A stretch of 47,697 nucleotides of DNA. It comes from Ministeria vibrans ATCC 50519 (lineage: Eukaryota > Protista > Filasterea). Each line of letters starts with the position of its first letter. Within the stretch, counting starts at the first letter, position 1. The notes under the pieces are model-generated. The model was given only the letters and a program-made list of their open reading frames with translations. It searched no databases and was not told where the DNA came from. Below, piece by piece: positions 1-47,697 of this stretch. The translations under genes were made by a program, and so were the position numbers. The DNA is taken from contig CALSCP010002677.1 of the NCBI GenBank assembly GCA_943704425.1, positions 28,884 through 76,580 of the forward strand, written 5' to 3'.

Positions 1-6
1 AGCAGC

Positions 7-135
7 CGCTTCGGATGGCTAGATTGTCTTGTACAATGAAGCTTTTGCCCTAGGACTTCCAAAAAAAAAAAAAGACTTCGGATGGCTAATTAAATTGTCT
101 TGTCAAAAACATTGAAGCTTTTGCCGGATTTCCAA
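7..135. repeat. Imperfect direct repeat of about 55-60 bp (2 copies)
   Basis: CTTCGGATGGCTA..ATTGTCTTGT..TGAAGCTTTTGCC..TTCCAAA occurs twice, separated by a poly-A run. Confidence 0.7.
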
Positions 136-1186
136 ACGAAACCCTGCCAACAATGCCGCCAGCTGGGAAGCTACTAATTATTATATCTGCTAACTTCCGG
201 TTATCTGATACGTGGTATATAATGCAGATTATTCTCGAAATGCCGTGATTTACCTGTTTTTACATGAAAATTGACAGGTCGGCATCAAAACCTATATATT
301 TCGCGCTATATCATATTTTTGAAGCACATATTATTGTAGTGTATTCGCCTTACAAAACGTTTTTTAAAACTCATTCAACAACACAGACTATATACTACGA
401 AAAATACACTAATATATTTCAGTGTCAACGGCTTGTTTTTCAGGTTTGAGAGTTAATTAATCAATATTACCTTCGAGCCCCTCTTTCTCTTTTTTTAGTT
501 TTAGGTCAATGCTGCAATGTATATACAGGCAGTGTTGTAAACTTGGCCTGTATCAATATTGGAGAGTCACCTAAAAGGTTTTTTTAAAAAAACTTTTTTT
601 GGAGGTCAATTAATGCATTGTCTGTTTAAACCATCCATCCAATCCAAAGCGGCTGCTTCATGAACCCTCGCAGAAACAATTGCCAAATGAAGCACCGGTG
701 TCCTATAGGGGAGGGAGGCTGCAAGATGTCTAGATAGGCAGTGTGTGCATGCAGATTGACTGTCGATTAATCACTGGTGCTCGAGCACAAAGACACTTTT
801 TTTCCTAGGATGAAAGTCTCACAAGCTCACAAGGACACGGATGTACGTGCGACGCGAACTCTTAAAAATATGTGAAAAGCGGACCGCAAAGAAGAAAATG
901 GACAGGTAGGCGACAAGGTGAGACGGTAAGGGATGAAGATGTCAACCGACTGTTAGGTTCTACGCGGTTTCAGCTGAAGAGGGGATCAAACTCTTGATTG
1001 GCAACTGCAGCACTACTACAGCATTTACTTATTAATGTTGTGTATAGCAAAACTCTGCCACAAAAATGTGTATAAATAATGAGAATAATAATAATATTAA
1101 TAATATAAATAACACTATCGCTCTCTAGAGGCACACCCCCCTTCTCTCACAGCCACTCCCTGATACCACCGCTTCCACGACAGAGA

Positions 1187-4100
1187 CTACACAAGACTGG
1201 ATTCCTTCAGGACCAGTGCCGCAACATCATCGTTCTCCAGTGCGCGCGCCCGCTCACTGACCTGGTTGGCCTCCTTGAACCGTCCCTGACACTCGAGTAC
1301 CTGTGAGATCTTCACCAGTGACTCAATCACCTACACACATAGATGGACGCGTCAAAAAAGGAACACGCGCCTGTACAGACCTAACGACAATAATAATTAT
1401 GGTATTATCAGTATAACATACCTTGGGATGTTTTGGACCAAAATGATGTTCATAGTTGAAAAGAGCCTTTTCGTAGGCGGAGAGTGAACCCACATAGTTG
1501 CCCTTGGTACGGAGCAAACTCGCCAACGACATATACACCTCGGCCAGCTGCGGGTGAGAGTCGCCATAATAGTCTTGACGCACATGCAGCGCACGCTGAT
1601 ACAGCGGTTCTAAGAAGAGAAAACACAATAAATACAATACCGTTGTCGTGAGTGCCATGCAATACCTGCTTCGTGGTACTGTCCATTGGACTCGTGAATG
1701 GCTGCCAGATTGATCAACGCCACAGCCACAGACGGGTCGGCCGCTCCCGAGTGCTTCTCGCAGATCATCAACGACCGTTGTGCACAGCTCATCGCCAGTC
1801 CAAACTTGCCTGCACACAAAGGGATTATTATCTTCTAAAAACACAAAAACCATAATAATCATATTGAATTATATACTTACTCTGTTTTTCATAAACCTCG
1901 GCAAGACTCGTCAGCACCATTGCCACATACGAATGATCCCCGCCAAACTTCTTCTCCCAAATCGACAGAGCCTAAATAAAACACCACACACAGACATTTC
2001 TTCAGCACAGTCACAGGCAACCAAGAACATGTTCAACACAAATGCGGAGACCATTTCAAACTTGTCCTGGGCTTTGGGATACTGCGCAAGGGCCTTGTAC
2101 ACCGTTGCGAGATCGTTGCACGACACAGCAAGTCGTCCGCTGTGCTTTCCCTGAGTTCCATGCACCTGCTGTCGAATCTACAACACATTCACACATTATG
2201 TGAGGTTTCAATGCGATTATAGAAGAAGAAAAAGCTAGAGTTTTTTGTGGGTTTACCTTGAGACATGATTCAAAGGGCGCGACTGCCTGTGACACGTGAC
2301 CTGCCGACCACAAGAAAGTTCCCACATCACTGTAGTGTGTCGCCATTTCCAACACTATATACGTCAACGAACAATACACTTCAGCACACAACACACACAC
2401 ATACACACACTCTCTCTCTCTCTCAATCACTTTGCTCCTCTCTCTATTTTTCAGAACATTTTGACTACGCGTACAAGAGGTATCGCGTCGTTCGGCGCGC
2501 TTGAGCACATCCATGTAGGTGCGAAGAATGGCCGAGGGCGACGCGTTGGTGGCGAGCCAGTAGCGCGAGAGGTCGTGTTTGGCATTTTTTACGAGGTAGC
2601 TAAACACATCGAGATTGGTGAGGCACCGCTGCAGACGCTTGAGCTCATCCATGGACTCAAGCAGCCACGGGAGCTCCTCGGCAACTCGACGAACACTCGT
2701 CTGAGGCGTACCGCGACGCAGCTCCTCCTCGAAAAACACTGCCACCGTATTGTAGGCGGCCGTCATCTCCTTCTCGGGGGGCGCCACGTCCGACGAGGGC
2801 GCCGTCACGCCGGCGCCATGAAAGAAATGCCGTCGGACCGCTGACTGCAGTTGCGAGTGAGCCAGCGTGATCACATCACCGCGCTGCATGATAAAAGGCT
2901 CGATGGAAAAGAAGATGGGAAGCCAGGTGGTCTGGTCGATGTTCGCAATGGCCATCAGCTCGGGCTCGCTCAGGCCGTAGTGAGCCACCGCGAGACTTCT
3001 CAAAATCACAGCCAGCGCTTGCGGCTCGCTCTGCGACCACGAACCCGAGCCCGACAGACCAGCGGTGGCGGCGGACGACGAGGAAGCAGACGACGAGGAC
3101 GACGTCAGTGCCTTGAGCGACAGCCGACGAAGACCCCGTCGCAACGCCGACGAGGGCGGGGCACTCGACTCGCCCACACTATCGCTGCTTGTCGAACGAC
3201 CCACGGCCGCAATAGACGTGGTGAGCGACTCGGCCGAGTGCTCGGTGTTGCCTCCGGCGGCATCGTGTGCCATGGACGCTCGACGCTTGGCCAGACCCGT
3301 GTTGGGAAAGTAGAGGGAGCGACCGACACGCTCGAGCATCAGAATGAAGAGATCCTCGTTCGACGTGGTCGCCAGGGTCTTGTTGAGGTGCTCGTCAAGC
3401 GTGTCGCGGTCCGTGTAACAGGCAATCTCGTTGAGAAGAATACTCAAAAAGAGAGGGTTGCCCGTGCGCTCGTGACCCACCACTCGCTCTACCTGGTTCA
3501 GCGTCAACCTACGACCATGCACTCGCGACGACGACGCAATCACCTCGCGACACTCCGACTCGGTCAGTTTGCTCACGTGCAGCGTCTTCCACGAGCGATC
3601 GCGCACAAGCACATTGCGAATGTCGCCAGGTTGCGTCGCAACCACAAGCTGAATGCGTGCCGCCGCACCGGAACCGCACCATTTGACAACGTCCGGCAGC
3701 CACTCGAGGGTGTGCGCACCATCCACATTCTCAAGCTGATCCAAGCCATCGAGAACAACGACCACACGTGAGAGCGTGGGCGCCGACGCAACGTGGTGCA
3801 AGCTCTCGGAGAACATCAGCATGAGCTTTTCCGTGTCAACCGGCAACGCCTCGCGACTGCCGTGTCCCAGAATGCAGCGCAGGCGTCGCGTCAGTCGTCG
3901 CATCAAGTTCAAGTGGCTTCGGCTGTGCGGTGCACTCCCCACAAAATGGTAGAGCACCTCAATGTCCGACGACTCGGCCGTGAGCTCTAGCTCGCGTGTC
4001 ACCCAGTTGGCCAAAAGCGATGACTTCCCAATGCCTGCCGGACCAAGAACCACGAGACCGCCATGACTTGCCTCGATCGCTCCCTGAAGATTGTCCAGTC

Positions 4101-7100
4101 GGTGTGTTCGTCCCACATAGCCAATGGAGCGAGCGCACACAAACGACTCGTGCGACACCGATTCACTATCTAGAGGCGACGCCACTGCAGCCGGTGTGGC
4201 CGTCGCGGTGGTGCTCGCCGCTGCTGTAGGTGTGGTCGTGTTCGCTCCTGCTTCGCCACCCGGCAGCGTCGAAGCGGTGGACACGTCGGAGCGTTCGCGC
4301 GAAGCCATCGCGTGGTTCGCCGGCGACATCTCACTCGAAGAGGGTTCAATGTCGCGCGTGACAAGCATGTCGCGAATGACCGCCTCGACCTCGGACGCAA
4401 GCAGACGCATGCCCGACATGGGGTCGGTGTAGCCATCGTAGACGGCGGCACACGATGGATGCGAGACGAGCACGCGGTGCTTGAGGTCGGCAAGGCGCGA
4501 CGCTGACTCGATGCCCTCCACGTCGTACTTGGCCGCCTCGCGTCGGTCGCCACGCTTCATGAGACGCTCGTACTCGCGACGGTCAAAGTCGGGGTCGCGA
4601 AACATAAAAATGGCAGGTCGCTGGCCGGGACGCCGCAAGTGACCGCTGAGAAACTCTACTTCGGTGAGCGAACAGTTGCGCAACCCGTTCGCCCATGCAA
4701 ACTGCTCGTCGCTGCAGAGCTCGTCAAAGTTGCTCTGCAGCCAGTCATTTGCAAAGCCATGGGGCCCATAGCGCGCGCCCAAGACACCCACAAAAATGTC
4801 GCTGCGACGCACATCCGACAGACTTGTGTGCAGCGCCGTGATGGAGCTCGCGGCACCACCTCGCTCGACGTTCCAGCGCAAATCCGTAAACACAAGCTGG
4901 ACGCCGTTGCCGACGGACTCGCACAGACGACGCAGCGCAGGCACGTGTTCCCCCACAAAGTGATCCCGTTCACGCTCGAGACCCTCGACAGGAGCACTGA
5001 GGTAGATGCGAATGACGCGACGTACACGCTGCTGCCGCACAAGGGGTACGCGAACGGGCGTGGCACGGCGAGGCACCGACGTGAGAAGAAGAACGGCGGG
5101 TGCGTTGCGATAGAGATGCGACGTGTTCTGATGCAACACATTGGCTTTTTGCTGGCTCGTCGGCGTGCGCGTCCTGTGCAGCGCGGCGGCCGTACCGGCG
5201 GCCGATGACGACGGTGACCCGGCGGCCCCCGTGTTGGTTTGCGAGTGTCGCACACTCTCGTCAATGTGAAATGCAATGAGTTCAGGCAGCGTGGAAAACG
5301 AGCGTGTGACCAGGCGGTAGCCACCGTTGCCGTTGCGTAGCACATTGACATGTCGAACACGCCCCGGGGCCTTTACCGAGAGCACAAAGGCGTCGTTGTT
5401 GTCGGTGCCAGTCGAGCGCAAAAGGAAAGCACCCACATCGTGCTTGAGCAGCATATCAGTCGCCTGCACCAGCGACAGTCGACCGTGGTACCACACTTGC
5501 GAGTCGTACGGCTGGTCCACAAAGACTCCCGCGTCCGCAACGGGATCCGCCGAGTGCGCCACGCAATGCGCGGCGCCATTGGGACTGCCAAAAAAGTCAT
5601 CGTCGTGTCGTGTGCTTGGTGTCACATCCGACTCCTGTGAAATCTCCCCCACCACGTCGCTAAGCATCTTAAGGGAGGTCGGTCGTGCCGTGGGCGGCGT
5701 CTGCCTCATCGACACCGCCTTTTTGGGCGGCAAGTGGCGCACCGACTCGCCAAAGTTCTTCATGACTTCCGTCAAGAAGTCCTCGGCGCCCGAGTCGAGC
5801 GGCGATGACAGAGACAACGGTTCCACGGCATTAGCCTCAGCAGCGCCAAAGGATCGCTCAACAATCTGGGCCTGTTCTTGCGCCGTCGGCGTCACCGAGA
5901 GACCGGCCGATCCCAGCGGAGCGCGTGCTGCTGTCGGTGGCGGACTCCCACCGGGTGCCGCTTTGTTCGAGCCTGCGAGCCGCGCAGCGTAGGTTCTCAC
6001 CGTACCCTTAGAGGAGCGCCCACCGGACGACGACGAAGATGTCAACGAGAGCGTGGCGGTGGGAACGATAGGAGGCGGGGAGCCACCGCCGCTGACGACA
6101 GCAATCGCTGCCGCGCCACTGGGACCCGACTGCGACACGCGTTTAAGTGGGCGCTTAGGCGACACAATGGGCGGGGGGATACTGACTGCAGCCAAATCAA
6201 TGTCGGTGAAGGCCGACTCGAGACGGTCGAGACCGTCAAATGGGCGTTTCGAGCTTGGCGATGATGCGCCAGCAGCTGACCTCTTGCTGCTTGGCGAGAC
6301 GACCGTGGTTGATTGTAGCTGCTGCTGCGACGTTGGGGGCGTTGTTGTAGCTGATGATGGTGGTAGTGGTAACGACAACGATGGCGGTGGTGACGGGAGC
6401 GGCAACGACTCAGACGAGACCATTTCCATGGAAGGCTGAGCCGACGCGGGTGAGCGAACTTCAATCTCGGACAGAGCGCTCTCTTTGCGACTGACTGGTG
6501 CCTTGGAGGTCGAGGCACTCGTGCCATCGTTGACTTTCGCGGTGTTACAGCCGGGCACCGTCGACAGCGGAGCTGGTTTCGAGGGCGATGGAGTCGTTTT
6601 GTCGGGCCGATCGTTCGTCGACGATTTGCGACGGAAAAGCTTGTGGCGTCCACTGCTAGCAGCGCCGGCCTTTGGTTCCTCAACGGAGGCGTCAAGCGTC
6701 ACGCTGTCGCACGGAACGAGGCCCTGAGCGCCAGTCGACGACGTCCCAACAAACCTGCAAGGGCGGCAAACAAAAGAAACGCTTCAGCTCCATTCTGCTC
6801 TGCTAATATTTCAATGGCAGTGCAATGAGGCCCGCACGGGCCATCAAGGGGGGATAGAGTCACGCAGTGGCGCTGGGAAGGCGCACAAAGCGCGATATCG
6901 TGGAGAACACGCCAAATTTTTCAAACACTTTTTTATATACAGCAAAAACCGCTTTTGCCAGCGGGGCCGTTAGGACTTACCACTTGCGAGTGGTGAGCTT
7001 GTCAATGTCGGAGACTCGAAGGGAAAGCTTGTCGCCGCGTCGAATCGAGAGCTCTTCGGGGGACTTGGCGGCGTACTCCTGGATGACGTGTACGGTCGTT

Positions 7101-7120
7101 CGTTCGCCGGTCGCCGCCAT
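1187..7120 (-). CDS. SH3-SH2-DUF4062-NACHT(STAND NTPase)-TPR protein (NPHP3/TTC41/TEP1-like core), multi-exon
   Basis: Exon 1 (7120-6981) gives MAATGERTTVHVIQEYAAKSPEELSIRRGDKLSL...RKW. It splices GTAAGT..TTGCAG in frame to 6754 (FVGTSSTGAQGLVPCDSV), completing an SH3. SH2 at about 5493-5265 (WYHG...GAFLLRS...FVLSV...FSTLPELIAFH). DUF4062-like IRIYLS...ERDHFV...LRRLC...DLRWNV. Walker A GPAGIGKS, Walker B VVVVLDGLDQL. C-terminal TPR exons (e.g. AEPLYQRALHVRQDYYGDSHPQLAEVY). Stop TAG at 1187-1189. Confidence 0.85.
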
Positions 7121-7299
7121 CGTCAGCCACAGCGCAGGGGAGGGGCGGTTGGGTCACTCTTCACCAACGATCACGTGACTCAAGGCACACCGGGAGAAGA
7201 GGGCGTGCGCGAAGAGGAAAATAAATTATGATTGAATTTTGGTGCCGCAAAAATTCAATGGGCAATAAAGAACCAATCGTCCAATACACGCACAATACA

Positions 7300-7580
7300 C
7301 GAGTCACAAATACCGCATAACAAGCTAAACAGCATGACATTAGCCATTAAGTCATTGACTGTCTGAAGACTCTATTCTAGACTCTGAACTGATATCTTAT
7401 GTCAGTTATCAGTTCTGTCTAATGGACATTGAACAGAGGAGGACATTTCAAATAATTATGACAATATAGGATAATTAATATGAGTCACAAGTACCGTAAA
7501 GAAAGTTAAACAACATGATATAAACTGATGTTTTATGTCAGTTTTAAGTTTTGTCTACTCACCAATGGACATTGAACACA
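7300..7580. repeat. Degenerate direct repeat (2 copies)
   Basis: GAGTCACAA.TACCG...AACTGAT.T.TTATGTCAGTT...AATGGACATTGAACA occurs twice. Confidence 0.65.
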
Positions 7581-7721
7581 ATTGAAACCATGACGATTAA
7601 TATGAGATAATATGAATAATACCGTAAAAAAAACAACCAATTATTAGTGGTATTAACGAATAACGTCTCATGTTGAATGGGCATTGGCCATTAAGCACAA
7701 CTAAAAGACTGGCATGATTGA

Positions 7722-7802
7722 GAGACCGGCACGATCGAGGGACCGACACAATCGAGTACCGGCACGATCGAGGGACCGGCACCCTCGAGGGACCGGGACG
7801 AT
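7722..7802. repeat. Short tandem repeat of about 17 bp (GACCGGCACGATCGAGG-like, about 4 copies)
   Basis: Directly visible in the sequence. Confidence 0.7.
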
Positions 7803-7920
7803 CTTTTACATTGGACAATTACAGAAAGATGACCAAAGTATATCAACGACTAATGTGATAGCATGAAGGCAACATCATTGGGAAGCAATCCTTATAAATC
7901 ATTTTGATGTGTCATCATGA

Positions 7921-8842
7921 TTTTCCCGCCAAATACACTTACTAGAAAGAGCGCATTTGCGTGTTTTGTTTTCTGAACCGGGCCGAAGAGTGTGCATTAT
8001 CTCAAAACTGCTATCAAGCACCCACTCTGCGAATTCCTTCAGCACACTCACCATTTGTCCGGTTCCTCTCCTTTTTTTTCCTTATTTTTGTATGATTTTT
8101 TTGTATGATTATTTATTTCGAGAGAGAGAGAGAAGCACTTCGCGCGCGAAAAAGAATCATATACTTGCCAGATTGGCGTAAATGACTACTGTAAAAGCTA
8201 CCCCAAACACACAGTCACGTGCAAATATCGGCATAAAATCCGCGCGATTCAACTGCGCTACTTTTTGAAAAAAGAGCACATTTGGATGATCTGTAGAAGA
8301 TCTGTGTTTTGAACTGGGCCGAAGAGTGTGCGTTAGCTTGTTTTACACGTTATGACGCGCAGCCGTTGTGCCATTTTTTTTTGCACTCTCACCATTTGTC
8401 GAGTTCCTCCGAATGTTGTTTTTCCTTTGCTTTTAAATTTTTTTATATATACTGCAGCCCGCATCACCCCCTGCTGCTGATGGCAAGAGGAAATCTAGTT
8501 ACGACTCTGTTAAAATTGTTCTATTGGTGTGTTGGGACGTAACTTGATAATTAAAATTGTTCTATTGGTGTGTTGGGACAGGCTTCCAACTCAAGGTAGT
8601 TGGCTTGATTTGACAGCTGCACGAACATTCAAAACAATGTAAGGGAAATGTAAGTTAAGCGTCGATTGACAAAGAGCTTCTAAAAAGCAGAGGCCCGTCG
8701 ACTGATGGTCGGATGACTGACCCGACAAGTAACAAATGCATATATTGAATATTCCGAGCTGCGAGGGAGAGGGACATAATCGTTCACCTCTTGACCCTTT
8801 AGTGAAAGTTCCATACTTTTTCCGAACTTTTTCCCGCCAAAT
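7921..8842. promoter_or_regulatory. Candidate E2F-type elements in the divergent intergenic region upstream of DNM1L and the SH3-SH2-NACHT gene
   Basis: An identical 14-mer TTTTCCCGCCAAAT occurs at 7921-7934 and 8829-8842, with TTCGCGCGCGAAAA at 8139-8152. These match or closely resemble the TTTSSCGC consensus. Confidence 0.4.
8510..8579. repeat. Perfect 29-bp direct repeat
   Basis: TTAAAATTGTTCTATTGGTGTGTTGGGAC at 8510-8538 and 8551-8579. Confidence 0.9.
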
Positions 8843-9226
8843 CGTCTTTGATCAGTATTATTAATTTGCTGCAGAGTAATTTTGCGCTCTCACAAATTTC
8901 TCAGGTACAGCCATTTCTTTCTTTTGAGGACGTAATGCTCGATTTTATAATCACGTCTTCAACAACGCTTCAAAAGAAAGTGAAAGTCGACAAACACCCG
9001 CAGTTACCCAGCTCATTCACCCCCCCCCCCTCCGCAAGTCCCACTCCGGAAAATGGTAAGCCAAGTAGCCACCCACCACTTACTCCTTTCACCGCTCATC
9101 CACAGCGTGAAAATCCATCTCCCTTCCCCACCATGCATGATCATTATCGCCCTAGTCAAATATCAAAAATAATTCAAATTTTTTTCAGTCATTTTTATTT
9201 TTTAGTCATTTTAGAAAATAACCAGA

Positions 9227-11854
9227 ATGGACCGCCTCATTCCATTGATCAACAAGCTTCAAGATGTGTTTCACACCGTTGGCGCAGAGGCGCTTCAGCT
9301 GCCTCAAATCGTCGTGGTCGGAAGTCAGTCGAGTGGCAAATCAAGCGTTCTCGAGTCGCTTGTTGGCCGCGATTTCCTTCCTCGCGGCACCGGCATCGTC
9401 ACCAGACGCCCCTTGATCCTCCAACTTCTCCACACTCCTTCCACTTCACATGGTACGGTGTCGTTTTTTTTTCTTGTGCTTTGCGTCGTCCGACTCGCCT
9501 CCTCTCGCCGTCCTCTCGCCGCCCTCTCCTCGCCACCCCCCCGGCCAATGCCCTTCCACCCGCGCACCCCTCGTGCCATCCTCCCATCTCGCTTCCTCCT
9601 TCGTCTTCGTCTTGTTTCAAAAAAATCATTAACATCCCTTCAAGTGTGAAATTTTTACGTCCTCTGCACGTTCCGCTCGGTCTACGCTCCCAAGCCCCTC
9701 TATTTATTCACAAAGGCACTTGGGCCTATGCTCAGAGCGCTTGCGCGTCCCAATCTCGTCGCCCATCCACCGCGACGGGTCGACAAAAAACCACCCTCTT
9801 CTCGACTCTTCGTCATCTTGCCAAAAAACACCATACACACTCTTTCAACCACCCCCGCGCACCCCGTCCGGCCTTGATATTCCACCAACACTGCTGTCCA
9901 CCGACGGAGGCGGTGCGCATGAGTCTCCAGCACAACAATAGGCGACCAATATGTTTCGAGGAAATCAACTCGATCAGTTTGACTCAACCACTTTCTTCTT
10001 CTTCTTCTTCAACCATTTTCTTGCTGTGGTAGACCACGACTTCTCCGAGTGGGGCCAGTTTCTTCACGATCCCGACAAGCTCTATGTCAAGTTTGAAGAG
10101 ATCCGCGATGAAATTGAGCGGGTACGCAAAATTGTGAGATGAACACACTTGTCAACTAAGCACTGTACTCGACAGGAAACGGATCGCACAAGTAGCGAAA
10201 AGGCCATTTCTCCGATGGCCATCAATCTGAAGATCTTTTCGCCCCACGTCCTCAACCTCACTCTTGTTGATTTACCAGGTGTCACCAAGGTAGGAAATCA
10301 GTTTCATGTCAATCAGTAGAGACCGAAAAAGCAAAAAAAAATAGGGAGCAATCAGCATTAGTTCGCGGCGATTGTGGCGATATTTATGCTTCCCTTGTTT
10401 TGCGTTATTTTGAACGTCAGCGCAATGCCCATACTTACACAAAATGTCACACCCAAAACACCGGTGTTTGAAAAAGTTGTGCACAACATTGCTGACATAA
10501 TAATTATTATGTATACTCCTATGAATAAGACGCCAACTGTTAACTGTCAGTCAAATTGATCAAAAATTGATCATTGTAATAAAATAATTAGTATTATTAG
10601 TATTATTATTATTGTTATTGTTGTTGTTGTCTTTTGTACAGCACTCTATTCAATTCTTTTTTGTATTAGTAATATTATTATTCTGATCTTTTTTTCTTTT
10701 TTTATCCTTGGTAGGTGCCTGTTGGAAATCAGCCCGATGACATTGAGCAGATCGTGCTTGACCTCATCATGAAGTACATTTCAAACCCGCACTCGATCAT
10801 TCTGGCGGTGACGCCAGCCAACACAGACGTGAGCACGAGCGACGCCCTCCAGATTGCACGACGAGTTGACCCGCATGGCAACCGTACCATTGGCGTGTGC
10901 ACCAAATTGGATCTAATGGACGCCGGTACGGATGCCTCGGACGTGCTCTCTGGTCGCGTCGTTCCCGTCAAGCTGGGCTTTATTGGCGTCGTCAACCGCA
11001 GCCAGGCTGACATCCAACAGTGCCGTCCCATCGCCGAGGCGCTTCAGGCCGAACAGGACTTCTTTGCTCGTCACCCGATGTACGCCTCCATTGCCGATCA
11101 CTGTGGTACCCCATACCTTGCGCGTACCCTCAACAAGGTTAGATATTGAAAAAGAATACAATTCAGAAAATAATAAGAGAGCTGCACATTAATAATAATA
11201 ATAATAATAATAACGTCTTATTATTAATAATAATAATAATAATTATTATTATTATTTTATTACATTTTTAGGTACTTTTGCGTCACATTCGCGAATCGCT
11301 GCCGGATCTTCGTATTCGTCTGAGCCATGCCGTCAGCCAAGCGCAAGCTCAGTTTGCACAGTACGGCGATCCCGTTCTCGAGCGACTCGACAAGGTACGC
11401 ACGCGTCTAGGACCCAGCCAAAGGAAGGGCCCAAGTGACAGATCTTTTTTCCTACAGGGTGCTCTCTTGCTCTCCATCATCACTCGCTTCTCCACGAGCT
11501 ACTGCAATGCCATCGAGGGAACCACTCGCGAAATTCAAACTCAACAACTGTACACCCATTCGTTGCTTGTGCGTGGTACTTTTCATCGATTCATTCATGT
11601 TTCGTCTTGATTTGTAGGAGCGGTGGGGCGCGAATGTGTTTTATTTTCCACGAGACCTTTGGTCGCACTCTGCAAAACATGGATCCGCTTGACGGTCTTA
11701 CAGTCAACGACATTCGCACAGCCATTAGAAACGCAACAGTATACACACGAAACAATTATACCATTATCTCACTCACACTCACCCACACTCACACCCCCAC
11801 AAAGAATCTCTTGTCTTATACTAATATAAAATAATTCATAATAATAATAAAATA

Positions 11855-11885
<31 letters not shown>

Positions 11886-12717
11886 TTTTTTACTTTATTG
11901 TAGGGGACTCGACTGTCGTTGTTTGTGCCTGAAGTGGCTTTTGAGTTGCTTGTGAAGCGACAAATCCGACGACTGCTCGAGCCATCATTGCGCTGCGTTG
12001 AGTTGGTCTTCGACGAGCTGTTACGCATCATTGCACAGTCAGAGACACAAGAAGTCACGCGCTTCGAGACGCTGCGCGAAACCATCAACGAGACTGTCAC
12101 CAACATGCTGCGCGCACGACTGCCCTACACCAACAGCATGATTGAGAACCTCATTGAGATCGAACTGGCTTACATCAACACAAATCATCCCGACTTTACA
12201 GGAGGCAGTCGCATCGGCGCACGCATGGCCGAGCGTGCTATGGAATACGATCGCAGAGAAACCGTACGCATTCGAACTACTCTTTGAACGAGGGGTTAAT
12301 GAATTATTATTTGCGTGTAGGAGGGCGAGTCGTCTTTTAGTGTAACCACGACCCCCCATGTATCGGCAGCAGCCGCTGCGTCCGCTGTGAATTCGACCAA
12401 TGGTGCATCGGCAGGTGCCCCTGGCCCCTCTGTCACGACTGCCACCATGTCGTCCCAGTCTCTCTACACGTCCACCGCTGCCTCATCCTCCCTCAGCGAC
12501 ACCGCCCAGCAACAGCTCCACAATGGCGCCTGGGGGCTTTCCAATCTATTCTTCGGCAGGAACAAACAGCGTGTTCAACCAGCGACGAATGTCTCGTCCA
12601 CCTCCAACGCCAACCCAAGCTCAAACTTCACCAGTGCGTCTCCCTCAGACGACAAAAACGACGTACTTCTCTCATTGCTCGTTATCCTTCCATTGTCCTT
12701 CTCTTAACCACTTCTTT

Positions 12718-12748
<31 letters not shown>

Positions 12749-13277
12749 GTTCTCTAGGATGATGTGTCTGTTTCGAGCGATGTCACATATGTATGAGTAT
12801 TTAATTTTAATAATAATAGTACTCATATTATAATCTCGCGTGCTCACTCTTTATTGCAGATGATCCAAGCGGCGTCGAAGCAGATGAATCCGCGCGAATA
12901 CATGGAAACGGAGCTCATTAGTAGGATCAGCGCTTGCTTTGTGCCTATTGTTTTTTGCAGATCCTCTTACTCCCTTCTTCTTCTTCTTCTTCTTCTTAGA
13001 GCAACTGATTGTGTCGTACTTTAAGATTGTGCGGAAGAACATCCAAGACGCAGTGCCCAAGGCCATTATGCACTTTCTGGTCAACTGGATCCGTGAGAAT
13101 GTCCAGCAACGTCTTGTTGTCGAGTTGTACTCGGAGAAGCGCTTCAACGCGCTGCTCGAAGAGTCCCCAGTTGTTGCGGCACGGCGCACCGCCACGTCCC
13201 GGCTGCTCGAGGCCCTGCAGCGCGCACAAGCCGTTCTCGGCGAGGTCAAAGGCGAAATGCACGCGGAGCGTCTCTGA
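9227..13277 (+). CDS. DNM1L: Dynamin-related protein 1 (mitochondrial/peroxisomal fission GTPase), multi-exon
   Basis: The N-terminus [67 protein letters not shown] closely resembles Drp1. Also present: [28 protein letters not shown], middle domain [11 protein letters not shown], and [27 protein letters not shown]. No PH or PRD domain. Confidence 0.95.
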
Positions 13278-13628
13278 TGCCCCTCACTCGTGTACTACTG
13301 AGACATTAAAAATCACCACACACGCATTTTTATCATGATTGTTATTTCTGTTGTCGTCGCTATTGAATACTAATAATATTAATTGTTTTTATTCATGATA
13401 CAGTCATCAGATCCACAACAAAAGCACAAGTGCAATTGCAATGGTACGCCATACTCTAGTGGGGGAGGGGGGGAGNNNNNNNNNGGGGGGGTGGAGCTTG
13501 GGGCCAATAAGAAGAACCTAATTAGGGCTAAGAAGAAGACCACCCATAGCAGTAACGAATTTTTCACGTTCGAGCAATGGAACCAATCAAAGTCAGGCGT
13601 TCGTTGCGTTTATTTGTTTTTCATATTG

Positions 13629-16600
13629 CTACAGAGCATCGCACATTCCGCGAAGAACGGGATCGGGAATGCGCTGGAGAAGACGGTCGGGAAGACTGTC
13701 AGCCAGGGCACGGTGAGCCTTATTGCTGGTGAGAGAAATAGGGGCGAGACGCGTCACAATGAGCAGTGCGCGACGCAGGAGAGCACAGCGGCCCTTGGCA
13801 ACGTACGGGCCCGTCTGTGAGCGACTAAGTACCAGTCCGGTCGATCGCAAACAAAGAGTGTCGAGACGCGACAGCGCACGCAGACAGCAGGGCGTCAGGT
13901 GTGATACCATCATTGTGTGAACGGCGGCCGAGCCGTCCTCCACCAGCGCCAGTGCCGCTTCGAGAGCCAGTTCGCTTGTCAGCATTGTGTCCAGTAGCGC
14001 ATTCGCAGGCTCCTCGTCAAAGAACCGACGTGACCAGCTGTCGGCAGAGACAGGAAAAAGCGCGTCCACGTCGCGTTCGTCGCGCGGACCCTCAATCAGT
14101 GCAACCAGGGCCGAGGGACTGCGCTCGGCGACCATGCGTACGCAAAGACGCAGACAACGCGACGGTTCCAGCGACTCCACTTGCATGGCCATGGCTGCGG
14201 CAACAGCACAACAGGCTGGCTCGCGCACTTCGGGGTCCTCCTCTTGCACGAGCCACACGAGCGACGACCACAGTTGTCCCGTGTGGTCGGGCGACAAGCC
14301 GTGTCGTCCACCCACAGTGTTGCCACCAAACCGTCGTGCAAATGCAAGAATCGCTCGAGCAGCAACCACGCGCGACTCGAGCGGTGCGGAGGGTACTGCA
14401 AGCGATGCAACCAACGCAATCCATTTGGGGGTTAGATGTGGGCCGCGCACAATACCGCCGTACAAGAGAAGCGCCGCCGCCGCTGGCAGTAATTCAATCT
14501 CTTCCCTCCAACGCTCGGCTACCGCCACCAACAGCGCCTCGTCGTTACCCAGATTGTCCGCACGCAATGACTCAGGCGCCACTTCCAAGAGGATCTCGCG
14601 TTCGCTCAGACGCAAGTCAGGGTCATCGGTAGGTACACATCGAGCACGAAGAGTTCCTGACAACACGCATCGCAGCGTACGCTGCCCCGTGGGAGTTGTC
14701 CATGCCTGTGGCACAAGAATAAGACGACGCAGAGCAGATGCAACTACGCGAGCGTCCACCGCCTCCGCCACAAGCTGCTCACAACACTCGAGCATCTCTG
14801 CAGTGCTTGCAGCACACTCAAGACAACACAATGCGGCCTGCTCGCGCAGCATAGAGGCACCCGCAACGCGATCCACACCAGAGATGCCTATCTGCTGGTG
14901 CACCACGTCCGACGAGGCAGCCACCAATGCCTGGCGCAGTGGTTCCGCATCATCGCAGGTGCCACCGCTCACAGCCACACGCCACATCGCCTGACCTGCC
15001 TCGAGCGCCAATGCGCGAGTCAATGAACACGGATTGCGATCACAAGCAAAGCGTTCCACGGTCGTCGTCAAGACACGCACAAGTTGGGGTGTGCAGTGAG
15101 CGTAGTCCGAGCGCTGGTGGGCAACCGCTCGCACCAAGGCAAGACGTCCGTGCAGGGCATTCTGATGAGCCAAAGACGCCTCGCTCAGCGACTGAAGCAG
15201 CTCGGAAGTCACTTGGTCGCGCGAGAGAATGTTGCAGAGCGCACGTGCGGCCAGAATACGGGCATGGAGCTGACGTGACTCGATACACTGAGCACGCACA
15301 AGACCAATAAGGCGGTTAAAATCGATTTGGACAGCGGGGGCGACAAGAGGCGCGAGGCGCACAAGAACTGTGAGTGCAGCCACCGCATCGGCGCGCTCCC
15401 CGTCGCCTGTGGTACGCTCAAGTGTCGTTTCAAGAAGCAGAAGCAACGAGCGATGGCGCGCAAAAAAATCGTTTGCTGCAACAGAGGGTGTTTCACGAGC
15501 GCCGCACGCGCGCGTCATCGCCGCACCATACAGGTAGGTGCAGGCATTGCGAACGGCAAAGACAGGCGAGGCAAAGCCGCGGATGGCGAGTTCAAGAGCG
15601 CGCCCAGCCGAATCGATGGTGATGCCCACAAGACGTGTGTCTCGAAAGACACGCAGTGCCGAGAACATGGCACGCACTTGCACCAGATCGGCATTGTGCA
15701 CATCATCGGAGTGCGCCACGGGCTCAGACGCCACGTCGAGAAGGCGGTTAAGTGAGGCACGCACCAGGGGCTGTGTTCCGGCGCGAGGCTCGCTTGCCAG
15801 ACATCCAAGTAGCATGAGGGGTAGTCCTGCGCCACGGCGTGTCACTGATACCTTGGCAAGACTCACCTGCTCGTCGATGGCCGCGTTCACCCACAACGCA
15901 GGAAACGACGCGAGCTGCTTGTCTCGATGAAATACGGTGCAAATGGTCTCCCACGACACGGCAAGGCGTTCCACAAGGCCCTTGTGCCGGGATCGACTCA
16001 CCGTTGTACCCACAAGCTGCGCCACAGCGGCCGCTTCGTCCACCGAGATGAGCCGACTCTCGCCAATCGGGACATGCTGCAGCACAGCGGCCAGCAGTGC
16101 ACCTGCTTCGGTCACAGTGGTCCACAGCACATTGTGCACCTGCTGTTGCTCGTCGTTCAGTGCTCCGTCCAGCTGTGAGTCATTCTCCGTCTCGGACTCA
16201 GTGGCCATCAACTAAAACAGAGGCAAGAAAACAGACAACGTGGCGTTGGTTGAGCACTCGTAAAAAAAAAAAACACACACACACGCACAGTTGTTTTTCT
16301 TCTTTGCGTAACTTACCTCCGAGGCGACACGATAAATGTCAGCAAACGAGGGCACAACACGATCGCGCACCGTTGGATGATGCGTCATAAGATGGTCCAC
16401 CGAGGTGATGACGGCCTCGCAGTGATGGAGAATGCGTACAATGGTGTCGCGCCAGGCTGCGTGTGACTCTGCGCTGCTACTGCTGCTCTTAACAATGGTG
16501 TCGCGCGAGTCTTCGACACATCGGCGCAGGCACATGAGCGGACCGTGGCCGCGGAAGAGTGCTCGTGCACCCGATTCGGCGGTGGAAAAGGTGCCTGCAA

Positions 16601-19397
16601 GCGAAAGCCAGTGCTCGAGAGAGAGCAGAGGGGTGTTGGGTGCACTGGCAAACGCCAGTGAGGCATACGCAGCCGCTGCGGCACAGTCAAGGCCCCGCAA
16701 GCCGGTAAAGAGGCTCTGTGCACGCTCGACGAGCGACCACGTTGTGGCGGTAGTAGGATCCAACTCCTTGGTGTAGTACAGCCTTAGTGTGTCGTACGAG
16801 CTCACACGCACTGCCTCAAATCCGTCCTCAAGTGCACTCAGCAGCCGATGGATGGCAAGTGGCGATCGCAGCGCCTCGTCTACACCCAGGGCAGCGGAGG
16901 TCGTCGCGACACCACTACTGCTACCGCTGCTGCCAAAAAAGAGATCGCAGGCAGCACGTAGAATAAGAATACCCACAAGACGGCGTGTAAAAGGCGCTGT
17001 GGGAGCGCAGGCGTCGACCGCGACGCTGACAAGACGGTGAAAGAGCGAGCGCGACCGTTGGACAATGTCGTTGCCGCGTGTTTTGTTGTACTCTCGCGAG
17101 CGAGACATATGGCGAAGAGCCTGATGAGTGCTAGAGGCAATGCGTTGAAAGGTGCGCTTGAAGACACCCGCAAGTTGTTGGCGATGACTCGACGTGCTGC
17201 CACAGCCGTGACAGGCGTGCTCGACGAGGGAAAAGAGAAACTCCGCCTCGCGTGTGCCCAGTGGATCAGTGTCGCGATGAGCAGTGGCCAGGAGCAGCGC
17301 CGTCTCGCCGCGGAGTGTGGTGTCGTTGCAGCCCATGGCAAGCCAGATGATGTTGGCGCGCCGCACGAACGCGAGCCAGTCGGGAGAGGGAGACGGGGGA
17401 GCAGGAGAGGGAGACAACGCATTGGCGTCAAGCTCGTCCTCTTGTTGTGCGACAGTCTCATTCTCGTCTTCGTCGTTGGGATCATCGTCGGGGGTGGTAA
17501 GGAGACGGTCAAAGGGAGTGTCAAAAGAGACGCCGTGAGTGCGTGCCAGAGTGAAGAGGATGATGCACAGTCGCGTGACGGCCATCGGATGCGCGGCGAA
17601 GCGCGTCGAGGCGGCATTGACAAGACGCTCAAGGGCTGCAAGGCCAAACAGTTTGATGGGTGCAATGAAGAATCGATCGAGAAGACCACGCTGAATCATG
17701 AGATAGTCATCGAGTGTGAGGAGCGACGAGAAGGCGGCAGGAGGTGTTGGGAGGGTGACCAGGTCAACTAGGGTGCCTGCGGGTGCACACCAGGTGCGAA
17801 ACCAGTCGTCGCACGACGAGTGACGGCGCACCAGTGTCGCATACAGGTCGGTGACGGTGGAGCGCAGTAGAGAGCTTCCGGCGGCACGAAACATGTCTAG
17901 AATGAGTGTGCGGTCGCGCAGAAACACGTGTGCGGGCAGCACGGCCACAAGAAGAGAAAGGATTGTATAGCGCGGCTTAACAAGCCAACTGGTAGCAAGC
18001 ACACGCGCATGAATTTGCTCCAGTTCGCTCTGGGCGTGTGCTTCGTCATGGTGGCGCCACAGGGCAACGAGTTGGAGCAGTGCCACAATAGTTTCGCGAC
18101 ACTGTTCGCGCACGCCGTCGACGGGACTGTCACACAACGAGAGGGCCCGTTGAAGCACCTCGGTGGTGAACCATGTCTTGTCGACGGTAGTGCACGTAAG
18201 AAGAGCGTGTGCCTCGGCAGCAGTGGGCGCTTTGTTGACAAGGGACGCCAGCATGGTGAGAAGATCGGCGTAAAGGGCGAGAGTGACACGGTAGGTGCGC
18301 AAGTGTCGGTCGGCGTGCGGGTCATTAATTTTGTCGACAAGTGGGGCGACATGAGACCACAACAGGGGGACGCAACGATGATCATTTGTAGCGAGAAGGG
18401 CCCGTGGATCGTGCACGATTACGGCACGAACCAGGGTTGCAATATCAAGAGGATCCTCCAGGTCGCCCACTGCTTTGATGTGAAGGGTGTCGAAAAGATC
18501 GCGTGCGGCGCTGTCGTTATTGAAAAGGTTACGTGCGGCGTTGTCGTTGTCGAGTGGATGATTGCCAAAGAAGTAGCGTTCGTAGATGGCGGCGGAGCGT
18601 GCAGAATCGCCGTTGCACACCAAGAGGGTCGAGGCCACCAGGCCAACGGCGGCGACGGTCGCCGCTTCACGGGGCAACGACTCGTCGGCAAGGATGCCGG
18701 CGCACACCTTACACAATGCCACAACAGTGTCGGAGGTGGGTGCGCACTCGTCGGGTCGACTCAGGACAGTGACTGCAAGGCGTAGCAGCGCAAGAAGGTC
18801 TTGCCACAGCGCGTGTGTCTGGCTCGTGTTCAGTGCGTTCATTGTGCTGCGTAGCCGAGTCACAAGGCATTCTGCAAACTTTCGATTACTCACAAGTAGT
18901 GCTGCCAGACCCACTTCGGCGGTGGGACCTGTTGCAAGAGCGCCGCAGTGCGACTGGAGCAAGACACCAACATGCTCATGGTCGGACGACTTGATGGAAC
19001 GCGCAAACGCCAGAAGGGATTGTGCTTGGCCTTGAACAAGCGCGTCGTAGACATGATGGCCTGGAGAGGTGGTGTAGCCCGGGAGGCGAGTCGCAGTGCG
19101 CTGCAGCACGCGTCGTGCCCAGGGAAGCTGAAGAGGCAGTCCGATGGCGCATCCAAGCGCAAACGCAACAGCGCGCACGACGCTCTCGGGGGACGCCTCC
19201 TTGGCCAGATCCATTGATTCAAGCAACCGTTGTTGCGATACTCCACTCGCGTCGGCGGATACGGCGGCGAGTGGAGGTGGGAGAAGTGAGGATGTGTCGA
19301 ATAGGATCAGAGAGTTTGATGCCGTCGCCATCTTTCGGCGTTTTGCAGTTGCATCACCACCGCCGGCCTCAACTTGTGACGAGTGGTATGGGCGCAT
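13629..19397 (-). CDS. THADA: THADA/Trm732 armadillo-repeat protein (tRNA position-32 2'-O-methylation cofactor), two exons
   Basis: Two long ORFs are joined by a GTAAGT..TTTTAG intron at 16316-16212. DUF2428-type motif VTRRGAGLPLMLLGCLASEP and FASPVFAVRNACTYLY are present. About 1,900 aa, all helical repeats. Confidence 0.85.
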
Positions 19398-19568
19398 GGG
19401 AAAGCAAATAATAATAAAAAGAATAAAAAGACTAAGACTGATAAATAAAAGACATGAGTCTCTGACTTACATACTGTGGTGAGTTGGTCTCACTGGTCTT
19501 TATTATCAATAATTATGAATTAACAGAATTATCAATTTATCTTGTTTGCTTGTTGCGTTGCTGCTTGC

Positions 19569-20067
19569 ATGGACGATTGGGACGCCGCCGATGATCCGGG
19601 GACAGACGTCTTCCAGAGTGCAAATCAACATGCTGCTCAAAAAGCATTGGAGAAGGTACGCTGTCTTGTTTCGCGGCGTTTGCTCATATGCCTACCGCTC
19701 TCTGTTCCGCCGATGGGTATAGAACGCCTTTGTGGAGGGTGCGGCGAAGGGACGAGACGCAGGACGACAGGATGGCTTTGAGCACGCGTGGGCAGAGTCT
19801 GCACGCATTGGCGCACAGTGGGGCGTCGCACGCGGCGTGGTCGACACGCTCAGCGTGGTAATGGGTTCTGCCTTGCCGTCGCCGTCACAGGAGGCGTCGT
19901 TGACTGCCCTCAGCGACGCTCGTGCGCTTCTGGAATCCGTTGAAGATCCCTCCAATACCCTTCGTATGAGTACGGCCCTTGCCTCAGCCCAACGTGTTGT
20001 TTCCACCACCCTTCAGTTGCCAGCGACCCTTCTTGAGATCCCCACGCCCCCGTCACTCCAAAAATAA
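19569..20067 (+). CDS. YAE1: Yae1/Lto1-family small protein (GX3-repeat motif; cytosolic Fe-S targeting adaptor)
   Basis: MDDWD... exon, intron 19656-19722, then NAFVEGAAKGRDAGRQDGFEHAWAESARIGAQWG (GX3-like repeat). Confidence 0.65.
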
Positions 20068-20380
20068 CACCAGAGCGAGCGCAAGCGAAGGGCAAAGCGA
20101 TCAAAAGGTACAACTGTCATCTGTCCTTTCTTCTCTCTTCTCCCTCCTCTCGCCTCTCACCTCTCTCTCTCTTTCTCTCTTCCTTTCATTTTTCGTTGTT
20201 CATATGACTTGTTGACTTGCTGATTTGTTTTTTTTTTGTCGATTTTATAATCATATTAAATGATTGTAATAATAGAATTATATAATAATTTTTTTGATGG
20301 TCTCATCAAAAAAACGTTCGTATTCGTGTCTGTGGATTCGATTGTGTCACAATAATTTCACCTAACAAAGCTTTTTATTC

Positions 20381-21421
20381 ATGCAGGCACTCGACCAAGC
20401 GCCTGCTACCACCACCACTACTACTTGTGATGACGACAGCAGTGTCACACTCACAGTGCGCAATGTGCATTCGATCGACGTGTACAATTTGCCTCTGTAC
20501 GAGATCTTTCTTGTTGTTGACGTTCGCGATCGCGCTCGCTACGACGCCGGACACATGGCAACGGCGTGCAATTTTCCACCTGGTGACGAACATGGACACA
20601 CGGAGGAGTCGAAGGAGGGGCGTCTTGGACGACTGCAACAGCTCCTTTGTCGACTGATTGAGGAGGGACTTGCACCCGAGACGTGGGAACCCATCATTGT
20701 GTATGGCGATCCTCAGACGGACCCGGCCGACGCGGAGCGCGTTGACTGGCTCATTGAGCAGTTGCGCGAGTTTCGCCGACTGAACCAGGCAGAGAAGCTG
20801 ACTAAGGGCGGACCACTGGCACGGATGGCGCAGGGGGCGCGCACAGTGTGGCGGGTGGACGCACCGGGGTTTGCGCGCACCTACCCGCCTCTGTGGACGC
20901 GTGCGCTCGGCGTCGAAGAGATGGTGCCGCTGCCGTGTCACGCGGTGGACGGTCTCTTTATTGGCAATCGCTTTTGTCGACTCAGTGCGGCATGGATGCA
21001 TCCCATGGGCGTCCGACATGCGATTGTGTCAAGCAACTTTGCAGTTGAGCAGCAGCAGCGGTACGGCGAACAGGAGACGATTGCGGATGTGTGCTATCTG
21101 CGTGTCGACCACCTCGACGGACCACACGAGCCCATGGACGCAGTTTTTCATGCCGCAGTGGCCTTTGTGCGGCAGGCTCACGACAAAGCCAGCGAAGACG
21201 GGACACGCAACAGTCACAATGTGGTCTTGCAGCTGCATGGGCGCAGCAAGTCTGCCTCGCTTGCCATTGCCATCCTCATGGCAGGCACTACGCGCATCCC
21301 CGCACACTCTTTCTCCGCCGCACTCGCCCACGTCCGTACAGCGTGTCCTCAAGCTGATACCGCACATATGCACCTCGACCAGCTCCGACGATTTGCAGTC
21401 GCTCCGCTGTCCATTCAATGA
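20381..21421 (+). CDS. Rhodanese + dual-specificity-phosphatase-like protein, probably catalytically dead (MK-STYX/STYXL1-like)
   Basis: Rhodanese/CH2 motif LVVDVRDRARYDAGHMATACN. DSP elements: DGLFIGN, GVRHAIV, YLRVDHLDG...MDAVFHAAVAFV, and a P-loop remnant VVLQLHGRSKSASLAIAILM lacking the catalytic Cys. Single exon. Confidence 0.75.
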   Translation: MQALDQAPATTTTTTCDDDSSVTLTVRNVHSIDVYNLPLYEIFLVVDVRDRARYDAGHMATACNFPPGDEHGHTEESKEGRLGRLQQLLCRLIEEGLAPETWEPIIVYGDPQTDPADAERVDWLIEQLREFRRLNQAEKLTKGGPLARMAQGARTVWRVDAPGFARTYPPLWTRALGVEEMVPLPCHAVDGLFIGNRFCRLSAAWMHPMGVRHAIVSSNFAVEQQQRYGEQETIADVCYLRVDHLDGPHEPMDAVFHAAVAFVRQAHDKASEDGTRNSHNVVLQLHGRSKSASLAIAILMAGTTRIPAHSFSAALAHVRTACPQADTAHMHLDQLRRFAVAPLSIQ

Positions 21422-21461
21422 AGAAAAAAAAAAACTTTATATTTGTATTATAATAATGATG

Positions 21462-23482
<2,021 letters not shown>

Positions 23483-23624
23483 AGGGATGGTAAGAAGCTC
23501 TAGACACTACTGAGTAGTAGACAGTGTCTTTGCGTGGTGACTGTATCTTAAATTTATTAAATATAATAAATATCTTAATACAATTCACTTTTATTAGTTT
23601 GTTTTATATATCTTTTTCTTACAG

Positions 23625-24488
23625 ATGTCCGAACACTCTCTTGGCGCCCTGTTTGACCAGGCACTTGCTCTTGAGCAGAAAATTGAAAATGGCGCGGCAG
23701 GCAATGAGAGAGAGACACGCGTAAGAAAAGGGCTTTTTTGCTCGTGTTCTGACGGCACTCCTTAGGCGGCCGTCGACAAGTGCTACAGCATACTAGTGCA
23801 GGTGCAGCAAGGGGTGGTGTCGCAGTCGACGTTTAGCGCCAACGAGGAGCTCGACGACATTTCGACTCCCGACCTGCGACTCATTCTTGTCGATGCAGTT
23901 CTGGCCAGCGTACTCCAACGGCGCCACTCGGCGCCCATTGGACCCGATGGAAATATGGATGACTTTGCTGCGCAGCGCGGCGCCACGCTTCGTCAGGTGC
24001 TGGTGTTGCTGAAGGACTTTCTCAATCGATGCGACTCGCTCAAGCTGCTCAGTGCGGAGGACCAGGCGACGCTGCGATCCTACTGCGAAGAAGATGGCAG
24101 CATTGATGGGACGGTGGGTGGACGTGAGGCCAAGTCGGACCCCAATGCGCAGCGTGCCGCAAAAATTGCGGCGTACAAGCGTCAGAAGGAAACTAAGGCG
24201 CGTCTCACCGAACTGAGTGCGCAACTGACAGCGCGCAACGACCGACGCACAAAGACAGGAACCGGCGAAGTGGGCGATGGTGACGATGAGCTTGACCGCG
24301 ATCACATGCGAGCTCTGATCGACGTGTGGGTGCTGCGTGCAAGCGAAGATCTCGTGTTGGTTGCACGCGAAATCGACATGCTGCGCACTCCCCGTCCCTC
24401 TCCCGCGCAGCTCGCCGAACTCCGCCAAAACGCTCCTCCCGTATCGAATATTCACAATTTTAGAGAGAGAAAAAAAAAANNNNNNNNN

Positions 24489-24571
<83 letters not shown>

Positions 24572-25176
24572 TCTCTCTCTGTGGTGTGTGTCTGTGTTAG
24601 TTTGAGCATGTTCTTGTGCAACCCTCTCTGTGCCGTCTTGCTCTGTCTGATCTTTAACTCTCTCTCTCTCTCTTTCTATCTCTTGCGTCTCAGGCACGGA
24701 AACCAACGGTGATCACCAAGGACATGATCCAAAAACAGGTGTTTGGCGAAGGGTACCCGTCGCTGCCTACCATGTCGCTTGACGATTGGGCCAAGATCGA
24801 AATGGCCAACATGGTGACGGGTGGCGGGGCACCGCAGCGCAATGGCGATGACACGGTTGTCGGGGAGTTCACCGAGACGCGCGCAGACGGTGTCCGAGCG
24901 TACGCCTCAAATGATATCATTTTGTGTCCTTTGTGTGTTTATTGTGAGAGTGTAGGACTTCTGGACAATTGGGGGCCAGCAAGGCGACTGGGGATGAGAG
25001 CAGTGACAGTGATGAGGAGATTGATGGTGGGGCAAAACTGGACAAGAAACGTGCTTGGGACAATTACAAAGACGGTACTCAAAGTGATAGAAGGAAGAGA
25101 CTAATTTTGTGTGTGGCTCATTTTTGTACCCGTAGATCATAAGCGAGGCGAAGGAAATCGACATAACATGGGATAA
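23625..25176 (+). CDS. IGBP1: TAP42/alpha4 PP2A-family phosphatase regulator, multi-exon
   Basis: Motifs FSANEELDDISTPDLR, RAAKIAAYKRQKE, VFGEGYPSLPTMSLDDW, and C-terminal RAWDNYKDDHKRGEGNRHNMG* after splicing. A short N gap lies in an intron. Confidence 0.9.
24489..24580. repeat. (CT)n microsatellite in an IGBP1 intron
   Basis: Directly visible, next to a short N gap. Confidence 0.9.
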
Positions 25177-25212
25177 AGAATGTTTTTTTTTGTAGTACAA
25201 TATTGCATCGGT

Positions 25213-26737
25213 TCATGAATAATAATATGTCAGAGTGTCCTCGATCCCCTCGTACAGTGAGAAGACATCGGAGTAGCCGAGAACACGCGCGGCGTATGCG
25301 GGGTCGTACGGCTGGTTGGCGTATGTGTGGCGCACGGCAGCAGGGACAAGCTGGAACGCAGCATGTTTGAGGTGCCCACGCGTGAACCTATATCATCTCA
25401 CAGAAAAAGAGAGAGAGACAGTTTAGATTGGGTTTGGGTTACGGTCATTTCTTTGTATGCATGGATACCAGTTGATTGTGGTTGTGACGGATGATATCCA
25501 GCGCATGAGTCGTTCTGGCTTGTATGTGAATGCGTTGAAGGAGAGGCGGCGCATGACTTGAGTGCGCCACTGGTGCTGAGGTATCGTTCCATCCGTGTTG
25601 CCCACAAACAGTGCGTGTCCGCCCACGGGACTGTCTGGTGTGCGGGCCAGATGCCGCGCAGCACACAGGTGCCACTCCACAAGATTCTTCACGTAGACCA
25701 TGCAGTGTACAACACTTTCGTTGCCAAAATGAACGTATTTCTTGGGCTTGAGGAACAGTTGCTCGGTTATGAGCCGGTCGCGAGGGCCAAACACGTAATC
25801 GGGACGCAATGCAATGGTGCGCGTGACACCACGACCGTGCGCCGCTCTAATCAGCGCCTCTGCCTCCTTCTTGCAGTGTCCATACGTTGAAATGGGCGTT
25901 GGGTTCTNNNNNNNNNNNNNNNNNNNNNNNNNNNNNNNNNNNNNNNNNNNNNNNNNNNNNNNNNNNNNNNNNNNNNNNNNNNNNNNNNNNNNNNNNNNNN
26001 NNNNNAATCGGGACGCAATGCAATGGTGCGCGTGACACCACGACCGTGCGCCGCTCTAATCAGCGCCTCTGCCTCCTTCTTGCAGTGTCCATACGTTGAA
26101 ATGGGCGTTGGGTTCTCACGCAGAGCGCGTTCTTCGTTGATCGAGTCGTCGCGTGAGAGTCCGTCAAACACGGCCGAGATGGAGCTGGTATACACAAGCT
26201 GCTCAACGCCCTGTGTGATGCACGCGTTGATCACGTTGGCTGTCCCAACCAAATTGACATTGTGGACCTAGCAAGGGATCACGAGTGAGAGGAGAGCGAG
26301 AGAGTGAGTGCGAGTGCGCTTACCAACGTCGCGTCTGTGTAGCGCATCGCAACGACAGCAGCAGTGTGGAACACAGTTTCGGCACCTTCGACAAGCTTGA
26401 GCATTGCCTGAGCATCCTGCACGTCCGCAACGAGGTGCTTGACGAAAGGAGGGAGATTGGCAAGGGGTGAATTTGGCATGAGCGGATGCGCACCGGCCGC
26501 CCGAATCTCGTCGTACTCGCCGTCTGCCGCAAGTCTCTCGATGAGATGGGATCCAAAAAAGCCACGGGCCCCTGTTACAACAACGACGCGGTGTTTTCGT
26601 TTGCTTGGAGGCTTGGCAGAAGGAGCATTGACCAAAGGTGGAACGGACATCTTTCGAATGGACTGCCGAGGAAAGTAGTGCTCTCGCAAGAGCACAATGG
26701 CTGCCAGAACGGCTCCAATTGACCATACGACGATCAT
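25213..26737 (-). CDS. 3-beta-HSD/NSDHL-like extended SDR, tandem copy A (interrupted by an assembly gap)
   Basis: N-terminal hydrophobic anchor, TGARGFFG, VFHTAA, NLVGTANVINAC, YTSSISAVF, catalytic YGHCK, ALRP..FGPRD. Introns at 26323-26268 and 25468-25388. Confidence 0.8.
25908..26005. other. Assembly gap flanked by a 111-bp exact duplication (25797-25907 = 26006-26116)
   Basis: Identical sequence on both sides of the Ns, typical of unmerged overlapping contig ends. Confidence 0.8.
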
Positions 26738-26977
26738 AAGCTTGAAAACCTAGTCTTATTACAAAAGTAAAGATAAGTTGGAAAACGAAATCTGCAAACG
26801 TTTTGGTTTTGGTACTTGATCTATCTTTATTTATTTTTCTATTATTTTATTTTTGTGATGCTCTTTGCTTTGTATATAGTCTTGTTTTGACATTGAGTAC
26901 AGCTCTCGATTCTCTCTATATAATAATAATATTTCTTATTGTGTATTCTCTTTATTATTATTAATAATATAATTGGC

Positions 26978-28218
26978 TCATTTGGGAGTTTGGCTGTAAA
27001 ACTCGACAGTGTCGTCGATGGCCTGCGAGAGCGAAAACACATCGGAGTACTGAAGCACACGGGCGGCATATGAGACGTTGTAGGGCTGGTTGGCAAACAT
27101 ATGGCGTGTCACAGCAGGAATGAGCTGGAAAGCGGGATGGCGCAGATGGCCACGCGTGAACCAGTTGATGGCGGTCGTAATGTAGGCAATACAAAGCATG
27201 GCTCCCTCAGGGGTGTACGAAAACGAATTAATACCAACGCGGCGCATAAACTGAGTGCGCCACTGGTGCTGAGGAATCGTTCCATCCGTGTTGCCCACAA
27301 ACAGTGCGTGTCCGCCCACGGGGCTGTCTGGTGTGCGGGCCAGATGCCGCGCAGCACACAGGTGCCACTCCACAAGATTCTTCACGTAGACCATAGAGTG
27401 TATAGCACACTCATTGCCCATATGTGTCACAGACTTGGGCGTGAGACACAGCTCTTCGGTCACGAGCCGGTCGCGAGGGCCAAACAGGTGATCGGGACGC
27501 AATGCAATGGTGCGCGTGACACCACGACCGTGCGCCGCTCTAATCAGCGCCTCTGCCTCCTTCTTGCAGTGTCCATACGTTGAAATGGGCGTTGGGTTCT
27601 CACGCAGAGCGCGTTCTTCGTTGATCGAGTCGTCGCGTGAGAGTCCGTCAAACACGGCCGAGATGGAGCTGGTATACACAAGCTGCTCAACGCCCTGTGT
27701 GATGCACGCATTGATCACGTTGGCTGTCCCAACCAAATTGACATTGTGGACCTAGCAAGGGATCACGAGTGAGAGGAGAGCGAGAGAGTGAGTGCGAGTG
27801 CGCTTACCAACGTCGCGTCTGTGTAGCGCATCGCAACGACAGCAGCAGTGTGGAACACAGTTTCGGCACCTTCGACAAGCTTGAGCATTGCCTGAGCATC
27901 CTGCACGTCCGCAACGAGGTGCTTGACGCGAGGGAGATTGGCAAGAGGCGAGTCGGACAGAGGGGGTTGAAGATCCGCTGCCCGAATCTCGTCGTACTCG
28001 CCGTCTGCCGCAAGTCTCTCGATGAAATGAGACCCAAAGAAACCTTGTGCTCCTGTTACAATAACGACGCGGTGTTTTCGTTTGCTTGGAGGCTTGGCAG
28101 AAGGAGCATTGACCAAAGGTGGAACGGACATCTTTCGAATTGACCGTGGAGGAAAGTAGTGCTCTCGCAAAAGCACAATGGCTGCCAGAACGGCACCAAT
28201 TGACCATAGAACGATCAT
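26978..28218 (-). CDS. 3-beta-HSD/NSDHL-like extended SDR, tandem copy B
   Basis: Same motifs as copy A (TGAQGFFG, YGHCK, ALRPDHLFGPRD). One intron at 27807-27752. ATG at 28218. Confidence 0.85.
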
Positions 28219-28694
28219 GGTGGCAGTCAATATCAGAAAAGTAATAAATATTAAATGGGGTTCAAATTATCTCATGTTAGTATTCTTTTTAGGGTCTCAG
28301 TCGCGGTACCTTCGCTTGTACCAGCTTAGGCCCTCACGTACGCAAAACTTGGGCGCTGCGATGCGCACTATGAGACGCTCATAATAATTAAGATCCGAGA
28401 ATAAACGGATAGCCGTCGAACATCTGTCGCATCCATCCTTTGGCAGAATCAGCTATGGCTGGAAGGAAGTTTTGGCGTTGCAGCGTTAATTAAGGGTTTG
28501 TGGGCAATTCTGATTTATTTCTGCAGCAAATCGAGCATTTGTTTATTCGAGCTGGAGGCTTGGCAGCGCGCTTGCTTTGTCTCTCTATACCAAAAAAAGA
28601 TTAATAATATTATAATTATAATTTTTATTACTCCAATTTAGATGATTAGATTTGGATTGCCGATGATATAATAATAATAATTATAATAATAATA

Positions 28695-28724
<30 letters not shown>

Positions 28725-28726
<2 letters not shown>

Positions 28727-30048
28727 GTTGCGCATTTGTTTGTTTGTCGCGCTGTTAGTGGCCACTCCAGCAACGGAAGGCAAAGCGTACTGCAAACGAG
28801 GACAACCGTGCTGGCCCACACAGGCTGACGTGGATGCGCTGACGGCAGCGCTGAATCCGGAAAGGGAGCGCTCACTTGTGTGGGAAGGTCCCGGCACTCC
28901 ACGCGTCGCATCGGTGCCTGTGGGCTCGCCAGACGACCAGCCTTTCTATGGCTGGTCCAAGACGCTTGCGCCCGTCTACGTCCAGAAGGCGAACGAGACC
29001 AGCGGCGTCTGCTTTGTGCCCTCTTCGTACGCGCCTGATTCGTGTCTTGCCGCGCTGCGCAACGACCCGCTCCAGCTCTTCACGCCGGCTTTTGTCGTGT
29101 TCGCCCTTGATGCACACCACATCCAGGCAGCTGTTTGGTTTGCCACGCGCCACCAGCTCTGCATCATGGTGGCGGGGACGGGTAAGAAGGCCAATTTCAC
29201 TCACCATCTAATCTAACCGGATCGTCATGGTGTCGCAGGCCACGACTTCCTCAACCGACACAGCTGCGACCAGGGTGTATTTATTCGCACAACACTCATT
29301 CAAGGGCACGAATGGGGAGCCAACAACGACACGATCACCTTTGGCGCAGGTGCGCGAGACAGTGATTGTGTGTCAGACCCGAAAACGCGTGTTGATCTCT
29401 CTCTCTATCACTTTGTTTCTTTCTCCCTCCCTCTTTTCTTTCTCTCTCTCTATCACTTTGCTTCTTTCTCCCTCACTCCTTTCTTTCTCTCTCTCTATCA
29501 CTTTGTTTCTTTCTCCCTCTCTCTATCACTTTGTCTCTCTCTCTCTCTCTATCACTTTGTTTCTTTCTCCCTCTCTCTATCACTTTGTCTCTCTCTCTCT
29601 ATCACTTTGTCTCTCTCTCTCTCTATCACTTTGTCTCTCTTCTCATTCATACATATAGGCACAACATTCAGCACAGCACAATATGTGACGTCGCTGCGTG
29701 ATCGGTTTGTCTCGAGTGGTTGGGGCATTACTGTCGGCATCATTGGATGGTCCATCGGAGGAGGTTAATAATTATGTTTTCTTTTTTGATCATCAACTCG
29801 ACTAAAATTATATTTCAAATCGTTTCAGGCCACGGGCCGTTTGCGCCCTCCTCGGGCCTTGGCGTGGACAACATTGTTTCAGCGTGGCTCGTGACTGCCT
29901 CAGCGCGTCTCATCCATGTTTCCAACAGCAGCCACACCGACTTGTACTGGGCCTTGCGCGGCGGCGGAGGCTCTACCTGGGGCGTCATTGCCAACATCAC
30001 TGTCCGCACACACCAAACCCCTCCAGGTACAATAATAATAAAAATAAT

Positions 30049-30079
<31 letters not shown>

Positions 30080-30420
30080 TAATATTGATTATTAATTATT
30101 ATTATTATTATTATTATTATTAATTTTTATTATTATGTATATACGACAAACATAATGTTTTTCATTGTTGTTTTGTCGTTTTTGTTAGGTGGAATCACAA
30201 TGGCCAAAGTGGGCGGAGGGAACACAATGTGTGGAGAAGGAAAAAAGTTGATGGATCGAGTTGTTGGGGGTTATCAACTATGGTACACAAAGAGAGAGAG
30301 TTCAAGAGAGAGTTCAAGAGAGTTCAAGAGAGAGAGTTCAATAGAGAGAGAGAGTTCAAGAGAGATAGAGTTCAAGAGAGATAGAGTTCAAGAGAGAGAG
30401 AGTTCAAGAGAGATAGAGTT

Positions 30421-30455
<35 letters not shown>

Positions 30456-31824
30456 AAGAGAGTTCAAGAGAGAGAGAGAGAGTTCAAGAGAGAGAGAGAG
30501 AAACAAAGTGATAGAGAGAGTTCAAGAGAGAGAAAGAAACAAAGTGATAGAGAGAGAGAGAAAGAAACAAAGTGATAGAGAGAGAAACAAAGTGATAGAG
30601 AGAGAGAAACAAAGTGATAGAGAGAGAGAAACAAAGTGATAGAGAGAGAGAAACCAAGAGAGAGAAAGAAACAAAGTGATAGAGAAAGAGAAACAAAGTG
30701 ATAGAGAACAAAGTGATAGAGAGAGAAGCAAAGTAAAAAAAAGAGAGAGAAACAAAGTAAAAGAAAGAGAGAGAGAGAGACGAAGAGAGATGAAGATTTA
30801 TTTTTCATCTCACAGCGCTCGTGTTTTTGTTTGTTATAGGTCGCTTCAGCTGTCATCCAAGTGGAGTGGCTTGGCATTCTTCACCCCTGCCCTAACGACT
30901 ACTCCCATCCCTCTGTGCCGCCACACCTGGTCCTTCTTTGCGCAGTACACGTACATGGGGAGTCAGGAGGAAGATGAGTTTAAGAAGACGTGGAAGCAAC
31001 TCAGTGACCTCATTACGACGTACAAGTGGGGTGTCATCAATACGACAAGCCAATGGTGGCCTCAGGTAAAGAGAAGTCTGCACAGTGAGAGAGAAAATGT
31101 GTTTACATCTGGTTAGGTCAATGCGTACGGATTGGAACCCATTATTCCCGTTCCCTATTTGATTCCACTGCCCGAAGTGAATGCGGGTGGAGTGCCGTCT
31201 GTGCTAGTGCCACGCGACAATGTCGTCAACGGAGGACTGCTGGGAATGCTCAATGCAGGCGCTGTCATGTGCGAGCAGAACAATTTGTGCACATCATACC
31301 AGATGTATCAGGACATCACGGGCAATATGGGCTCGCCCACCAACGAGAATGTGTCCGTGTCGCATGGGATGCGCACTGCTATGTTTCATGTGGTCGCTGC
31401 AAATATGTCGATGGGCTATCTTGACGGTAACATGTACAAGTTTGGTAACCACTCGTACTTCTCCGAGAGTGCCTACACCATGGCCAACTGGAAAGAGCGT
31501 CTGTGGGGCGCAGAGACGTACGCGAAGCTGCTCGCAATCAAGCAACAGTGGGACCCCACTCAAGTGTTCTGGTGTCGTCACTGTGTGGGTTCTGATATTG
31601 ACTTTGGCGACACGACACAAGAGCATCGTGACAAGCCAGTGCACGAGCAGACACCACCATCGCCTGTAGTACCTCAGATGGAGCGCACGGAGATGATTTG
31701 TGCTGATCACTCTACGATAGCGCTGGCGCACATGGCACTTAGCCTTGTCGTAGCACTGGCTGCAGTGCTGGCGTGGCGGCACACGCGACCCACAGACGAG
31801 TTCCTTCTTATCCACGACAAATGA
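28725..31824 (+). CDS. Secreted/membrane-anchored FAD-linked oxidoreductase (VAO/PCMH FAD-binding + BBE C-terminal domain), 7 exons
   Basis: Signal peptide, YCKRGQPCWPT, spliced AGTGHDFLNRHS (flavinylation His), TVGIIGWSIGGGHGPFAPSSGLGVDN, DLYWALRGGGGSTWGV, BBE tail YFSES...WKERLWGAETYAKLLAIKQQWDPTQVFWCRHCVGS, and a C-terminal hydrophobic helix. Confidence 0.85.
29395..29645. repeat. Intronic minisatellite CTCTCTATCACTTTGT(TTCT)
   Basis: Several copies within an intron of the FAD oxidase gene. Confidence 0.9.
30290..30790. repeat. Intronic compound satellite: AGAGTTCAAG block followed by GAAACAAAGTGATAGAGA block
   Basis: Lies within an intron of the FAD oxidase gene, in opposite orientation to the 29395 array. 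Confidence 0.9.
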
Positions 31825-32464
31825 ATAATGACGTGATAATAATGTAAAAATAAAAAATAGAGAATCAAGAGCTGTATTCGAATATTCAATGTCAAAACAA
31901 GACAATATAGAAAACAAAGAGCAGCACAATACTTCCGCCGTAGACTTCAAGACGAAAATGTCCCGAAAGAAGCCCAATAATAATAATAATAAGGATAATA
32001 GATAATACAATAATAATAAGGAGAAGAAGAAGAATACAACCCATTTATTAATGATACAGAATAATAATAATAATAATAATAACAATTGACCGATTCGTTA
32101 CTTGTGTACACACACACACAATTTTCGACATTCATCCACACAAAGGATCTCCGTACTCGTCGCATTCCCCATCAAAATAATATTTACTCTCCACTCTGAT
32201 AGTCATTCTCTTCATCCTCGTCTGAGTCGTATTCGTCGTAATAATCCCGATCATGATCGTCATAATCGTAAACGTAGAGTCGACGACCATATTGATGGCT
32301 ATTTATCTATTTGGTCCCACGAGCCCTGAGCCCCTGACCCTCCAGGGCTCTTGCCTCTTGCCTCCGGTGGAATCGCTTTAGGGCGACGTTGCGATTTGAC
32401 GACTAAAGTGTTTAATACAATTAGAAAAATATTATTATTATTCAATATTCATTTTTTTTGAATT

Positions 32465-35208
32465 ATGTTCCCTCTTCCAGCAGTAGCCTCTCGTAGGCTC
32501 ATCGCCAATGGTAAGGACCCAATCCAGACACACTGAGTCACAGACCGACGCACAGATGCACAGACTGACGCATAAAAGACCAAATGAACTTCGTCTGGCG
32601 ACTTTTTTCGTCTTTTTTTGAAACGTCTCTTCGACCCTCTCAAAATCGCCACTGCACGGACTCTCCACGGCTCCTGCCGCTGCACATCGCCCTTTTCTGT
32701 GCTCCACACCTCCTTTATTTGCTTTGTTATGTCATCTGCTGGGGATTTTTTTTTGTGGAAAGTGAACTTGCGAAAACTGACGCGCGTCCTTTTCTTTTCT
32801 TTCTCTCTCTCTCTCCTCTCTCTCTCTCTTCTCTCTTCTTTCTCTGTCTTTCTTGCAGCCCAACGACTCGCACGACGAAGGCATCCACTCGATCCCATCG
32901 TCGCTCATCTGAGAACGTTTCCTGCGGCCCATCGGGTGAGATTTCGTTTTTATATTATTATTATTATTATTATTTTTTTTTTTTTTATCTCTTGTTTTTT
33001 GCTGTGCTAACGCCCGTTTGACGCAGGCTACTGGCGAGACGGACGCGTCCGAGGTCCGATCGCACGACGGTGCATTGGGCATGGGCGACCTTGATCGCTA
33101 CATGACGGCCGGTGACAGCGAACAGGCGGCCTTTGTGCGCCAACGTCAGGAGCCCTATTCGTGCTCAAAGTGTCACACTGCCTTCTCACTCTTTCCCAGC
33201 GACCAGGGCCAGCTCAAGTGCGCCCAGTGCGCATCTGTGTTCAAGCGCACCAACCGCGAACAGTCGGTGGTTGCTGGGAACACGACAGGCTACACTGGCG
33301 TCTCGAGGGCCTGGCGACTCGATCTTGCCGCAAACCGCCGCAGTAATGGTCCCAACGATGACGACAACAAGCGACAATTTCGCGATCGATACTCGTCGGG
33401 CTCGGCTGCGTCGACTGCCTTTGGCGGTGGTCCTACCGCCACAGGCTCCACCGCAAACACCTGTGACGACGAGAGTCTTCTGCACGGCACACTCCCCACC
33501 CCAGAAAAGATTCAGCGTCACCTTGACATGTATGTGGTGGGCCAGTCGTCGGCCAAACGATGTCTCTCTGTCGCCGTGTACAATCACTACAAACGGGTGC
33601 GTGTGAACCACCAACGCAAGTGGGCAGCATCGGCAGCAGCACACGCACAACACCAAGCACAGCACACAACGCAGACAGCATCCACCACACGCAACAGCAA
33701 GGCCACTGTTGTCGCCCCTGCGAATACCATCATCACTTCACCCGAGCACATTCGCGGGCCCGTCATTGACGGCACCATTCTTCCTTCCACTCACCCATCA
33801 GCATCAACGGCTGTTCGTCTCCCAGCCGACGTACTTGCCTCCATCACCGCACCCGACTTTGCCCTTATGGACAACATGTCGCGCTCCTCCGTCAAACTCG
33901 AAAAGTCCAACATTGTCATGCTGGGCCCATCGGGCTCGGGAAAGACACTCATGGCATCAACACTTGCCGAAATGCTCAATGTGCCTATTGTCCTCGCAGA
34001 CTGCACCACACTCACCCAAGTAAGAGAACACACATTTATTGAATCAGAGTCGTGAGAGTTGTCCCGACTGAGAGCTCACACGCCTCTTCTCAGGCTGGCT
34101 ATGTGGGTGCGGATGTCGAGTCGATTCTTGCCAAGCTGCTCTTCAACGCAGGCGGGGACATTGCTCGAGCACAGCGAGGCATTGTCTTCCTTGACGAGGT
34201 CGACAAGATTGCGCGTGCTGGAGCCAACGGCGACGGCCCACGCGACGTCAGCGGCGAGGGTGTGCAGCAATCGCTGCTCAAGATGGTTGAGGGCCATCCG
34301 GTGCAGATCCCGGACAAGCTGATGCAGAAGAGTATGGGCTCATGTTCTGTCGTCGACACCAGTGACATTCTCTTCATTTGCTCCGGTGCCTTTGTGCGTC
34401 TCCCAAAGATTATCAGCCAGCGAATGCACAAATCGGTAAGAGAGACGCAAGGGAGAATCTGTTTGACTTTCCCTCTCGCACAACATTTAATTATACTATT
34501 TTCTTTTATTAGTCTGTTGGATTCAGCAGCACTGTTGTTGATCGCGATGCACAAGAGTCCGATGCGCTCCTGCAACAGGCGACCTCTGATGATCTCATCC
34601 AATTTGGGCTCATTCCCGAGTTTGTCGGGCGTTTCCCTCTCATCACCTCACTCAAGTATGCGGTTGAACACACGCTCGGGCGTACACACAAAGACACTCT
34701 CTGATTGACATTCTCTCTCTGTGTGAAGGGCATTGACGGAAGATGATATGGTCCGTCTTCTTGTGGAGCCCAAGAACAGTCTCATGCGGCAGTTTCAGGA
34801 TCTCCTGAAGATGGATGGGGTACGAAAGAATCGACTCTATCACTTTTGTCACTTTGTTTCTCCCTCCTCTCTATCACTTTGTTTCTATCACTTTGTTTCT
34901 CCCTCCTCTCACTTTATTTCTCTTTCTCGTAACTTACTTTGTTTTTTTTTGTATAGAAACAAATGGTGGTGACCAACAATGGACTGATTGCAATTGCACG
35001 AGTGGCCCTTGAGAGCAAATCGGGCGCACGCGCACTGCGCTCCGTGCTAGAGAACATTCTGACGGAACCCATGTTTCGTGCGCCAAGCGAGACCCACTTT
35101 GACACCATTGTCATTGACGAGTGTGTTGTGCTCGGCCGTAAGAAGCCCATTCTCTGCCGCGCATTGGCTGCTGATCAGAGCACTGAAGATGTTGCCATGA
35201 CTGCCTGA
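32465..35208 (+). CDS. CLPX: Mitochondrial ClpX AAA+ unfoldase, multi-exon
   Basis: Arg-rich presequence from two small exons ([23 protein letters not shown]...). C4 zinc finger CSKC...[29 protein letters not shown], Walker [13 protein letters not shown]|AGYVG, Walker [26 protein letters not shown] ClpP-docking loop, [18 protein letters not shown]. Confidence 0.93.
34835..34925. repeat. Intronic CTATCACTTTGTTTCT repeats
   Basis: Lies within the last CLPX intron. Confidence 0.8.
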
Positions 35209-35293
35209 TCAAAAACTTAATTATCAAACTGTGAATAAATCTCAACGTCATTTTGAATATTAAAAGAATTTTAATTTATTGTTCTTGGCTAAA

Positions 35294-36507
35294 ATGAAAC
35301 TCTCTATTGTTGTTGCTGGACCGATTTCGGCTGCAAGATATCAAATGGCTGCGGTGGCGGCAGTGGTAAGGAAGGGACAATAAAATGCCGTTTCCATAGT
35401 AACGATTTTCTCTTTCACTCAGGCGATCAAAAGCCATGTCAAAGTCGAACTCAAGCCGATGGTAGAAGTAGAGTTTGATGCGTTTCGAACAGCAAAATGC
35501 AGGGTAGAGCACAAAGGCGAGAAATACGCGTTGTTTGATGTGCTTCTTTTAGGACCTCAATGAACTCTCCTACGACGAGGACACCCTCGTGTACAGCAAC
35601 GAGGAGTTCATTGGCGGGTGTCACGCGTTTATCACTTGGGCCAACGAGCGCTTTGGTTACGCCGAGCTGAGACCGGAAGGTACGAACGCAAAAGACACAA
35701 AACGATAACAACACTCTCACTTGACGTCTTTTAGGATTGTACGAGGTTATCGCCGAGACAGAATACGCTGACTACATGCACGGCACTGGCTACACCTACG
35801 CTTTCCTGGAAATTTCAATCGACGGAGCAGTTGCGGGAAAGCTCACATTTGAGCTGTACAACGATCTGTGTCCGGAGACGTGCGAAAACTTCTTGACACT
35901 CTGTTCGGAAGAGAATGTCTCGAAAAAGACGGGGAAACCTCTCACGTACATTGGATCAAAGATACACAGGATTGTTCCTGACGGATGGTTTCAAGCAGGA
36001 GGTAATTATATATAGAAGAAAAGGAAAGAATTCGGCAATAGCAAATGGGGCTAATAAGCATTCTTTGTTTTACATAGAGCTTGGGAAAGAGTCGAGTGTG
36101 GGTGATGGAGGAGTGTTTGCAGACGAGTGCTTTGCAGTGGAGCACACCAGTCGAGGGCTCATTGGAATGGTCAACGAAGGGAGTAAGAAATACCTAAAAC
36201 AGAGCAAACAATCACACTGAACATTGCACTCCTACTCGTTAGGACACACTAACACATCACAGTTCTACGTGACGTGGCGCCCAATGACACCCTTTGATCG
36301 CAAGTTTGTTGCGTTTGGGCGACTCATTGAAGGATCTGCGCTGATGGACCGTCTACTGGACGAACCACTCACAAAGTCAGTGCACACACTTTATTATTTT
36401 ATTTGTTTAGTTTGAGAGTGATTGACTTTTGAACTGTTTTTAGAAACGAATGTCCTGAGCGAGTGATTACTGTCAGTGCAGCGGGCCCTATTGAACTGGA
36501 TTTTTAA
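35294..36507 (+). CDS. PPIL6: Cyclophilin-like PPIL6 (ciliary/radial-spoke-associated, probably inactive PPIase), multi-exon
   Basis: N-terminal extension MKLSIVVAGPISAARYQMA...FIGGCHAFITWANERFGY, then a cyclophilin domain: AFLEISIDG..AGKLTFELYNDLCPETCENFLTLC, HRIVPDGWFQAG, FADECFAVEH, GRHTNTSQFYVT, DRKFVAFGRLIEG. Confidence 0.75.
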
Positions 36508-36777
36508 AACAATGTGAAATGGAGGTGAAATGAAGAGTATAATAATGAAGGCTGGATATTGTTTTGATGACATGCACATCTTATTATAATGCTTCTTTCT
36601 TTTTTTTTTTTTTTTTTTTTTTTTTCATTTTCCGAGTCGAAAGCTCTCACAAAATAGAACAAGAACAGAAACAAGATCAGGTATTCTCACAAATTCGTAC
36701 TAAAAAGGGTTCATTATCAATTTCACAAGATAGTAACCGAGTAATTACTCTCTGACTTTCTCTCTCTCACTCTCGTC

Positions 36778-38213
36778 TCATTCCTCCTCATTGACAAAAA
36801 GCGGATTCGAGTAGACGTGGTCCGCCTCGATGCTCCCAGTCGAAAGGCACTTTTCGTCGCGGAAGTCTTTGTTGCTGAACATCTCGTCGTCGTCTTCGGG
36901 ATTGGCAACGTCAAGGGGCTCCACTGCAAAGCCCGACTGAATGTACGCGTCGATCTGGCTGTCATAAAGACTACTTGGGTAGCGATGAGTAGACATCGAT
37001 GCGGTCATGAGGTGAGATGCACTAGCAACGCTGGTGCGGCGACTGTCCTGCGGAGACATGGCCATGTCACTGCCGGGGGGCAGGAGGTCATTCAGAAGCT
37101 CTCTTGCCTGCTTCGCAACTACCATAGTGCGTTGCTCGCGCTGTCGTGAGCGGAACACCATAAAGGCAAGCGCACCAATAATCACCAGTGCCAGAACAAC
37201 TCCACCCGCAATGGCGGCGATGAGCACGGCCGACGACGACCCACTCGACGAGCCACTACCGCCTAGAACCGCCGAGGTAGGCGCCGCCGAGACAAACGTC
37301 ACTGACCCGCCCCCCAGACTCGCAATGATGGCTGCCTGCGCACCCGTGAGCGAGTCGGACACCACTGACGACTCAATGGGCAGTCCCGTCGCCGGATTGA
37401 TCACAAAGAACACGACACGTACTTGCGAGCCCACATTGACAATCTCCGTGATGGTCACGTCGGTCGAGGAGACTGAGCCGGCGCGACGACGACCCGACAG
37501 CGCCGGATTGAGTGCGTCGGCAATGGCTGCCTGGAGTGCCGAGTCCTGGCACGCAACGCTGGACGTTGAAATGCCGCCCACGACGAGATTGACGCGCGCG
37601 TCCTGCTGTGCCGTGGTGTACGTGATCACCTCGCATGTGTCCATCACACCGTTGACTTCGCTAAAGCCAAAGTTACAGCGAGCACACTGACTGTCGGTCG
37701 CACTGGAGCAGACGAGCGACGACGCAAGGCACGCCGACCCCGTAAGACAGTTGGCGATGGCAGTACAGGCAGTGCACGCGCCAGCCGACAGGAAATAGCC
37801 GTCGTTGCAGGCGGTGCAGGCACTGTTGGTCGCACCCGCACACATTGAGACTGCCGCACAGCCGGTGAACGAGGCGAGTGTTGCACATGCTGAGCATGAG
37901 TTCCCGCTGCCGTAGAAGCCGGTGCCACACGTGCACGCGAACCCGTTCAGCTGGTTCTCGCACGTGTTGGGACTGCTTCCACACGGCGAGGAGGCGCACT
38001 AAAATGAAACGAAGAGTGAGTTCAAGAGAGAGTTCAAGAGAGAGTTCAAGAGGGTTCAAGAATTCAAGTGTTCAAGAGTTCAAGAGTTCAAGAGTTCAAG
38101 AGAGAGAGAGAGAGTTCAAGAGAGAGAGTTCAAGAGAGTTCAAGAGAGTTCAAGAGAGTTCAAGAGAAGGGAGGGAGGGAGAAAGAAACAAAAGTGATAG
38201 AGAGAGAGAGAGA

Positions 38214-38294
<81 letters not shown>

Positions 38295-41200
38295 GGGAGG
38301 GAGAAAGAAACAAAGTGATATCAGGTGAATATTTTACCTCATCAATGTCGGATTCGCAGTGGGTTCCGGTGTAGCCTGGGACACACTGACACGAGTAGCG
38401 AGCGACATGGTCCACACAAGTGGCACCGTTGCGACACGGACTCGAAGCGCACTCGTCAACAGCCGTGGCGCAGGTGTCGCCCTGGTAACCAGCGGCACAG
38501 GCACACGAGAATGAGTTCACCTGGTCCGAACATGTACCGCCATTCGCACACGGGTTCGACGCACACTCGTTCTTGTTGGTCGCGCATGTGTTTCCAATGT
38601 AGCCGGCAAGGCAGTCGCATGAAAATCCATTGACTGCGTCGGTACACGTTCCTCCATTCAGACAGGGACCCATCGCACAGTCGTCGATATTCTGCGAACA
38701 GATGGTGCCGGTGTAGCCGGTGACACAGTTACACGTGAACCTATTGACGCCGTCTACGCACGTGCCCTGGTTGACACACGGGTTCGACGCACACTCATTC
38801 GTGTTGGTGGCACACGTGTCGCCCGCATAGCCAACAACACAGGCACAGCTAAAGGCATTCACTTGGTTGGTGCACGTGCCTCCATTGGCACACGGGTTCG
38901 ACAGACACTCGTTCACTTCGCTAGCACATGTGACACCAATGAAGCCAGCAAGACAGTCACAGGTAAATCCGCCGGTAGCATCCACACAAGTGGCGCTATT
39001 CTGGCACGGCGACGAGGCGCACTCGTCGACGTTCGCCTCGCATGTCGGTCCAAAGAAGCCCGTCACACAGTCACACGTGTACGCGTTTACCTGGTCGACA
39101 CACGAACCACCATTCTTGCAGGGTGCGCCCACACATTCATCAATGTTCTCGGCACACAGTGCGCCACTCCAGCCGGCCACACACGAGCACACGTAGCTAT
39201 TGACGTGGTCCTCACAGGTGGCCCCGTTGGCGCAAGGCGATGACGCACACTCGTCAATGGCCTCGGAACAGACCAAGCCCTGATGGCCCGCGGGACACTC
39301 GCAAGCAAACTGACCAATACTGTTGGCGCATGTTCCGCCGTTCTCGCACGGACTTGATGCACACTAATCAAAAAGTAAGAACAAAAAAACGATCTCTCTC
39401 ATTTCCATGTTTGATTCAAACCTCATCAATGTCAATGGAGCAGTCATCTCCAGCGTAGCCTCCGATACACTGACAGGAAAAGCCATTTGTAAGGTCGGTG
39501 CAGGTACCATCGTGGAGGCAGGGCGAAGAGGTACACTCATCAACACCGCCGTCACAGACGACACCCGCAAAGCCATTCGGGCAGTTGCAGGAAAAGGAGC
39601 CGACGAGGTCGTTGCAGGTGCCGCCGTTGGCACAGGGCGTTGAAGCGCACTCGTTGATCTCGACATCGCACAGCGCGCCAGTGAAACCAGTGGCACAGGC
39701 ACAGGCGAACATATCGGGGCGTGTGGTCGCAAGCACAGTCACAATTCCAGTCATTTGCGGATGGACATTGCACGCGTAGGGCACAGAGCCTGCATTGTTA
39801 AACGTCTGAAGGTAGACGCTGCTGGCAGGAAGCGAAGTCGAGTCAAACGTGGCCACCGAGCCTGCCTGGGATGTCACCGAGTGTGGCAGTCCATCGGTGA
39901 ACGTCCACTGCACTGTGTCACCCGCATAGACAGTTGTCCGGATGGGAAATGGACCACACGCAAGGCACCAATTCACATTCACCGTGAGCGGCTTCCCTTG
40001 CGAACACACACCGCTATTCTGGCAGGGCGACGACGCACACTCATCAATGTCAGAATCACACACATCGCCAGTAAAACCAGCGGCACAGCCACATGTGAAT
40101 CCATTGACAATGTCCGCACACAGTCCACCATTCAAGCATGGATTCGAATCACACTCATCAATATCATCCGCACACGTTGTGCCCGTGTAGCCCGCCACAC
40201 ATGAGCATACAAACGCGTCGATGTTGTTGGCACAGGCAGCGCCATTTTGACAAGGCGATGAAGCACACTGAAAAAAAAAGCGTCAAAACTACAATAATTC
40301 TTATTTGATTCTATTTCAAACCTCATTGATGTCCGCGTCACAAAGAGTGCCGGTGTAGCCCGGGACACAGTCACAGGTGTATCCATTGGAAATGTCAACG
40401 CACGCGGCACCATTCTGACAGGGGTCCGAGGCGCACTCATCCGTGTCTACAGTGCACGTGAGACCGTGCCAGCCCGAGGTGCAGGCACACGTGAAACCGT
40501 TGACGGCGTCCGTACATTCACCATTGTTGGCACATGGATTCGAGGCGCACTCGTCGACGTCAACGCTGCAGTGGTCACCCGAGAAGCCCAAAGCACACGC
40601 ACACGAGTACTCGTTAATTGTGTCAGAACAGGTGGCGCCATTCAAGCACGGGTTTGAAGCGCACTCGTCAATGTCCAATTGGCACGCAATGCCATTGTAT
40701 CCCGCCTTGCAGGCACAACTGAATCCATCCACCATATCAGTGCAGGTGCCCTCATTCTGACAGGGTGCTGAGGCGCACTCGTTCACCTCCACTTCACAAT
40801 GGTCGCCATTGAAGCCTGGCGCGCACTGGCACGAATATCCCGAAGGAGGTGCCGTCACAGTGAGCGTGCCAGTCATCGAGCCGTGCACGACACAATGGTA
40901 GCTCACCGAACCCATTTGTGTGGCAACCATCTCGTATGAGTTGGAGACCACACCCGAGTCAAATAAAAAGGCACTCGCGGCGTCGGAGGTCACCGAGTGC
41001 GAAAGTGAGTCAGTGAACGACCATCGAATAGTATCACCGAGTTCCGCAGAAGTGGCAATGGGGAAAGGACCGCACGAAGTACACCAGGGTACAGTCACAA
41101 GTTTCGCCTGGGTCTCTATACAGGTGCCACCGTTGGTGCAGGGAGATGAAGCGCACTAAAAAAAAATATGAATGGAGAATAACAATATCTGGGGGATTTT

Positions 41201-44200
41201 GTTTCCTACCTCGTTGATGTTCGACTCGCATTGGGCACCGGTGAACCCAGAAGGACACGTACACAAAAAGCCGTTGACTTGGTCATTGCAGACGGCTCCA
41301 TTCTGACAAGGACTTGAAGCACACTCGTCAATATTGTTCTCGCAGTGGGCTCCAGCATGGCCCGTGACACAATTGCAAGAGTACAGGTTCACGGCATCGA
41401 CACAGGTGGCGCCATTCTCGCACGGGTTCGAAGCGCACTCGTTGATGTCATTGTCACAAAGAGTTCCGTCATAGCCTGGCACGCAATTACAGGTAAAGCT
41501 GTTGACTAAATCGTTGCAGGTGGCGCCATTTTGGCACGGTGATGAAGCACACTCATTGATGTCATTGTCGCAAAGAGTTCCGTCATAGCCCGGCACACAT
41601 GCACATGTGTAGCCGTCAACCACGTCGTTGCAGGTGGCGCCATTTTGGCACGGCGATGACGCACACTCATCCGTGTCCACGTCACACTGTATGCCAAAGT
41701 AGCCGGGGACACAGGAGCACGAGAACTTGCCCACCTGGTCGACACAGGTGGCGCCATTCTGACATGGATTCGAAGCGCACTCGTTGATGTCATTGTCACA
41801 AAGGGATCCATCGTAGCCTAGCACGCAATTACAGGTGAAGCTGTTGACTAAATCGTTGCAGGTGGCGCCATTTTGGCACGGTGATGACGCGCACTCGTTG
41901 ATGTCGTTGTCGCAGAGAGTCCCGTCATAGCCTGGCACGCAATTACACGTAAAGCTGTTGACTAAATCGCTGCAGGTGGCGGCATTCTGGCACGGTGATG
42001 AAGCACACTCATTGATCTCCGAATCGCACAGATCGCCCTCATAGCCCGGCACACACGCACATGTGTAGCCATTGACCACGTCGTTGCAGGTGGCGCCATT
42101 TTGGCACGGCGATGACGCACACTCATCCGTGTCCACGTCACACTGTATGCCAAAGTAGCCGGGGACACAGGAGCACGAGAACTTGCCCACCTGGTCGACG
42201 CAAGTGGCGCCATTCTGACATGGATTCGAAAAGCACTCGTTGATGTCATTGTTACAAAGGGTTCCGTCATAGCCGAGCGCGCAGGTGCACGAGAACTCGT
42301 TGATGCCGTCAACGCAAGTCGCACCGTTCTGGCAGGGAATCGAGCTACACTCGAGGGTGTTGGTGGCGCACGTCGTGCCCTCATAGCCGAGCGCACAGGT
42401 ACAGGTGTACGTTGCGACACCGTCGGCACAGGTAGCGCCGTTGAGACAGGGTGTTGGCAGACAATCGTCAATGTCGGTAGCACAAAACGTGCCTGTGTAG
42501 CCCGCCTCACAGGTACATGTGAAACCATCAACTTGATCGTTGCAAGTGGCACCATTCTCGCAGGGTCCCGATGCACACTCGTTGATGTCGGAGTCACATT
42601 TGGTGCCGGAGTAGCCTGCCTTACAGGAGCAGGAGCCCACCTGATCTTGACACTCCTGCGATGTAGAGCCGGTGGTGGAACACCCACATGGAGTACACAT
42701 ATCCAAGCCATTGGCAACGCTTGTCAGGTAGTAGTTCAAGGCGCACTCGGCGCATGTTGTAGAGGTGGGGGAAGTACACTGAGACGAGACGCAGTTGGTA
42801 GTGGCGGGACAAGGCGAACAAGTGGCAGCGCCACCTGTGACCTGTGCGCCAAAAAAACCATCCAGGCACGAGCAAGTGTATGAACCAATGGTGTTGGTGC
42901 ACCGTGAGCGAGTCTGATCACACAAATCAGTGCCCAGCGCACATTCGTTCACATCTGTTGCACAAGTGGTACTGGTGAAGCCGGGGGCACAAATGCACGT
43001 CGAGCCGACACAGCGACCACCGTTCTCACAAGTCACACTGCACACGCCGCGCATGGCCGCATAGAAGACAAGGCTACCACCCTCAAGACCGTCACACGAG
43101 CCGGTTACGGACCACGAGCCGAGTGCCTAGAAAGAAGAGAAACAAAAAGAGGAAAGAGGTAAGAACTGTAGCGTTTGATTTGTGTTTAATACCTTTGAGC
43201 AGCCGTAGCCCGCATCATAATCCTGCACAACGTTTGAGTAGCTGTAGAGATACGAGTTGCTGCATCCACTATTTAGCATTCGGTAGGTCTACAAGAGAGA
43301 TATTTATTGCATGGTTGTGAGGGCGTTTTCATTTTGCACTCACCGATGAGTGTTGATCGGGAGCGCCACTGGTAATGGCAAAGTCGCCACCACCCGAGTA
43401 GAGGGTGAGGGTGTAAGCAAGGACGGCGGACGCGGAGGTACCACTGGAGTCGGTGACGGTGACACTGGTGAGGGTTGCGGTGGTGGCGGGTGAGGCGAGC
43501 AAACGCGAGTCAAAGAGAGGCTTGTCGACCTTGAGGTAGACACCGTTGGCCGGACGCACCAGGATGGATTCGGTGGAGACGGAGCCCAGTGCGGCCTTTT
43601 GAGCGCGGTTCAAACTGGACGCTCTGCTTGTAGGTACATTGAGGTTGTATTCGTCACCCACGAGCGGAACTTCGTCATCAGCGCCCACAAACGACGCAAT
43701 CACAGTCCATCCGCCGCCTAAATTATTACATTTTAGTGTTCGCATTGTGTTGGGTTGTATTTTACCGTCGGTTGTCATGTCACAGTAGACGGTGAAGGGA
43801 TCAAGGCCCTCGTCCGTCCCATCAGGGTCAATCATGTAGAAGCCCGAGAGAGAACCTGCCGGCAGAGCCCCACACGTCGCGTACACGTCGAGGTTCTGTT
43901 TGATCCACACTTGATGAACGGAAGCAGCTTCGGAGCTAATGAAACAATGAATGAGGCGAATTATCATAATTGTTATGAACATCCTTATGATTTACTCGTT
44001 GGGATGGTCATCGCACTCCCAACGGGTACCACCGCCCGCGATACCCCAATGATTCGCGCCGCCAAGGTAGAACGGAAAGTTTGTGAAGCCACCTGTGGAG
44101 CCAGTAAAGCCAGCAGAGGTGGCCAGAGGCAACACACCAGTGTGATCAGGCATGAGAGTGATGTCAGTCTTCCAAAGGGCAGGGGTATTGGTGACCTGCG

Positions 44201-46079
44201 AGCCAGTGTTGGCAATGGCGTTCAAAGCTGCGCTGGCGGGAGTCTTGAAATGGATGATGCGCGAGTGCAGCGATGTGGTGCAGTAGAACTCGAGAGTGTC
44301 GCCTGCCGACGCAAAAACGCCGACGCTGTTGAGATTGACGCTGCTGAATCCAGTGGAGGGGCTCTGGGGCACGGCGTTGACAAGCGCCGGGTTGACCGAG
44401 GCCGCCTTGACATACGCCAGGAAGAGCATATTGCCAAAGGTGTCACAGAAGAAACTGTTAGTGACGGCGCCGCCGGGGCCATCGGGATCAAGAATGTGTG
44501 TCGTGGCCGAGGACGGGTTGGTTGGACAGCGAGCGGGCGCAGAACGGACTGCCATAAAAAACTTGAGCAGTCCACCTTCGGCGCCGTTGCACCCGTCCGT
44601 TGCTCCCCACGATCCCAATCCGGTGTTCACATCGTAGCCAGCATCGTTGTCGCTATGGAGTGGTAGTTTGTAAATTTTTTTTGGAAAATACTGGTGAGTA
44701 GGTTTTTTAGCCTTACGCTGATGCGCTACTGAAGCTATAGAGAAACATTGAACCGCACCCAGTATTGAGGTTGTAGTACGAGTCGGTGTTATGATGGTCA
44801 ATGTGCGTGCCAAGGCCGACATCACCGCCAGAGATAGAGAGAGCCTCGTTGCCGGTGAAACCCCACTTGGCAAAGCTGGTCGTGCCATCGTTCGCCTCGA
44901 TTGTGACAGGCTCGACGACATAGCCGCCTTCAAGGAGACGCTGATTGAAGGGCACCTGACTCATCTTGAGCCAAACTTGCTCACCCTGACGTACGAAAAT
45001 GGTCTCGGTTGACAGCTCGGAGAGGAGTACCTTTGCGGCGCGATCGATATTGAACGCTTGCAGAGTGGGCGCGAGAGGGTTGCCCGACACAGCCGTGTCA
45101 CTGGTCATTGCACGTTCGTTGTCGGCGCCCGTTGCAGCATACAGAATGGTGTAGGCTGGACCGCCATCGGGCGGGAAGTAGCACGGGACGATAATTGCAG
45201 ACTGCTCGGACTCGGGGCGAATGAGGTAGCGACCTGACACGGTGGACACAGCGGGCAGGTCAGAGCATGTCTTGGCGGTGCTGGTCGTGGGTGTGCGCGA
45301 GGTAGTGGCGCGGTACCAGATGTTGTGGAGGGTTTTTTGGGACGCGTCATTGGTGTAGTCATCGCATTCGAATCGTGTGCCTACGCCACGAATTCCCCAG
45401 TGGTACTGGCCACCAACCCAGAAGGGGAACTGGGTGAGTGAGTCGGTGCTGCCAGAATAGCCAGAGGTGGTCGCCAGAGGCAGATTGGCATTCTGGAAGG
45501 TGAGCGGTTGAGTGTGCTGAGTATAGTCGCTGACAACAAACTGCTGCTGGAGCGTCTCTGCGGCAACAAGAAGACGTGCGGCGTCCGTCTTGAAGTGGAT
45601 GGTGCGCGTGTGACCCGACGTCTCGCAGTAGAAGATAAGCTCATCACCAATCAGAGGTGTGTTGGCGGCGAGTGCCATGTTGGAGTAGCCCGAGCGCGAT
45701 GAAGTGGGCATTTGATTGCCAACGAGCGCATTGTTGGCATTGGCTGCGTGTGCGTACGACAAGAACAGCTGGTAGCCGCCACCGTCAGTGACCTATAAAA
45801 ATAAAAGAAGCAGTTTTTTCTGAGACTGTGTTGAGAGTTAACGTTACATACCTGGTCGCAAAATACGTGTTGGGGATTAGCACCAGTGCCGGCGGGGTCA
45901 ATGAGACGGAGGCCCGAGGTGATATCACCGCGAGAGACACGCCATTCTTGGCACGAGGCAGGCAGGGGATCGCGTAGGGCGATGCGGACGTGGAAGCGAC
46001 CGCGAGAGCCTATATGAAAATTAAAATGACAGTTATTATTATTATTGTTATTATTATTATTATTATTATTGTTATTATT

Positions 46080-46124
<45 letters not shown>

Positions 46125-47493
46125 TTTGTTATTATTATTATTATTGTTATTTTTTTATTACTTTTTTTCGTGGTCTCATACCTTCGGTATCATCACACGA
46201 ATCTGTGGCGGTCCATGCGCCAAGACCGGTGTTAACATCAAGGCCCGTGTCGCCGTCAGAGGCAATACCGCTGTAACTGTACAAGAGCATACTACTGCAC
46301 GCAGTGTTGAGCAGACGGAAAGACGAGGAGTGCAGGTCAAAGCTGGTTGTGGTCACGCCAATTTCGCCGCCACCCGCCGTGTTGAATGTCGAGTAGCCTT
46401 GACGCGCGCTTGTCGTCTCGCCACTTGAGATTTTCACGGAGACCGGAACATTGGTCCAGTGATTGCTGGCGTCGAGGTTGGCGTCAAGCAGCGAGGCCGA
46501 AGTGCGCATCCAGGCGCCCGATGGGCGCGAGTAGAGCGTGCTGGCCGACCGAGCGCCCAGGGTCTTCTTGAATGCCATGGGGAGGTTGTAGAAGGACACG
46601 GGGGTGCCCGCCTCAAGGGGGTTGCCATCGGTGCTCACAGCCGACGAGGCAGTCGATGTAATCTGGAGCAAAAATATTGTATTATTAGTAGAATGAATGA
46701 AAGAGAAAATAAGTTTGATCTACCTGCGCTTGTCCATCGGCGCCTGAAGTGGCATAGACAATAGTCCAACCGCCTCCATCGGTGGTCATATCACAGAAGA
46801 CCTGCTGTGCACCAACGGAGCCAAAGGGACCGTCGGGATCGACGAGGTAGCTGCCCGAGAGCGACGTGGGGGGGAGTTGGGAGCAAGAGCGAGGGAGTTC
46901 GCGTGGCGTTGCTTGAGCGGGACGCATTGCGACAAGGAATTGGAGGGAAGCAGTGGGAGCACTGTTGCAGGTGGCGGTGACGTGCCACGAGCCCAGAGCC
47001 TGGTTTACATCGTAGGAGGCAGGGCCACCATAGTTGTACAGGATGGAGTTGGCACAGTCTTCATTTAATGCAATGTAATTGGGTCCATGTTGATCCGGTG
47101 GGCTACCCGTCACGACGGAAAAGTCACCGCCTGCCGAGTTACCATAGTTTGCGTATGCCTGATACGCCGCCGTGGTCGTACCGTCGCTGGCGGTGGCCGT
47201 GGTCGACACAACGCGGTAGGTGTTGGGCGTGTTCAGGTTGGCGTCAAAGAGCGCGTGAGATGTCGTGAAAAATGAGGTGCGATCGAAGCGCAAGAACAGT
47301 GACTCTCCACTAGAAAGAAAAAAAAAGAATCGAATAATGTTACAATAAAAAATGTGACGGGAGACTTAGTACACACTTACCTAATTGCACTGAGGGCCAT
47401 TTTGGTCGCACGGTTGACATTGAAAGGGACGGGTGTTGTGCCCAGTGGGTTTCCTGTGATAGGCGTGTCGGACGTGAGAGACTGCTCGCCAGC
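36778..47493 (-). CDS. 3' part of a giant type-I membrane protein: fibrinogen-like (YCDxxxxGGGW) modules, about 34 EGF repeats, laminin-EGF, furin-like Cys repeats, two cupredoxin inserts, SEA-like domain, TM, Tyr-bearing tail (5' end outside window)
   Basis: All exons from 47493 to 36778 join in frame through GT-AG introns. Repeated [12 protein letters not shown] heads; [16 protein letters not shown] repeats; [28 protein letters not shown]; tail ending [11 protein letters not shown]. Confidence 0.85.
38018..38320. repeat. Intronic compound satellite (AGAGTTCAAG, GAAACAAAGTGATA, (GA)n)
   Basis: Lies within the last intron of the giant receptor. Confidence 0.9.
39734..39994 (-). other. Cupredoxin (type-1 copper) domain 2 inside an EGF repeat of the giant receptor
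   Basis: [18 protein letters not shown]...FDS...[25 protein letters not shown]. Confidence 0.85.
40856..41107 (-). other. Cupredoxin (type-1 copper) domain 1 inside an EGF repeat of the giant receptor
   Basis: [18 protein letters not shown]...FDSG...[19 protein letters not shown]. Confidence 0.8.
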
Positions 47494-47516
47494 CTGAGAG
47501 AAAAAGGAGTGAGATA

Positions 47517-47697
<181 letters not shown>

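Follow-up and report, generated by a model that had tools for sequence, protein, structure and literature searches.

The window, which is the whole 47,697-nucleotide stretch of Ministeria vibrans DNA analysed here, carries on its minus strand (7120-1187) what is, as predicted from the DNA, one intact protein-coding gene, whose product joins two phosphotyrosine-signalling adaptor domains and a STAND switch of NAD-cleaving type in one chain, in a single-celled relative of animals. Judged by sequence comparison, the core of this protein is a lineage-specific member of the NPHP3 / 'DDB_G0287407-like' family of NIR(DUF4062)-NACHT-TPR STAND proteins. We conclude that the whole is a real, lineage-specific variant of a known STAND family, known so far as one gene in one genome.

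Gene structure

The predicted gene comprises eight exons and seven introns, all seven with GT-AG borders, and has a coding sequence of 5,211 nt (1,736 codons, or 1,736 aa, plus the stop). The start ATG at 7120 lies in a Kozak-like context, with A at -3 and G at +4, and an in-frame stop is found 12 codons upstream; the predicted N-terminus is MAAT, with no Gly for myristoylation. An AGTAAA motif follows ∼160 nt downstream of the stop codon, and no N occurs across positions 1-9300. Introns 2-7 measure 120, 79, 80, 71, 56 and 91 nt, with 25-42% GC. Re-reading of the DNA reproduced the gene limits and the 6981/6754 junction given in an earlier, sequence-only reading: the intron 1 donor at 6980 and its acceptor, a pyrimidine tract followed by CAG that ends at 6755, are canonical, and the intron splits a Trp codon (TG|G) inside the SH3 domain.

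Exon 2 is an uninterrupted open frame of 4,280 nt, in which the GC fraction is 0.56-0.67 in every 150-nt window and there is none of the AT-rich dip typical of the local introns and flanking non-coding DNA (25-51% GC). The SH2 and NACHT domains both lie within it and thus cannot belong to separate genes. The domain order given earlier, SH3(split)-linker-SH2-DUF4062-NACHT-TPR, agrees with the Pfam matches and motifs.

Features of the predicted gene, in positions of the window
Feature	Position	Strand	Remarks
Exon 1	6981..7120	-	start codon and SH3 N-terminal half; 46 codons + 2 nt of Trp codon; GC 0.61
Intron 1	6755..6980	-	226 nt, GTAAGT...CAG; GC 0.51; in-frame stop 11 codons before acceptor
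Exon 2	2475..6754	-	SH3 C-terminal half, linker, SH2, NIR/DUF4062, NACHT NTPase, first TPRs
SH3 C-terminal half	6694..6753	-	motifs W|FVG ... GLVPCDSV; weak match
Linker	5494..6687	-	398 aa, Ser/Pro/Ala-rich; Ser 18%, Pro 13%, Ala 12%
SH2	5266..5493	-	Pfam SH2 5.1e-13, 49.4 bits (cut-off 21), full length 1-77
DUF4062/NIR TIR-like domain	4519..5019	-	Pfam DUF4062 + NPHP3 domain; TEP1 structure match
NACHT/STAND NTPase	3472..4122	-	Pfam nSTAND1, NPHP3_N, AAA_16, NACHT
NPHP3/KLC-type TPR region	1190..2739	-	exon 2 end + exons 3-8; ∼8 repeats
Exons 3-8	2354-2257, 2177-2052, 1971-1881, 1809-1666, 1609-1422, 1330-1187	-	rest of TPRs
Stop codon TAG	1187..1189	-	read from sequence

Adaptor domains and STAND core

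The SH3 domain, described earlier as split by the intron at 6980-6755, is recovered as such, its exon 1 half being matched and its exon 2 half collinear but weak. Exon 1 matches positions 1-24 of Pfam SH3_1/SH3_9 (E 0.002), and a profile made from 20 SH3 domains of its own genome scores it at 19.0 bits, which none of 200 shuffles reaches. The C-terminal half has no Pfam match when taken alone; the start of exon 2 is collinear with SH3 profile positions 39-49 at a weak 3.5 bits, which one of 200 shuffles reaches. The frame of this half meets a stop upstream of the acceptor and contains no ATG, so that it would be translated only if spliced to exon 1. Two of the usual ligand-binding aromatic residues are replaced, and the domain is divergent.

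The linker that follows is probably disordered and contains no Pfam domain. The sequence-only reading had called it a Pro/Ser-rich segment of ∼400 residues with PxxP motifs; its length and composition stand, as do the motifs (five), but these are no commoner than composition alone predicts (∼6.7), and there is a single class II SH3-ligand motif (PKRPLK). With PxxP unenriched, one class II motif and two binding aromatics replaced, the further suggestion that the SH3 domain folds back on the linker in autoinhibition finds no support.

The SH2 domain retains its phosphotyrosine pocket, including the βB5 Arg of FLLRS at 5416-5418, noted earlier as intact, and the βD4 His of VRH. It matches 181 PDB SH2 chains at E<=0.001, the best being the SHP2 N-SH2 domain and Grb2, on which the pocket Arg and His align. 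It has no αA2 Arg, a residue that the SHP2 N-SH2 domain likewise lacks. Its nearest paralogue in the genome, a Nck-like gene, is only 37% identical. The intact pocket suggests that the domain would bind phosphotyrosine and could thereby recruit the protein to phosphorylated receptor tails. A segment of 78 codons in the same open frame, with no stop, separates it from the NIR domain and holds a single Tyr in a pYxN-type context (HLYRNAP, with a YRNA motif).

DUF4062, formerly without known function, was identified in 2026 as a TIR-like NADase ("NIR"). The Pfam model scores 23.9 bits on the open reading frame and 28.9 bits, above the cut-off, in a six-frame scan, and the domain matches the TIR-like crystal chain of TEP1 (11gz_A) with E 3.6e-7, in an alignment that brings the TExE and RYG motifs into register. 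The catalytic Glu, equivalent to TEP1 E1008, lies at 4654-4656 in the motif S-L-T-E-V-E; the R976 equivalent is also conserved, and the TExE and RYG motifs are kept by 80% or more of 49 relatives. R908 and R954 of TEP1 are not conserved, the former being Gly across the whole invertebrate clade. Since the domain is of TIR-like NADase type and keeps the catalytic Glu, the effector position is likely to hold an enzyme, not adaptors alone, and the output of the protein would be NAD+ cleavage. In TEP1 this activity depends on E1008 and increases with protein concentration, whereas full-length human NPHP3, NWD1 and NWD2 show none in vitro (bioRxiv 10.64898/2026.05.01.722283); by analogy with these, the NIR domain in the clade of the Ministeria gene may lack activity or require activation.

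The NACHT domain matches Pfam nSTAND1 at 33.7 bits (cut-off 27.1) and NPHP3_N at 28.2 bits (cut-off 24.8). Both the Walker A (GPAGIGKS, 4021-4044) and Walker B (VVVVLDGLD, 3739-3765) motifs are intact, as had been reported, and are followed by TPRs, for which TPR_NPHP3 gives 1.6e-14 on exon 2 and TPR_12, TPR_10 and TPR_NPHP3 are matched exon by exon. The protein can be called NLR-like in a loose, STAND sense, but it has no LRRs.

Family, genome and novelty

The earlier assignment of the core to the NPHP3/TEP1/NWD1-type DUF4062-NACHT-repeat proteins is upheld, the same Pfam models being matched (bioRxiv 10.64898/2026.05.01.722283; 10.64898/2026.09.04.749371); eukaryotic NIR proteins are mostly NLR-like, with the NIR domain N-terminal (bioRxiv 10.64898/2026.09.04.749371). 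The NIR-NACHT region is 32-41% identical to its nearest relatives, which are hemichordate, mollusc and echinoderm proteins, Salpingoeca rosetta PTSG_01838 and a Balamuthia protein. In a tree built by a quick method, in which the row for the Ministeria protein is of unusual composition, the core groups with two paralogues from its own genome, C1788 and C1993 (SH-aLRT 100), neither of which has SH2 or SH3; we therefore reject the gene as an NPHP3 orthologue, in line also with its lack of an N-terminal Gly. The core is 38% identical to C1788, and this divergence, with that of the SH2 domain from its Nck-like paralogue, argues that the fusion of SH3 and SH2 to the core is old and maintained, and not a recent accident.

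Among the five DUF4062 matches in the genome and the NPHP3-like locus C837, only the gene in the window adjoins an SH2 domain; a separate TEP1-like gene is present on contig C2623. The genome also has at least 100 strong matches to tyrosine-kinase-type catalytic domains, ∼25-30 SH2 domains and more than 100 SH3 matches, so that ligands for the SH2 domain should exist. When 1.84 billion representative proteins were searched exhaustively with HMMER, none of the matches listed had SH2 and DUF4062 in one protein, and the full SH3+SH2+DUF4062+NACHT+TPR architecture was found in no other protein. No orthologue in another species was found in the protein libraries, where close kin may be missing.

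Proposed function and comparison with known systems

With somewhat better than even confidence, we favour a tethered NADase switch, in which a NIR-NACHT-TPR STAND protein of a unicellular, holozoan-like eukaryote rich in tyrosine kinases gained an N-terminal SH3 domain, a disordered linker and an SH2 domain. The TPR array would keep the NACHT NTPase off until a ligand binds; nucleotide-dependent oligomerisation would then bring the N-terminal NIR domains together and lead to NAD+ hydrolysis, which NIR proximity switches on in TEP1 and bacterial NIR systems alike. The SH2 and SH3 domains, on their flexible tether, would direct the switch to receptors or scaffolds phosphorylated on tyrosine, and oligomerisation would cluster their bound partners. 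Both oligomerisation and this order of events are what we infer.

It is unlikely, if credible, that the NIR domain is catalytically silent and the protein an NPHP3-like scaffold of cytoskeletal or ciliary type, with SH2 and SH3 as docking sites and the oligomer a platform free of NAD+ chemistry. The inactivity of the three human proteins on NAD+, the absence of the R908 and R954 equivalents and the fact that NPHP3-specific models are the best Pfam matches are consistent with such a scaffold; yet this protein and most relatives keep the catalytic Glu, its neighbouring Glu and the RYG Arg, a sign of selection on the active site, and resting full-length STAND proteins would be expected to be inactive in vitro if activation needs oligomerisation. 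We also think it distinctly improbable that SH2 and SH3 act as a sensor or gate and not as a tether, a phosphotyrosine ligand or the internal YRNA site releasing or imposing STAND autoinhibition, so that kinase activity triggers oligomerisation. The intact pocket and the Tyr of HLYRNAP would suit this, as would the regulation of animal NACHT sensors in trans by tyrosine kinases (NLRP3 by BTK, NLRP12 by HCK). However, the sensor of STAND proteins is normally C-terminal, and here an apparently complete C-terminal TPR array is present; moreover, the 398-aa and 78-aa linkers show no sign of a compact clamp and PxxP is unenriched.

Very doubtful is the view that SH3/SH2 and NIR-NACHT-TPR are expressed separately, owing to an internal promoter, an alternative start or a mis-assembly, or that exon 1 belongs to another transcript. 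The gene model is a prediction from DNA, the fragmented assembly runs to 2,860 contigs and has gaps in other genes, and the first in-frame ATG of exon 2 lies ∼110 codons in, so that an isoform without SH3 is conceivable. Against this, the 78 codons between SH2 and NIR are free of stops, N and AT-rich dips, GC stays at 56-67% across exon 2, and the C-terminal half of SH3, with no start of its own, comes immediately after a strong acceptor that continues the frame of exon 1.

The tethered switch that we favour can be set beside several known systems. The NPHP3/DDB_G0287407-like proteins of animals, choanoflagellates and amoebozoans share its core order and the Pfam models NPHP3, NPHP3_N, TPR_NPHP3, DUF4062 and NACHT, but in most of them no more than ∼25 residues precede the NIR domain, whereas here ∼620 residues (SH3, linker and SH2) do so. 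TEP1, the vault particle NADase (PDB 11gz), likewise has a homologous NIR domain adjoining NACHT, with the E1008 and R976 equivalents common to both, but carries TROVE and WD40 domains, has no SH2 or SH3, and differs at R908 and R954. The bacterial defence STANDs Avs-NIR, Swarozyc, Vulcan, Vesta and Evangelion also combine an N-terminal NIR domain, a STAND NTPase and C-terminal repeats, and in these NAD+ depletion follows oligomerisation; they belong, however, to prokaryotes, where they sense phage proteins, and they carry no phosphotyrosine readers. An immune role for the Ministeria protein would be no more than putative.

An SH3 domain upstream of SH2 recalls the Nck and Grb2 adaptors, but in these the two are adjacent, whereas here they are ∼400 residues apart, the SH3 is divergent, and an NTPase switch makes up the remainder of the chain in place of further adaptor domains. 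Other N-terminal interaction modules occur on the same core in relatives of BRCT-TIG-DUF4062-NACHT-TPR and Ank-DUF4062-NACHT-LRR type (P0075, P0079, P0072), which have no SH2 or SH3; BRCT, like SH2, is a phosphopeptide reader, but one for phospho-Ser/Thr where the Ministeria module would read phosphotyrosine. Tyrosine phosphorylation is likewise tied to a NACHT sensor in NLRP3-BTK and NLRP12-HCK; there the kinase link is in trans, with PYD and LRR domains and no SH2 (PMC8480672, PMC12130821), whereas the Ministeria protein has a built-in reader joined to NIR and TPR.

Gene structure

The minus-strand gene is built around a long open reading frame, 6702-2056, which amounts to 1,548 aa in the ORF list and to 1,575 aa as the stop-free frame of a six-frame genome scan. 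Reading the sequence upstream of this ORF gave the same exon 1/exon 2 junctions (6981/6754) as had been proposed in the sequence-only reading. The gene starts at an ATG with A at -3 and G at +4, preceded by an in-frame stop 12 codons upstream. Exon 1 has 140 nt of coding sequence at 61% GC and is followed by a GTAAGT donor at 6980; the pyrimidine-rich acceptor of intron 1 ends at 6755, and splicing rejoins a split Trp codon (TG/G) with the frame kept. Upstream of the acceptor, the exon 2 frame is closed by a stop after 11 codons and contains no ATG up to that point, so that the first ~20 residues of exon 2 can be translated only by way of the splice. The tail of the long ORF runs through an intron, and six further GT-AG introns of 56-120 nt were placed. 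The lower gene coordinate proposed earlier, 1187, coincides with the end of the TAG stop codon. The resulting coding sequence spans 5,211 nt and encodes 1,736 aa before the stop.

Exons and stop codon of the gene, in window positions
Feature	Position	Strand	Basis
Exon 1	7120-6981	-	read from sequence
Exon 2	6754-2475	-	read from sequence
Exon 3	2354-2257	-	three-frame translation and splice sites
Exon 4	2177-2052	-	three-frame translation and splice sites
Exon 5	1971-1881	-	three-frame translation and splice sites
Exon 6	1809-1666	-	three-frame translation and splice sites
Exon 7	1609-1422	-	three-frame translation and splice sites
Exon 8	1330-1187	-	three-frame translation and splice sites
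Stop codon TAG	1189-1187	-	read from sequence

GC content is 48-62% in the exons, 25-42% in introns 2-7 and 51% in intron 1; exon 2 lies at 56-67% in every 150-nt window, and no N was found in window 1-9300. An AT-rich stretch of ~2.1 kb (7121-9226) separates the gene from a divergently transcribed Drp1-like gene, whose first-exon ORF begins at 9227, and is probably a bidirectional promoter region common to both.

Domains of the predicted protein

Domain evidence for the spliced gene comes from profile searches made exon by exon. Exon 1 alone matches positions 1-24 of the Pfam SH3 profiles SH3_1/SH3_9 (PF00018/PF14604) at E 0.002, below the cut-off. Against a profile built from 20 complete SH3 domains of the same genome it scores 19.0 bits over positions 3-28, a value reached by 0/200 shuffled sequences (best 2.5 bits), and the start of exon 2 gives a weak 3.5 bits over positions 39-49, reached by 1/200 shuffles. 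The two halves are collinear, with the Trp on the exon junction, and the pattern W-[FY]-V-G ... G-x-x-P-G-N-Y recurs in two other SH3 domains of the genome. Among the ligand-binding aromatics, VIQEY retains only the second Tyr of ALYDY, the first being replaced, as is the Tyr of SNY (here CDSV); the Trp and Pro are retained. We conclude that this predicted domain is very likely an SH3 domain of divergent type. Many SH3 domains of the genome are split by an intron near profile positions 24-28; the split seen here, in the Trp codon at ~position 31-32, differs in position.

The linker between SH3 and SH2 comprises 398 aa (Ser 18%, Pro 13%, Ala 12%). It holds five PxxP motifs against ~6.7 expected by chance at 13% Pro, and one class II motif. 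The earlier suggestion that the SH3 domain is autoinhibited by its own linker is unsupported, PxxP not being enriched over chance.

The SH2 domain (PF00017) is matched over its full length, profile positions 1-77, at 5.1e-13 (49.4 bits, cut-off 21), and 181 SH2 chains in the PDB match at E<=0.001, the best being the N-terminal SH2 of SHP2 and that of Grb2. In alignment with SHP2 N-SH2, the phosphotyrosine-pocket Arg and His are kept: the βB5 Arg of FLLRS corresponds to R32 (FLARPS) and the βD4 His of VRHVNV to H53 (VTHIKI); the αA2 Arg is absent. Between SH2 and NIR there is a single Tyr (window 5110-5112; residue 548 in the exon 2 translation); it lies in HLYRNAP, a pYxN or Grb2-type context, and is a possible candidate for a docking or intramolecular site.

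The DUF4062 or NIR domain scores 28.9 bits, over the cut-off, in the six-frame genome scan, and 23.9 bits against a cut-off of 24.7 in the Pfam search of the ORF. It also matches the crystal chain of the human TEP1 TIR-like domain, 11gz_A, at E 3.6e-7. DUF4062 has been described as a TIR-like NADase domain, now named NIR, that serves several bacterial anti-phage systems as effector (2026 preprints). In human TEP1, within the vault, it forms the active site, and NADase activity there needs E1008, is lowered by R908A and R976A, and grows with protein concentration (bioRxiv 10.64898/2026.05.01.722283). With the TEP1 numbering offset set by R908 and R976, SLTEVE of the present protein aligns to SVTEME of TEP1, so that catalytic E1008 corresponds to the second Glu in S-L-T-E-V-E, and R976 to the Arg of RYG. 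TEP1 R908 and R954 align to Glu and Thr respectively and are unconserved here. Conservation of S-x-T-E-x-E and of RYG is 80% or more among 49 aligned relatives; at R908 the closest clade has Gly throughout. The effector is a probable NADase, and the signalling interpretation first put forward becomes sharper for it.

The NTPase region of the long ORF matches the Pfam profiles nSTAND1 (33.7 bits, cut-off 27.1) and NPHP3_N (28.2 bits, cut-off 24.8), and reaches 23.3 bits with the NACHT profile, whose cut-off of 26.7 is higher. The translation contains both Walker motifs, A as GPAGIGKS and B as VVVVLDGLD, and the P-loop profile and Walker motifs together identify a NACHT-clade STAND NTPase. The ORF also matches an NPHP3 domain and, at 1.6e-14, TPR_NPHP3; exons 3-8, searched singly, give TPR_12, TPR_10 and TPR_NPHP3 matches that carry on the TPR_NPHP3 profile.

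Distribution and origin of the arrangement

Whether the arrangement belongs to a described family was addressed in two protein libraries. One, of 5.8 billion clusters, was searched by a word-based method with the region from SH2 through TPR as query. The other, of 1.84 billion representatives, was searched exhaustively by HMMER with SH2, the following linker and NIR (471 aa, ending before NACHT), and here a protein with both SH2 and NIR would score above single-domain matches. No protein combining SH2 with DUF4062 is present among the matches listed from the cluster search, the best 150 of 1,612 HMMER matches or the ESM Atlas, the libraries being such that they may omit records of the M. vibrans genome or near kin, and missing records being no proof that the protein or its close orthologues lack annotation or are absent in nature. 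In nearly all of the best 150 HMMER matches one stretch is aligned, confined to the NIR part and mostly starting within ~25 residues of the matched protein's N-terminus; those to the SH2 part are, by Pfam, multi-SH2 proteins. Pfam checks of matches extended far at the N-terminus, or aligned in more than one stretch, showed multi-SH2 proteins or NIR-STANDs whose extra region had no domain, Ank, or BRCT and TIG. The ESM Atlas returned DUF4062, NACHT and TIR clusters only, and a JGI metagenome scan with the SH2-NIR stretch gave no match. Full-text literature searches gave no description of an architecture joining SH2 to NACHT, DUF4062 or nephrocystin-3, and Suga et al. 2014 (PMC4342544) make no mention of NACHT or TPR with SH2. 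As read from one genome, the gene is predicted to encode a NIR-NACHT-TPR STAND protein with a built-in phosphotyrosine reader, a new arrangement on a known core.

The nearest proteins in both libraries (5.8 billion clusters; 1.84 billion representatives at 50% identity) are DUF4062-NACHT-TPR proteins of 32-41% identity. Those that are named are annotated as 'TPR repeat-containing protein DDB_G0287407-like' or 'Nephrocystin-3', from hemichordates, molluscs, echinoderms and a nemertean, with Salpingoeca rosetta PTSG_01838, of the WD40 type, and a Balamuthia protein in addition. Three library relatives of the core (P0075, P0079, P0072) have the order BRCT-TIG-DUF4062-NACHT-TPR or Ank-DUF4062-NACHT-LRR. 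Targeting modules at the N-terminus recur among NIR-STAND proteins, and one such module reads phospho-Ser/Thr.

The genome (29.7 Mb in 2,860 contigs) contains five DUF4062 loci, and only the gene studied has an SH2 domain nearby. The others include a plain NIR-NACHT-TPR gene on contig C1788, 36-42% identical to it, a weaker locus on C1993, and a TEP1-like locus of vault/telomerase type at C2623 ~5071-14000 (+) (L015:5071-9999). There one frame of ~2,991 aa reads TROVE-DUF5920-DUF4062-NACHT, so that M. vibrans probably possesses vaults carrying a NIR NADase. In a maximum-likelihood tree, run by a quick method on 48 NIR-NACHT regions with rows of up to 650 residues and no human NPHP3 among them, the gene joins its C1788 and C1993 paralogues (SH-aLRT 100) and stands outside the invertebrate and amoebozoan clades; the composition of the window's row is unusual and C1993 is a long branch. 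Orthology to NPHP3 was rejected on this grouping and on the N-terminus, which reads MAAT and then SH3; NPHP3 begins with a coiled coil and a myristoylated Gly2. The closest paralogue of the SH2 domain within the genome, at 37% identity, is the SH2 of an SH3-SH3-SH3-SH2 (Nck-like) gene, a distance on which recent duplication was rejected as its origin. The simplest reading of the sequences would be duplication of a NIR-NACHT-TPR gene within the lineage, followed by an old gain of SH3-SH2.

The genome is rich in tyrosine-kinase components. The catalytic profile has at least 100 strong matches, many in open frames of 1,500-4,700 aa, alongside ~25-30 SH2 domains, more than 100 SH3 matches and loci of Src-like SH3-SH2-kinase type; this set fits a filasterean-like or other unicellular holozoan (for published counts, PMC4342544). 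Other loci of the assembly were also inspected, and an 18S gene is present. C2175 (L011:1306-3399) carries a single-exon HSP70 whose protein is 100% identical to one from ENA metagenome contig ERZ23497041 scaffold_8778 (L014; SAMN09406010) and at most 73% identical to named library proteins, so that no close relative with a name is in the library. At C1392:42500-50500 (L006) an assembly gap, written as a long stretch of N, interrupts an HSP90 gene. C837:6394-9195 (-) (L018) holds a 934-aa ORF joining dTDP-sugar 3,5-epimerase, RmlD reductase and DegT/DnrJ aminotransferase, a bacterial-looking deoxysugar pathway that adjoins an NPHP3-type TPR gene.

A predicted phosphotyrosine-sited switch

By analogy with other STAND proteins, the TPR array would keep the NTPase off until ligand binding leads to NTP-dependent oligomerisation, and proximity within the oligomer would, as in NIR and TIR enzymes, turn the NADase on. 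The SH2 and SH3 domains, on their long flexible tether, would set the site of action at tyrosine-phosphorylated partners, and assembly would cluster the partners that they hold. Such a TPR-held, ligand-triggered and proximity-activated NADase, sited by SH2/SH3, is the most likely mechanism on these analogies. The more specific proposal, that a phosphorylated receptor or scaffold recruits the STAND oligomer through SH2 and that its NIR domains go on to hydrolyse NAD+, either locally or throughout the cell, we regard as an outside chance.

One rival is that the single chain is an artefact of the gene model. SH2, DUF4062 and NACHT all lie within exon 2, with 78 codons between SH2 and DUF4062, so that separate transcripts would need an internal promoter or polyadenylation site in uniformly coding-like sequence. 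As far as sequence can show, the gene is real and the original observation correct. The protein might be a catalytically silent scaffold: full-length human NPHP3, NWD1 and NWD2 are inactive in vitro (2026 preprint) and two Arg positions of TEP1 are lost here, and on the other side stand the retained equivalents of E1008 and R976. The SH2 domain, with its βB5 Arg in place, might also itself gate the switch, a role that the TPR array has in the mechanism preferred here. The proposal that the protein joins NLR-type to tyrosine-kinase signalling is plausible, drawn by inference from one genome.

If the phosphotyrosine-addressed NADase exists, tyrosine kinases in this single-celled relative of animals would have a hard-wired path to an immune or death output of NLR/TIR type, and the link would be older than the indirect kinase-NLR cross-talk of vertebrates. 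NIR-NACHT proteins (NPHP3, NWD1/2, TTC41, TEP1) are widespread in eukaryotes, and we know of no upstream signal to any of them; the SH2/SH3 fusion points to tyrosine-kinase signalling as a candidate upstream pathway. It also opens the protein to experiment, by phosphotyrosine-peptide binding, by a Glu-to-Ala control and by forcing oligomerisation. That the N-terminal domain of the NIR-NACHT proteins is a TIR-like NADase came to light only in 2026 (2026 preprints). A gene restricted to a single lineage and little expressed would be no more than an example of domain promiscuity. It fits a picture in which unicellular holozoans shuffled phosphotyrosine readers onto very diverse machinery, and one in which the NIR-STAND core repeatedly gains N-terminal targeting modules, BRCT and Ank elsewhere.

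Eukaryotic NIR proteins are mostly NLR-like with an N-terminal NIR, at a prevalence of 96% in choanoflagellates and 88% in animals (bioRxiv 10.64898/2026.09.04.749371). Among the hallmarks of metazoan NLRs, no LRR, CARD, PYD or Death domain was found by Pfam in the ORF and exons. Compared with a metazoan NLR, the present gene has TPRs and a NIR domain in place of LRRs and a death-fold effector.

What the first reader, a model, noticed from the sequence alone, without database searches (positions are those of the whole stretch)
39700..41155. Blue-copper (cupredoxin) domains spliced into the middle of EGF repeats in a Notch-like receptor
Seen: two EGF repeats are split between Cys3 and Cys4 by an insert of roughly 90 aa. 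They read [18 protein letters not shown][insert][19 protein letters not shown] and [16 protein letters not shown][insert][21 protein letters not shown]. Both inserts show the plastocyanin/amicyanin pattern GDT(I/V)xW...H(S)VT...FDS...G..Y.C-x2-H-x2-M.G...V, with all four type-1 copper ligands present (HCVVHGSM; ACNVHPQM). Established: the short C-x2-H-x2-M loop is the amicyanin-type site, and the Cys3-Cys4 segment is the EGF beta-hairpin, which could display an inserted domain sideways from the rod. Inference: this is a cell-surface rod decorated with redox-active copper centres, acting as a redox/copper sensor, an extracellular electron relay or a redox-switched adhesin. I do not know of this architecture being described.
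Basis: partly seen in the sequence, partly recalled or inferred. Interest (0 to 1): 0.88.

Follow-up and report, generated by a model that had tools for sequence, protein, structure and literature searches.

The report
Blue-copper domains nested inside EGF repeats
A giant cell-surface protein of a marine protist carries two complete blue-copper (cupredoxin) domains, each inserted into the hairpin of an EGF repeat; the composite module recurs in this genome's receptor kinases and an adhesion GPCR, I found it described nowhere, and its function is untested.

Summary
On the minus strand, two calcium-binding-type EGF repeats (41155-40796 and 40039-39668) are each split between Cys3 and Cys4 by 94 and 98 residues.

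- **Fold:** by sequence profile and by predicted structure, the inserts are amicyanin/plastocyanin-type cupredoxins.
- **Copper ligands:** all four type-1 ligands (His, Cys, His, Met) are present, and they are invariant in 16 paralogous copies.
- **Translated, not introns:** the closest paralog pair has dN/dS of about 0.18. This gene's short introns are 54-58 nt and, for the two measured, 24-32% GC; the inserts are about 280-295 nt and about 55% GC.
- **Rod kept intact:** AlphaFold2 models (pLDDT 89) superpose the three-EGF rod on Notch1 EGF11-13 and the insert on amicyanin.
- **Family in this genome:** at least 13 nested modules. Hosts include three receptor tyrosine kinases, an adhesion GPCR and several EGF-only membrane proteins. 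There are also four un-nested copies, two of them at the outer end of a b561-PAS-NADPH-oxidase gene.

The host is not a Notch: no LNR or ankyrin repeats. Laminin L4 domains are a precedent for nesting at Cys3/Cys4, but I found no report or database relative of a nested cupredoxin. Function is inferred: laterally displayed one-electron copper sites. A relay along the rod is unlikely, because the two sites lie six EGFs apart. RNA evidence could not be obtained. The scan had already noted this module at other loci of the same genome.

The parts
41213..43054 (-). Upstream EGF-array exon (open frame; 13 regular EGF repeats plus cysteine-rich N-terminal part). The gene continues upstream (fibrinogen-like head modules to about 47400) and its 5' limit was not determined.
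41156..41212 (-). Intron, 57 nt, GT..AG, phase 0, 32% GC, between ...NINE and Cys1 of split EGF 1
40322..41155 (-). Exon B (278 aa): split EGF with cupredoxin 1, followed by four regular EGF repeats
41120..41155 (-). Split EGF 1, N-half (Cys1-Cys3)
40838..41119 (-). Cupredoxin insert 1 (94 aa). W-C-x2-C-G-P-F-P at 41086-41060. Ligand codons: His 40999-40997, Cys 40894-40892, His 40885-40883, Met 40876-40874.
40796..40837 (-). Split EGF 1, C-half (aromatic-x-Cys4-x-Cys5...Cys6)
40268..40321 (-). Intron, 54 nt, 24% GC, phase 0
39422..40267 (-). Exon C (282 aa): two regular EGFs, split EGF with cupredoxin 2, two regular EGFs
40004..40039 (-). Split EGF 2, N-half (Cys1-Cys3)
39710..40003 (-). Cupredoxin insert 2 (98 aa). 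W-C-x2-C-G-P-F-P at 39970-39944. Ligand codons: His 39883-39881, Cys 39772-39770, His 39763-39761, Met 39754-39752.
39668..39709 (-). Split EGF 2, C-half
39364..39421 (-). Intron, 58 nt, phase 0
38338..39363 (-). Exon D (342 aa): nine regular EGF repeats
37999..38337 (-). Intron, 339 nt, made of (CT)n and TCTTGAAC repeats
36781..37998 (-). Last exon (406 aa): one EGF, a cysteine-rich stretch, a juxtamembrane domain, one transmembrane helix and a cytoplasmic tail of about 120 aa. No LNR, ankyrin or kinase domain.

Best explanation
Shown:
- The gene encodes a type I membrane protein whose ectodomain is a long rod of about 33 EGF repeats.
- Two of these repeats each carry a complete bacterial-type, amicyanin-like cupredoxin domain inserted at the turn of the main EGF hairpin, between Cys3 and Cys4.
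- The inserts are translated and under purifying selection.
- They keep all four type-1 copper ligands.
- In the predicted structure they fold beside an undisturbed EGF rod.
- The EGF-cupredoxin composite is a reusable module. At least 13 copies sit in about 11 genes of this genome, including receptor tyrosine kinases and an adhesion GPCR.

Inferred:
- Copper is loaded in the secretory pathway by the genome's ATP7-like pumps.
- Each domain is tied to the rod by its two ends at the pole opposite the copper loop. The exposed His edge of the copper site therefore points away from the rod.
- Each site acts as an independent, laterally displayed one-electron transfer station at the cell surface.
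- The most likely electron partner is the same genome's cupredoxin-b561-PAS-NADPH-oxidase protein, whose two outer cupredoxins belong to this same family, or other extracellular redox partners.
- This would bring redox chemistry next to adhesion and signalling receptors.
For: **Sequence and frame:**

**Cupredoxin identity:**
- PDB phmmer 6.6e-6 and 1.7e-4.
- Pfam Copper-bind 21.4 bits, and 12 of 16 copies match it at E<=0.01.
- NCBIfam amicyanin, halocyanin and plastocyanin models.
- Family profile against PDB: 8.6e-18 and 8e-14, with ligand-for-ligand alignment to amicyanin His53/Cys92/His95/Met98.

**Fold:**
- AlphaFold2 pLDDT 89.2 for the split EGF plus insert 1; best Foldseek hits are amicyanin, pseudoazurin and plastocyanin.
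- The 200-residue EGF-[EGF::Cu]-EGF model has pLDDT 89.2. It matches Notch1 EGF11-13 over about 198 columns (TM 0.74-0.81 on the target) and also amicyanin.

**Selection:**
- His, Cys, His and Met are invariant in 16 copies that are only 32-52% identical to insert 1.
- dN/dS is 0.163/0.921 for the closest pair; mean pN is 0.43 against mean pS 0.72.

**Not introns:** the neighbouring introns are 54-58 nt and 24-32% GC. The insert cores measured have about 55% GC and the same codon-position GC pattern as the EGF exons.

**Family and hosts:**

**NOX-linked copies:**

**Copper pumps:** HMA-domain P-type ATPases.

**Origin:** a single origin of the nested modules is not rejected (p-AU 0.415; tree).
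Against: - No copper binding, spectrum or redox activity has been measured.
- Pfam does not reach its threshold on insert 1 alone.
- The two copper sites of this protein are six EGF repeats apart, so they cannot pass electrons to each other. No partner is demonstrated.
- Type-1 copper proteins can also serve as mere binding modules; ephrins are the copper-free extreme.
- The link to the NADPH-oxidase gene rests only on shared domain family and shared genome.
Confidence: 0.6

Rival explanations
1. The nested cupredoxins are protein- or ligand-binding (adhesion or recognition) modules. Copper serves only as a structural cofactor, as in the path proposed for ephrins and as in some plant phytocyanins. 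No electron transfer is involved.
For: - The hosts are adhesion and signalling receptors: RTKs, an adhesion GPCR and EGF rods.
- Ephrins are cell-surface cupredoxin folds thought to derive from monodomain cupredoxins of unicellular relatives of animals (PMC6485061; PMC6993872).
- Laminin L4 domains nested at the same EGF site have no known catalytic role (PMC5338690).
Against: - All four ligands, including the axial Met, are invariant in 16 diverged copies. A pure binding module would not be expected to keep this: ephrins lost them.
- No ephrin match in Pfam at E<=0.1 or among the best 50 fold hits.
- Members of the same family sit on an NADPH-oxidase/b561 protein.
Confidence: 0.25
2. The modules are copper or redox sensors. 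Occupancy or oxidation state of the site changes the receptor's conformation or oligomerisation and so gates signalling.
For: The module is placed in the ectodomains of receptors with kinase or 7TM outputs, and the ligand set is conserved.
Against: - Type-1 sites are rigid and change little between Cu(I), Cu(II) and apo forms. This is established knowledge; apo-plastocyanin 2pcy appears among the fold hits.
- This window's host has no recognisable signalling domain in its tail.
- The domain is attached through a hairpin tip, which transmits little strain to the rod (inference).
Confidence: 0.12
3. The inserts are not part of the mature protein. They are in-frame introns or a pseudo-exon, or they are an assembly or contamination artefact.
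For: No RNA data could be obtained for this locus. The domain type is otherwise mainly bacterial and archaeal.
Against: - Open frames without stops; dN/dS about 0.18.
- Exon-like composition against short AT-rich introns.
- The same junction occurs at 13 independent places on 11 contigs, with diverged sequence.
- The EGF halves on both sides are needed to complete a six-cysteine repeat.
- The fold of the composite is predicted with confidence.
Confidence: 0.03

Closest known systems
Amicyanin, pseudoazurin and plastocyanin (monodomain type-1 copper proteins), and the C-terminal cupredoxin of the Nitrosopumilus maritimus NirK-like multicopper oxidase (PDB 9cck)
   Same: Same fold and same four ligands. 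Both inserts of this window have the short C-x2-H-x2-M amicyanin-type loop. Best sequence and fold matches.
   Different: - Not free-standing periplasmic or lumenal shuttles: they are internal domains of a eukaryotic surface protein.
- Scores are far below the amicyanin equivalog cut-off (18-41 against 110 bits).
- There is an extra N-terminal W-C...C motif.
- No methylamine dehydrogenase context.
Laminin L4 (domain IV) nested in a laminin-type EGF (LE) repeat
   Same: A beta-sandwich domain inserted between Cys3 and Cys4 of an EGF-like repeat, without breaking the rod (PMC5338690).
   Different: - The LE repeat has eight cysteines; these repeats have six and are of the calcium-binding type at their N-terminal side.
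- The L4 fold is CBM35-like, not cupredoxin, and carries no metal redox site.
Ephrin receptor-binding domain and plant phytocyanins (cell-surface cupredoxin folds)
   Same: Cupredoxin-fold domains displayed on the outer face of the plasma membrane of eukaryotes. Ephrins are proposed to derive from monodomain cupredoxins of unicellular holozoans (PMC6485061).
   Different: - Ephrins lack the copper ligands and are terminal domains on a short stalk. Phytocyanins are GPI-anchored single domains.
- Neither is nested in an EGF.
- No ephrin match here.
Notch, fibrillin, Crumbs and Eyes-shut type calcium-binding EGF arrays
   Same: - Tandem 38-residue period.
- D/N-x-D/N-E before Cys1.
- Best database matches of the paralogous EGF region are animal proteins of this kind.
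- The three-EGF model superposes on Notch1 EGF11-13.
   Different: - No LNR, NOD, RAM or ankyrin parts, so this is not a Notch.
- None of the 120 best animal EGF proteins lists a Copper-bind domain.

Membership tests
Type-1 copper cupredoxin (Pfam Copper-bind PF00127, cupredoxin clan) | Greek-key beta-sandwich cupredoxin fold | tested here: met
   AlphaFold2 pLDDT 89 for both modules. Foldseek gives amicyanin, pseudoazurin and plastocyanin at E 3e-7 to 1e-5.
Type-1 copper cupredoxin (Pfam Copper-bind PF00127, cupredoxin clan) | His ... Cys-x(n)-His-x(n)-Met ligand set at the aligned positions | tested here: met
   Aligned to amicyanin His53, Cys92, His95 and Met98. Invariant in 16 paralogous copies.
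Type-1 copper cupredoxin (Pfam Copper-bind PF00127, cupredoxin clan) | Score above Pfam's curated threshold | tested here: inconclusive
   - Insert 2: 21.4 bits against 21.2 in exon context, 18.5 bits alone.
- Insert 1: no Pfam hit.
- 12 of 16 family members match at E<=0.01.
- The family profile hits PDB cupredoxins at 8.6e-18.
Type-1 copper cupredoxin (Pfam Copper-bind PF00127, cupredoxin clan) | Binds one copper, with absorbance near 600 nm and a narrow-hyperfine EPR signal | not testable with these tools
   Needs expressed protein.
Amicyanin proper (NCBIfam TIGR02657 equivalog) | Score above the equivalog cut-off (110.2 bits); partner of methylamine dehydrogenase | tested here: not met
   18 to 41 bits only. 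Amicyanin-like in loop and fold, but not an amicyanin orthologue.
Calcium-binding EGF repeat | Six cysteines in EGF spacing, with D/N-x-D/N-E/Q before Cys1 and an aromatic two residues before Cys4 | tested here: met
   Both halves of both split repeats are present. Pfam EGF and EGF_CA hit the exons. The model's split repeat lies in line with its neighbours as in Notch1 EGF11-13.
Calcium-binding EGF repeat | Asp/Asn (hydroxylation and calcium ligand) two residues after Cys3 | tested here: not met
   The split repeats read C-I-E, C-S-Q, C-Q-E and C-G-Q after Cys3, not C-x-D/N. The calcium site of the split repeats may be incomplete.
Notch receptor | LNR repeats, heterodimerisation domain, RAM/ankyrin intracellular part | tested here: not met
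   Pfam finds none of them in the exons from 43054 to 36781. The tail is about 120 aa without a domain.
Laminin LE/L4 nested module | Insertion between Cys3 and Cys4 of the EGF-like repeat | tested here: met
   against PMC5338690.
Laminin LE/L4 nested module | Eight-cysteine LE repeat and CBM35-like L4 fold | tested here: not met
   Six-cysteine EGF and cupredoxin fold.
Ephrin | Match to the Ephrin receptor-binding domain; copper ligands lost | tested here: not met
   No Pfam Ephrin hit at E<=0.1. No ephrin among the best 50 fold matches. The ligands are kept.

The most novel reading that the evidence does not exclude
A unicellular relative of animals runs a copper-based extracellular electron network. 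In this reading a cupredoxin-b561-PAS-NADPH-oxidase exports electrons to its own outer cupredoxins. These exchange electrons with cupredoxins nested in the EGF rods of receptor tyrosine kinases, adhesion GPCRs and adhesion proteins. Redox state would then be read directly by animal-type receptors. The surface-displayed, still copper-competent cupredoxin would also be the kind of intermediate postulated on the way to ephrins.
Probability: 0.15. Interest if true: 0.88.

Novelty: new variant of a known kind. Interest (0 to 1): 0.64.

Why it matters
Blue-copper proteins are known as soluble or lipid-anchored electron shuttles, and EGF arrays as inert spacers and binding rods of animal-type receptors. 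Here the two are fused in the most intimate way, one domain inside the other, and all copper ligands are kept under selection. The composite has spread to receptor tyrosine kinases and an adhesion GPCR in one genome.

If the sites bind copper, this is a new way of placing a redox metal centre on signalling receptors. It would be a directly testable case of extracellular redox input to such receptors in a relative of animals.

It also bears on the proposal that ephrins arose from copper-binding cupredoxins that became attached to the cell surface.

In practice, Pfam's Copper-bind model finds only 4 of the 17 copies in a six-frame search of the genome. Routine annotation of other protist genomes could therefore easily miss the arrangement.

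Tried and rejected
**RNA evidence**

**Relatives elsewhere**
- The search for homologous proteins with insert 1 alone found nothing. The length window is 48-152 aa.
- With the two-module region of the 2808-aa paralogous frame of C1633, it returned only animal EGF proteins, none with Copper-bind.
- With the cupredoxin part alone of that frame (candidates of 1544-4914 aa), it found nothing.
- All three blanks are limited by the need for shared 5-residue words and by the length window.
- The exhaustive profile search found 39,870 cupredoxin proteins. The 150 shown were all multi-repeat bacterial or archaeal-type proteins without EGF or the W-C motif. It therefore could not show whether single nested copies exist elsewhere.
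With A3, the metagenome scan gave only three copies of one bacterial S-layer-type protein.
- ESM Atlas gave no hit for the composite, and bacterial Copper-bind clusters for the insert.

**Literature:** five searches found no nested cupredoxin.

**Rejected readings**
- In-frame intron.
- Assembly artefact.
- Notch orthologue.
- Amicyanin orthologue.
- Ephrin relative.
- Thioredoxin-type CxxC for the W-C-x2-C motif: the Cys spacing varies from 2 to 6 residues among copies.
- Electron wire along the rod: the sites are six EGFs apart.

**Spliced model:** exons were searched one by one by reference. The joined translation was used only inside a script to count repeats and was sent to no search tool.

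**Unfinished:** the AU test for 'all copies of this genome form one clade' did not finish.
Full report
**1. What is in the sequence**

The region lies in a multi-exon gene on the minus strand. Four phase-0 introns each separate a ...D/N-I-D/N-E end from the Cys1 codon of the next EGF repeat. Three are 54-58 nt; one is 339 nt of CT-rich repeats.

From 43054 to the stop at 36781, the five exons give 1922 residues:
- 31 regular EGF-like repeats and two split ones;
- a cysteine-rich stretch and a juxtamembrane region;
- one transmembrane helix and a tail of about 120 residues.

I joined the exons only in a script to count repeats; all searches were made exon by exon. The gene continues upstream into modules with a fibrinogen-like head, and I did not fix its start. 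Pfam finds only EGF families in these exons. It finds no LNR, ankyrin or kinase domain, so 'Notch-like' holds for the EGF array only.

**2. The two split repeats**

- Module 1 is 41155-40796: twelve residues from Cys1 to Cys3, then 94 residues, then the aromatic-x-Cys4-x-Cys5...Cys6 half.
- Module 2 is 40039-39668, with a 98-residue insert.

The regular repeats have eight residues between Cys3 and Cys4, so about 88-90 residues are extra.

**3. The inserts are cupredoxins**

By sequence:
- Insert 1 matches the C-terminal cupredoxin of PDB 9cck (E 6.6e-6) and amicyanin (1.7e-4).
- Insert 2 reaches Pfam Copper-bind just above its threshold and NCBIfam amicyanin at 2e-10, far below that model's equivalog cut-off.
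- A profile of 16 copies from this genome matches 9cck at 8.6e-18 and amicyanin at 8e-14. The family's His, Cys, His and Met fall on amicyanin's four ligands.

By fold:
- An AlphaFold2 model of split EGF plus insert 1 has pLDDT 89.2. Foldseek ranks amicyanin, pseudoazurin and plastocyanin first.
- A 200-residue model of EGF, split EGF with insert 2, and EGF also has pLDDT 89.2.
- That model matches two things at once. It matches the three-repeat rods of Notch1 and Notch2 EGF11-13 over about 198 alignment columns (TM 0.74-0.81 on the target, rmsd 2.4-3.9 A). It also matches amicyanin and plastocyanin.

So the model keeps a normal straight EGF triple and hangs the copper domain on the hairpin of the middle repeat.

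**4. They are translated, not spliced out**

I could not get reads.

The indirect evidence is strong:
- The frames are open.
- The closest paralogous pair has dN 0.163 against dS 0.921. Over all pairs, synonymous sites are near saturation while the protein stays alignable.
- The 255-261 nt insert cores measured have exon-like GC at each codon position (about 55% overall). The two neighbouring introns are 54-57 nt with 24-32% GC.
- Removing an insert would leave a complete EGF only if the cut were exact, yet the same junction is kept at 13 diverged places.

**5. A family in this genome**

A six-frame search of the 29.7-Mb assembly finds 17 matches. Read in context, 13 are nested at the same Cys3/Cys4 site:
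- two here and two on C1633;
- one each on C981, C1788, C1426, C1606, C1139, C1708, C1809, C232 and C121.

Four are not nested:
- one lies between EGF repeats (C1426);
- one lies in a threonine-rich mucin-like protein (C2390);
- two lie in tandem at the start of a gene on C1296. Pfam shows that this gene continues with a b561-related DUF2427 segment, a PAS domain and a ferric-reductase/NADPH-oxidase membrane domain.

In the alignment of 16 copies (32-52% identical to insert 1), ten columns are invariant. They include all four copper ligands, and a Trp-Cys at the start of the domain.

Hosts, by my own Pfam runs:
- receptor tyrosine kinases on C1708, C1788 and C1426;
- an adhesion GPCR on C981, with Recep_L and LRR segments followed by GPS and 7tm_2;
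- EGF-only proteins elsewhere.

In a maximum-likelihood tree with outside cupredoxins, this genome's copies lie on one side of a 93/76 branch. On that side with them are two of the three domains of P0103 and all six domains of P0084, two environmental proteins with threonine-rich linkers. The bacterial and archaeal multi-repeat proteins lie on the other side. The 13 nested copies plus one oxidase copy form a group with 88/83 support. Forcing the nested copies into one clade is not rejected (p-AU 0.415). One insertion event followed by duplication and shuffling of the composite, which is bounded by phase-0 introns here, is therefore the simplest history. It is not proven.

**6. Outside this genome**

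- The nearest per-domain relatives are ordinary bacterial 'HTVT...FDSG' cupredoxins, at 60-70 bits. They lack the Trp-Cys motif and have no EGF.
- Two archaeal hits have a Cys-x5-Cys loop at the equivalent place.
- No search found the nested arrangement elsewhere. Each of these searches has blind spots, named under Tried and rejected.
- Five literature searches found none either. They did supply two pieces of context. Laminin L4 domains are inserted between Cys3 and Cys4 of LE repeats (PMC5338690). Ephrins are copper-free cupredoxin folds, proposed to derive from monodomain cupredoxins present in unicellular holozoans (PMC6485061; PMC6993872).

**7. How it most likely works**

Shown: fold, ligands, selection, nesting, and spread among receptors.

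Inferred from established knowledge:
- Secreted cuproproteins are loaded by ATP7-type pumps. The genome has HMA-domain P-type ATPases on C1244 and C2399.
- In cupredoxins the Cys-His-Met loop sits at one pole, and the last strand runs away from it. A domain tied to the EGF by both ends should therefore hold its copper site at the far pole, open to partners.
- Type-1 sites are one-electron carriers with little structural change. This favours electron transfer or mere binding over a conformational switch.
- The two sites of this protein are separated by six EGF repeats, and the two on C1633 by three. At roughly 2.5-3 nm per repeat, this is far beyond the tunnelling range of about 1.4 nm (both figures from my own knowledge). 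A wire along the rod is therefore not credible, and each site must act on its own.
- The only candidate partner that the data point to is the oxidase with two cupredoxins of the same family.

My odds:
- nested, translated, ligand-complete cupredoxin: about 0.9;
- it binds copper: about 0.75;
- its role is electron transfer at the surface: about 0.45;
- binding module with structural copper: about 0.25;
- sensor: about 0.12.

**8. Earlier notes of the scan**

The scan had already recorded this module on other DNA of the same genome:
- a Notch-like protein (s1-766890);
- an adhesion GPCR (s1-771867);
- receptor tyrosine kinases (s1-779344, s1-778163);
- the copper-NADPH-oxidase fusion (s1-768282).

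I re-derived the count of nested modules, the host types and the oxidase link myself, and my results agree. Those notes call the organism a marine protist related to animals. I did not test its identity.

**9. Verdict**

This is a real and unusual domain architecture: a new combination of two well-known domains. The nesting geometry has a precedent in laminins. The function is unknown but testable.

Noticed in passing
window 41086-41060 and 39970-39944; L003, L005-L015: Every copy of this cupredoxin family begins with Trp-Cys, followed by a second Cys 2 to 6 residues later (W-C-x2-C-G-P-F-P in both window copies). The variable spacing suggests a small structural disulfide loop, not a thioredoxin-type redox CxxC. 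Two archaeal relatives (P0124, P0141) have P-G-C-x5-C at the same place.
   Followed up: partly
L023 (G000:C1296:1-6000), minus strand: A single gene region encodes two cupredoxins of this same family, a DUF2427/b561-like segment, a PAS domain and a Ferric_reduct (NADPH-oxidase type) membrane domain. It is a candidate trans-membrane electron source for the surface cupredoxins.
   Followed up: partly
L025 (C1708), L028 (C1788), L032 (C1426), L031 (C981): The same EGF-nested cupredoxin sits in the ectodomains of three receptor tyrosine kinases. It also sits in an adhesion GPCR that combines EGF, Recep_L and LRR segments with GPS and 7tm_2.
   Followed up: yes
window 37999-38337: The last intron of the gene is 339 nt, made almost wholly of (CT)n and TCTTGAAC repeats. 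The other three introns of the EGF array are 54-58 nt.
   Followed up: no
window 41430-42270: Several EGF repeats of the large exon are identical or nearly so at the protein level, with a four-repeat period.
   Followed up: no
G000 whole genome: Pfam Copper-bind finds only 4 of the 17 family copies in a six-frame search. Routine annotation would therefore miss most of them.
   Followed up: yes
L024 (Logan SRR31163101 contig, 1074 nt) = P0103: A 338-residue protein from another sample is the nearest outside relative in the tree. It has a signal peptide, three ligand-complete cupredoxins joined by Thr/Ala/Pro-rich linkers, and a hydrophobic C-terminus. It is a surface cupredoxin without EGF.
   Followed up: partly
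G000:C1244:66995-67771 and C2399:8640-9233: Two large open frames with three and two HMA copper-binding domains. They are probably ATP7-like copper pumps.
   Followed up: no
window 43050-47400, minus strand: Upstream of the EGF array, the same frame system encodes repeated modules with a fibrinogen-like Y-C-D-M...G-G-G-W-T head that have no Pfam match.
   Followed up: no
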